This document shows positions 1 through 64,000 of a DNA stretch of 64,000 bases, piece by piece. The notes under the pieces were generated by a model. It searched no databases. It was not told where the DNA came from and saw only the letters and a list, made by a program, of their open reading frames with translations. The stretch covers positions 1,623,680 to 1,687,679 of the forward strand of contig OZ037767.1 in assembly GCA_964035545.1 (NCBI GenBank), in the 5' to 3' direction. Both the position numbers and the translations under genes were made by a program. Source of the DNA: Bugula neritina. Its lineage: Eukaryota > Animalia > Bryozoa. Positions within the stretch are counted from its first letter, which is position 1; each line of letters begins with the position of its first letter.

Positions 1-266
1 TACATAGGAAATAATAGCTCTCTCACACAAATGAGTATAGTTGGTGTTGAATTCACAATACAGATCTGGCATATAGCATATAGTCTCATATCTCTATATA
101 ATATAAAAAAATACCTAAAATGTGAAGAACAAAAACAGAACAGAACTTTCAACTGCTGGGTTTCGTGGCTGAAACATTAGTTGTTCTTGTTCTACCATAC
201 TTTATACGACATATGCTCAAATTTCTTTTGCAATTTTATTTCCAATTAAAAACATTTGACCTTCAC

Positions 267-3200
267 CTTTAATCCAGACGTAGGAGGAAGCAGCTACTGC
301 AAACACGAGTAAGAAGAGAATGAAGAGGAAGGCCTCCAGGTTGTTAGCCGTGACTCTCTTCACACTGAAGAGGATGGTACGTAGCAGAGTGCCCTGCGAG
401 GAGTTGAACCCTGTCTTGAGAACATAGCCTATGCAGCCGTTATCTGGAGCTGTGGACACTGCGTAGAGATACAGCAGAAAAAAGTGCTAAACCTTATTAA
501 ATGTTGTACGTTGTAAATATATACGAGTTGAGATTTTAATCTAAAAATTCAATTCATTTGAAAATAAACTTTCACTAAAAATTAATTTATTATATAATAT
601 TCTAACATTTCAGCAAAGTTACAAGTTATTATTCGAGTAAAAGAGATTATAACTTAGGACTATTAAAACATCTCTACAGAATAAACAAAGCAAAAATTTA
701 TCATTAAAGAAAACATACTCTATGATTAAACATGTTGTAGCAATGACTCCTTTACAGAACAATACATGTTAGGAGGTCATGACCTATTATTAGCAGCAAC
801 AGGTGAAGCCCTCGAGAAAATATAACATTGACTTTAGCAAATCTCATGCGTTGATAAAAATCCTTAGCCAAGAATAACTTCCAACAATGAAGGACAGAGT
901 AGCTGAGGATATTAAGGGCTAACCTTTGGTGATTGATGTGGCCTTTGGAGGGGGGCTGTGCTGAACTATCCTGGTGCCCCCAAACAACACTCTCAGCTTG
1001 CTGTCAGACGCTAAGTCTAAGTTATCGTTGGCTGCAACGTATTCAGTTAACAGGAAGCATTAGTAACTCAAACTGAATTTATGTTTTCATATCTGTTATA
1101 AATTCAACTAAGATACTTTAGTGAATTCAATAGTATATATTTACATGTCGCATAAGACAATAAAACACAAACTTGACTGCAATTTTAAACACCAAGCAGC
1201 GTGGAGAGCACAAATCCTATTTTAAATAAATCTTAAAAACCCTCCTGCCTTTTTTTATTGTTTTGAAGTTGAAAAAATTCCTTTCCATATATTATATAGT
1301 AGCAGTATTTATATAAACTCTTACCACAAGCACATAGCTTTTGCTCTAAGCAACGTGTGTTTATATTAAAATATAGCTGAATCATGTTCTAACCAGTTAA
1401 TAGAAACTTCTGAGTTATTTGGGAGTTGCCCACTCAGCATAACGCTTACTCTGTATATAACACAGCTGTTACAGCTGCACATCTACATATTAACATATAA
1501 ACAGCAGAAACAAACTTCTACCTTCCAAATCTTCAACAGACTCCTTCATCACTGGAACGGATTCCCCGGTGAGCATAGACTCGTCTGCTATACACGAACC
1601 TCTCACCAGCAGCACGTCACACGGCACCGGTCTGTCATCCTTACTCCGACCTGCAGGGTAAAGTTCAGCTAGATGTCAGCGCCCGCTCACAATGACTCAT
1701 TCGACAGCAGAAGTAACAACAACTTAGAAGAAAGGAGAACTAACCTATGGAGACCAGGTCACCCGGCAGAAGGTCAATTGTGTTTATAGACATCCACTTC
1801 CTGTTCCTGTATGCCTGCAGCAGATGTGAAACTCTCCGGAATTATTATTACATGTATATTATTAATAACTATAAGTATGATAATTCCTTTATAATATATT
1901 ACTTGGATTATACAGTATATTGGTTAGACGTTCTATATCTGTGACAAAGCAATGATGACTAATAAGAGACCAACACTGCAGTTACTTGTTGTAGTATACT
2001 CACTAGGATATTGTAGGGTTTGTTTCCCATCTCTCTAATCATAGCCATGTTCCTGATCTGTTGGTGCACCAAAGTGGCTTCGAAGGTGGCAAGCATAAAC
2101 AGAGTGAATATGCTATAGTACCTGTAACATCACATAATATATATACGCTATAGTACCTGTAACGTCACATAATACATATATGCTATAGTACCTGTACCAT
2201 TACATAATATATATATGCTATAGTACCTGTACCATTACATAATACATATATGCTATAGTACCTGTACCATTACATAATACATATATGCTATAGTACCTGT
2301 AACATCTTGTAATAAACTACCTATATTGTCTTGTGATAATTTTCCGAATCATAGTCAAAGGAACGATGAATCCTTTTACATATCAGTATTTCATTATTAT
2401 TTTGTCGATTAAATGACATACTTAAAACCTTCAGCTATCCATTTTATTGCAGTTGAATTTAGGATTTCAAAAAGGATCAATGAGTAATATTTTACTAACA
2501 GAAAGTGATTTTCGCATCAATATGATTTCAGTAAAGCTATAAAATGGTGCTCTTAGTGAGATTAACTGGAACTCAGTATTTAACAATATTCCACATGCAG
2601 CTGACTAATTCCACATGACACTGGATATTTAATGAGTGGAGGTGACAACTGACAAACCTAAGATCATAACATTTCTTTACCCCTGTGGTAGGGTGGGTAG
2701 TAGAGTGAACACTTACCAATACTCATCCAAACACCAAAGACCCACACAGAAAACTTGAAATACGAAGAACGGGGCCGTAGCTCTTTCGATAAACAACTCT
2801 AAAAATGGTGGGATGTCCATTTGCAATCTACAAAGTAGAAGAGAACTTGCAATAATACTACATCAGGGCATCTCTAGTCAAGAAGGTGCTATAAACACTA
2901 TTACAAAGTTCTTTAATTGTAGATGACAAAAATACAGGAAAAGAACTCAAGAGTTAATTATGTGCCGAGTGTGACGACAATTCTAGTTTTGAGCAGCATT
3001 CTACCAGACAATTGCTACACGAATAAAGTGCATATTCTGCACTCTTATGGAATACTCTGGAAGAATATTATGCTAATCACTCAGAAAAGTCGTGGGAGTT
3101 TTGGCCCCAACAGTGATGGTGATATAGAGTTACAGTTACAGCTATACGCAAGTACCCTAATTTAGTAATGCACTCGGTTATACTGCAACGCCCACCATAA

Positions 3201-6200
3201 CATTCATTAGCTAATAACATATAAATAACATATCAAGTATATGATAAAGTCAATAATAGTATACATCTAGCACTTCCTAAACACAGCCTGGACGTGCCTG
3301 TAAGCAAGTTCTGCACGAGCATCAACAACTGATAGATGACTGAGAAGCACAACTACTGCATGAAATAGCCATAAATAACATATTTCCCTTTTATTTTGAT
3401 ACTTATAGACCCTTTTCCAATGCACTTGATTCCCAGCTTATATTTAAGAGTTGTGCCTCCTCCGCAAGTATATACAATAATCAAGCTTTCATTAACTAGA
3501 GTGGTGGCAGCCATCACAACAAATGATTAATGGGAGTTATGTCACAGCTACCACTGCAGCACTTCTCAATAAATAAATGATCATAAAAATGCTTTTAAAC
3601 TATTATTTTTTATAAATAGATACTATTAAATAACTTTTCAAAATCCTAATGTATGTGTATATTTATTTCTTAAAAGAACAGGTATATAGCATAGTTTAGG
3701 TTTATGTAACAGTCAAACTTAAATTTTTTAAAGAGAGTGTTCTATATAACAAGGTACCTGCTAAGGGGGCATAACTCTTAATTTTAAAACTAGTGACAGG
3801 GAAATTGGAAAAGTGCCTATTGTTGTCATCTTCAAAGTGACAGCATAGAGCAGGTATTCTTACGCATTGTCATTGTAAACCATCTTGGCCTTCACAACTT
3901 CCATATCTTCCAGCCCTTTACTACTGTTGTATACAGAGAAGGGCTCGGCAACAGGGAACTCCACCGCAGCAAACTGCTTCTTCTCTGACAGATCACACAT
4001 ATACTTGATCTTTTGGAAGATGAACCAAGCCTTCTCGCTCTACAAACATCCATAAATATTACCAGCTTCTCAACTTTCACATGTATATTAGTGCAACCAC
4101 CACTAGAAGTACAAGAAGGGAGCAGCCGTAGTCTAAGAGTTAGAACACTGGCTTAATCCTAGAAGTACAAGACTATGAAAACAGCCACTGAATTTCTATT
4201 TTGCTACAATTAGAAGAAAAAAATATACTGACAGATTAAAGTCAAGATACAGGAGAATAGGATACAGTATCAATCATGCTAACTGACCTTTTTTTAATGA
4301 ATTTCAATTTTATAACAAATTAAATTTTGAAACTATTAAAATATTTCAACTAATGTAACCATAAAATCTTGCTGGCATAACATTATGCAATAAAACATGA
4401 TTCAAAGCAATAAAGTGCAAAGTAAATAATTCAACTATATAAGTACTAGTATTCAACTTCATTTCTACAAAAGCTGCTAAATACAAAATAAACCAGAGGC
4501 AGAAAAGATTGAACTGTGAAGGTTTTTACGATACACAATTAACTGAACCATATTAACTGGCTCTTGCAATATTCCCTTACATTTAATCTATGTTAATATA
4601 ATAAAGATATAACATCTTCAATACCCCTTGATAAATGGTGACAATCTCAGCACTGCCATTATTGGCAGTAGGAATAACTTTAGCAAAGGTTGCATCCGTG
4701 ACTTCTTTGACCTAAAGAAATAAACAAGTGTCAATTTAAACTCACTATAATTAGGTCACATGTAAATATATAGGTGAGCTGTTACAGTGTCTCAACTGTC
4801 AAGCAGATCTAGCAATAACCTAGAACTACCTTATAGGCACACAACAAACAAAACTCCACTCTGAAACTTAACCTCCAGTAGTTTTTAAATACCAATTAAA
4901 CCACATTATTTTATTCACTTTTTGGACATTTAAATTCAGAAGTTTTAATAACTATCGATCTTTGTTTTACACTTAAGTCACTCTAGCCCTTCTGGCTTCT
5001 GCTTACATACCACACTTCATTGATAATAATATTCTAATACCACTTATAAATGTAAAAACCACGAGCCATTTTCTAATAAGTAACATAAACGGTAACTCAC
5101 AAAGGGTAAGTCTAACTGCGGAACAAATGCCTCCTAGCCCTTACGTAATGCATAATCAACCTACGTATCGTTATGCTTATTGATTACTCATAATTGTAAA
5201 TAATAATGACAATTACTATTACTATTAGTAGCATTAGCTATTACTATGTCTGTACTATTAATTCTATACTAATAACTACAACAAATACAAATAATACTAT
5301 GTATATCATAATCATAATGATAATCATAATTACAAATATAATAAAGTATAAATTATGAAGCATTATCCCATGATTGGTGATCACAATGATGAATCGAATG
5401 ATCATCATCACGACATCGTGATGATCATGGGCGATGACCATGATAAGCTGATCATTGTCATTATGATTATGTTTTTTTCATTTTACAGTGATATTTATAA
5501 TTATAAACTATAGGTATTAGTAATAGTTTACTAATATACATAGTTATACTAATAGCAATACTGAATACTAATATACATAGTTATACTAATAGTAATACTA
5601 ATACTAGTACTAGTAATAGCAATACTAAGTCTAATAGTAGTACTTAGTCTTATACTTGTACTAAAACTAAGAGCACGAGTATCAGTAATACTAATAGTAT
5701 TAGTCTAATAGTAATACGTTAACTCAGAGTTACTATTAGTCTCACACTTAATCCGGATTGATAGTTAACAACTATAACTAAAACTATAAGTATAAGTTAT
5801 AGACTTATATTATATAAAATTAAATATATATAGTTAATACATGATTGTTGAAGGTAAAACACTTAAACAGCTGTTATTTAAGCGAGTTTTTTTTAACAAC
5901 AAATCTCATACACTTAACATCAACATGCATTATTTTCTTTTAAAAAGAAACGCATAATGATAATGACTTACTTTTCGCGTTGTCAGTTTTGCTCTAATGT
6001 GAACAGACCAGTAACAACTAAGACAAACTAGAATGTGAATTATTCCAATAGCAGCTAAAGCTATCAGCCCAAGTTCCCAATACTCATCTATACCATACAC
6101 AGCAGTCCACAAATACAGCCATGTTGCATAAATCAATACGAATGGAAACACATAAAAATGCCAGAGAATTGGAACATTTTTATGTAAAGAAATGGATTGA

Positions 6201-6229
6201 ATATTATGATCAATGGGGGCTGCCATCAT
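267..6229 (-). CDS. ATP13A1: P5A-type ATPase ATP13A1 (ER transmembrane helix dislocase), 5' part; gene continues beyond the left edge
   Basis: Exons 5972-6229, 4625-4711, 3864-4039, 2717-2827, 2004-2121, 1745-1814, 1522-1650, 924-1031 and 267-449, all GT-AG and phase-consistent. Translation includes [51 protein letters not shown] (A-domain TGES), LFGGT and [27 protein letters not shown], all P5A-ATPase signatures. Confidence 0.95.
2109..2304 (-). repeat. 35-bp minisatellite x6 spanning the ATP13A1 exon 5 acceptor
   Basis: gctatagtacctgt recurs at 2112, 2147, 2182, 2217, 2252 and 2287; the first copy overlaps the exon. Confidence 0.95.
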
Positions 6230-8972
6230 AAAATTGACATCCACAATACGGTTTCTAGCTATGATGTGTTACTTTGTTGTTCTGCACTTCACGTATGTTT
6301 ATAAAAATATAATGTTGCAACAATAAATGATATTTTTAAAATATTAAAACTCTAAATAACTTATTTTGAAAAGTTATAACAAAATTATAAATAAATATTG
6401 TGGAGTGTGCTTAACAACAAAGCATTGACTCGCTAAATTTCATAGTTTCTATGATAATGTTTAACCAATAAAAATAAGTAACATTTGATCTCAGTTGCTG
6501 TGATAGTTTTCTTATATTTGTACGTCATTACGGTTACCTTTATCGTTGTAATTGTTCCCATTACCATTACACTGTGTGCATTTTATGTATATCTGTATGA
6601 GTAAGATTTGGCCGTTAATATATTCCTATTTATCCTAAATTGCATGTTAAAAATAATGTAAATTTCCTCATCAGATAATTATAATTATAATAATAATTAT
6701 AATATTTATATTAATATTATAATTATCATTATATTTATTATGAATTAAAATATAAAATTAAAACTAAATATTTAATTTTTACTTTTATTTTATATTTATA
6801 ATTAAACAATTGGTTATTTCGAATTACTCTTGAATTACAATTAGTATTAGTGATCTAGATAAAGTTTTTTACGTTCTTAACTTAAACGTATACTTATACT
6901 TATAGTTATAGTTATACTTACAGTAGTTATAGTTGCACTGTTATTTTTACTATCACTATCAGTATCATCAGTATCTAACAGTAACACTAACAGTAACTAG
7001 CTTGAACTATAAGTATACTGTATATTAATAACAATATGAGTATGTATAAATATAGTTAAACTTAATGATTATATTTATAATATCTACTCTACGACTACTC
7101 TATTACTATCAGTGTGTGTAAAAACACCATTATTTTTGTTATCCTTGTTTATAATTATTATGATGACAATACTAATTAGTATTAGTGCTAACTGTTAATG
7201 TGTTATGGTTTTAAAGTTGGTGTTTAGCTCCAAATTTAAGTTAAATAAACTCGACACAAAAATGCCTATATTTATTGTGAATTGAATTTGATATGATATC
7301 TAAATTGAGATTGTTCTCTTAGTCTGCACTCTGATAGTGTGTTTAAAATGACTCCTTTTTTCTTTTGTAAACCTAATTTCTTAACAGGGGGGGGGGGGCA
7401 GGAGTATTTTACTTATATATCTTTTTTCATAGTTAAAGAATAACTATATATCTAGTTGTATTCTAATAACTCTGTAGTGCAGAATTTTAAGTCAAATACT
7501 CAGTCAATATGTGTAGTGAATTCAATCAGCTCTTTATTAATGCTTGTCACAAATCTTTATGGTAGTTGCTATCAACTAGTAAATTCAACTCTTCAACTAT
7601 TGTGTAGCAATACTGGTGTTAAATTGGTGTTTAAAGTTTTATAAAGTACAACTCATTTTGATACCAACCTTATAACTGATACACTCAATGAAACAATCTC
7701 TCCTTACCCGTCCTTCTCTTCCTCAACTTCTTGGACAACATAAAAAAGTTTTATCAACTAACAACTAATATTTTTTAGCTGCTCAGCTTTTTTTAGTGTT
7801 GAAAATTAAACATTCAGCTTTATATTGAAGTAAAATTTTTCAGCATTACGGATGCTTGTATTGAGAACTGTTTTCGGCCTTATAGTTACTAGAATGTCTA
7901 CTTGGATAACTGCACATTATGTTTTCTGTGCTTGTGATTTTGCTTTAGTTTTGTAATAGTCAAAGTACTGCGTAGAGGTGAAACACAATTTACTGAGGTA
8001 TTTTATTCTGCCTAGGCAATATTCTAAAGACATTTTGATTAGTTAGTCTAGTATACTAGCTGAGAAAGGCTTGTGTGCAGTATATATTGTTATACATTGT
8101 TTTAGCTGAACAAAGAGGTAAGACAGAATGTCCGGTAAATAGGATAGAGCTATCATCATGCCTACAAAGCCAAAAGATAAAAAGGTTTCTATTAAATTCA
8201 TATATTGCAGCAGTTTTATTACAAACTAGTTCTTCTTCCACTTGAGTTATGCAGTACAGTTATTACGAAATTGCTATGTACAATAGAATTCCTTCTGATT
8301 GAAACACATTTGTTTATAGAATTGTTTCAAGTTACTAGAATTTTGTAATACCTTGCATAGGGTGATGGAAAATGTCCACAAATCACACTTAAGTACCATT
8401 TATCTGCATTCGCTGATAGACAAACTAGCGGGCTAGTAGCTTCACTTGGCACATGTCCAAGTTTACTTCAATATTTGCAGTAATAATTGCGATCAATAAA
8501 ATAGAACCGCATGCCATTGTGTACACTGACTGTCACGTGGTGATTAACCCTGCGTCTATTAGTCAATACTAAGACGCAACTACTGCACTTCATGGTGTAC
8601 TGTCAGAGGTTGGTGGGTGGTCACCTTGGTTATTGCATAACTTAATGTTTTAAGATTAAATTAATATTTTTCTAATGGCCACACCACCTGTGAAATTTAT
8701 GGATTAACCGGTTTGACCACGACTGTGCATGTAATCCACCATATGGTTAAAGAAATATAAGAAGATCTTAGTTTATTGCCTTCTGGGCATTAGAATTATC
8801 ATCTAGTCATTCTAGTGTATTATATTATGTCCCTTTCACAAATGGTGGAATATTCAAAGTGCAATCAAAACCAGCCATCATGTTGAGCTGTGTTCACCAT
8901 CTACCCTCCATTATTCTTCAACTTGCTGTTGCCTTAGCAACCATCCAAACAATATACCAAATCCTGTTGTAG

Positions 8973-11900
8973 AATACCAAGCCTGCTGCCAGCAAAGCTT
9001 CAAAAGAGACACCGTCTACTGCTGCCGGGGAACCTGCTGCCGACAATGAGGTAATTTGTGTGTGTCAAGGTCAACTGTGAGTGTGAAGGTCACCCTCCTT
9101 ATTATATAATATAGGCTGAGTGAATGCTGGTATGTTAATGTATAGGACATGCTTTATGGTCAAATTAATGTAACATATATATATTATTATATAATACATC
9201 CTTTTTGGATGTAAATGGCGCAAGTCATGACTCATCCTTTCAAGCTGAGCTGCTAAAAGTGTTTCATTTCACCCTCACTCCTACAAGTGTGATACAGTAG
9301 TGACATTTAATACTGTTAGTGTAACTCGTAATGCGAGTGAAGTGGACATATTTCACACACGATTATGATTATCTTTCTCGGCTTTCTTGTAATGAAATAT
9401 TATGTAGATAACTGTATTTAGAGTGTTTGTTTGCAGTGTTTGCTCAATATTAGTCGGTGTAGCTCAGAAGGCCTGGAATTTGTTGCACTGTTTAAATAGT
9501 CTCCAGTGATTAGTGTGGTGATAACTGAGTGTACCTAGTTAGTAGCCAAGTGATACTTGGTTTACCTAGTTAGTAGCCAAGTAGTACTTGGTTTACCTAG
9601 TTAGTAGCCAAGTAATACTTTAGATTGAATATTATTTATCTCAGACGTGCTACCCATAGTTAATATACAAGATCCTTTACACCGTCACACTGTGCTCTCT
9701 TAGCACTCTGTACTCTCTCTATACTCACTCAACAGTTCAAGCTCAATTATAATTTACTAGCCTATATTGCAATCACAGTTGGTTGATTCACTACTTCTAA
9801 CAGTTCAAAAATGTAATAGCAATACTTGGCTAAATGACAAACCAAATCAAGGAAAGGCAATGGTTTAGCAGCCCCTGCAGGCTCGAAGCTTCTTTTCTGT
9901 GTATCACAAAACTTAAAACATTTAGTTTCTCCGTTAATCAATTTTAATAATATAACAAAATAGCTGTGTTAGTTAGACATTAATTTTTAATATAGATTAT
10001 TGTATAATATTACATTATGAGACGAATACTAATTTAATATCAATTGTATTATTCACGCTTGACGTGTGATTATACATTACTGTTTGGTCGTGCTGTGAGA
10101 TTGGGGGAGATTTCAGGGGACAACAGAATTGACTGCATGTTCACAGTGAGGCTGTAAATGCTGACTCGGAGTGGGTCTTTGGAGAAGATGAAAAATCAAT
10201 CCCAATACTAATTCCTCTCTCATCATTTGCAATTCATTTACATTTGAAGGAAAAGTGGCCTGGAGCTGTAGAATATTTCATTAACTCTCCATTTTAACGA
10301 TTAGCAACACACTCTGTATATAATGTATATACTATACACACTGTATATACTGTATATACTGCATATACTATACACACTGTATGTACTATACATACTGTAT
10401 ATACTCTATATACTGTATGTGCTATATATACTGTATACTCTACACACTGTATGTACTCTACACACTCTATATACTATATACACTCTATATACTATACACA
10501 CTCTATATACGTAGCACGCTAAGTATGCATAATGATTTCAGCTAAGAATGCAGCTGGAACTGAGTGGAAATTAAAGGAAATTGTGGTGCTATAAGACACC
10601 ACACAGGAATAACTTTATTGCACAATGTCAAATTGTAAACACTGTGTTAATGTTCATTTAATGGAGTAAGCCCTCCCATTGTGTCATCCATAAAACACCA
10701 TAAAATATAATATATTATATATTGATAAATGTTATGACCATCATAAATGACCTTTCAATGTCAAATTTTATCATGTTTAAAAATTCTTTTACTTTTAACT
10801 TTTTCTGTTTTTGTTGGCCAGTTCATCAAATTTTGGCACATCGTCACTTCACTGTCTCTAATATGTCACATCACTGTCTCCAATATGTCACATCACAGGC
10901 CCTTCATGTCACTCTAAGTGCAGGATGGTTGTGACTCATTAGTAACTGGGCAACTGGCCACCAAACTGTTGGCATACTGCTTTATTATGTAGCAGTTCAA
11001 GTCCAGTACAAGACAAATCCTATTGAATATAATAACAGCTCTTTGGTGTGCTAGCTGCTAGTCAAACCAGTAGTTAATTTATTAAATACTGTATTTCAGT
11101 ATTTAATATGACAATTGTATAACTATATTATGTAACACCTCATTGCTTCAATAGATGAAACTGTTCCTTCCTTACAGGGCAGCTGATAGAGTAGTAGTAG
11201 TTACTAAAACTATATTTACCCTTTGCAGGCATATAAATACCTTTCTGTTTACAAAACAAAGGTTTGTGACATTTTTAAACCAAGTATCAAATGGCAAGTG
11301 GATATGAATGAAACATACCCCTGTGGAGTTATATCTACATGAATACAATAATACACCAGGGTAACAAAACACTACATAGTAATACTTGGCACAGCTAAGG
11401 GTATATTTTCACTAGCAACAAGGGTATGTCTGACAACAATTCTGCCTGTAGTCATCGTGTTAAGGCCAGGTCATTCATCTTGAGCTACATCGTTCACTGG
11501 TTGTACTATTTTTTATGCAAACAAAACAGAGTTATGGCATTGCATGGGCTATTTAGCCCATGGTAGCTGCAGTTAGCCGTGCAATCTATTGTGTTTCCTT
11601 AATTTGCATCTCGTCATGTGTAAATAAGTAATTTATGTAAATCAATTAGAAGTTAACTGTGTGGAGATCAATTATCCCCGCAATGTAATGAAATAATAGT
11701 GAAGGTGTGTCTAAGAGAACTTACTGAAACTTACCAAGTTTACTCATGATCTGCATGTTGTATGAACATCTTCTAGCTATGTTCTATATCTATAGAATAT
11801 ATGTGTATCATAGATAATTATTATAAAGATGGTCTATATATTTCACTATCACATTATCTGTATTCTCTATAGACAGTCTACATATTTAGTTACTTGTGGT

Positions 11901-14900
11901 TATCAGATTAATTGATAAACAGATGTGATATTTGTATTCTTTGTTGATGGGATTATTGATAATAGCATTATTTGGCTTGTTGTGATATGTTGGCATAAAT
12001 ATCACCTTTTCCCATCCATCCACTCCTTTCCCCCACACCTACTCATCTCTTATCCACTCCTACCATCCATCCCCCTCTCTCCCACCATATTGCCATATTT
12101 CATACACATATAATATAATTATATTATATTATATATTATATATATAATATAATATAATTATATTCTTGGAATAACCTATGTCTATTTTGTTGTAGAAAAA
12201 AAATGCTTCAAAAAACAACTCAAATGCATCAGGCGTAGCTAATCATGCAGCCCATGGGCCTGGAAGTCGGGCATCAGACCACCCACCCGCAGTACCACTG
12301 GTGAAGACTCAGTACTCCGGTGTCTCCCCTAACATCAGGAAAGACAGAAGGCAGAACTCCTCCAACTTTAATATTTCCCAGAACAGAGAGCTGCAAGCCT
12401 TGCCTCTATTTGCAGGCAAGTTACCCACAACATATAATATTACTGTAGAATTCATCTATTATATTATAACTATATTATATTATCTTATAATAATTATTTG
12501 GTGTAAATACTAGAGTTATCTTCACCCGTCAACTCCTGAGCAATTGACAATAGTGAAGGGATTTTTATATGCCTTGAAAGATAAAACGTAGTTGACTACC
12601 CCTCAATCAAGTTGTCAATTAAATCATGTAACCCACAGTTGTTAGACAGCTTTATCCACCCCTGGAATATATCATTCTTCATATTATATTATATTATATT
12701 ATACTCTATCATATTATATATTATATTATACTATATTATATTATATTATATTATATTATACTCTATCATATTATACTATATTGTATTATATTATATTATA
12801 TTATACTCTATCATATTATATTATGTTGTATTATGTCATACTCTATTATACTATATGATGCCCTGCAGACACTGCAGCCAATGAAAGGGAGGAGCTGTTC
12901 ATCAAGAAGCTGAGACAGTGTCTGGTACAGTTTGACTTTGTCCAGGACCCCCTCTCTGACCTCAAGTGGAAGGAAGTAAAGCGGGTAGCCCTCCTAGACA
13001 TGGTTGATTACGTCTCCACCAACCGAGGGGTCATCACCGCAGAAATCTACCCGGAAATTGTGGCCATGGTAAGCAGGGCTTGTTCCATCAGTTAATTAGA
13101 TTGTCCAGAATTGGTATAAATTCAGTAATTTAACTTCTGATTCGCTAGCTTCAACCAATTCATTTTTTCGTACAATAGCAAACTATATCATGAAATAAAG
13201 TAGGAAAACTAGCATTTACAAAATAATATATGATTTATCTTTTATAAAGCATTTATTGAATGCTTTGCACTCTTATAAAGAACTTTATTTCCCTATAAAT
13301 CACGTAGAATCAGTACAGATCACATAGTCCAAGACAAGGCAAAGCACTCAGCAGTGTGATGTCATTTCCTGTCCTGTTACAGTTCAATGCCAACCTATTC
13401 CGCACGCTGCCGCCGTCCTCCAACCCCACAGGAGCTGAGTTTGACCCCGAGGAGGACGAGCCGACCTTGGAAGCCGGCTGGCCGCACATTCAGGTCATCT
13501 ACGAGCTCTTCCTTCGCTTCCTCGAGTCTCCCGACTTCCAGCCAAACACAGCCAAGCGCTTCATAGACCACAAGTTTGTCACCATGGTGAGGGACATGGC
13601 GTGCTATCCCCTCCCTTGACTTGTGGTTGTCACGTAGAACCCTAAACTAAACTGTGCTTTTATCTTGAGTCGTTATCAGCGCTGTAGTTGTGGCAGCTGC
13701 CTGTTTGTTTACAGTGAAGTATATAGCATTGATTAGACGCCAGGGGATCACTTGATTGTAACACACAGTTACCAGCTATTGTGATTATTCTCACATTTCT
13801 GTTCACTCCTTTCAGGCTCCTCCTATGTTATGTTATTTATACATGTTTGAAGGATTGTCTTCACTTTAATTCTGGTTGACGTGATCATGCTTTACACAGA
13901 TGAGGTGCTCTGTAGGATTGGTATTGCTGCTTCACATTGAACTGATAGACTTGCTATTGCTCTGTTACAGCTACTAGATCTCTTCGACAGCGAAGACCCG
14001 AGAGAAAGAGACTATCTCAAGACAATACTTCACAGAATTTATGGCAAGTTTCTGGGACTTCGAGCTTACATACGTAGACACATCAACAACATATTCTATA
14101 GGTATGTCAGAGGTGTCAACTATGCTCTATATAGGGTGTCAGCTATACTCTATATATAAGGTGTCAGCTATGCTCTATATAGGGTGTCAACTATACTCTA
14201 TATAGGGTGTCAACTATGCCCTATATAGGGTGTCAACTATACTCTATATATAAGGTGTCAACTATACTCTGCAGAGGTGTCAACTATGCCCTAAGGAGGT
14301 GTCAGAGGTATCATTACCCTGTCTCTCTCTTGTTGCAGGTTTATATACGAAACAGAGAGACACAATGGAGTGGGAGAATTGCTGGAAATACTCGGTAGTA
14401 TTATCAACGGTTTTGCTCTTCCTCTCAAAGATGAACACAAGTCATTCCTCCTCAAAGTGCTCTTACCTCTGCACAAAGTACGAAGTCTTTCCGTCTACCA
14501 CCCGCAACTAGCTTACTGCGTCGTTCAGTTCCTGGAGAAGGACCCCACGCTAACCGAACAGGTATATTCCTCTCTCACTCTTTCGCTCATCTTAGTTGTA
14601 GCCTAATATTCACAATATTCCCAATATCACAATATAATCACATAACTGCGCTATTTCTAGGTCACAGTGTTATTATGTAGCTGTGCTATTTCCAGGTCAT
14701 ACTTAGCCTCCTGAAATACTGGCCTAAGGTCCACAGCCCCAAGGAAGTCATGTTCCTCAACGAGTTGGAGGAGGTGCTGGACGTCATCGAACCCAACGAG
14801 TTTACAAAAGTCATGCAGCCTCTGTTCCGTCGCCTCGCGCAGTGTGTTTCCAGTCAGCATTTCCAGGTACACAGGCTAAGAGTAGCTCCTGGATAGACTG

Positions 14901-17285
14901 AGAGTCTGTTTGAACTGCTCACCCAGCTTGCCCTTCTTTCAGTCAGCAAACAGTCTCAGTTTAGCTGTTGGCTGTCGGTCTGCTTGTTTTGACATTCAGA
15001 CGAAATATTCACAACATTTTTCTGTGAGACATGAACCTGTTGGCTTTAGTAATAAATCATGTTGGAAGTTAGTGCAGTTTCATTGAACGAATCCACGTAA
15101 CATGTGAATATTTCTGTATGTTCCCATTTCTCAGAAGTATAATTTCTTACTATTGGCTCTTCCTAAAGTGGTGAATGAAATGAAGTGTGAAACTTAACCT
15201 AAATATAACTGATCATATCTGACTTGACTAACTCACTCCGCCAGTAGTATAACCAGCATTATACAGAGTCATGTGAATTTAGTACTATTGTTGGGCAGTT
15301 GGTTGTGGTGCAGATTGCACTTTGTTATAGAGATAGCTATGATGTTGGCCTGTCTACAGATTACAGTTGTGGTGTAATCCATGTTACATATTAATCTGTT
15401 TTAGGCAATTTCATGCAAATTATGCTGTGTTTTGAAAATTACTTCGATACTGTTTACGATTTGTTTTTAAAGTAATTGTAATGCAGATTTTACCTTCTTA
15501 TATCGAACTGTAACTTTATTTTCAATGCAACTGTGACGCAGTTTACACTTTGCTGTCAATACAGCTGTGCTGCAGTTTACACTTTACTTTCCAGGTAGCC
15601 GAGAGAGCCCTTTACTACTGGAACAACGAATACATATTGAGTCTAATATCAGATAATGTCAGCTCCATCCTCCCCATCATGTTCCCTGCATTGTATAAGA
15701 CCAAACAGCATTGGAACAAGTTAGTCTTCTTGTGTTTTTGTTGAATTTTATTATTTCTATTTGTCTAATATTAGCCACAGAGAGATGTGGTAGTTTCAAC
15801 TGTAAAGATACTGTTGCTTTCTCTTTATTAATATTTGAAGTTAATAAAATATGTACAATTTCTTATTATATGTTGCGTGTTTATTCTGTCAGCATGGAGT
15901 CTTTATAGAGCTTTTTGCATGTTACTAAATCTCTATTTCATTGAAATGGTGTATGAACAATATTCTTATCATTGACATCTAGTTGAGTCTTTACCTGCAG
16001 ACTAACATATATCCCTGTTACAGGACTATACATGGACTAATATACAACGCACTCAAGCTGTTCATGGAGATGAACCAGAAGCTGTTTGATGAGTGCACAC
16101 AGCAGTATAAACCTGACAGACAAAAGTAATCATTCTGATACCTTGTAGCATTAGTATAATAATAAATTCTACTTCATAACATTATATAATAATTTATATA
16201 ATCTGAAATCCCATAAGTCTCAAGGTCAAATCAGTTTATGAGTGAATTTTATCGATTGATGCTTTTAAAGCTTCTCTACTTTTATTGGCTAATTTATTTT
16301 ATTTTTAATATTTATTTTTGTTAGGTTCATTTGTTTTTATTTATTTCATCACCTGAGATTTTTACAACTCAGATACAGAATGCAGGGTTGTTCGCAGCCT
16401 GCTGTTTTCTACAATGTTGTGTTTTCAGTTTTATAAAGTTGACAGTAACTTATTTTCAAGTAGTTGCTAATCAGAATGGTAATTAAAATTTATGCTAGCA
16501 AATCATAGAAAACCAGCACTGAAGTGTTGTGTATATCACACATTGTCTGTTGCAGTTTGTGCCTCGTGGTATCGTTATTCCATTTTTTGTAGAGAAAAAG
16601 AAAAAAGTCGGGAGAGGGAGGAGCAGTGGTCAAAGTTAGAAAAAGTTGCATCCACTAACCCTCTTAAACAGCAGTTCCTAAAAAACGGTTAGCAATATCA
16701 ACACTATAAGCAGACGGCGTGTAAATTGCCTTATTCAACTTGTGACGCTAGTTTCTGTTACTTCATAAACCTGCCAACCTTTTTGCACTCGTAAAGTTCT
16801 ATTAAAGCAGCAGAAATCATTTTACTTACTATAGTATCTTAGCTTTTCAGTGTAAGACTCGTCTTCTTTTGACTGCTACTTTCTGTACCCAGGTACTTCT
16901 AGCGAAGATGCTTCAAGTGTTACTGACTCCAGTGCGGCACCAAGTAATGATGAACCTGTCACAGAGGGTCTAAATCATCTACAGCAGGAAGCTGGGGAGG
17001 TGAGTCTACGCCCCGTTTAGTCAAAATATTCAAAACAATAAATTTTATAAACTTATTTTACATACTTTGTTTTCTGTTTCTCCTCATCCTTTTTTCGTTT
17101 CTGTTACTTCTGGTTACTAGTATTTTGTGGTTTCTCAGCTGAAGACTGTAGAGTCTACCTCTACGGGCACTAGGAAGGTTTTGGTGAGACGAAAGTCGGA
17201 GTTGCCTCACGACAACATCACCCTGAAAGCTCTGGAAACCCACAAACGCAAAGAGGATTACTTGTCAACCATAAAGAAAGATTAG
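8973..17285 (+). CDS. PPP2R5D: PP2A regulatory subunit B56/B' (delta/gamma class); first coding exon not located
   Basis: Exons 8973-9050 (tentative), 12196-12415, 12869-13068, 13383-13586, 13971-14101, 14339-14561, 14696-14866, 15595-15719, 16024-16125, 16593-16687, 16893-16999 and 17139-17285. Motifs: [79 protein letters not shown], and the C-terminal [17 protein letters not shown] typical of the delta/gamma subgroup. AATAAA near 18012. Confidence 0.95.
9533..9620. repeat. About 30-bp tandem repeat x3 (acctagttagtagccaagt..acttggttt)
   Basis: Three near-identical copies visible in a PPP2R5 intron. Confidence 0.85.
10316..10510. repeat. Degenerate 9-bp tandem repeat (tatatactg/tatacactc)
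   Basis: Visible 9-bp periodicity; source of the spurious ILY/TLY ORF. Confidence 0.85.
14102..14312 (+). repeat. About 23-bp minisatellite (ggtgtcaactatactctatata), about 9 copies, filling a PPP2R5 intron
   Basis: Starts at the donor (14102) and occupies most of the 237-nt intron. Confidence 0.9.
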
Positions 17286-18565
17286 ACATTCTCATGCACC
17301 TTGTCTCTTAATTCAAGTCTGTGATTCTAGCTGTAAAGCGCCAAGTTTAAGCAGAGACTTGAAATACCAAGTCACGGAATGCATGCTGCCTTGGTTGGCA
17401 TATTTTCAACCAATGTTAATTTTTTTTATTTGTAATTATTATTCAGAGTGTTGTGGACGAAACAATTCGTATGTGCCTAATGTTGCCAGCAATTAGCAGC
17501 ACTTGTTCTTAGTGTCACTATCATTATGACACTTGCTACTAGTGTCACTTAGATTAAGACATTGTAAGTATTAATTGAGTAATTGGTGGTCAATTTCACT
17601 ACAACTCTGATTTCCATGATGCTGCTTTAGGAATATCTGTGCTAGCACGCTACAGCTTCTCCATTCACTCGGGTCTAGTGGTGTGTGTTTTTTATATTGG
17701 CATGCTTCGTCACATTAGCTTTTATGGCACCAATTGACAGCGTTATACATTTTTCTTTCCTAATATTTTACTAAAAGTTGCATGAAATTCAAAATCTATT
17801 AGTTAGATGTACACAGTCACTGTTTTAGATGATTTTTTTATCTTACTATTTCATTTTATCTTTACAATAGTAATTGCTACTCGGCTTCGGAAATTCCATT
17901 TAATTATTCTCATGAGAAGTTGCCCAATCAATCTGAGACAGACTAAGTTTTACTTACTATTAATTTGTTCCATGCAGCACACAACTTATGAATAATTTTG
18001 TTCTATATTATAATAAATATTTAATTGACATGAAACAGCATTGTTAAATTTATAATGATTAATATCTTTTCTTGTATAATAACCAGAATTTGAGTTATAC
18101 CATAAAATTGAATCTCTCAAACTTGTGTATAACTTGAGGGACCAACTGTCTTGGCAATATCAAAATTTTGGGAATTGAATTCAGTAGTATTTTAAAATAG
18201 AATAATATCTACACATGATTTCTTTATAATTGGTGGTGCTGAAGTAGACCTGAAAGTCTGCTATGCTTTTAGAACTAAATTCACTCAAATCTATTTAATA
18301 AGGAATTGTAATAACCTACATAAAACTCTGCCATTTTGCATTGCCTACATGAAGCTTGCCATACAACTGCCGCAACAAAATATTATTACCGTATATATAT
18401 AGAAACATTTGTGTGTTGAACAAATCTATAATATACCATATTCAGGTTTAATAGTCAAAGATATGTTTAAACTTTCATCATAAGGGTTATCTTAGTCAAC
18501 GACATTATTTATATTGATTTTAAACTACCTATATTATAATATATAGTTATATAATGTTAAACTTC

Positions 18566-18628
18566 TGCTCTCACAGGGATTTGAACCACAGACCTTCAAC
18601 TTGCAAGCTAACATGCTTACTACTATAC
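18566..18628 (-). mobile_element. tRNA-derived SINE head or decayed tRNA pseudogene
   Basis: Minus strand gtatagtagtaagcatgttagcttgcaagttgaaggtctgtggttcaaatccctgtgagagca shows an A-box-like start, an anticodon-arm-like segment and a B-box (GGTTCAAATCC), but no complete acceptor stem. Confidence 0.55.
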
Positions 18629-19767
18629 AGTATGAGGCTCCTGGAAAATCTTAACATTATATTAACTATATTATTATCTATAACAACCTGATGAGATGGA
18701 AAGCTCATTATGATATTTTCAAACTTTTAATTATGAGAAAATAAAATATCCAGCTGTGCTGGTCAATCAAAATTTAAATGAACCAACTAACAATTCAAGC
18801 AGATTGTTTGTGCATAAAGAATATAAATCGATATTCTACTTTAAAAATATTGCTTTGAAATTTTGCTTTATATAAATAATCGTGTGTCTCTTGAAAAGTT
18901 GATTTCCTTGACATTGATGATCAGGTTTCAAGTTATATCATACAAACTTGAAGGTTGGCCTAACAAATACAATATTATTACTTTCATATTTAGAAGGAGA
19001 TCAATAACTACCACTTTGAGACCGGTGATTAGAATATAAACTCATTTAATAGATCAATCCGATTAATAGCTAGAAGTGTTAATATACATCACAGAAGCTG
19101 TTGAGATTTGAATTCACCATGGCTAAGGAATCGTGTTATCATAACTTGAAGCTAATTAGTAAGTATGGCGCTATAAATAGGCAATATAATATATGTATAT
19201 AAGAATATCTTGTCACTATTAATATGTTTCAATTATAACTAAATTGGGAATAACATTATATTTGAAACTTAAATGCCAATAAAAATTAAGGTTTGTAACT
19301 TTCTATAAGTTCTATTCAGGTGCTTTGATAATGTTGTAGTGGCCATTTGTGTGTTATGGTGTTTATGGTACTTTATTGGAGCCGTAAGTTTTGACTGATG
19401 CCATAAGGCAACGTGAAAACTATAATAGTAATGTATAAAACAGCATGTTAGTAAAAATATGCAAAGATGTGTAATAAGTCACCAAGTTATTGCCAAACAA
19501 TTGAGATTTCATATTCTAATGAAAGGCAGAGATATTAGTAATTATTAAGAATAACTGTATTACCTGATTAGCTCTACTAGTTCTATAAAACGACTGCACT
19601 GGTCATGGCTCTAGCACTTGACTAGCTACCATGGCTAGGCCAAGTCTAGAACGAGCACATGTGCAAACTACAAAGCCTTATATAGCTAGCTAGTTTACAA
19701 GATGTGTTGGCTAACATAACAGCTCAAAACAGCTGCTAATTCTATAGAAAACAAATACATAGCTTAA

Positions 19768-20538
19768 AGGATTGCTCTATCTTGTCTAATAAATGGCCAT
19801 TTAGGTCAAACACACATAATATTGTGTTTTTCTAAGCATGCATTGACAAAAAGCATTTGACCAAAGGTAGAAAAAGTTAGTTGAAGTTGAGGGTGTAGAT
19901 TGGTAACAGCCAAAACGCCGATTTTGAAATGAGCTGGGAAATGTGACGTAACAGCGCCAGCATTCCTGCTGGTCACGTGACTATACAAATGAATAACTAT
20001 AGAAATATGACTGTGAGATGTGATCTTTCAGCTCGTAATTTGTATATTTATAGAAGTGCAAATGTGAATTATCTCAATCTATAGTTTTTTGACACGTTAA
20101 ATAACATGTATGTGATAACATTAGGCCATATTTTGCTTGTAAGCATAGAAAAAAGCATTGCAAAAACATGCATTCTTTAGGATGAATGCCTGCGATCGAT
20201 CTAAACTAGGTCAGATTGTGCAATGTTACGGGCGCACCAAAGCTGACCTATATAGCGCACTGTAACTGCTTGAGCGTTATTGGTTGATGTTGCGCTCAGC
20301 AACCTTGAATACTAGCGTTATAGTTAGCACGTGCAGCATAGTTACTGCAGGCGTTCACACGTCACGTATTAGGCTATTCTTTTTCATGGCTGAAAATTTT
20401 ACCTCCCTCAAAATTGGAATTTTGAAAAGCTGTTTTCTAGGCATATATCCCTTTGCAAAGTCACAATTGTTTGCATACACATTAGATTATAGTTCATAAT
20501 TATAATGTGATTGTAATAAACTAAGATAGAGCAATCCT
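19768..20538. mobile_element. Non-autonomous DNA transposon, Kolobok-like, 771 bp
   Basis: Perfect 16-bp TIRs aggattgctctatctt / aagatagagcaatcct, flanked by TTAA on both sides (19764-19767 and 20539-20542). AG..CT termini with a TTAA TSD fit Kolobok. No transposase ORF. Confidence 0.8.
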
Positions 20539-20892
20539 TTAAGGTTAATGACAATAGGTTTGACAAACTAAGTATAACTAATTTATGGATGCATTTTCAA
20601 TACTTGGGTTTCTATTTATTTGTACTAACAGGATGAGTTACAAAAAGGCCATGCTGGCCGTTACGAATATATTTAAACTAATGAGCTTAAAAAAATTGAA
20701 AAGATTGCTATTCCATAAGTTTTAGCTGTGGCAAAACAGTAATTTTATTTTAATGGATAATAATAATAATAATAATGCAGCCAAGATAATGTAGCAGATG
20801 AGTCTAATTAAAAATGAAAAAGCACTTGATAAATAGCATGTGAAATAAATGGAAAATTTTTGGTATATATAAAAACATTAAATATCAGGTTA

Positions 20893-21007
<115 letters not shown>

Positions 21008-21360
21008 AAATGAGTGTTTATAAAACGTTACTAGAGTGCTCTATAGAAATAAATCTAGAGCATAAACATTAGAAGAAATAAAATGAGATTTTATTAATAT
21101 AATGGCATTTATTACTAGTAGTTTCATACACAAGAACGATGTGCACTCATCAGATAAATTAGCCACTATGATTGCTTACAACTATAAATAATGTAATATG
21201 TAAATATACACAGATTAAAGCTAGAAGATCAGAATATAACAAAGAGGTAGCATTGGAATTAATTCCAATGCTACCTCTTTGTTATATTCTGATCTTCTAG
21301 CTGTTATTATTTACTCTGCTCTGCACTGCATTGAGCTCTCTTTAGTGGTAAACTATACAC

Positions 21361-21365
<5 letters not shown>

Positions 21366-21429
<64 letters not shown>
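21366..21429. repeat. (TA)n microsatellite
   Basis: Pure TA run about 110 bp upstream of the NHL gene ATG. Confidence 0.98.
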
Positions 21430-21431
<2 letters not shown>

Positions 21432-21540
21432 TATATATATTTGCGTGTGCGTGGGCGTAGGTGTGTAACCTGATATTTAATATGTTTTTATATATAACAA
21501 AATTTGTATTATATTGTTTTATATTGCTTTGCTTTTTACA

Positions 21541-24500
21541 ATGTTTGTGCCAGCAGTGATGATACTCATGCTGCTAGCAATTGACAGCACTTCAGGATCT
21601 GAGGAAAACTGCCAGGTGACTGACTTTGCTACCATCCCAGGATACCAAATTTACGCCATTACCCCTCACCCGAGTCTTTCTGGAACCTTCCTTGCTGGTA
21701 CTTCGAATGGCTTGCACATGGTTACCCAGGGTGCACCTTCTTCAACTGCTCTTATAAAGTTCGCTTTTATTAGCTTCAGTTCTTACTGTGTAACTTGTTG
21801 TTGAATATGATGAGTTTAGGTTATATATGATATTTGTGCTTTTCTGTTATGTGTTTTATCAATAGCAGATGCATATGGTTAAAGCCATCTGCATAATGCA
21901 ATCATTGTTTGTTTAAACATGAGCTTTGTAAAACCAAGCCTGTTTTGTATATATTTTATTTTTTTATTTTCATTATTACTTTAAAAACAAACAAAAAGCA
22001 AAACATAGCTATTAAAGTTTTAAAAAATGAAATTTTACCAGTTTCTTTCAATGATTTTCTTTTCCGTTCTCGATTTTTCAGTTCAGGAGAAATACATGGT
22101 GTGGAGACAACTTCAGATGGTTTTATCCTAATCAGTGCCAAAGCAGAAAACTGCATCAAGTCTGCTGATCCTACAAGTTTAGCTACAAGCACCTGGGCAG
22201 GAGGATGTTCATCCTCGGGATATGTTGATGGTGAGTCACTTAGCACCTGACACCTGACACCTGACACCTGACACCCGACACCTAGCACCTAGCAATTGAC
22301 ACGTAGCACAAAGCACATGATATACTTAGCACCTGACACCTGACACCTGACACCTGGCACCTGACACCTAGCACCTAGCAATTGACACCTAGCACCTAGC
22401 AATTGACACCTAGCACCTGACACCTGACACCTGACACCTTAGCACCTGACACCTGACACCTAGCACCTAGCACTTGACACCTAGCACAAAGCACATGATA
22501 TACTTATAACACTTGATACCTGACACCTAACACCTGACACTTATCACCTGACACTTAGTACCTGACACCTGAGATCTAGTCTTTGACACTCAACATTTAT
22601 TACCTGAAATCTGTCCACATTTTACATCAGCATTGTTCTTAGCAAACTAGAGGCATGTTATGCTTGTTTAAAAATGCTTAAATAAGCAGAATTTTCTGAA
22701 AATTACAGATTAATTATAAACATTAAAACAAATTATTCCAATACCAGCAAGGTTTAGCAAGTGCTGTGCAAAACACCCCTCTGTTGAAAATGTTACTATC
22801 CCTATATGTTTACTTATGTAATAGCTGGTTTCAACAGCAGTGGGTTTCACAAGAAGCCTTCCAACTGATTGTCATACTGACATAACATATATATGTTAAA
22901 AGTTTTGTTATTTTGTATTGGGAAAAATATTTATAATAAATGCATATATCGTCTCTATATATAGAGTATAACATAAAATAAATATTATAACTTAATATAA
23001 TATAATATAATAGTGTATAACATAATATAATATGATATAACATATATAACAGAATATCATATAGGTAATAAAATATAATATAGGTAATAAAATATAATAT
23101 ATAATGTAAAGGTACAATGCAGAATGCCAGATTCAACGAGGTTTTCTCATTGGCTGCTGATGAGAACAAAGAGAAGTTTTATGTAGTGGATGGAACTCGA
23201 CGAATACGCATGATTGAACCAGGTAAGTTTCTCATGTATATCTCTAGTAATCTCTTTTTCTCTTCCTACCCATATCCTTTCTATTAATATTTTTCTAATT
23301 ATATTCTTTCTAACAATTTCCTTTTTATTATTATATCCTTTCTGTTGATATATCCTTTCTAACATGATCTTTTTATACATATACGCTCTATTAATACTCT
23401 TTTTAATATTAGTTTATTTATTAATCTTCTTTCAATTTTTATTTCTAATAATATTTCTTTAATTAATATTTTTATTATCATCCTTTCTATTAGTAAGTTT
23501 TTATTCTAATATTTTTGATAATACTTTTATCCCTAATACTTTTTCTAATAATGTTCTTTCTATTATAACATTTTTTAATATTAATCTTTGTATTAGTTTC
23601 CTCTCAATTATTATTTTTATAAATATGAATACTTTTTTTTACTGAAATCGATGCGTTATCCCACCATAAATGTTTAAACTGCCAATATTGCTATATTCTG
23701 TGAGAAAATCTTGTAGCTCATCATATAACGCATCCTCATAAGAAATTATTATATTCTAACTATCATTTGACTTATAAATTTCTTATTTTAGGTTTGCATC
23801 AGTTAAGCTGAAACAGCGTTTAATTTGCTAATCACTTGCATTACATTCTACTTCACTATATTATAGGCCTATTACATTATACTTTAATTCATTATAATAA
23901 CATGATGCTGTCGTATTGTATGATATTTTTTACATTATACTGTACAACAAATTATATGACATTACCTATATACTTTATTATATCATATATCAAATTATAC
24001 TTTAATAAATTATATTATATTATCTAACATTGTATTATATTATACTTCATTGTATTGTATTAAATATTACATTGCATTTTACTGTATCGTATTATATTGC
24101 ATCATGGTATCTTATATTGCATTATATCATATTAAGTTACATTATATCATATCGTATTACAGACACTAATACTGTTAGTACAGTAGTTAATGACTACGAA
24201 AGAGTCTCCTCTATGACCGTGGACAACTTCTCAGGAGATCTGTATTTCTCAGCCGACAGCGCTGTCTATAAGTATGACATCTCGGTTGGCCAGATCCAGC
24301 TGGTGGCCGGAGAGGGAGGCACTTCAGGTGACACGGATGGAACTCTGGAAGAATCTCGGTTTAATAGAATAAAAGTGAGTTATTTATTACCGTGACCTGA
24401 GGTTAGATATGGTGCTACCTGAGGTTAGTTAGGGTAGTCTGTAGCTACCTGAGGTTAGTTAGGGTAGTCTGTAGCTACCTGAGGTTAGTTAGGGTAGTGT

Positions 24501-26619
24501 ACAGCCACCTGAGGTTAGTTAGGGTAGCCTGTAGCCACCTGAGGTTAGTTAGGGTAGTGTATAGCCACATGAGGTTAGTTAGGGTAGTCTGTAGCCACCT
24601 GAGGTTAGTTAGGGTAGTCTGTAGCCGCCTGAGGTTAGTTGGTTAGTATTGCTTAGTAAAAGTCAGACAAGTTTTTTTAAGTTTGATTTAAAATAGGACT
24701 GTTGGGTGCTGATTTCATGCAGTTGAAATGTAGTAGTGATCCGATTCGCTGATCATTATTTAGCGAGTCCACTTTTCGAGGTTCATTTTATTGAGAGGAT
24801 CGATCGAAATTTTAAAATAGAATAATTTGTAACATGTGGCTTAAGATTTGCTTCCCTTGGCAACGTATTGTGTGGGCAGATAACTCCAGAGGCAGTGGAT
24901 TTTAACTACATGTGAAATTCCTCTCTGCTTTGATGCCAAATTCTTACCTGCTGAAATATAAGTTAATGCAATTTCAGGAAATGTCTTCTACTTTGTGTAT
25001 ATAGTTGTATGTACATATATTTGTATATATTTATATATAATATTTGTATATATTTGTCTGTCTACTCGTTATGCATTCTTATAGACTATTTCATGAAATA
25101 TAGGGCATGGCATCCTTTAGAGCTAATGTAAGGCTAGTAGCTGCAGACACTCAAAACAAGAAGATAAAATTAATTGACACCAAGGAAGAAACTGTGACTA
25201 CATTATGTGACGGAAATGGTTAGTCAGAAATAATACCTAAAAGTTGATTTAATTTACGGAATATGATACACGCATGATGCATTTAAAAATAATTATATTA
25301 GCATTTAATTAGTGACAATAATAAAAGTTCAGCTATACAGAAACAATGTTTATTACTAATTATCAATATACATAACTGTTTAAATATATGAAATATAATT
25401 CTAATTTATAAAACTTATTAACATGGTAAATTGTAAAGTGTTGATATGACAGTTAACTGATGCTTCCAGTTTTTACACTTAAGTATCAACAAATTCAACA
25501 AAAATCAAAAAAATTTTATCTATATTTTAAACAAATTTATTAGAAATAGAAAAACTTGCATATATATTTTTTTAAAAAACTGTTGGTGTTATATTCAAAA
25601 ATGTTGGTGTTTAGGAGTCTTCAAGAGTGAGTAACAACTTAAGGTGTAAAAGTGATAGTTTATACTAGTTACCAACTACAATGTAGACCCCATAGCAAAC
25701 TGTTACTATAATATCAACTAATAATGTTTTTGCAAATCTTAAACTCAATATAATATAAACTTTTTAGATGTACTTATAGATATCCAAAAGCTGAATACAT
25801 GCTTTTTGAATAGTTACAGATTATACGAGTAACATTTGTGTGACTCGTTCTTCCTTTAGGGCTTTTTTTAATTAGGTCTGTTTTTTGCACACTGATTGGT
25901 AGATTTTGTTATACTTACTTCAACATGCAGCCGGCTGTGACATCAACACACCTTCATCAGGGCTATTCTCAGAAGATGGAGACTTCCTGTTTAGTGACAA
26001 CGATGCCATCAAAAAATTATCTTGTTCAGGTAACCTACTTCTCTATTACAAGTATCATTTATTTCTCCTCTCAAAGTAAAACACAGGTAAAAGAGAAATG
26101 AATATTTTAATAATTTGCTACAAATTTACCTACGGCTTGCAAAATAAATTTATGCTTTGTAAAATTTACACATATTTCAAACTACTTGTAACATTGTTAT
26201 GTAAGATTTAAGCATATTTTTTACATTGTATTTCAAAAGAAGTTACCGCTACTACCGCTGCCACTACTACCGCTGCCACTACTACCGCTGCCACTACTAC
26301 CGCTGCCACTACTACCGCTGCCACTACTACCGCTGCCACTACTACCGCTGCCACTACTACTACTCCTTCCCAGTTTTTCATACCAGAAATTACTACAAGT
26401 CCAACTAGGAGAACGACCACAGCTAGAGTCTTCAGTGTATTAGGAGACCGTCAGCTAAACTCTATGATGTTGAAGTTACAGGCTCTGAGCTGCAAGGGTC
26501 GACAAATCTTACCTTCCCAAAAGATGTATTCCGACATTCTGTGTTGTATCCACTGTGTCATCCACTCCAACTGCGTGTGTGTAGAAATAGCTGACCAGGA
26601 GTGCTCATTGTTTGACTGA
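21541..26619 (+). CDS. Secreted NHL-repeat (beta-propeller) protein with Thr/Ala-rich linker and C-terminal Cys-rich PAN/apple-like module, about 427 aa
   Basis: Exons 21541-21758, 22082-22230, 23112-23222, 24163-24374, 25104-25218, 25931-26029 and 26240-26619 form one open frame. Signal peptide MFVPAVMILMLLAIDSTSG. NHL-type motifs WAGGCSSSGYVDGTMQNARFN, VAGEGGTSGDTDGTLEESRFN and ADTQNKKIKLID. (TTTAA)x7 linker. C-terminus CCIHCVIHSNCVCVEIADQECSLFD. Confidence 0.75.
22243..22572. repeat. 7-bp satellite (cacctga/cacctag)n
   Basis: Starts about 12 bp after the NHL exon 2 donor and decays distally. Confidence 0.92.
24396..24645. repeat. 30-bp minisatellite x8 (cctgaggttagttagggtagtctgtagcca)
   Basis: Copies every 30 bp from 24418 to 24628 plus a degenerate copy at 24396, about 20 bp after the exon 4 donor. 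Confidence 0.95.
26245..26362 (+). repeat. Coding 15-bp repeat x7 (actactaccgctgcc, TTTAA)
   Basis: In frame in the last exon of the NHL gene. Confidence 0.9.
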
Positions 26620-29600
26620 CTTTGGCCCCTAATCTTATAGTACTGTATTCCAATCCTTATTGTTTTACAATAGGGGCCCCTAACTGTTCACCCCACTCTT
26701 TGTTGTTTGATGCTATGAGTTCCTAGCCTAATGTTATTGTCATTGCTGTTTGTCAAGTTGCCATACAGATTGTATTTCTCAGCATGTTTTATACATATGA
26801 CAGAATATGGCATACAATTTTAATAAATTGTTCTTATAAATTGAAACACTATGTATACATGTAGCTGTATAAATTGAGGTAATGTTATGTAGCTATGTTA
26901 TAATGCATGCATGTCAATATGATCACACACTACCACATAGATATTACAATATGTCTGTTTTTGATTGAGCAAAGCATTGATTAGGTAGCAGTGGTCGTAT
27001 ATTGTTTTAACTGGTAAATTCTATTTCATCAACTTTATTATTTGTGAATAGACCGACTTACAAACTCTTATGAAATTGATAACCAATGATTCATAAAATA
27101 TATTTGTAACCACAAGGTGAGATTATTGCGATACATGAAATAATATTGCATAATGTTCATGACAAGTGTTTGTAGTACAATTATGTATCAGTGTTTATAT
27201 TATCTAATATTTTGATGTTTCTGTCCGGTGTTCAGTTTATGTAGTTATATAATTTGTAAACTATATAACGGTATTTTTATTATGCAGAGTATATAAGAGC
27301 ATCAGATTTAATAAAAACCTGCGTACACATAAACATTATGTTAGGCAACTTCATGATATAAATAAGTACAACCTTTGACCTATGATTCTACGCTGCAATG
27401 CGTAGCTGGATGATAGTGTATCACTATTGCACATGTTTCTAGTACATTGTAGTATACCAATGAGCTATATGTTGGGGAATTCCAGTTACTATGGAAACAG
27501 TTAGCAGAATCCTCTAGAAAATGAAGGTTAATGTCAACACACTGTACTTGTAGTCAAATATAAAGTGCAACAAAAGTCACTATTAATTGTATTCAATTAT
27601 ACCAAGTGTTGCAAAATTCAACCAGATAGTCTTTGAAATTACTTGCTTATCATTATTATACATTTTCCTCTGATGTAGTTACGGGTTTTGACCCAGAAGC
27701 CTTAAATGTATCTCATTTTGCTAACAAATATTTAGTGGAACTTATCCAAATCATTATCCAGAGCATGCTTGTATAGTAGGCCTATACACCCTCAAGTTTG
27801 ATTAACTATCATGGTATAGTTATATACATGTAACCATCATGATATATTATTATAATGGAATATAATTATCATGGTATAATATATCATCATATTAATTCCG
27901 ATATTTTATCCTAATTGATACATACTCTGCTAGTAAAGAAATTATCAGTTTCATGAGCTTCCGTTAAATTAGACTGCTATTAGCTAAGAAAAGCAGTATG
28001 CAACTGAAAGCCGTATTGCCAGCAAACTGTTCACAGTTGGACACAAGATGGGAGTTATAGACTAAAAATAAAATAGTTGGGTGTGTCATTTTATTTAAGA
28101 TACACCTTTAATGTCAAAGGGAATAGCTTTTCTAGCTTTTGATAAGCTGCAATATGTTGAAATAACAAACAGATTATCCAGTAAATATCTAAAATGTGAG
28201 CGACGGGAAAGTTGACCGTTTCCCAAAATTACTAACAACTACGCTCAACAACATAACTTTGTACATAAAAGTTTTGAACATTTCAAAGTAAATTAACCCA
28301 AATACTTATTTGTAAAACTTATTTATTTTATGCAGCTTATGGTAATGAACAGAAAAAGACCATTTTTTAGCCGGTAAGAAAATTGAGTTGTTAGTACCCT
28401 TTGCATATTAAATAGAGCAATGTAATCATATTCCACTATACCATGTGATACACTGTATACATCATATAATATGCAATATGCATATAGTACATGATATTAG
28501 TAGTGTGACAGCCTAAATAAGCGCTACTACATACATATCATACAGGGTATAACTAAAGAGGAAATGGTGTCACACACATTTTTGTAGCATGCTCTTTTTA
28601 ATAAACATTTACTCTTTAGAATTGCTTGCATTTATATAATTCTTACCAACATTTTCAAAAACCCCAGTATGGAATAAATTAATGTAAACCATAATTTTAC
28701 ACGAACTGAAATGTAGTGTGAAGCTTGTTATAATGTTGGGAAATCCCAAAGTTAGTTCGACGAAGTTGGGAAATACTTTCATCATGCCACGCAATTCAGC
28801 TCATGCGGGATGGTACTTTAAAACAACAATGAACAAGCAAAAATTTATAGAATAAAATGGACTATCAACTGCGCACGGGTGTAATGATTTAATTGCGCAA
28901 TAGATAAAGCTAACAGTCCGTGAATCACAGCGTGACCTCATTGAACTGTATCGGAACGTTTATAATGACCAGAATGAGGTCTGTACTTATCAGTTACCTA
29001 GTAGCTGGTGTGATAGGAGAGTCAAACCACCAGGATAGTTGATGCAGTATTTGGTAAGTAACTTTAATAAAAACAATGACAATGTGTCTATCTTTCATAG
29101 TCGAGATTTTTACATTCCATTACAAAATTTTAAACGGAGGATCATAAGATGAATGATAGTTGTGTTCTAAAACCATTTCCAATTCTTGAAAGTAGATACA
29201 GCACAGTTGTGCAGAGAAAGCACAACTGCAAATAAAAATAATTTAGATTCTACATTATAAAATGGTTATTAGGTTTAAGGTGTAGTTTACGTAATATCCC
29301 AATGAACAAGATATACTTTATATATAATTCATATAGTATTAAATGATAAACTATGTTAATACATCCATGAACTATGAGGAAAACAGAGAACATGTGTAAT
29401 GGTTAGGGGAAGTATACCCCCAGTACCCCCTGCTAAACATAACTCAATAGATTATAGTCAGGAACGGCAACTCCAAGTCATGCCGTATCTCCATGCGGTG
29501 CCATACCAGTAAGCAACTGCAGACGACACCGCCGGAATCTTGTGTCGTCCAATCAGGATCGACTACATGTATATAAGCAATGCCTTCCGGCACCCACAGA

Positions 29601-29747
29601 CAGTGTTAGTAGCTACTAGGATAACTATGTGTAATTGCTTCAATTATTGTATATTTTCTCTTTTATATGTATCATACTTTTATCGTGTGTAATTGATTCA
29701 ATACAGTTCTCTCGTTCCATGATCAACTCGTTTGGTCCTTCACATAA

Positions 29748-30170
29748 GGGTCATTTTACTTAATTTAATAGACACTGGATATCTTCAGTTTTTAGTTATT
29801 TTTCATCATTTAACTGCTACTGGACATGGGTTTTTGATCAAAACTAGTAAAACACTAATATATATACACCTAAATAATCAAAGTTCTTTTTCATTTCGCT
29901 TCATTTCCCATGTTTTTTCCTAATTATTCAGCTACTTTTGGTTGCGGACCGCTACGGTTTTTTCCGTAACTATCTGCACTCCTAATAAGCTAAATAAATA
30001 AGAAAATACATGGGAAATCAAGCAAAATTAAGAAGAACTTTAATTAATCTGGTGTATTTATTGGTGTTTTATTAGTTTTGGGTAAAAAGCCATGGTCATT
30101 ACCATTTAAATTGTGAAAAATAGCTAAAGACTGAAGATTTCACTGTGTACTAAACTAAGTACAATGACCC
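29748..30170. mobile_element. MITE with long (about 190 bp) imperfect TIRs
   Basis: gggtcattttacttaattta... versus ...taaactaagtacaatgaccc; the arms stay complementary inward to about 29933/29988; ATAA on both flanks. Confidence 0.8.
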
Positions 30171-32247
30171 ATAACCTCACTGTGGATATGCAGTAACACC
30201 CAATCTAGTAGTGCACAAAACTACAACACATACTTGTAGAGCATGGCTAGATTTGGGAGAAGTGGACAATGCTTTAATAAATGACAACAGGGAGCATTGG
30301 ACCCATAAGTTGAGGCGACAGAGTGTGTTTTCTTACAATAAATTTACTGAAATATAACTCCAGCTCTAGTTCAATCAATGTACATCATTTTTAGAAGCTT
30401 TACAATTTTAGCAGAGTTGTAATTAAACCACTTAACGCCTGATACAATTCTGAAAGTGTATAGTTTATATCAAATCTTCACACTAGGCCTGGCAGCTTTC
30501 AATGTCTTTTATGTAAGCTAGCTAGATACTACTAATTATTAAACTAAATTATGAAAAGATGAAAGAAGTTAGGTTTACTTTTTACAAAAAGTGTTCCATT
30601 ACATAATTCTGTTAAATTATTGAAACACAGTAACTTAAACAAAAACACTGTAAAATTATTTTTACAGCAGTACATGCAAGCACTTATTTGAAACAATATA
30701 TTAAAGAGTTATCTTCTTAATTTTTTAGGCCGTGTTTACTTACTGCGTAGTAACTTTCCGCTTAGCAAATCATAGCATGCGATCTATTGGCCCTTTACGG
30801 TTAGCCATCTTTTCCAGCTCAGTGCGGTTAACCGTTTGAGATTTGTGATAGTCATAATCAGAGTCCCTAAGCTAAAAGCAAATAGGACATTTTCACTTTA
30901 GCAGATCTGGATTATTATTATAATTATTACCACTTTAAAAATATAAATATAAATATTCACGGTTATAATACTTTGTGATTGCTACTTGAACTTATACTTA
31001 TAATTTTTACTTATTTCCGTTAGTAATATTATTAATAGTATTAATACTATCAATATGCGTTATAATTTATATTGTTGTTTTATAGTCTTACAGTTACAGT
31101 AACAGTGACTGTTAGTGTTAGTGTTAGAGTTACTGTTAGTGTTACTCTTAGATATACTTTAACATTTAGTTTTAGTATAAGTTTAACTTTAGTTTATAAG
31201 TATTACTATTAGTATTGCATCTAGTTTTACCGTCGCACTCACAGTTTAAGTTACACTTACGCTTTACAGTTACTGATAGTGATAGTGTTACCGTTAGTGA
31301 CTGCAACTGACACTGTTGCCGTTAGCGGTTAGTGTTACACTTACTGTTACAAATGAAAATACCACCAATATCACAATGATTATCACGATGATTTTAATCA
31401 ATATCAATCCTATAGCCATAAATCTATTCGCATTGTGATTTTCACTTAGATTAATTCATTATAATTATTGGTTAGTGTATTAATTGTCTCGGAGTATGAC
31501 TAGTCATAGATCTTCATTATTATTATAAATAATATAATGATTGCGGCTATAATATTGATTCTCATTTTCATTGGTTTTTATTGTGATTATCATTAGGATT
31601 ATTAGTCTGTGTATCAAATTCAATGTGTGGTATCCCAATCCATGACTGTGAAAAAAATAATCAGTAGTGATTCTCAATGTCATTTATCATTATGATTTTC
31701 AATCTTTCAATTAAATTTGAATTAAAATAGTTTTATTCAATTCTTGAATACCGCTACTGTGGAATAAAATAGTTTGTTAAGTTTACTGCTGCCATTTAAT
31801 ATTTAATTACTCACCATTGATTTATTGAGTACTTATGTGAAGACAGCTGTGGGATATTTGTCCTAGTCATGTGACACCAAGGGGTTCCAATAACATTAAC
31901 GGAAACTTTAAAACATGAGTTTTCTTTGAAATTTTAAGGAATTTTTTAAAATTTTAAAAAGGTTTTTAGCCCTTCAACATGTACAATGACAAATGTTTAA
32001 ATAGTAAGTCCACTACTCTAATAAGTGTAACCAGCTACAAGCTATATAATTTATATCTACATAAATATTAAACACAATACACCTTGAATGTCAAACTATT
32101 ACTAAATATAAAAAGCCATAAATTTTGCTGCTCAAGGATTTAGCATAATGTCTGTAAAAAATGAAAAAAGCTGTAACTAACAAGCACTCTACGTAGTACC
32201 ACAACTCTCTATTCAAGTTTAGTTTATTTTATTTATTTTTAGATAAG

Positions 32248-36088
<3,841 letters not shown>

Positions 36089-36459
36089 CACCCGTCGGTT
36101 TCCTGGAGCACAGGCTACCTGAAATAAGAACCTCATCTCCTCGTATAACTATGAGTCCAAAGTCTACCCAAAGCATCTGAGTACATTGTGTATAGTGTAT
36201 TCTTCATCTACATATATACATGTAGATTCTACTATGTATATCTTAATTGACTAGGAGGTGTTGATATCAGTTTGTAACTTTCTTATCAAACTGGTTAGAA
36301 AATGCTTGCAAAGAACTTAGTTTAACAATCGACTATAATTAATTCAGCCAAGTTGATGATAACATAACAGTTGATGATGCTTGTGCTGTGTTAGTTACGT
36401 ATCATATTCTGTTTTCACACATCTCGGAGCATAGCTTTACTCAGTCAGTCATTTTCTAC

Positions 36460-36670
36460 TCTCTGACTCACTCACTCACTCACTCACTGACTAACTCACT
36501 CATTGACTCACTCACTGACTAACTGAATAACTAACTCACTCACTGACTGGGTAACTCACTCCTTCACTGTCTAACTCACCGACTCACTCACTAATACACT
36601 CCCTGACTCACTAATTCACTCACTGACTAACTGGCTAGCTTACTCACTCACCAACTCACTCACTGACTCG
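36460..36670. repeat. Degenerate (ACTC/ACTG/ACTA)n tetranucleotide tract
   Basis: Visible 4-bp periodicity. Confidence 0.85.
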
Positions 36671-36925
36671 CATGCATTGGCTTACTTTCTGTCTGTAGTT
36701 GCGTTAAAATGTCGTGTGTGTGTGTGTGTATTGTTATCTTTGACTAACGTTCTTGTACATTACTTAATGTTACGAAGCAGCTACATATGTGCCAATCAAT
36801 AGAATTGCTCATTACCATGTTTTGCTGTGCAAGGTTCGGCACTACTGATAGTGTACAGCATTTTAGAACCAGTAGACACCACACGTCTTTTTGGTCTCAC
36901 TTCACTGTGTTATTTTTAGCAGTAT

Positions 36926-37408
36926 GATCATTTTACTTAATTTAGTACACATCAGCCAACTATGATCAAAAATTAAAGTTTGCTCAAATTTTCTTATAAA
37001 TTTACTCTATGGGGTTAAATGGGGTAAATTTACGTGCTGATTCTAACTATGCATAGCAAAAAAGGCTGGGAGGAAGTTCTGTAACATCAAAGTGCAACGT
37101 CATTGTCATATGAACTAAATCAATATGTGCGACCTATTTCATCACGCCACACATGCCAATTTACTAAAAAATTTTGGGAAAAAAGCATAGAGACTCAAAC
37201 AAAATTATACCAAACTGTGATTATTCAGCTGTAGGCTATTTGTTACTATTTTTTATTTTAGGGCAAGAAACCATTTTTTTTCCCATCTATCTCCGCTTCG
37301 TCCTGTTAGGATAGCGGGACAAGAAACCATTTATATTATCAGTTAAATTGTGAAAAGTAGCTAAAAATCAGAGATCTCAAGTGTGTACTAAATTAAGTAA
37401 AATGACTC
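36926..37408. mobile_element. Second MITE related to the 29748-30170 element
   Basis: Ends gatcattttacttaatttagtacaca / tgtgtactaaattaagtaaaatgactc. The right about 80 bp aligns with the right arm of the 29.7-kb element. Confidence 0.65.
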
Positions 37409-38437
37409 AATATTGGACTTTATCAACTTTCTATTATATTTCATAATCAAAAAAACTCAAAACTTGTATTTTGTTTGCCAGATATTCAATCCTACTTTGA
37501 TATTTCTACTTACATAATATGTCAGTACTATCAGTTATATTTTACTTAGCTATATAAAATCTCTAGTTTTTTCATTCAAAAATTGTCTTAATTTAAATAT
37601 ACTTCAAATAAAAAGAAATGCAAACTGCACAGCAAACTAGAAAGAAATTTTTTTCTGAATATGTTGCAATTTTACGATTTATATTTTAATATGCAATAGC
37701 AATAATGTTGAGCTGCTTTGGGAAATTTATGTATATAACTTACTATAAATATGGTGTGTTCTATTTTATTTTTTGTAATATAAATTATAAACAATTGACC
37801 TTCAGAATTAAAAAATGAATAAAATAAGGAAAATCAGTAACATGACGAATACAGTTAACAATTAAAATGGTTTCCTTTTGACAGATGAAATGAAAACCTG
37901 CATCTGAGAAGGCTGGCTATCTCGGGATATTTTAACCCTCTTGAGAAATTACTACCAGTTGTGTATCAGACATACATGTTTCTTTAGGTTCAGGCAGCAC
38001 CTACGGCTGATGCCGATTGCGTGTGGAAAAGCTGAATAAACACTGAAGAGTTTCATTTTCTGACTCATTAGAACCTTAAAATTTGGCAAGTCTTACTATA
38101 AAAACATGTACTTATCCACAAATAAAGTTATATAAACTAGGCTATGCACAACCTTGGTACATTGAACTTATCTGTAAATTTACATTTGCCTATGAAGCCT
38201 AGGTTAAACAAGAACAGCAATGAAGTAACAAATGTAAAGTGATTATAGATAATGAATTAATCCAACATAATTTTAACATGTGAGCCTTAACTTGTACAAA
38301 TCAAAGTCAAAACCTATTCTAATAGCGTTCAACAGAATTTGTTTGAGACGCATCACACACTTTTCAACCTGATCGAAGCACTCTAGTCTATGGTGAACGC
38401 CAGCTTCTCATTGGACACTGTGGTGAATGCTGGCTTC

Positions 38438-41400
38438 TCATTGGACATCAGAATTTCTTTTCCTGTGAAGGCTGTGTCTGTGGAACCAGATGTAAGAAGA
38501 TATGAGGACGATTAGTATGACTCCGACGATACCATAATTAGCAGCTATCACTCCCGCCAGCTCCACCGGAGTCTCCCCAGCTTCCACCAACACCGCAAAT
38601 GTAGCAGTCAGATCACAAAAACTGCAAGTAAAGCGTCATATTACAAGACCTCTAGCGATAGAAACACAGTCTAGTATTCTCCATCAGCTCACATGACATT
38701 GTGACCATTAGCTTGTGTTCCACAGTTATTGATTATATTGACATCATTTACAGGAAACTCAAACAAGAAGTAACTTATTTAGAGAAATAACTTCCTGTTA
38801 TCCAGAGTTTTACAATGCCTCAGATGAAAGACATCGGAGGGGGTGGTAGACATTAGAACATATGCTGACCTATAGTCTAAGTCCACAACTCTCGCTTTCA
38901 ACACATAGAGTGCCTGGTAACTGTGGTGAAAGTATATTTGATTGGCTCCTGAATGGTTTAGAACTTCATAATTCAGCTCATGAACATGTCCGTCGTCTTC
39001 TGCATGAGACGGGTCAATAGAAAAACATGACTCATAGTTGTTAGCTGTCCAAATTTGGTCGGGTGGTAGTGAGTAGTTGGCTGTTTCCCTGTAACACGGG
39101 AAAATATGAGGTTGATCATGTGACCAGTTTACAGAGTGGGGATCATTCCTACTTGTAGATGAAGCAGAGAAAGTTAGAACACTGCTGGTCGTTGATGGCA
39201 TCACTTTTAAGATGACTTGTGTAAGTCTATGATTCTAGCCAATAGGCAACGGCGACACAAGTTGGTTTAAATACAGCCAATCAACTCACAGACACTGATA
39301 AACGTACTCTCACCTCATGTGAGACCAGGTCTGAGCCGGTCTGAGACAATTGACGTCTTCAATGCTACGAGTAAAACTGTAATCTATTTCACCTTTGATG
39401 TCCCACACTATAAAGTTAGCGTCTATCAGTTTAATGAACTTGTTGTGGTCGTAGAGCTCAAGAACTGGTTTATATTGATAAATATTACTGCGCAACAGAA
39501 CAGTGCAACCGATCTCTACAAAATATATGCAACATCTATGTCTCTGATAACAGCTACACATTTCTATGTCTCTGATAGCAGCTACACGTATCTATGGTAC
39601 CTTCTGTGTTTATGTAGAAAGTTTTATCATAATCAGCGATCTCTCCCGTAGTGAGATTTCTCCATCTTCCAGACTTCACCAACACTTCATTGTCGGGATA
39701 GTATTCCGTCAAGTTAACACAACTCTAAATCAGAACAAACATTTGCGATTTCTTTGGCTTATGATAGCTGCTCAACCAGCAATGAAGAAACTTTTACAAT
39801 AAAATAAATAAATGTTACATAAGGATCAAAGCATTTACTAAAAACATTTAGAAAATTTGACAGTTTTTGATTATTATGGATATAAAGAACAATCTTATTG
39901 TTGCAACAATCAAATGAAACTAAAAAAACTGCTTTTGTTGCATTCCATAAGAAATTACTTGGAGACAAGCCTGTAACTAGATTTTTCTATGTACTCTAAA
40001 GTAGAACTATGAGCTGAAGTAGACTTACAGTTGTGTCTGGTGTACGTACTCTCATATGGCGCCCAGCTGGACAGCCAATAGAAAGGTAAGTTATTGCATT
40101 GTTAGGCTCTGGACACAAGAGGTTAGCGTGGTGAGGTCTCAGCTCTATTAGTGCTGTGCCGGTCTTATCTTCTTCCTCTGCATCTAAACTCTTCTTGTTG
40201 GCAATCGTAATTGTCTGCCCAACAGAAAATAGTAGAGTGTGTGTTAGAGGGTGTTATGTGAGTGTGTTGTGTATGTGTGTGTTGTGTGAGTGTGTTATGT
40301 GAGTGTGTGTATGTGGTGTGCGTTCAGAAGCGGCGCAAAATAAGCAACTTGTTAAAACTCAAAAATTAAATGTGAAATTATGTTCAGCCACTTCAATTAA
40401 GGATTTACAGTTACTCAATCTCTAACATTATTTATACGGCATGATCATTTATGTGAAAGACTACTGATTGACACCAACCAAAGTTTGGCCGGACATCTCG
40501 CGATACTGCTCTCTATCTATCACACTCGTGTACTGCATTACATCACCCATATCACTGATGATCAGGTCTAGCGAGTTGGGCTTTGATTCGGGAAAGATCA
40601 GACGACCCCAGATTGTTAATTTTTCTCCTTTGTCCAATTGATACACCTGTAGAGAAATTCAATATGAGCATGATGCTTATCTCTATATAAGCATTCATGT
40701 GTGCATATATGCTAACATGCTTATTAGCATTTCCTAACATGCATAAGCACATGTAAAGCGTTTATTAGCATAAAATATGAAATCATATAATAGCCTAGAT
40801 TTTTCTCTGGGATACGTTGGCCATTTCTATATATTTACTGCAAACCACCACAAACTGCTTGACTACAAATTGGGGAGCACAGACTACTGAGTGTCAACTA
40901 TGCTATTAACTTAAGTTCTCATTACCATACTGAGTAATACTTGGTATGCAGTCTATTTAAAAAGAAATAATTTGGAGTTGTGTCAACTTGACTGATTTCT
41001 AACCAGCACTTGAATGGTGATTATTAAAGCTGAACTGTGGAGAAATTATTTAGCCTGTGTATCAGCTAGTCATAATCAAACTGCAAGGTTCTAGAACTTG
41101 CTATTATGCTCCACTAACTGATGTCAATACAATTAGATTATGCAGCAACCAATTTAAGCCCAATCACTGTGCTGATTAAATTGGCAAACTTCCAGAACAT
41201 TTCAAAAGCTAATAATATCATTTATTAACATTTGTAACAGAATAGAAATAAAAACCAATAAAGGAGTTAGTCAATTATACAGCTTATTATTTCCTTAAAA
41301 AGTTGACTATTTAATTCAAAGAACTCATGCTATTATTAGTAGAGTATGAGCTTGCATATTTGAGCAGCGGCCATATTGCAGTATTGAGCTTGAACTATTG

Positions 41401-44400
41401 GACTTAGAAATGAGTGAAATAAAATCCACAATATATAGCCAGTAGCCTTTTATTAAAATTCTAGAGTTATAAATAAAGCAAGTTTTATGTAATCAAAAGA
41501 GGTGTTGAAAATAAACAGCATACGGTTTAGTAGTACAGTGTGTTAGGCACCGGATATGATAGCTTTGTCAATAAACTTTAGAAAATCAACTTAAAAGACA
41601 AAGAAGACTTTAGCTAAAGCAATTCAGCACAAAAATTATCGGCATAAAGTTGGCAAAAACACACAACTTTATGTAAAAATGACTGATAACAAAATAAACC
41701 ATAATTTCAATTGCAAAAATGCAATAACAAAATAAGGTATTATGAATAGAAACCAACAGCATTAAACAAAAATGAAGTCAAAAGATTTCATACAGATTTG
41801 TGTCACAGGGTCTTGTTTTGACAGCTTCATAAGAACAAGTGATGCTTTGCTGAGCTTCGGCATTCTGGATTCTGCAGCCTTTTATTTGTGTCCTGATGAC
41901 GTGACATCCTGTGAGCCACTCGAACAAATAGATCATAAATGTTGGTTTGGCCGGTGGGCAGAGTAAATTCTTCTCGGATGGCAGAGACAAAGTGATTGCG
42001 GTGGGCGGTGCTATCGTACAGAGTCGACATCAAAACAATGCAATTCTTAGCTCTTAGAATCATATGGTTGGAGTCATCTTTCTCAGTTACCAGCACATCT
42101 TCCAACTCTCTGTGTTCCACATCACTTCTGCAGAACGAGGACACCGGAGAGAGAGCTTTCTGGCAGGCTTGCACAATTATGAGCTGAAATATAGACCCAT
42201 TCATGTTCAACGAAATTTTTTATATGTATAGACTTTGGTATGTGTTGAAATTTTCATTCCCATTCAAGACACAAATATCTGAGCATTTAAAACTAAATGA
42301 GAGTGCGACTTACCAAAGGTATCATAGCTGGGATAGCCTTCCTTGTCTCATCAATGATCTCTGCGATTTCACCGCGTGAATTATTTTCACCAATCAAATT
42401 ACCTCCGAATCCATGAGACAGCAGACAGACTGATACTACAGAGCACCGGCTGTGAACCTTGTTAGTTCTCTCCACCAACCAGTTGCGCAAATCTCCAAAG
42501 CATTTCCACTCTTTAAGGTCAACAATGAACCCCTTAGACCGCAACACTGCGGCAAGTGTTTCAGCCTCTCCTAAAGCACCTTTTCTTTGTACAGAAGTAT
42601 AGCAAACAAAAGCGTATTTTCTAGCTTTACTCTGAACAGGTGGAATAATGAAATGATCGCTAACTGAGGACATGACTCCAATCACCGCGGTGGACATGGG
42701 GGTATTGCACAAATTTATAAGTAGCCATCGCTTTACGAGTCTTGGGAACCAAAGACAGAGCTCTTTGACTAGTGCTAAATTGTCAGACTTAACCGCCATG
42801 CTTACGATAGCAGAGACCAGCGAGTTCTGTGTACTCTTACACAGGATGGGGCGTACCAGTGAAGGAACATGGGAGCGGATCAGTTGAACCGACTTGACAT
42901 CCCGAGGAGTCTCACCATACACATTTGTTTGTCTCCTCAGCCTTTTCATGACAGCAGAGTCAATGAGTGAATACAGAGTATTAGCAATGTCCACACTAGG
43001 AGTGAGTGAAGCAGCCAAATGTAGCAAATTCTCCCCATGCTTGTCTGTAACTTGACAGACTGTGTTTTTGTTAGTTTCTGACAAAGATGATATTAAACGC
43101 TCAGTCAATCTGCTATTATTATTGAGAAGAGCATATTGTATGGCATTGAGTCCTTTATTACTTGTGTGACCAATCAATTCGTCAAGAGATTCGCTGTGGA
43201 ACTGGTTAAGAGGAAGCAACTGGAAGACTAGGTTCATGTTATCAGATATCACACACTGCTGCAACACATTGCATCCCTTGCTGTCAGTCACACTAATCAA
43301 ATTGATTTGCTTGCATATATCAGTCAACTTGAGAAGCGGAGTTAGAGGGCAGATGCTATCGAGTGGGAGGGCACACTTCGGAAGCTCAGATAACCAGTTG
43401 GCTGAGTTCTTCCATTCATCAGATAGATTAAACAGAAGCGTGAACAATATATCCATATTGTGACATTCTAATGCGTAATGAAGTGAGTTTTTACCTTGGC
43501 AATCTCGATGGAAAATAAGAGTATCAACTGCGGGTTGATGCAACTTGGCAAGTGTTAGTAGATGGGAGACAAACTCCAGTTTGTTGTCGATAACAGCACG
43601 CTGAAGAGAATTCCTTCCATAGACATCTTCTACTGATACCAAATCAATTTGAGTACAAATCTTTCGCAAGGTCTCATAATTACCTCTTCCATCCTCTGTG
43701 TTACACATCATCAGTTGAAGAATATTGAGCCCAATAAAACTGGTCCTAACGAATGACTTATGGCTTATGATGATAACTAACTTCACTCACTGCTATCAGT
43801 ACTACAGGCTGCGTGAATCTAATTTTCACGTTTCTACCCACCTATTGATAGTAAGACTAGAGATAAACTTAACTAATAACAATATGAACAAAAAATACCA
43901 TCACCTCAGATATCCTACTGTAAAACCCCAATACTGCCCTATGATTTGTATTGCAGAAATACAATTTCACAAGAAAATTGGTGGTAGTACATTGCATTGT
44001 AGAGTATTTTAGCTGAAGTATGTTTGAAGTAGATAGCTGACACAAAACTGTCAACATACAGCTAAACCGACAACTCAGTCTTAACTCTAAAGGTTAGGGA
44101 AAACCCCAGCATTAGTAATTAAATTCCCCAAACTTTTAGTTATTACGCAGTGAAACTGCATTCCATCATCAAGTCAGTAACAACCAACTGTAATTGTTGG
44201 CTGTTGTCCTGGCAACTTCAATGAAAGGAATTTCTAGTTACAGACATAGCAGTGTTATGCTTTACTTGGGCTAGTATTGGTGCATGCATAAGAAACTAAC
44301 TCAAAAACCTTCTTTGTATGTCATAAGATTAATTCTGATAGTTTGGAATACAAGCAGGTTACTTATATTATACATATTTCTTATTTATGAAACACTTGAG

Positions 44401-47400
44401 TCTAAAATCATAACCACAAGTACAGTCTCAAGCACACAACAATGAAACTCAATGATAACTAATAACAAGGCCACACTACAGCAGCAAAGGCCACATGACA
44501 GAGCGTTTCCATTATTCCAAGGTTTAGAAACTTTGAAAACAGCTGACAACTCCCTTAGGAAAACTATTTCAAAGGGCAAACAACTCTACAACTTCAGACT
44601 TTAATTGCATGTTTCTCTATCTAACATAATTGGTGGAGATTTGGTGCATGTCTAATTTCATTGGTTGAAAACTAGGCCATGATCACATTAATGAAAGCTA
44701 TAGACAAAAGTTCTAGTAGTTTCCACACAGTATAAAAGAGTGAGTTGTGTGATATTTCTTTCGACTTCCTTTTGTTACATATTCTCATTAAAACTGGGAC
44801 TATAGACTGAGCACCTAGACTAGGAACAAGGAAAGGGGTATCACATACCTGGTCCTGTACGTTATGAGAGAAGTGTCTGTAAGGACAGCGACTATACACA
44901 CCGAGTGCATTGTGAAGCTCATCTGCTACAGGGTATCGTAACTTCTCCACACTTCTATCACTGCTCACTACAATATCATGTCTACATGAAAAGTGGTAAT
45001 ACAGTAATACAAGCATACAGTAAGGAAGTATAATAACCATAGCACCGTAATACAGTATGATAAAGGCAGCATTATGAAGATATGTTCAAGGGGATATTAT
45101 TTAGTTTATACTAGAGTGATACTGCAAATAAATATTGATTATTTGTTTAAGAGTCGAAACACACTGCGCCAAGATTCAGCTTGAGTCATCCTTAAAGTGA
45201 CAACTAGCTTCAATTTTTCATCACTGGAGCGAGTGAGTGGGGCAAGTGAGTGAACCGAGTTAATAGAGCGAGTTATTAGAGCGAGTTATTAGAGCGAGTT
45301 ATAAGAAAAAGGAAACTCAACACATTACCTGTGACGAGCCACAGTTGGTTGAGGTCATCAAACCAGTGAACCGTATCGGCAGTACCAGCGCTGTAGAATC
45401 CTCCCAGCTTGGCCAGCTGACGCTGTTTCACCTGTAAAAGGTCACCTGTTATATAAGAGTCAGATGGCAGCATTGTTTTGCATATTTGTATAATTTGATG
45501 TGTGTTGATGACTTATACTTTACTACAATATACCACATGACTGAGTAATTCATGATTCATCTATTAATCAATAAATTATATTCATTATATTATACAAATT
45601 ATTACTTTCACTAATTATATTAGATAAATTATAATTAGTATATTGAATAAATTTATTTTGATTATATTGAATAAATTATATTGATTATAATAAATGAATT
45701 TATATAAATTATATTAAATAAATATAACTGAGAGTAGAAGGATAAAGGGTTAAACTAGCATCACAACATTGCTATAAAGTATAAACCAAGATACCTGGAG
45801 AGAATAGAAAACTCCAGGTTGTAACAACTGATAACATACTGATTATAATGTAGCTTACTTTTCCGTAGAGTATTTGATGATTACTGAGAAGTATAGACAA
45901 CTCCCCACTTTTAGTAACAATAACGTCTCTTATTACATTAGGACTCGGGGCCAGTTCTGTGGTATTCTCATAGACGTACTTAATGCCATAACTACTGCTG
46001 TCGTCATAGCTACAGATAAACATACTGCTATCGTCATAGCTACAGATAAACATACTGCTGTCGTCATAGCTGCAGATAAACATACTGCTGTCGTCATAGC
46101 TACAGATAAACATACTGCTGTCGTCATAGCTACAGATATCAGGTTATTCTACACTCACTAACACAATTATTCTAAGTTCTTTTGCTAAACTATCGTAAAG
46201 TTACTTTGCTATAACTGAAATAGTTTTTTTACAGTTAGTCTTAAGCTGTATATGAATAATGCCAGTTCCACATAAGTCATGTACATTGTAGAATGAAATG
46301 GAATTTTCTAGACTATTTTACCGAGAGTATAAAAGCAGATGCCTTGTTTATGTATTTTAGTCTAGTAATAAAAGTTGCATAAACCACACAGCTCAATAAT
46401 CAAAGACTATTATATTACGACAAGTCATCTAATCTCTAAAATTCTGGTAGAGAAAAGCGATATTTTCAGACAACAGATAATCTTAAAAGAACCATCATAC
46501 GGCATTCCAATTTTGTGACAAAAACAAATTTAATAAATATGCATGTTTGTTTGTTTGTTTGTTTGTTAGTGAGTGTAATCACCTGTAGAAGAGGGAGTGC
46601 TGGTTGCGGAAGAAGAAGCCAGTCTGAGCGAGACCGAGAAAGAACAAGCTAATACGTCCAGGATCGTCTTTCTTGAAGTCCACCCAGAAAGGTGAGAAAA
46701 CCCACGTGTCTTTTAGCACGTCGTGAATAGGGAAAATAATCTGCAATAAACATACATAGAGAACATGAAGAACAACTCTGATAAACAAAATGATGGCATC
46801 TTTAATACTACAGCTACAGTCTAAAACTATAAGAGAAGTAGAATGCCATAACATAGTCTATTTAAAGTGATTTGATACCAGATATTTATTCTAGTGACTA
46901 TTGAATATAAGCTGTTGCCTATAATCCCGCCCTCCTTCCTATCTTGTAGGGGCGTGTGTTCACCCTCTATTCACAGGTAGTAAAATACACAACACTTACC
47001 CCCTAGACACACTTTGCTGTATCACAGGCCGCAAAAACAAATATCAGCTATTTTTGAAAATGTCTGCGCTTCCCGTACGACGCTACGGTGCGTCAGGATA
47101 AAGCACTGCTGTGTCGGGCTCCCATTGGACAGAAAGTGAACTTTGAGAATTTCAGCCCAGACACATTAAAAATGGCTGACATGTAACGTTACGGCTATTG
47201 ATACGGTAAAGTGTGTCCAAGGGGTATGTCTCAGCCAATCAATTCTCTTCAGATGTGAATCATTGGGCGTAGACTGAATACCTTGTTTTCTGAGTCTATG
47301 GTGAGTTTGATAGCGAGTCCAAGCCGCCCCGCCTTGATGTCAAAACTAACATCATGGATCTCAAAGGAGTAAGGTTTACCACCAGCCAAATCTGCAATCT

Positions 47401-50275
47401 GCTCCACAGGAAGTAGAATTTGACGAGCTGGTCCGAGGTTGTTAGATAGCCAGAGTTCCTTGCCATCAGTCATGGCTAGAAGGTCAAGGTTACTATCAGT
47501 AAACAAGCCTTCAATCAGCCAATCCTGTGAGGCGATATAAATCGGGCTGAAACCATCTGGTGCTAGAAAAGAACCAAAACTAACAGCGAATATAATATAA
47601 TAGCATCTAAACAAGATGTGAACAGTAATCCTTCATTACACTAATTCATCCGTAAAGAAAACCTCTGTATATTACTACATAAACTAAAAACTGACAATTT
47701 GAAATTTTATGCAATTTTGTGAAAATGTTGTGCAACAGACGCATGATAGTTCAATTAGTGGAGGGATATTTCTATTGCAGATTTAAGAACACCTACCTTG
47801 ATAAAGTTGAAACTGTGAAGAATTGGTGCTAAGATAGTAAATCTTGTTTGTTGTATCCAAGACAACAATGTTGTTGTACATGAGAGCGAGAGAGATAACT
47901 TTAAGGTTAGCGGTCACGCCCTCGGGAGCAGGAAGTAGATATAAAGACGACAAGTGATCTTGAGTGATGTAGAGGCTCCCGTCTACCCCCACTACTGCGA
48001 CATTACTCTGTATGACAAAGTTATTATGTATGACTATTTCATATAATATACTCACACATAATATATTATACTCATACATAACATAGTATAATATATCAAC
48101 ACATAATATATTATCTTCATAAATAATATAATGTACACCCATGTAATATATTACAATGTACAGACACACGACATAATTCAGTTTAGTTTTTATTTAACTT
48201 GAATTTACAAGAGGAAAGTTTACAAGAGCCCTCAAGAAATTCAAACACAAAAAAGAGAAACGTCGACATAAAAGGAGTTTTCCCCACCTGTCCAGCGTCG
48301 GCATATATAAAGAGAGTTGGGTTGGAGCTTTCGATGGTCATGTGATAGCTGGGTGTCTCAGTACTAAGCTGGGTGTACTTTGGCAAAGAGTACGGCTGAA
48401 CCAAGTCCCTAGTGTAAAGAGTATGTAAGATACACAGGCTATGTGACATATAGGGGTGATAGGAACTTCTTCAACTAGAAAAGGTTGACAACTCCAAAGT
48501 AGATTGTATAAATTGTGATAATTTGTGTGCGAGTTCCAGACTAATGCTATAGCATTATCAAAATATTATTTAACTCGCCACTTACTTGATGAAGCAATTA
48601 AACCTGGCCAGAGACTTGCCCGTGACTACGTATTTAGGAACTGTGGTGTTCCAGTGCTCTTGTATGACGCTTAGACTCAGCACCCAGTAGCCTATATCTT
48701 CATCAAAGTGGGACATCACAGCGTCCGTCGTTTCTATGGCGTTACCATTTCTATACTTTATCTGAACAGTGGGCTTCTGACCCAATACATAGTTTTCTAC
48801 TGTCAGCAGACGAGAGTCCTGTAGAGTATACAGGAAGTAGTAGAAGGTTTATATACAAAGAGTAGAAGGTTTATATACATACAGTAGAAGGTTTATATAC
48901 AAAGAGTAGAAGGTTTATATACATACAGTAGAAGGTTTATATACATACAGTAGAAGGTTTATATACAAAGAGTAGAAGGTTTATATACATACAGTAGAAG
49001 GTTTATATACATACAGTAGAAGGTTTATATACATACAGTAGAAGGTTTATATACATAGAGTAGAAGGTTTATATACATAGAGTAGAAGGTTTATATACAT
49101 ACAGTAGAAGGTTTATATACATACAGTAGAAGGTTTATATACATACAGTAAAAGGTTTATATACATACAGTAGAAGGTTTATATACATACAGTAGAAGGT
49201 TCCGTTGCCGATCCATTCAGTTCAGCTGGACTTGCCTTCAGGTTATCATAAACCCAGACGTGGAGCAACTGTTCGTCTCTCTGTGTAAATATTCCATAAA
49301 TTCCAAAATTATTTTGAAACTGATGGCTTTCATTTCATTAAAAATAATAAATAAATGTCTTTTTTTGAGCTTTTTAGTTACACCATTAGAGTGGCGTACT
49401 GTAACTAATATATATAACAATGTACAGCCCACCTTTCATATAAAATACAATAATAAATAGCGGGTACAATATATCACAATGTAATTATATACTCAGCTAT
49501 TTTTATACCGAAGTTTAGCAAAGTAAGGTTCACATACGATGCTGTGAGTATACTCGTCAGTAGAGTTTGGGTTCTTAGCAAGATCTCGTATTGCGATGTA
49601 CCAACTGTAACAGTCGTATGAAGCAGTAAATCGCAGGCGTCTAGATAAGGTGCTCTGATTGGCTACATTCAAGGAGATCTCGTGAGCTCCTTCCTTAGTA
49701 CACTGCAGGTACACTAACTAAAAATAGAATATATGAGAATAATTTCCCATTTCTCCGGGTACTAGTGATTAGAAATTAGAGGCATACAAATTAATTTTGG
49801 TAATGTTTTCATAAAAATAATATCCGTATACTTTGGAAGCTGAAACTCCTTAAAAAGTGGTAATATTTCACATAGAAATCAGCATATTTTTGCTTTGTTT
49901 TCTTTCATCAATAAGTGTAATGAGAAAGTAGAAAATATGGGATGTCACCCAAAAGGAAGTATTGAATAAAAACATTTACTAGCATATTCTTACTACAACT
50001 ATTACTACAACTATTATTATGAGGATTAACAAGTTTGTTACCTTTCCATGCGAACGACTTAGAGTGCAGTTTGGTGCAGACCATTGAAGCTGATCATCGG
50101 TTATGTTGGAGAGCGTAGTAATGACTTCGAGTTTGAGCAAATCGCGAGTTGTAGCTCTCCCACTGTGACGTTGTAAGTTAGTGTAACGCCACAAAACCGA
50201 GTTAGTGCCAGAAAAATTAATAAAAGACAAGCCAACTAACAAACTTACAAAAAATGAACAATTATTCAAGCCCAT
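38438..50275 (-). CDS. CATSPERE: Cation channel sperm-associated auxiliary subunit epsilon, 17 exons, about 983 aa
   Basis: Exons 50042-50275, 49538-49717, 49191-49268, 48586-48818, 48288-48408, 47797-48007, 47282-47562, 46583-46740, 45859-46009, 45329-45431, 44849-44967, 40479-40646, 40029-40214, 39601-39724, 39314-39515, 38870-39088 and 38438-38621 join without stops. Motifs collinear with mammalian CATSPERE as I recall it: signal + LWRY, CYSWY, VWVYD, LGQKP, CFI, CPY, YQLDKGEKLTIW, IGCP, KPVLELYD..DANFIVWDIKGEIDYSF, CLRPAQTW, NYESCFS, YEVLN, YSFCDLTATFAV, and a single C-terminal TM. Confidence 0.88.
41827..43711 (-). CDS. Ankyrin-repeat / caspase (peptidase C14) fusion protein, about 584 aa, nested in CATSPERE intron 11
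   Basis: Exon 42314-43711 (ATG at 43711 or 43708; frame open to 43786), 130-nt GT-AG intron, exon 41827-42183. About 6 ankyrin repeats (DVYGRNSLQRAV, DCQGKNSLHYAL, DSKGCNVLQQCV, NKGLNAIQYAL, DKHGENLLHLAA, NVYGETPRD). Caspase motifs: QRKGALGEAETL, VCLLSHG, IPL|LIIVQACQK, STLYDSTAHRN, QNPECRSSAKHHLFL. Confidence 0.85.
44203..44216. promoter_or_regulatory. RFX X-box-like motif GTTGTCCTGGCAAC
   Basis: Close to the RFX palindrome GTTGCCATGGCAAC; about 490 bp upstream of the ankyrin-caspase ATG. Confidence 0.4.
45994..46138 (-). repeat. 30-bp minisatellite x5 spanning the CATSPERE exon 9 acceptor
   Basis: Minus-strand unit tttatctgtag|ctatgacgacagcagtatg. Confidence 0.95.
46999..47224. mobile_element. 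Short MITE (about 226 bp) in CATSPERE intron 7
   Basis: Imperfect TIRs ccccctagacacactttgctgtatca / tgatacggtaaagtgtgtccaagggg, flanked by TA on both sides. Confidence 0.7.
48839..49201 (-). repeat. 22-bp minisatellite x16 spanning the CATSPERE exon 3 donor
   Basis: agtagaaggtt recurs every 22 bp from 48839 to 49191 (one copy has a single mismatch); the last copy is exonic. Confidence 0.97.
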
Positions 50276-50984
50276 CCTTAAATTTAAAGAGCAAGTTTAG
50301 TAAAACCAACCATCTGTTGCAATAACGTCTGTTGCAATAACGTTAAGCAATAGCGGAGAGTTATGCTTAATGCAAATCACAGTATTTAAACCGTAAAGTA
50401 AATTCATTGTGTAATAAGGAACTTTGATATTTTGTTACGAAATCTTTACAAAACAACTTTAACATGTCTTTCTTTTACGCGATTTGAAACCTTTTCTTTT
50501 ACAAATTAAATATAGAAAATATTTTTGCAGATTCAGGTAAACTTTCTGAAATTAGTATTTAAATTATTCAAAGTTGGCGGGTCTTCACAAGAAAAATAAT
50601 GCAAAAACATCATCTTTTGAAAGAGACGATTTTCCACGGAAAGAGGGAAAATATAACTCATAAATTTCAACGAACTTGCAAATTTAACTTGACTTTTTAT
50701 ATATATTTAAAAACCAATTGCGTATAAAAATTAATAATTGAAGGTATCGACATTAAAACAAAGTTGATCGAAAATAAACCTCGATGGGTAAATAAGAACC
50801 TCGCAATAAAAGCCATTCTTAAGCATAAAAAAATAAGAAAAAGTGATAAAGCTTATACAATACTGGTGTAAGGGGGAGAATAGTGTCACAACTATCGGAC
50901 TCATGCAACCAAAATAGCTGGGAGATGAGTAAGTAACAAGTGTCGCTGTAAGTCGTATAGAATGTAAGTAGTATAGAATGAACA

Positions 50985-51322
50985 TCACTGATACTCGTCT
51001 GAAGATGACTTTCTAGTTGAGAGTTTTCTCTCCTTGAAGTAGTACTGATCATGACAGTTGAGATACAGGAAGGAGGCGTGTGCGTCAGTCAGCTGGTATC
51101 GAGAAGGTAACTCGTAAGCTACCCTATTGTCAGTTATAGTTAGCGCATTCAAGTCATCTAGTGTAGCGGCCCATATCTAAAATAAACGTTTTGAGTGAGA
51201 AATGACCGTATTTGTTTTAGTAATGGTAGTAGTAGTAGCAGTAGTAGTAGTAGTAGTAATAGTACTAGTAGCACTAGTAGTACTAGTAGTAGTAGTAGTA
51301 GCAGTAGTAGTACTAGTAGTAC

Positions 51323-51366
<44 letters not shown>

Positions 51367-51397
51367 CTAGTAGTGCTAGTAGTAGTACTAGTAGTGC

Positions 51398-51453
<56 letters not shown>

Positions 51454-51484
51454 CTAGTAGTGCTAGTAGTAGTACTAGTAGTGC

Positions 51485-51547
<63 letters not shown>

Positions 51548-51589
51548 CAGTAGCAGTAGTAGTAGCAGTAGTAGTAGTAGTAGTAGTAC

Positions 51590-51672
<83 letters not shown>

Positions 51673-54253
51673 CTAGTAGTGCTAGTAGTAGTAGTAGTAG
51701 CAGTAGTAGCAGTAGTAGCAGTAGTAGTAGTAGTAGTAGTAGCAGTAGCAGTAGCAGTAGTAGTAGTAGTAGTAGTAGCAGCAGCAGCAGCGGTAGTAGT
51801 AGTAGTAGTAGTCGTAGTAGTACTAGTAGTGCTAGTAATAGTAGTAGTAGTCACAGTCATACCTCATTATCATTAGCATCATAAAACTCGTGTCCGACAG
51901 AAAAGAGAATCTTTGGCATGTGAGGTAGAATCACAAAATGACCAGTTGATGGCCCCTTCAAGCTGACAGCAATGGTAACATCGGACCACTGGTCAACTCT
52001 GGCATCATATAGCTCCAAGGGAATTTCATTTTTTCTTCCCGCACTACAACATGCAGTCACTTTGCATATATATTGGACTCATTTTTACACCTTGTAACCA
52101 CCAGATACTCATGTGTAAATTATCAACTATAAAACAATATTGGCCAACAAAATGCATCTTTTATCTCTATACATGTTTTCAACATGCTCTTGTTGTAAAA
52201 CAATGCTCCAAGGTTAAAGGCTAAAAGCATCATCAGGCCTTGTAAAGAGACCAACACTACAATAGTAAAACAAACAGCATCAGGGGGGATAATGACTATA
52301 TTTATTCTCTTGCAAGCTAGAATGTAAAGTATATAAGAAGACTGTGACAATAAGACACCCACCTGGCATGAAGTCCTCCACACACAAGCAGATTACTGTC
52401 GCCAAGAGGAAGCATAGAGTGACGTCTCCTACCAGTCCTCATCTTAGCCTTAGACACCCATGCGTGTGATCCTGCAAGGAATTGTAGGCTAAAACTTAAT
52501 CAAATTCCGTTCAGAAAGAAAATATCAAAATTAAATCTTTAATGTGACAAGTATTTAGGTAAATAGGTCATATTACAGCAACTAGGTCACATTACAGTAA
52601 CTAGGTCATATTGCAGTAACTAGGTCATATAACAGCAACTAGGTCATATTACAATAACTAGGTCATGTTACAGTAACTAGGTCATATAACAGTAACTAGG
52701 TCATATTGCAGTAAACAGGCTGTCATAGACACACGGAATCATTAACCTTGACATAATGCATATACAGCATCAGTGATTATGGTTTCCCTGGAAGGGCCGT
52801 AAGAATGTCCCCCGCTGACATAGAGTGCCCCAACCTGAGAGGCAGCAGCACAGCCATCAGTGGGGGAAGGCAAGTCCACCACAGTCTCCCATGTTAATGT
52901 ATTCAGGTCTAAGGCTTGGCAGTTTGTCACAAATGAGTGAGAATAAAGGATATCTTGACCGCCACACAAATAAAGGAGATCACCCAGCGCAGCTACGCCT
53001 ACAATTACAATGGAACAACAATTTGCAAAGTGACTGCTACTTTTGCATCTTAAAAGCACGCTTGATTTCAGAAATTAAGTTTAAAAAGCATAATTTCAAA
53101 TAAAAATGCAACTATTGAAATGAAGTTCAAGTGAATTACCCGAGGGAGCAAGCTGAATAGGTGGAGCTGGTAGTAGGTGTGTCTTTTTAGATGCGGAGTC
53201 ATAACAGTGGACACTCACAACAGAACCATTTCCACTATAAAACCCTCCGTACTCCTTTACAGTCACAAAATATAAACAGCTCTGTACGGTGACAATACCG
53301 CACACTTTGAGGGATGATTCGTGTCCAGATGCAATAGTGAGTACGTTAGTACCGCCAGTTAAAGGGCATTTGCTGCAGGCAACAAGTTCCAAGCATTTAA
53401 GTGGAGTATTTCTCAGCATAAGTACAATGCTGGGTTCTACACTACGAGGACGTCTTTGAATTTCACTGACAGCCCATTTTTTAGAAAAATCAGTGTGATA
53501 TTCATGCGCGGCATTAATTAGTCGAATAATCGCGTCGGGATAGTTTTTCTGTAACAGAATCTCAAGCTCAGATGAAGACATCAGAGCGTATCGAATATGA
53601 GGCAAGAACTTAGTGGTTAGAGCTACTTGGTCTTCTGAATCTGAAAAAACTTTCTCAATCCACTTTTCAACTCTCTTCAGTAAAATAAATTCTGAAGAAA
53701 CTTGTAAACAATTTTTTGACAGAATTGCCATCATGTCTTCAGGTTCTATCCCCTCCATTAAAGTCATGTCTTTGCTAATGGCTTCGAAGCTTTTAGCCAA
53801 GTTTATGTATAAGCCATTTATTGCACTGGTTAATGAATACTTTTTTGCTAAATTCATTAGAAATGCATAACTTGTTACTGTGTACTGTTTACATATCCAG
53901 TCTGATAAAAAATTAATAAGATGCCCGATTTGTAGATGACTACAAGCATCCACAAACCCCTCTATGTTTTCTGAAGTCAAGTGCAAACATCCTATACCTT
54001 TGTACATATATTCAATTAAAGGTTTCACAACTTCAATGTCTAAGCCTTGCAAATTAATTTTATTTTCTTGCGACTCCAACATTCGAGTTTCGCCATCAAA
54101 AAGAATTTTAAAATAATCAGAATGTTTAGATAAGACTGATTTGTGCACTTGGAAATCATATCCGTCGCAAGTCACAAGAAAATCAACTTTGTCGCCAATT
54201 TTTTTAACAATTTTTATGGGTGGTTCATCGCTTCCCTCCTGAAGATCAGCCAT
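50985..54253 (-). CDS. BTB-BACK-Kelch (KLHL-like) protein, about 615 aa
   Basis: Exons 53140-54253, 52747-52998, 52363-52471, 51863-52043 and 50985-51176. BTB: DFLVTCDGYDFQVHKSVLSKHSDYFKILF..MLESQENKINL. BACK: LQVSSEFILLKRVEKW..HIRYALMS. Kelch blades: LYLCGG, LYVSGG, LLVCGG, ELYDARVDQW. No specific orthologue recognised. Confidence 0.88.
51225..51851. repeat. About 630-bp (GTA/TAC)n trinucleotide array in the last intron of the Kelch gene
   Basis: Interrupted GTA repeat lying between the donor at 51862 and the acceptor at 51177. Confidence 0.97.
52561..52714. repeat. 19-bp minisatellite x8 (aactaggtcatattacagt)
   Basis: Inside Kelch gene intron 2. Confidence 0.92.
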
Positions 54254-56718
54254 AAGAAGAACTTTAACTAGATCTACAACATCAGCAATAGTTATTTTAA
54301 CAAAGTAATAGTAAAACTCGTACTGGCATTGCGCAAGATCGCTCAGCTAAGTTTGGAATTACTAAACACATATGTTATGAACTGTGAAAAAATATTTTTA
54401 TAAAACTGGGTAGTGAGACGACAAAACACAACTCATCAAATTATAATCATAAAACACAACTTGCAATTTCTGCTTTACCAAAAGATGTTAACACATCATT
54501 TACTGTATCAACTCTCTGTAGTCAATATTTTCTATTTTGTGAGCAGGTTTATTATATATATTACTCAGCACTTATTACCTAACTTGCATTCATCAATTTT
54601 GAGCAGTTGGCGTTGCCATTTAAACAAGTTCACCTTTACATCAGATTGACATTTTTCTTAATTTCAGCATTGGCAAATCTTTTTTGTAACTTATTCATCA
54701 GTTAAAAAAGTTATAAATACAGCTTAGTATCACTGTCAGTATAAATATCAGTATAAATATTAGTCTATAGCGCCAGTATCACTGTGACTGTATCGGTGTG
54801 AGTATGAGTAGCGCTATATGAATAATAAATATCATTATCATAGATGATCTGATGATGATAATAGTTACTAATGCTGCTAAAAAATATGAGTATCACTATC
54901 AGTGTCAGTATCACTAGCGTCTAGCAGTGTGCGTATGACTACGACTATGACTATCACTACAACTCATAACTAACTCTAACAGTAACTGGTAAGTTTCAGT
55001 GTTACACTTAGTGACTTACTGCTAGATATAGTCACTAAATTACTATTAGTATTAGTGTATCAGCATCACTATTAGTATCAGTATCAGTATGAACTATAAT
55101 CAGATTGATCAGGATGAGGATTAACCTAAGTAAAGAGTAAGAGTGAGAATATCAATATGGATGATTTGAAGTTTACAATTTGAATTACACTTACAGCAAA
55201 TGCAACAAATACCATTACAATTAACATGCTTAAAATTATCATCGTATAATAATCACTTGAAGCTAAAGCCAATAAACTATGGCGAATAAGTCTAACTCAT
55301 ACTGTAAGTGTAACTAGTGTGCATCCAATGAACTTCATTGTGATTGTGATTGTCATTGTGATTACTTAAAGTGTTCTAGTATAAGTAACATGTTTATTGA
55401 TAATGCCGAATATTGCAGCCTAAATACTTGCACATAAAAACTTAAACACCGAGTTAATTCATATCGTGCCCAAACATATTAGCTAAAGCAAGTACCAAGT
55501 ACGGTCAAGGTTGATTCCCGCAGCTGGATTATATACATTTGTAGACACACACGACTACACTATGAGTATAACTATAAGTATAAGTATTACTATTGCTATT
55601 AGTATTACTAATAGTAATATTATTACTATTAGCATTACATTTACTGTGAATGAAACCCTGTGTTTTTGCTATCACTATCAGTATGAATATTAGTACTATT
55701 ATAATATGTATGTTTATTAAAATAACTATAGTAATTGTTAAATAATTAATTATTATTTTATCGATAATTAAAATTGATATTTCATAATCATTTATTGTCA
55801 TTGTGATTGTGGTAGTCACAATTTGAATTGTCACTTTGTGATGGCAATTCAAATTTTATTTCAATTTGTATAGCCTTCCTTGAACATTAATACTTAGGAC
55901 TAGGTTAGTATTAAGTTTAATTATTTCTATTTTGCCTTTTTTCTTAAATTAATAAAACTTCCATTGTAAAAACTTTCATTGTGATTGTAATACTAATTGA
56001 ACTCATATTGGTTTTAGAAACTCCTGTCAGGCATTCGTAACTTCCATGATGTTCAGGTATGATGACCTTATAACCTTATGACCTCTTATTGTTCTCTAAT
56101 AAATTAAAACTGCATAATTTCAACATAATTTTAACTTATAAATTAAATGTGAAAAGTCAAGAGCTGAGCATGATGTTTTCATCAAAATTTCCTTAAAAAG
56201 AACGAAATCAACTTGAAAACAAACATTGGTGTAGTAAAACCAAATGCCAAAGTTTTAAAAAATAAATAAATTTTTGCAGTTATATTAAGTGAATTGCAAA
56301 AATGAAAGCATTTTCAATGCAATTATTTAAGCTGTGTCTTTCTCAAAACCTGTAGTTTTACTGATTGATTACTAATAATTGTATAAGCATCAACAAACGA
56401 TTGAGACAATAGTATAAATAATTGTCACCAGAAGAATAATTGTTTTTTAATTTTTGTGTCTATGTTTAAAAGATAGATTTTTTATTGAAATAGCCTGTTT
56501 GTCAATAAAGTAAGCACTTGATAATTTACAGGCTAAAAGCTTGGACAACTGCCCTCATCACTGTAGTAATACTGAAAACAGCCTTTCTACTGACAAAAAC
56601 AATAACTCATCTAAACTAGTACTTTTTTAAAACGTATTTTATTGTTTGACCATTTTATCACCTCTTGGAGTTATCCCATCATTGCTGTTTTTCTCCCTCT
56701 TTCAGTGTAGTTTGGCAA

Positions 56719-59700
56719 ATGATAGGGAAGGTTGTTCTAGTGATTATACTAGTTCTTCCTCCACTTGTTTTCTCTCTTTGGATGTTGCTAAGAGCTGTGA
56801 GAGACTACAGAAGGCGAATGTGTCGCCGAGAGGTCAGTGGTAACCAGTGATCTCTCCTTTACTGTGCCTACCAACCTCTGAGCTCAGGAATAATATTCTT
56901 ATTACAAATCATATGCATGTTTTAAAACTTGGAGTTGTCATCTATTGTGTTGAAGGGGCGAATCACTGTTGGGTTTTTCCATCCGTATTGCAACGCAGGC
57001 GGTGGTGGAGAAAGAGTGTTATGGTGTGCAATCAGATCTCTTCAAACCAGGTAAGATTTCACACATCCTGTTTCTTATCTCTACATATCGTATGTACAGG
57101 GTATACTTCAAATACTTACTAGTTGACTGTATACTGCAGATACCCACAAGTTGACTGTATACTACAGATACCCACAAGTTGACTGTATACTACAGATACC
57201 CACAAGTTGACTGTATACTACAGATACCCACAAGTTGACTGTATACTGCAGATACCTACAAGTTGACTGTATACTGCAGATACCCACAAGTTGACTGTAT
57301 AGTATATACTGGAGATTGTGACGCAACTGATGAGGACATTCTAACCAGAGCCAGTGACAGACTGGGGGTTGAACCAATCAGAGAAGTAGAGTTTATATAT
57401 TTGACAAGCAGGCGTTGGGTGGAGGCGGATAGGTACCCTGTGCTAACACTTCTCGGCCAAAGTCTAGGATCTCTGGTACTAGGTAAACTCATTATTCAGT
57501 CATTTGTGCTTCTAACTCTAACACCAAACTCGTGGTTATTCTAAGAAAATGTGCATCCTATACCCCACCCTTGTCAGTGTAAGGAACTGAGGCTAGTGAA
57601 TAGAGTAAGGAGCTATTTCTCTTGCATTGGTATATGTGTTGTTCTATATTGGCTGAGATGTAACCACATGCACAGTATAATTATAGACCTCATTCTTTAT
57701 GTTATTATATTATAATTATAGAAACTTTAATTTACTTTAGATTTGCTTTACATTTTGTTACTCATTATTGCAGGGTGGGAGGCTTTGCGCAAGTTTGTTC
57801 CTGATATTTATATAGACAGTATGGGCTATGCATTCACCCTCCCTCTCTTTAGGTATTTAGGTGGATGTAAGATCTCAGCCTATGTTCACTACCCTACAAT
57901 AAGGTGATTTACTACCAGATATTCAACAGCTCTGTGGTTTCATGTTTGGAGTTGTTTCCTTTTCCCATCTTTTGTATAATTAAGAATTCTAAAACTTGCT
58001 GATTCTATCCAACATGATGTCACCGGAGAGAATACTCTAGAAAGTGTGTTCGGTTATGTTGGAAATCACTTTTTCCAAAATAAGACATCATTGCAGTCCC
58101 AAATAGCCTTACATAACACATTAACAGAGTGCAGCTGTGTCAGGAGCTTATTATTCTGATACACATATATTTATCTTAGATAAACTCAGTAAATCCTAAA
58201 CTTTGTACTGATATGAAAAGTGCTGGTGGCGTAGAACAGTTTTGAATAGGGAGATAACTCCGTAGCTACCTGGGAAAACCAGATTATGACATAGCATAAC
58301 ACTCGTCTGGGGATAAAGTTACTTTTGTTTATAGCATGTAAACTAACATCATGGGAATATATTATACATATGTATATAATATATTCATATGTATAATATA
58401 TTATACATATGTATAATATATACGTAAGTATATATTATACATATGTATAATATATACTTACGTATATATTATACATATGTATAATATATACTTACGTATA
58501 TATTATACATATGTATAATATATTATACATATGAATATATTATACATACGTATACATTATACACAAGAGTTGGTAAGTAATGCATGTAATGCTGTCTACC
58601 ACACAGTACGGACATGCTGGAGAAGGTCCGTGGCATGGAGTCCACATACAACAACAGGTCTCGTGTAGCTAGGAGCCCTTTTCTCAGTCAACTCAAACTC
58701 ATCTACTACAAAATATTCGCTCAGATCTACGGCAGAGCTGGAAGGTACGCCATCTTATGTAAATAAAACATGGCTGCCTTGTAACAATTGGAAGTTTTCT
58801 TAAAGTTTTACCTTATTTATTACACTCAACTGTCTTCCAGTTGAAAACCCTAAAATTTAGGAAAGTTTAGGATGAGTTTGATGACGTAGAGTTGCTGGTT
58901 ACAGGAGCAGTGACGTAGTGATGGTGAACTCTACTTGGACGAGGGGGCACATCGAGAAGATCTGGGGTCAGTCTAGTATCCACACAGTTTACCCGCCATG
59001 CGATGTCATAGAGTTTGCCAAACTGCCACTCGAATTCTCAAACAAACAGAAACACATTGTATCTATTGGTCAGTTTCGGCCCGAGAAAGATCACCAACTG
59101 CAGGTAACTTATTCTCAGAGTCTAAATGATAGTCTCTTTGCGTGCGGCCGGCAGTCTGTCCACGTGGTGTGATGATGCTGTAGATCCGCTCTTTCCACAA
59201 GCTGATATCGAGGCTCCACTCCACTCAGTACGCTGCCTACAAGCTGGTGCTTATTGGCGGCTGCCGCAATGCTGACGATCAGGCCAGAGTGGATGAGTTG
59301 AAGAAGTTGGCAGAGGAACTAGAAATCTCAGAATATGTGGAGTTTTGCCTCAACGTGCCTTTCTCCACTCTGAAAGAGAGGATGGCCCAGTCCACAGTTG
59401 GTATACACACCATGTGGAATGAGCACTTCGGTATTGGTGAGTAATGCTAGTGCTGCGACAGTTGTTTGTAATCTTGTTATTGGCTGAATCATGCTAGTGC
59501 TGTGCCGATCACTGTGAAATGGAGATTTTGCTATAATTATAATTGCTATATTGTTAATTTTTATTTGGTATCTGTTATCAATGGTTTGTTTATATCATTG
59601 ATAACAGAAAATAAATTCAAACAATTGATTTTCATTATTGTAATGATTTCATAACTGGCCCTGTACTATTATAGATATAGCCAGATATTTATTGTATACG

Positions 59701-60281
59701 TGTGTCAATTTACTCATAGCTAATTTGACGAACAAAGAGTAAATAACCTATCAAGGGAGATCACACAAGTTGTATGTATATTAGGTGTTGTGGAGTTGAT
59801 GGCAGGGGGCACAGTAGTTCTAGCTCACAAGTCGGGTGGACCTCTAATGGATATTGTGACCATCCAACCTGAAGATGAGAGAACGGGTTATTTGGCTAAC
59901 GACATAGGTATGTTGTGGGTTCTTTTTATGGATATTGTAAAATTGAATTCAGTTATTTCTCATAGGATACAGTCAACACCTAAAGTATCACAGTCAGTGC
60001 CTATAAGCGCAATGTTTTTATATACATTCCTTGTAATTTCACTTGCTAATAAAGTATATACATTACTCTTAGTATCTGTAACTTTCAGTAGTTATCATCT
60101 CACTGTTGCAGAGTCGTACAGTCAATGCCTGGAGGAGATTCTCATGCTACCCAACACTGAATGTGAAGCTATATGCAAGAGAGCACGGCTCTCAGCATTG
60201 AGATATGACGAGGAAATGTTCACTAAGAGCTTCCTCTCTGCATTTGCTCCACTCATTGATCTCGTGCTTCAGAGGCAGTAA
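56719..60281 (+). CDS. ALG11: GDP-Man:Man3GlcNAc2-PP-Dol alpha-1,2-mannosyltransferase, about 474 aa
   Basis: Exons 56719-56832, 56956-57050, 57280-57482, 57774-57903, 58607-58744, 58905-59103, 59184-59436, 59785-59907 and 60112-60281. Motifs [97 protein letters not shown]. Confidence 0.96.
57121..57301 (+). repeat. 28-bp minisatellite x6.5 spanning the ALG11 exon 3 acceptor
   Basis: agttgactgtata at 57121, 57149, 57177, 57205, 57233, 57261 and 57289 (last copy exonic). Confidence 0.96.
58355..58561. repeat. AT-rich palindromic array in ALG11 intron 4
   Basis: Self-complementary unit tattatacatatgtataata; perfect 94-bp palindrome at 58396-58489. Confidence 0.9.
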
Positions 60282-60339
60282 ATCGTGTCTCTCCTTGCCC
60301 ACTACTGGCTTAACCCCTCCTCACTGGGACTAGTACTCT

Positions 60340-60480
60340 TAGTAGTAGTACTAATCACTGGTACTGTTAGTAGTAGTACTACTCACTGGTACTGTTAGTA
60401 GTAGTACTACTCACTGGTACTGCTAGTAATAGTACTACTCACTGGTACTGTTAGTAATAGTACTACTCACTGGTACTATT
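60340..60480 (+). repeat. 25-28-bp tandem repeat, about 5 copies, just 3' of the ALG11 stop
   Basis: Unit tagtagtactactcactggtactgt. Confidence 0.9.
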
Positions 60481-62860
60481 GAGGTTTCTAGTCTTCATGA
60501 TGTGACTATTGCTTTGGCTTATCTCATGGTGCTTTGAGCTTATATAGGCCAAATCGTATATTTAAGACTCCGGTAATTATCTTCTCTGTAAAGTTATCAG
60601 ATACTCTCTTACTGAAACAATGCTATAGCTTCGATTTTGTTTCATTTTTAATAGAACGAAAAGTTGCATCATTATAACCTTTATATCATAATATGCTATT
60701 ATAGTTTAACTTTAGCATATAATTTTTTAGCTATTGCAAGGCTTGACTGTAGTATTAATTGAGATGACTCATCCATCATTTGACTGTAGTTATTAATTTA
60801 TTTTTTATTATGATTAGGTTCCTTAATTATATTCATTATGTTCTCATATGCTACTGCAGCTATTATATCTCGTATGCTACTATATTAGGTATTTTATTTA
60901 TAGTTCTATCATTTCACATCGGTAGCTCTCTGCCAATTTTTCCAACGTCCAAAATGCAATATGACTTTGCGTGAATGCTTTATATTAATTTGCAATGCTA
61001 GAAACGTGTTGCTTAGCAACTGGCAATCATCCTCTGCCTGAACCATTTAATTACCATTTTAGAGCCTATGTTATTCATCAGCTTCCATATTTGTATGCTT
61101 GTGTCTCTCCTAATATATAAATTATAAAAAATAAAACTGGCTGCCTTTTTGAACAAAAACTTTTTGTAAATTTTTCTTTGTAATTTTACAAGAAACAAGG
61201 TTTTGTATAAAGTTGGGAGTTGCACCCTCTCATTCTTTATACTGCGTGGAGATATTTTCTTAGTTGAAAGTTGTTTCCTAATTAAATCAATATTATTTGG
61301 TTTGCACTTCCAAATACTATGATAAGAAACATGATTTAGTTTGTCCATTTTCATAATGATACCTTGTGTTGAAAATATTTGGCAAAAAAGTTTTTCAAAT
61401 ATAAAAGTCATCCTTGTGGCAGATTCACCACCAAACTTGGGAGTTGTCAGTTCACCTGCCAATCTTAGTACTTGTTTTAGAAGTTATATAATTCAATAAA
61501 AGTCTAACAAACATTTTTAACGCAGATAACATGCAAATCCATGAGTTGTGCTAAACGCAGACGCCATATGCTAGATGTAGACATATCATATACTAAATGT
61601 AGACATCATGCTAGGTTGTGTATAGATGTAAATTCCATGCTTGTATTAGACATCATGTTAGAATCACATTTCATATCACATGCAGACGTAATGTACTAGA
61701 TGCAAATGCTACTCCGTTATAAGACTGGTTTGCAGAATTTGAAAAGTAGCTACACAAGCCTAGTTGAAAGAATAAAAACTCACTTGAGGCAAAACTAAGT
61801 TAATTCTAACCAGCTTTTAGAAGTGACAAGTTGAAATGCTCATTTCTTAATTGTATTTGTAGTTATTGCTCAATCGAATTAGCAATTTTATGCACTTATT
61901 GTAAACTATAATTATGCATTGCAGGTGAAATGCTCCCAAAGTTGCTACTGGAAATAGACTTAATAATTACCATAATGCCTGTTGGGACTCAATGTGGTTA
62001 CATTTACATTGCCAAGTAACTGTATACTTCACTATTGTACTTAATCACAATTCTATTAGCTTTGTGCTTACCGACAATGCTTTAACTTCAACTCCGCTAA
62101 AAAAATCTCAAGTATTTAGATTATTTGATATTTTTCTTTCAATTGAATGGCTACTATAAACAAACTGTAGATTTATTAGTTTACAATAACAATGTGTACA
62201 TAGTATGTGTGTAGTAGCTCCGCAGCAACCAGTGCACTAACTTATCAGCATATGGCAGCAGTCATATCTGTCGGAGGCAGCACATAATCAGTGGCAGCAT
62301 CAGTATTACCAGCTTATGTTCTCTGCATGGTGAGGTATGCACAACTAATTCTTTATACACTCATGCTGATTATATTGTTAATGTGCTATATTCTATATTA
62401 CATAGGCTATATTTTTGCTATTTGCTTTATATTTTTATATATTACTGATATAATTACTATTTTATAGTATATATTATGTGATAATATAGTTTTAGATGAT
62501 TTTACAAAATTATGAATTTTGATGAACTAAAATTAGGGTTAGAGTTTATGTTAGTAATTCACAACCTTGTTGTTATATTACTCTTAGATAAACAAAACCT
62601 CTCTCCACATTCTGTTAAGGGAATTTAAAATGACTTGATATATATAACAATAAGTCTTATAACAAAAATTATATCACTTTAGATTACTCTTCAGTTTCTT
62701 GTAACTATCATTAATAAAAATCTCCCTTTAGCTACATCTTAAAGGATGTCACTTTTATACTGAATCTCACTTATTATAACTCATCAATAAAAACACTTTG
62801 TAGACTCAGTTCTATGTATTCATACATCAACTTCTCAACTTTCTAAACAACCATTGATGT

Positions 62861-63001
62861 AGGCTATAACTAGTAGCACAGGCTATAACTAATAGCACAG
62901 GCTATAACTAGTAGCACAGGCTATAACTAGTAGCACAGGCTATAACTAGTAGCACAGGCTATAACTAGTAGCACAGGCTATTACTAGTAGCACAGGCTAT
63001 A
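62861..63001. repeat. 19-bp minisatellite x7 (aggctataactagtagcac)
   Basis: Near-identical direct copies. Confidence 0.95.
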
Positions 63002-63169
63002 CAACGAACTCACAGCTGTTGCCTGTCTAGTCTAGTTAACGTGGTGGAGAAAATAGTTCTAATTTCAATAAACGTGTGCATAGAACTAAAACTCAATAGT
63101 GCTAGTAGTAGTACTAGTAGTAGCGCTATAAGTTAGTGACATTGGTGTTAAGGTCATTAGGTACAACAA

Positions 63170-63370
63170 ATAGTATATGTAAGTATATATATTACAACAT
63201 AGTATATGTTAGCATATACCACAACATATAGTATATGTAAGTATATATATTACAACATAGTATATGTTAGCATATACCACAACATAGTATATGCTAGTAT
63301 ATATTACAACATAGTATATGTTAGCATATACCACAACATAGTATATGAAAGTATATATAAACATAGTATG
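63170..63370. repeat. About 27-bp alternating minisatellite (acaacatagtatatgt..)
   Basis: Two alternating unit variants visible. Confidence 0.85.
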
Positions 63371-64000
63371 TGATATTTGACTTATTATATTGGCTTTGTA
63401 TAGACACTTGATGTAGTATCATACATATTGGATACAAACTTATATAATTATTCCTTATCAACTACACAAGGTTATAATTATACACTATTATATAATAATA
63501 TGCTGCATGATAATAAAGATTACTCAATTAGTTGAAGAGCTTTTGTAATGGAATTATAATTATACAATGCAAACACTATAGTGATAACACAATTATTTAA
63601 GTTCTAAAGTTGCGTTTATACCTTCACGATTTTCGGTCAAAATTTCAATTTGGCCGGGTTGAAATTTCTCCGAGTTGCATTGCATTGTAAAAGCCACTCG
63701 TTGAAATTTTTGTACTGTGATAACTTAATCGGCCAATTTTAGAATAGGAGTAATAACTCCTTGTAAACATCGTTATTTAGTTATTACTTTGGCGATTAGA
63801 CAACGTACTTATACGGTTATAATTATATAGCCTACGCCTTCTCAATTATCGCTTTTATGCTTTCCGCTTCACTAATTCACGACGTTTACAAAGGGCATCA
63901 AATAGCTATTATGCGAGTCAAATTTCAATTTCAATTTCAATAAGTTTACAAAAATGCTATAGAACTTTATAACTAGCTTATTTAATATAATTGAAATATT

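Follow-up and report, generated by a model that had tools for sequence, protein, structure and literature searches.

A probable same-strand nested gene pair in Bugula neritina: an ankyrin-caspase gene within an intron of the predicted CATSPERE orthologue

The window, the whole stretch of 64,000 nucleotides of Bugula neritina contig OZ037767.1 analysed here, holds a whole two-exon ankyrin-caspase gene inside a single intron of a predicted CATSPERE gene, with both genes on the minus strand and having GT..AG introns. This is very probably a true same-strand nested pair, in which CATSPERE hosts a complete, independently transcribed ankyrin-caspase gene and chimeric transcripts are absent or noise. 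The RNA evidence comes from contigs assembled for a sibling lineage, whose exons are 93-97% identical, rather than from raw reads of the animal that was sequenced; runs X7, X9 and X10 are RNA-type and the X2 contigs are DNA-like. Such contigs cannot reveal where a transcript starts or ends, which strand it comes from, or rare isoforms. The features are given below in the direction of transcription, with a slash at splice boundaries.

38441..50296, minus strand: host gene, predicted CATSPERE orthologue of about 17 exons (orthologue profile, Pfam and library matches)
end at 45859, minus strand: host exon 9, matched by a contig loose end beyond 45431
45329..45431, minus strand: host exon 10 (RNA joint 44967/45329 in X7, X9 and X10)
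44849..44967, minus strand: host exon 11 (..HNVQDQ), phase-0 donor CAG/GTATGT, ending at profile position 596
40647..44848, minus strand: host intron 11, the nest intron, GT..AG, 4202 bp (skipped in X7 and X9, in the latter by contig 16)
41438..43784, minus strand: ankyrin-caspase mRNA, extent by RNA contigs (X10, 2169 nt; X9, 2015 nt)
42314..43711, minus strand: caspase exon 1 coding sequence, 466 codons, with ankyrin repeats, the N-terminal part of the caspase domain and the His motif (LLSHG)
42184..42313, minus strand: caspase intron, 130 bp, GTAAGT..TTTCAG, phase 0 (joint in X7, X9 and X10)
41827..42183, minus strand: caspase exon 2 coding sequence, 118 codons plus stop, with the Cys motif QACQK
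41924..41925, minus strand: weak GT (TTT/GTTCGA) inside caspase exon 2, donor of a public fusion model that reads ..TNIYDLF/VYQLDKGE..
41449..41454, minus strand: caspase AATAAA poly(A) signal, kept in the sibling contig
40479..40646, minus strand: host exon 12 (VYQLDKGE..), where the CATSPERE Ig-like domain begins, profile position 596/597
40029..40214, minus strand: host exon 13 (RNA joint 40214/40479 in X7, X9 and X10; profile positions 648-718, E 3e-11)

The host joint between 40646 and 44849 was found in X9 (side of 121 nt) and X7 (side of 23 nt). X9 contig 16 (530 nt) aligned at 45431-45329, 44967-44847, 40644-40479 and 40214-40165, linking host exons 9, 10, 11, 12 and 13. A sequence-only reading had placed the whole caspase gene in a 4.2-kb intron between exons 11 and 12, and both coordinates and RNA joints agree with it; its view that the two CATSPERE halves form one gene with a 44849-40646 junction is borne out by the contig joint and by an unbroken orthologue profile. 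The 4202-base joint in X9 and X7 also confirmed that the host transcript skips the nested splice sites and the AATAAA, which is present where it had been read. The other host introns with RNA support measure 264, 361 and 427 bp, and the remaining profile-mapped host exons lie no more than about 600 bp apart, so the nest intron is at least seven times longer than any other. All four boundaries (44849, 42314, 42183 and 40646) lie between codons, as the same reading had held in calling them phase 0. At the start of host exon 12 (40646) the letters read CTCTACAG, then VYQLDKGE.. In one X10 contig, 25 loose letters after exon 11 are absent from the window and correspond, with two mismatches, to a repeat that occurs twice on a different chromosome; they were treated as a contig artefact.

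CATSPERE is an auxiliary subunit of the CatSper channel of sperm, and the host is its orthologue in B. neritina. A home-built CATSPERE profile (nine named orthologues, 953 positions) was colinear with the minus strand from 50206 to 38477, with several N-half exons matching at E values of 3e-7 to 2e-4, and it ran from exon 11 (position 596) into exon 12 (596/597) with no gap across the nest intron, so both CATSPERE halves are one protein. The gene opens with a signal-peptide-like stretch, and its last ORF piece (38441-38635) holds a C-terminal transmembrane segment. Searches were run exon by exon or with database proteins. The Pfam family CATSPERD-E_C (PF22850) matched 39313-39591 at 2.7e-10 (40.5 bits, cut-off 27.4), and CATSPERE_Ig-like (PF22849) matched exon 12 at 6e-5, its 23.5 bits falling under the cut-off of 28.3 because the domain is split over exons; precomputed Pfam matches on the public model agree with CATSPERD/E C-terminal and Ig-like domains. 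CATSPERE_NTD2 (PF22843) gave its sole match in the genome at 49188-49286 (E value 0.009), scoring under its cut-off, while Pfam searches of single N-half exons and an exon-wise genome search with PF22844 returned no match. In the full library search the best relatives were all named CATSPERE, and the top clusters looked up (10/10) were epsilon or C1orf101; a word-based search, for which the query was the C-terminal CATSPERE half of the public protein P0002, found nothing. Like CATSPERE (C1orf101), the host has the order N-terminal part, Ig-like domain, CATSPERD/E C-terminal domain and single C-terminal transmembrane segment, with 32-36% identity to named orthologues over the C-half. Unlike them, it has an N-terminal beta-propeller too divergent for exon-by-exon Pfam; it is a predicted member of the CatSper channel. 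A second CATSPERD/E-type locus lies elsewhere in the genome, at C2:25468286.

The nested gene starts with an ATG at 43711 and stops at 41827-41829, and its splice sites are a TTG/GTAAGT donor at 42314 and a TTTCAG/CTC acceptor at 42183. Its predicted product, 584 aa long, combines ankyrin repeats with a caspase-like domain that is divergent. Exon 1 matched Ank_2 (9e-11) and, weakly, Peptidase_C14 (0.065, profile positions 15-94), and exon 2 matched Peptidase_C14 at 2.7e-6 (27.7 bits, cut-off 21.4). The His-Cys dyad of Peptidase_C14 is present by motif: QACQK was read directly, and LLSHG aligned to the SHG of zebrafish caspase-3, at an E value of only 0.048, in a PDB sequence search in which exon 2 had no match. 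The gene resembles animal caspases with N-terminal ankyrin repeats in its SHG and QAC motifs, with protease activity predicted, and a cluster of eukaryotic proteins in the Atlas has the same Ank plus C14 architecture; it differs from typical caspases in being very divergent. The caspase joint 42183-42314 was present in X7, X9 and X10. The 2169-nt X10 contig spans 43784-41438 and the 2015-nt X9 contig 43716-41550, neither joined to host exons. At its end the X10 contig carries an A-run about 17 nt past the AATAAA, absent from the sibling genomic sequence, which suggests, tentatively, the caspase poly(A) end.

Caspase exon 2 and the flanks of the nest intron are single copy in the genome, and none of the caspase-domain exon matches there, at least 177 in number, is a close paralogue of the nested caspase, so no donor locus can be named. 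No flanking repeats or transposon copies were found around the gene. Horizontal transfer was considered, and bacterial Ank-C14 clusters in the Atlas feature search scored below 0.9; we rejected it as a lead in view of the gene's spliceosomal intron, its animal-type QAC and SHG motifs and its poly(A) signal. The arrangement, splice sites, start, stop and AATAAA are kept in the sibling lineage, where a JGI metagenome contig (L001, 7.1 kb) and the GenBank contig VXIV02002758.1 (L009) run colinearly with the window and share about 86% DNA identity with it. With a dS of about 0.16 against the sibling contig, dN/dS was 0.25 for caspase exon 1 and 0.05 for exon 2. The predicted caspase is under purifying selection, and both genes are under constraint.

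Two alternatives would dissolve the nesting itself. The first, an assembly error that put the caspase gene wrongly into the CATSPERE locus, is of negligible probability: nothing was found in its support, the order is the same in the window, L001 and L009, and contigs of X2 and X7 (in the latter, contigs 13 and 15) cover the nest intron contiguously. The same nesting on two independent sibling contigs rules misassembly out. It is also extremely improbable that the public models are correct. These consist of a 526-aa CATSPERE N-half gene and, beside it, a 927-aa gene (KAF6023127.1, "C1orf101", P0002) predicted as a fusion of the caspase with the CATSPERE C-half; they are deposited in GenBank and come from the 2020 annotation of B. 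neritina, built by AUGUSTUS with transcriptome hints. Against them, exon 11 is joined to exon 12 in an RNA contig, orthologues are continuous across the proposed split, and P0002 matches the CATSPERE profile only from residue 552 onward, its Ank-caspase part having no match. No RNA joint was found at the weak donor on which the fusion depends; the caspase contigs continue past it without a break into their own 3'UTR. The best explanation of the fusion is that the nesting led AUGUSTUS into an artefact, and the pair of models would be the output of a predictor unable to nest genes.

A further reading keeps the nesting and adds regulated coupling, in which the phase-0 sites yield in-frame CATSPERE-caspase fusions, or the two genes are expressed exclusively of one another or are mechanistically linked. 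The phases of all four boundaries do let both chimeras keep frame, and the caspase donor and acceptor are strong consensus sites. However, no intron class is commoner than phase 0, and a row of four such sites is weak evidence for coupling. The chimeric joints 44849 to 42183 and 42314 to 40646 were absent from the contigs of X2, X7, X9 and X10, which can miss rare forms; the in-frame chimeras proposed earlier are thus permitted by phase arithmetic but unmatched in these four runs. With His in exon 1 and Cys in exon 2, neither chimera has a complete active site, each being short of one catalytic residue. Host and caspase mRNAs were both found in each of X7, X9 and X10, presumably whole-colony samples and silent on single cells. 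The evidence does not bear out the earlier conclusion that skipping of the nested sites implies mutually exclusive expression or regulated coupling. In favour of coupling, X7 covers the entire nest intron and reaches 25-28 nt into both host exons, while host introns 9 and 10 have no depth in that run; retention of this type around nested genes has been reported (PMC3192792). Some retention of the nest intron, read-through or DNA carry-over therefore exists in X7, which also counts against the preferred reading of plain nesting. Taken together, coupling is unlikely. A specific version is very unlikely: the nest intron would be selectively retained or slowly spliced, and low-level in-frame joining of exon 11 to caspase exon 2, with the poly(A) site that this exon probably carries, would give a truncated, secreted CATSPERE ectodomain, so that nested transcription would tune the output of a sperm-channel subunit. 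The locus resembles read-through or conjoined genes in its single strand, its compatible phases and the public model that fuses both genes; it differs from them in that the RNA contigs hold no fusion junction and the fusion model uses a weak donor inside a coding exon.

The RNA contigs show that host splicing between 44849 and 40646 takes out the nested gene entirely, and that the caspase gene gives its own mRNA of about 2.2 kb with its 130-bp intron removed. Under the preferred reading of a true nested pair, the caspase promoter would lie in the stretch of about 1 kb at 43785-44848, and its poly(A) site probably about 17 nt past the AATAAA. During host transcription, presumably in spermatogenic cells, the polymerase would pass the caspase poly(A) site and the strong outer donor/acceptor pair would win. 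CATSPERE and the caspase gene would then merely be neighbours on common DNA, with productive chimeras absent or at most noise.

Nested pairs with independent expression are commonplace, and same-strand nested genes are common in animals. In mouse and human, nested pairs involve more than one tenth of genes, sit in long introns and are split almost evenly between orientations (PMC11480708). The sequence-only statement that nested genes are more often antisense holds in those two species only as a slight bias (PMC11480708). OMP inside an intron of CAPN5 is another nested example (PMC6549253). In catalogued animal pairs an intronic protein-coding gene has a promoter and poly(A) site of its own. 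Like them, the locus has a whole gene in one unusually long intron across which the host splices, and a nested gene with its own exons and, probably, its own 3' end; unlike the mouse and human pairs it is bryozoan and combines a new gene pair, CATSPERE and an ankyrin-caspase. The locus adds one more case to a known arrangement, the ordinary nested gene pair, and leaves knowledge of nested genes unchanged.

The chief value of the locus is for annotation. The true CATSPERE gene is split over two public models, and surveys of bryozoan CatSper subunits or of caspase architectures would be misled by them. The locus is also a clean case of same-strand nesting, supported by RNA and kept between cryptic species, in a lophotrochozoan whose genome is compact; gene predictors could be tested on it, and interference between host and nested genes could be studied there.

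We read the minus strand of 40400-45100, and every coordinate proposed by the sequence-only reading for an ankyrin-caspase gene inside intron 11 of the CATSPERE gene (40647-44848) was matched:

44849 (minus strand): end of host exon 11, ORF piece ..HNVQDQ, followed by donor GTATGT
43711 (minus strand): ATG of the caspase gene
43711 to 42314 (minus strand): caspase coding exon 1, 466 codons, ending TTG before donor GTAAGT
between 42314 and 42183 (minus strand): caspase intron, 130 bp
from 42183 (minus strand): caspase exon 2, 118 codons, opening CTC after acceptor TTTCAG
41827-41829 (minus strand): caspase stop codon
41449-41454 (minus strand): AATAAA of the caspase gene
40646 (minus strand): start of host exon 12, VYQLDKGE.., preceded by CTCTACAG, 4202 bases after exon 11

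The four host and caspase exon boundaries all fall between codons, in agreement with the phase 0 assigned to them earlier.

For identification of the host, exons were compared with Pfam, giving CATSPERE_Ig-like in exon 12 (6e-5) and CATSPERD-E_C at 39313-39591 (2.7e-10), while the N-half exons taken singly had no Pfam match. Throughout the window's assembly (216,009,554 bases, 321 contigs), the sole match to CATSPERE_NTD2 was a weak one at 49188-49286 (E 0.009). A full library search with the CATSPERE part of a database protein returned 239 relatives, and the best ten clusters looked up, from a nemertean, brachiopod, sea urchin, acorn worm, priapulid, fishes and mammals, were all named CATSPERE or C1orf101. 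A profile of nine full-length orthologues (953 positions) mapped in colinear order to 50206-38477 of the minus strand, with exon 11 ending at position 596 and exon 12 starting at 596/597. Judged by this profile, the CATSPERE halves are one protein broken exactly at the 4.2-kb intron; the unbroken profile, together with an RNA contig linking exons 11 and 12, upholds the earlier view of a single gene. The last host ORF piece (38441-38635) codes for a transmembrane segment with a short tail. A second locus with the CATSPERD/E C-terminal domain, presumably the delta paralogue, lies at C2:25468286-25468447. Between the BTB-Kelch gene and CATSPERE is a simple repeat of ~680 bp (51180-51863, minus strand), reading as poly-Thr, poly-Leu or poly-Tyr in its three frames.

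Caspase exon 1 matched Ank_2 (9e-11) and, weakly, Peptidase_C14 (profile positions 15-94), and exon 2 matched Peptidase_C14 positions 121-228 above the cut-off (2.7e-6). The p20 part aligned weakly with zebrafish caspase-3 across LLSHG, and LIIVQACQK opens exon 2; the two exons therefore divide the catalytic-type residues, exon 1 carrying the His and exon 2 the Cys. This is a single-copy gene, and at least 177 other exon-level Peptidase_C14 matches were found genome-wide, many in tandem clusters (for example C1:32.8-35.5 Mb, C6:2.5-6.3 Mb and C7:7.58-7.71 Mb), which suggests that caspase-domain genes have expanded greatly in Bugula neritina.

The caspase exon-1 ORF fell in one 90% cluster of the protein collection with JGI and GenBank members. 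The JGI member comes from L001, a metagenome contig of 7.1 kb colinear with window positions 47866-40636; the GenBank member, named 'C1orf101 [Bugula neritina]', comes from L009 (VXIV02002758.1 of GCA_010799875.2), colinear with positions 53525-33364. Each contig, of a sibling lineage, has ~86% DNA identity to the window and places the caspase gene between exon 11 and exon 12 of the host. This shared order rules out misassembly. The nesting, present on both sides, is therefore older than the divergence of the B. neritina sibling species. Comparison of the window with L001 gave a dS of ~0.16, dN/dS values of 0.25 (caspase exon 1) and 0.05 (caspase exon 2), and identities of 97-99% in host exons and 87-90% in introns; the ATG, stop, AATAAA and every splice site are kept. 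At the start of the nest intron, a stretch of 400 bases (44451-44848) aligned without gaps at 90-94% identity, against 65-89% for other intronic DNA, and may hold a caspase promoter or enhancer, or a splicing element. Deletions of 37 and 33 bases mark the sibling lineage in the caspase 3'UTR (window 41499-41537 and 41747-41781), occurring in L001 and in RNA contigs of three runs.

RNA evidence came from contigs of four sequencing runs (X7, X9 and X10 of RNA type, X2 DNA-like) placed on 39900-45800; their source animals differ from the window by 3-7% in exons, and such contigs are blind to rare isoforms, strand and transcript ends. A 530-nt X9 contig joined 45431-45329, 44967-44847, 40644-40479 and 40214-40165, its loose end matching exon 9 (45859-45888), and the 4202-base skip (GT..AG, minus strand) was present in X7 as well. 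The caspase intron was spliced out in X7, X9 and X10, and two caspase mRNA contigs, one of 2169 nt (43784-41438) and one of 2015 nt (43716-41550), were attached to no host exon. One strand thus gives two mRNAs, the host being spliced across the nested gene. An X10 caspase contig ended in AACATA, as in sibling genomic DNA, and then a non-genomic A-run ~17 nt past AATAAA, which suggests the caspase poly(A) site. Another X10 contig ran from host exon 11 (44846) into 25 letters absent from the window; these match, with 2 mismatches, a duplicated site on another chromosome (C7:2607630 and C7:2634609), and the continuation is probably an assembly-graph artefact.

The sequence-only reading had proposed in-frame CATSPERE-caspase chimeras, with mutually exclusive expression or regulated coupling. 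Neither joint (44849 to 42183, 42314 to 40646), nor 41926 to 40646, was seen among the contigs of the four runs, in which rare isoforms are out of reach, and each chimera would part His from Cys, so that neither would have the full caspase active site. The evidence calls for neither exclusion nor coupling. Both mRNAs were present in the whole-sample runs X7, X9 and X10. Their depths move together (about 200-650 and 110-410 in X7; 6 and 11-16 in X9 and X10), though whole-sample contig depth does not measure co-expression. In X7, labelled RNA-Seq with random selection, the nest intron is covered in full by contigs that extend 25-28 nt into each flanking host exon, unlike host introns 9 and 10, which have zero depth in that run; this coverage could be retention of that intron, read-through or DNA carry-over.

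The public protein KAF6023127.1 (927 aa) joins caspase exon 1 and exon 2 as far as ..TNIYDLF to host exon 12 (VYQLDKGE..) and the remaining CATSPERE C-half. Its implied donor is GTTCGA after TTT at 41926/41925, and it matches the CATSPERE profile from residue 552 onward only. The N-half is annotated as a separate gene of 526 aa, and these two models lie within 3322-15478 of L009 (window 38392-50296). This model is contradicted by the RNA contigs: a chimera of the second kind does already stand in the database, though only as an artefact. At residues 882-927 the public protein is spliced to a tail of repeated SNEKPAFTTV and lacks the transmembrane segment of 38441-38635, probably another model error. 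Predictors of the AUGUSTUS kind are not known to nest same-strand genes. The public annotation was built with AUGUSTUS and transcriptome hints (PMC7576161).

Regarding origin, each nest-intron flank occurs once in the genome, no direct repeats or traces of a transposon were found around the gene, and no paralogue in the genome is close enough to be the donor. No nested gene is called in the Saccoglossus CATSPERE locus (18.7 kb) or the Tubulanus C-half model; their nearest introns lie ~10 codons upstream and measure roughly 630 and 77 bp (approximate, from tblastn ends). The Tubulanus polymorphus (nemertean) RefSeq 'CATSPERE-like' model (OZ123226.1:6001-8679, 448 aa) starts ~100 residues before the Ig-like domain, with no gene called in the 6 kb upstream, and may be another split CATSPERE model.

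The nested gene would have its own promoter within 43785-44848, and the host polymerase would read through the five AATAAA hexamers of the nest intron. Nested genes are reported to cause both intron retention and cryptic polyadenylation in their host genes (PMC3192792). More than one-tenth of mouse and human genes form host/nested pairs, long introns being preferred (PMC11480708). The earlier statement that nested genes are more often antisense stands in direction, but the bias to opposite orientation in these two species is only slight (PMC11480708). The CATSPERE/ankyrin-caspase nesting is a new instance of a familiar arrangement, and its practical value lies in corrected gene models.

Follow-up and report, generated by a model that had tools for sequence, protein, structure and literature searches.

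On balance, our results favour the reading that a minus-strand gene of the bryozoan Bugula neritina encodes a 584-aa long-prodomain caspase, in which an ankyrin array stands in place of the CARD or DED and probably serves as an interaction module for an active, Asp-directed protease of the initiator type. The gene lies within a 64,000-nucleotide stretch of DNA (the window). In its product, about 5-6 degenerate ankyrin repeats lead, by way of a helical linker, into a caspase domain that is complete but divergent.

Gene structure, transcription and selection

The ORF listing of the window contains two minus-strand ORFs, at 42293-43786 and 41827-42210. An earlier note on this DNA had read them as one spliced frame running from ankyrin repeats into a caspase, and both the GT-AG sites and the RNA junction bear this out. 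The gene has two exons, 42314-43711 and 41830-42183, with an intron of 130 nt between them. On the minus strand, the phase-0 donor reads ccT TTG/gtaagt (42314/42313) and the acceptor tttcag/CTC (42184/42183), so that the protein runs ...AMIPL/LIIVQACQK... across the exon junction. The start is the first ATG, at 43711, with the N-terminus MMCNTEDG, and upstream of it no in-frame ATG is present within the ORF. Exon 1 contributes 466 aa and exon 2 contributes 118 aa. The features of the gene are as follows.

43712-43768, minus strand: 5' UTR; transcript contigs extend to ~43768
42314-43711, minus strand: exon 1 coding sequence, 466 aa, with the ankyrin prodomain, the helical linker and the N-terminal (His) half of the caspase domain
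43406-43678, minus strand: ankyrin block 1, residues 12-102 (Pfam Ank_2, AF2 helices, alignment)
43310-43393, minus strand: low-confidence loop, residues 107-134 (AF2 model, comparison with the sibling copy)
42932-43309, minus strand: ankyrin block 2, residues 135-260 (Pfam Ank_2, Ank_4 and Ank_5; AF2 and Foldseek)
42623-42907, minus strand: helical linker and pre-p20 motif, residues 269-363 (family alignments, hhalign to the paralogue L013, pLDDT >90)
42314-42622, minus strand: N-terminal half of caspase p20, residues 364-466, with Arg376 at 42584-42586 and the catalytic His433 at 42413-42415
42184-42313, minus strand: phase-0 GT-AG intron, 130 nt (sequence; RNA junction in four runs)
41830-42183, minus strand: exon 2 coding sequence, 118 aa, with the Cys strand, acidic linker, p10-like half and C-terminus; Gln471, Cys473 at 42163-42165 and Arg528 at 41998-42000
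42046-42162, minus strand: intersubunit-type linker, residues 474-512, with the candidate processing sites Asp487, ELED495 and EKDD503
41827-41829, minus strand: stop codon
41438-41826, minus strand: 3' UTR, at least 390 nt (transcript contigs)

The intron at 42184-42313, for which the earlier note had looked to spliced reads, is removed in assembled contigs from four runs of four studies (junction 42183 to 42314, 130 nt skipped, CT..AC on the plus strand). The RNA label of these runs is a guess, and the spliced junction itself argues for RNA. Transcript contigs cover 41438-43768.

The locus is on chromosome 3, inside a 4.2-kb intron of a larger gene. The two ORFs lie on the same strand as this host gene, and one metatranscriptome contig continues from exon 2 as far as 40622 without splicing; the ORFs could thus be taken for alternative exons of the host, with no separate gene. 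However, an unspliced contig of this kind is the expected product of host pre-mRNA. The host intron is cleanly spliced from 44847 to 40644 in contigs of three runs, skipping the whole caspase gene, and the caspase-gene contigs end near 43768 with no junction to an upstream host exon. We dropped this highly improbable reading, which the RNA junctions contradict: the locus is an independent two-exon gene that is spliced and transcribed.

The gene is single-copy, as searches of the B. neritina genome with exon 1 and with exon 2 match only the gene itself and one unrelated ankyrin ORF. A copy from a sibling lineage (L001) allowed selection to be assessed. At a dS of 0.167, the overall dN/dS is 0.21 (p = 1.5e-13); the caspase domain alone gives 0.08 and the ankyrin part 0.27. 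The coding sequences of the two copies differ by no indel, while the intron and flanks are 10-11% diverged with indels, and the 3' UTR of the transcribed sibling lineage carries indels of 33 and 37 nt. Within the protein, residues 108-114 of the loop have 6 substitutions in 7 residues. Selection on the gene is purifying, with the protease domain under the strongest constraint. A degraded pseudogene was also considered and dropped, since neither frame is broken in either of the two lineages and dN/dS stands at 0.21.

The caspase domain and its active site

Pfam searches were run exon by exon, without joining the exons. Exon 2 matches Peptidase_C14 (PF00656) with 28.9 bits against a cut-off of 21.4, over profile positions 120-228, and the end of exon 1 gives 13.3 bits over positions 15-94. 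Read from these profile positions, the two matches are consecutive halves of one Peptidase_C14 domain. The earlier note had proposed profile matches to both Peptidase_C14 and Ank; in these separate searches of the exons, both families are found.

All the motifs quoted in that note are present, namely LSHG (His433), QACQK (Cys473), QRKG (Arg376), TAHRN (Arg528), ELED and EKDD. His433-Gly434 and Gln471-Ala-Cys473 are conserved in the family, as are the residues aligned with the S1 pocket, which agrees with the proposal of an intact dyad and pocket, although solved caspases are matched in sequence only weakly throughout (E 0.015-0.09). At this level, Arg376, Gln471 and Arg528 align with Arg179, Gln283 and Arg341 of the caspase-1 S1 pocket, and the separate alignments are mutually consistent. 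In phmmer, QRKG and LLSHG align to Arg64 and the SHG of zebrafish caspase-3. Exon 2 alone retrieved no caspase from the PDB with phmmer, and a small family profile was needed. This exon-2 profile aligned HRN to the SWRN arginine of effector caspases, followed by a 5-residue gap, so that the L3 loop is ~5 residues shorter than in solved caspases. The homologue from Watersipora aligned to caspase-8 at R, HG, QACQ and YR.

The caspase pentapeptide is QACxG, and its glycine is near-universal. Here the fifth residue is lysine, and the earlier note had read this departure correctly. In relatives the position is occupied by Lys, Ile or Asn and never by Gly (QACQK in Watersipora, QACQI and QACQN in two others). 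Judged from these sequences, the non-Gly fifth residue is a conserved family trait and not a lesion. The acidic candidate cleavage sites pointed out earlier, ELED and EKDD, lie in an Asp-rich linker; the linkers of relatives are likewise Asp-rich, with Asp at other positions.

Structure prediction was applied to the two halves as separate chains, residues 348-466 and exon 2. The pair scored 0.80, compared with 0.01 for the best of three controls, a pass that may reflect model memory of caspase p20/p10 structures and speaks for likeness, not for function. The score mark is reached by 51 of 78 solved complexes and by 2 of 108 mismatched pairs. Contact agreement between runs was at least 94%, and partner pLDDT was at least 63. 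In the model, the His strand (residues 78-90 of chain 1) touches LIIVQACQK (residues 1-9 of chain 2), and the catalytic His and Cys strands are thus predicted to be adjacent. The two exon-encoded halves are predicted to pack as a caspase fold.

An AF2 model of the full-length natural homologue from Watersipora (pLDDT 82.5; C-terminal half built without alignment depth, at pLDDT 52-79) has procaspase-8 as its best PDB match (E 2.3e-6). It also matches caspases 7, 3 and 4 (caspase E 2e-6 to 1e-4, TM by target 0.5-0.65) as well as ankyrin proteins. The full-length homologue itself matches Peptidase_C14 with 34.6 bits over profile positions 16-227. Overall, the best matches in both sequence and structure are to human and zebrafish caspase-3/-7 and caspase-8. 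They have in common with the B. neritina protein the aligned S1 arginines, His-Gly, Q-A-C and the C-terminal strand; they differ in an identity of only ~15-25% and in lacking its ankyrin prodomain, its Lys for Gly after QACx and its shorter L3 loop.

The lysine in place of Gly or the shortened L3 loop could impair or alter catalysis. The protein might then be a catalytically weak or dead regulator, a pseudo-caspase kept for binding that heterodimerises with other caspases in the manner of cFLIP. The divergence of the domain from solved caspases fits such a role, and at least 179 exon-level caspase matches in the genome are possible partners. However, known pseudo-caspases lose His, Cys and S1-pocket residues. 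Here the family retains His, Cys and the three S1-aligned residues despite identities of only 20-37% among its members, and the dN/dS of the caspase domain includes the active-site residues. We therefore regard a dead regulator as improbable, and favour an active protease.

The ankyrin prodomain and the caspase family

Exon 1 matches Pfam Ank_2 with 42.3 bits against a cut-off of 27.3. Its AF2 model (pLDDT 83.3) contains ~5-6 helix-pair repeats in two blocks with a disordered loop between them, and the count of about six given in the earlier note is thus roughly right. Foldseek searches with this model returned DARPins, the EHMT1 ankyrin domain, ankyrin-1/B/G and gankyrin at E ~1e-7. Compared with most of the family, the first ankyrin block extends the protein at its N-terminus. 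The linker is a well-ordered helical segment, with pLDDT >90 for residues 296-363, and within residues 269-363 it carries a family-specific pre-p20 motif of consensus PLSxxQIxxLxPxSxxYIIPxNQ. In total, ~360 residues precede the protease domain, which is the long prodomain of initiator caspases in length; it is not a death fold.

An exhaustive HMMER search recovered 137 relatives. Word-indexed protein searches found only the sibling copy and two further proteins (P0009 and P0013), which is a limit of that method and no evidence of rarity. Over 36 sequences, neither H433 nor G437 varies, and R376 is conserved to at least 90%; in the exon-2 sequence set V, Q, C and R528 are invariant. MAFFT laid exon-2 fragments over the N-terminal half, and the two alignments concerned (A4 and A5) were left out. 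The intron position is the same in L001, L023 and L024, and also in database matches, where it shows as 'IPL-VS' read-through tails. By the common intron position, the Gly-less QACQx loop and the conserved pre-p20 motif, the gene is placed in a distinct family.

The nearest named relative is P0009 of Watersipora subatra (XP_067942946.1, 'uncharacterized protein'), which is 25% identical over residues 137-466; of twenty relatives looked up, it alone carries a name. Its parts follow in the same order as in the B. neritina protein, from ankyrin-like helices through the linker motif to the caspase, and both QACQK and the Arg, His and Arg residues are shared. It differs in its length of 487 aa, in a start (MGQKQS) that is a candidate N-myristoylation signal, in lacking the first ankyrin block (~100 aa), and in a His motif of CHG where the B. 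neritina gene has SHG.

Further ankyrin-caspase loci exist in the same genome. Ankyrin arrays upstream of caspase exons were confirmed at 8 loci, and coordinates suggest at least 14. Ten caspase-exon loci examined initially (L003-L012) were uninformative because the long-ORF scan missed the right frames, and the second set was taken from co-located matches. At these loci (L015-L022 and others), the caspase exons are likewise preceded on their 5' side by ankyrin repeats of the same strand. The arrays there are long and of strong consensus, in ORFs of 371-982 aa with Ank_2 E between 1e-28 and 1e-76. The caspase exons are of the canonical kind, in which a single exon carries both THG and QAC, and several of the loci are clustered in tandem. 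In contrast, the 584-aa gene is single-copy and has its His and Cys codons split by an intron, and the own-genome searches with exons 1 and 2 gave no significant similarity to the canonical ankyrin-array caspase loci.

Proposed mechanism and comparison with known caspases

Canonical metazoan initiator caspases have CARD or DED prodomains, and textbook caspase activation relies on these death folds. In the model that we propose, the B. neritina protein would be an initiator-type caspase with cysteine-protease activity directed at Asp. The ankyrin array and the conserved helical linker would form a putative protein-protein interaction module, which may bring the zymogen to a partner or scaffold, or may keep it inactive. 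Activation would occur through induced proximity or dimerisation, followed by cuts at linker Asp487, Asp495 and Asp503. The Gly-less QACQK loop and the shorter L3 loop suggest a substrate groove unlike that of classical caspases.

Alternatively, the array might itself recognise a foreign or danger ligand and thereby activate the caspase fused to it, in the way of repeat-array immune sensors; the protein would then be a one-component sensor-protease. Ankyrin arrays serve as scaffolds for ligand binding, the protease part evolves more slowly than the ankyrin part (dN/dS 0.08 against 0.27), and many further ankyrin-array caspase loci exist in the genome. Expanded death-machinery proteins with ankyrin repeats are known from sessile colonial marine animals (PMC8195603). 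However, the gene has no close paralogue and only ~5-6 degenerate repeats, and selection is purifying throughout, the ankyrin part included, with no signature of a diversifying sensor. A recognisable Watersipora relative exists, and a conserved cellular partner would account for this pattern better than a variable ligand would. Since the gene is single-copy and under purifying selection, a recruitment or regulatory prodomain fits better than a fast-evolving sensor, and we consider the sensor unlikely.

A third role for the array would be that of an exosite, which delivers particular substrates to a constitutively competent protease and has no control over activation. In the long-prodomain caspases studied so far, the prodomain (CARD or DED) serves activation, which speaks against an exosite, in our view a rather poor candidate; these data do not distinguish it from a recruitment or activation role. 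In its favour, the ankyrin and caspase parts are joined by the well-ordered helix and by no floppy tether. One study gives substrate recruitment to a catalytic domain as a general role of ankyrin domains (PMC5662874).

The layout itself is not without precedent, since it is widespread in this genome and 'ANK caspases' have been named in flatworms and one annelid (PMC11463336). First noted in Schistosoma, they were named and placed on a tree for parasitic platyhelminths, together with the annelid Alitta virens, in a survey of 60 genomes that included no bryozoans; the clade was described as parasitic-flatworm-specific, monophyletic and sister to DED caspases, and its authors also proposed, as a proposal only, an initiator role (PMC11463336). 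Likened by architecture alone, these lophotrochozoan proteins and ours have an ankyrin prodomain N-terminal to the caspase in one protein, replacing CARD or DED. The bryozoan family differs in its Gly-less QACQx loop, its conserved pre-p20 motif and its own intron position. The ankyrin-caspase architecture is thus already known; what is new is the bryozoan occurrence and variant, and no new principle follows yet.

It is tempting to speculate, as a tentative and somewhat doubtful possibility, that the family represents an old caspase lineage peculiar to bryozoans and distinct from the ANK caspases of flatworms. Its helical or ankyrin non-death-fold prodomain, often with a candidate N-myristoyl anchor, would replace CARD or DED, and the Gly-less QACQx with the short L3 loop would give a non-classical preference or regulation. 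If true, an initiator caspase would have arisen here independently, perhaps in connection with cell death in the colonial life cycle (polypide regression, metamorphosis).

Ankyrin-prodomain caspases are a recently named candidate alternative to death folds, so far reported as a peculiarity of parasitic flatworms. That they occur in a colonial, free-living bryozoan, where there are large arrays as well as a conserved single-copy gene, extends the taxonomic range of the layout. A small, two-exon, transcribed and strongly constrained gene is a tractable case for the control of a caspase by a repeat scaffold, and the conserved absence of the 'invariant' active-site Gly provides a natural test of the role of that residue.

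Two further comparisons concern the combination of domains. Bacterial proteins with ANK and Peptidase_C14 (Desulfomonile tiedjei Desti_1504; Atlas clusters of 435-449 aa) combine these two Pfam families as well. Such prokaryotic homologues of caspases came up only as language-model look-alikes, without alignment support for a specific relationship. Caiap, an adaptor of fish and other vertebrates with a CARD and 16 ANK repeats, offers a functional analogy only, for the partnership of ankyrin repeats and caspase: the Caiap study describes an ankyrin array that binds and stabilises an active caspase in trans (PMC5662874). In Caiap the array and the caspase are on separate proteins and a CARD is present in addition, whereas in the B. 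neritina protein array and caspase are fused.

Gene structure, transcription and constraint

The ankyrin-caspase gene is located on chromosome 3 and occupies two minus-strand ORFs of the window, 42293-43786 and 41827-42210, split by a canonical phase-0 intron with donor TTG/gtaagt at 42314/42313 and acceptor tttcag/CTC at 42184/42183. The first ATG lies at 43711, and the encoded protein, starting MMCNTEDG, takes 466 aa from exon 1 and 118 aa from exon 2. These sites agree with the single spliced frame of 584 aa described in the earlier note, and all motifs quoted there are found in the protein: QRKG (Arg376), LSHG (His433), QACQK (Cys473), TAHRN (Arg528), ELED and EKDD.

Features of the gene in the window
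42314-43711, minus strand: exon 1, 466 aa
42184-42313, minus strand: intron, 130 nt
41830-42183, minus strand: exon 2, 118 aa

The predicted splice is borne out by RNA: the junction 42183->42314 (130 nt skipped, CT..AC on the plus strand) is present in contigs of four public runs from four studies. These transcript contigs span 41438-43768, and no junction from them to any upstream exon was seen. A second junction, 40644->44847 (CT..AC), skips 4,202 nt in contigs of three runs; thus, the caspase gene is nested within an intron of a larger gene on the same strand and is removed with it from the host mRNA. Unspliced contigs running through the 130-nt intron (window 42155-42342) occur in two runs (X10 record 2 and X6 record 16) and may be pre-mRNA or DNA carry-over. 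The retained intron, if translated, would reach a stop after six codons (VSRTLI, then stop), leaving the ankyrin part and half a caspase without Cys473.

Identity to the window is only 90-95% for the transcript contigs and likewise for L001, a JGI metagenome contig of 7.1 kb in which both frames and the intron of this gene are preserved. All transcript contigs and L001 also share 3' UTR indels of 33 and 37 nt relative to the assembly, at window 41499-41537 and 41747-41781. The 5-10% divergence and these indels are consistent with an origin in a cryptic sibling species within the Bugula neritina complex, and not in the sequenced individual. Comparison of the window gene with L001 yields a dS of 0.167 and an overall dN/dS of 0.21 (p = 1.5e-13); the ratio is 0.08 in the caspase domain, 0.27 in the ankyrin part and 0.32 in the linker. 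Indels are absent from the coding sequence but present in the intron and 5' flank, where divergence is 10-11%. Together, the spliced contigs, the dN/dS values and the indel-free coding sequence demonstrate that the gene is transcribed, spliced and under purifying selection, which is strongest on the protease. Window 43370-43390 (residues 108-114) has six substitutions in seven residues relative to the sibling copy, with no frameshift; this cluster falls within a low-confidence loop separating two ankyrin blocks.

Domains and predicted fold

All searches with the window gene queried its exons separately. In Pfam, exon 1 matches Ank_2 (42.3 bits, cut-off 27.3) and, at 13.3 bits, the opening third of the Peptidase_C14 profile (positions 15-94), and exon 2 matches the remainder of Peptidase_C14 (positions 120-228, 28.9 bits, cut-off 21.4). 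The two Peptidase_C14 matches are consecutive parts of one intron-split domain, and the ankyrin-caspase fusion observed earlier is upheld.

The catalytic-site residues align with those of known caspases. In the His half, QRKG falls on the S1 arginine of zebrafish caspase-3 and LLSHG is identical (E 0.038). The profile of exon-2 relatives places HRN on the SWRN arginine and VQAC on IQAC of effector-caspase p10 chains (E 0.09-0.9); the loop after HRN is five residues shorter than in effector caspases. Aligned to caspase-8 (E 0.015), the caspase domain of the Watersipora subatra relative keeps R, HG, QACQ and YR in register.

AlphaFold2 modelled the Watersipora protein from a 36-row family alignment with pLDDT 82.5 and pTM 0.75; the closest PDB structures are procaspase-8 (E 2.3e-6), caspases 7, 3, 4 and 11, and ankyrin proteins. 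Window exon 1 was modelled with pLDDT 83.3, and among PDB structures it most resembles DARPins, the EHMT1 ankyrin domain and ankyrins (E ~1e-7).

AlphaFold2 model of window exon 1
Residues 12-102: ankyrin helices
Residues 107-134: low-confidence loop
Residues 135-260: ankyrin helices
Residues 269-347: ordered helical linker
Residues 364-459: first half of the alpha/beta domain

Two-chain prediction of window residues 348-466 against exon 2 scored 0.80, a mark reached by 51 of 78 solved complexes and 2 of 108 mismatched pairs, while the best of three controls scored 0.01. At least 94% of contacts agree between runs, with partner pLDDT of at least 63. The strand leading to His433 touches LIIVQACQK, as in caspases. 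Since caspase p20/p10 structures are well known, this result indicates likeness to caspases, not activity.

Relatives, family traits and likely function

Searches of the Bugula neritina genome with exon 1 and exon 2 (E <= 1e-3) found no paralogue, save one unrelated ankyrin ORF. An exhaustive HMMER search of 1.84 billion representatives gave 137 matches, several of the top ones also carrying Ank_2. Most cover residues 300-466, stopping exactly at the intron position, and their 'IPL-VS...' tails are read-through of a GTAAGT donor; these matches are thus eukaryotic genomic fragments with the same intron. Of twenty relatives looked up, the sole named one is XP_067942946.1, an 'uncharacterized protein' from the bryozoan Watersipora subatra (P0009); this spliced model of 487 aa is full-length and shares the window protein's architecture and its QACQK. 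Two further relatives with a readable second exon have QACQI and QACQN, so the non-Gly fifth residue is a family trait.

Glu382, Trp402, His433 and Gly437 are invariant over 36 sequences, with Arg376 conserved in at least 90%; the exon-2 set shows no variation at V, Q, C, Arg528 or Phe531. The family also conserves a motif just ahead of the protease domain, PLSxxQIxxLxPxSxxYIIPxNQ, which is common to the tandem chromosome 7 paralogues L013 and L014. These have AHG and QSC[T/A]G, and no ankyrin repeats are recognisable in them. By protease domain they are the two nearest paralogues, ~25 kb apart (C7:9054500-9060000 and C7:9079500-9085000). Each has an open frame, of 694 or 632 aa, with no Pfam match ahead of the motif and AHG; it runs on long past the His, and the next exon starts MMIVQSC[T/A]G.

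Among ten relatives with a readable N-terminus, six start with MG (P0002, P0004, P0006, P0007, P0009 and P0010). The pattern MGxxxS, a candidate N-myristoylation signal suggestive of membrane anchoring, fits four of the six. The window protein, in contrast, starts MMCNT without this signal, and its N-terminus is extended by a further ankyrin block of ~100 aa.

The window protein is probably a long-prodomain, Asp-directed caspase. A role as a pseudo-caspase regulator is a lesser alternative, given that conservation extends to the dyad and to every residue aligned to the S1 pocket. We propose that, in place of CARD or DED, the ankyrin array together with the ordered linker would serve as an interaction module, recruiting or restraining the zymogen, and that activation would proceed by proximity and by cleavage in the Asp-rich linker, where the candidate sites are Asp487, ELED495 and EKDD503; Asp-rich linkers are found in relatives too. 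The earlier note's interpretation holds only in part: its 'fused sensor' is possible but disfavoured, since the gene is single-copy, recognisably conserved as far as Watersipora and under purifying selection throughout.

Ankyrin caspases elsewhere

The ankyrin-caspase layout is not novel. A 2024 study of 60 lophotrochozoan genomes, no bryozoan among them, named 'ANK caspases' as a clade restricted to parasitic flatworms, where Schistosoma gave the first example, with one extra case in the annelid Alitta virens, and proposed them as initiators (PMC11463336). Our literature search found no paper on ankyrin caspases in bryozoans. As leads only, the ESM Atlas holds Ank plus Peptidase_C14 clusters in eukaryotes (951 aa, mostly arthropod records) and bacteria, and a bacterial example is listed in PMC3932732. 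The window gene is by layout a bryozoan ANK caspase, and its family is distinct and divergent, with no Gly at the fifth position of the active-site loop.

Candidate loci of the same layout recur in the Bugula neritina genome, where a family profile matches many ankyrin ORFs. Judged by coordinates, at least 14 of these ORFs lie 1.5-4 kb upstream of a same-strand Peptidase_C14 exon, against a roughly estimated chance expectation of ~0.3. All eight such loci fetched (L015-L022) combine a strong ankyrin array (Ank_2 E 1e-28 to 1e-76) with downstream canonical caspase exons bearing THG...QAC.

Ankyrin-array caspase loci L015-L022 (chromosome: position in Mb)
C2: 30.508-30.549
C2: 26.764-26.766
C2: 31.064-31.067
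C2: 32.918-32.922
C5: 0.3475-0.3496
C6: 3.452-3.455
C7: 5.539-5.543
C9: 9.320-9.358

These large canonical arrays are better sensor candidates than the window gene. Across the at least 14 places, the consensus ankyrin ORFs are 371-982 aa long, and several are in tandem clusters. The genome holds at least 179 exon-level Peptidase_C14 matches, which, as predicted caspase exons, represent a very large expansion for 216 Mb; they are concentrated on C1 32.8-35.5 Mb, C6 and C7.
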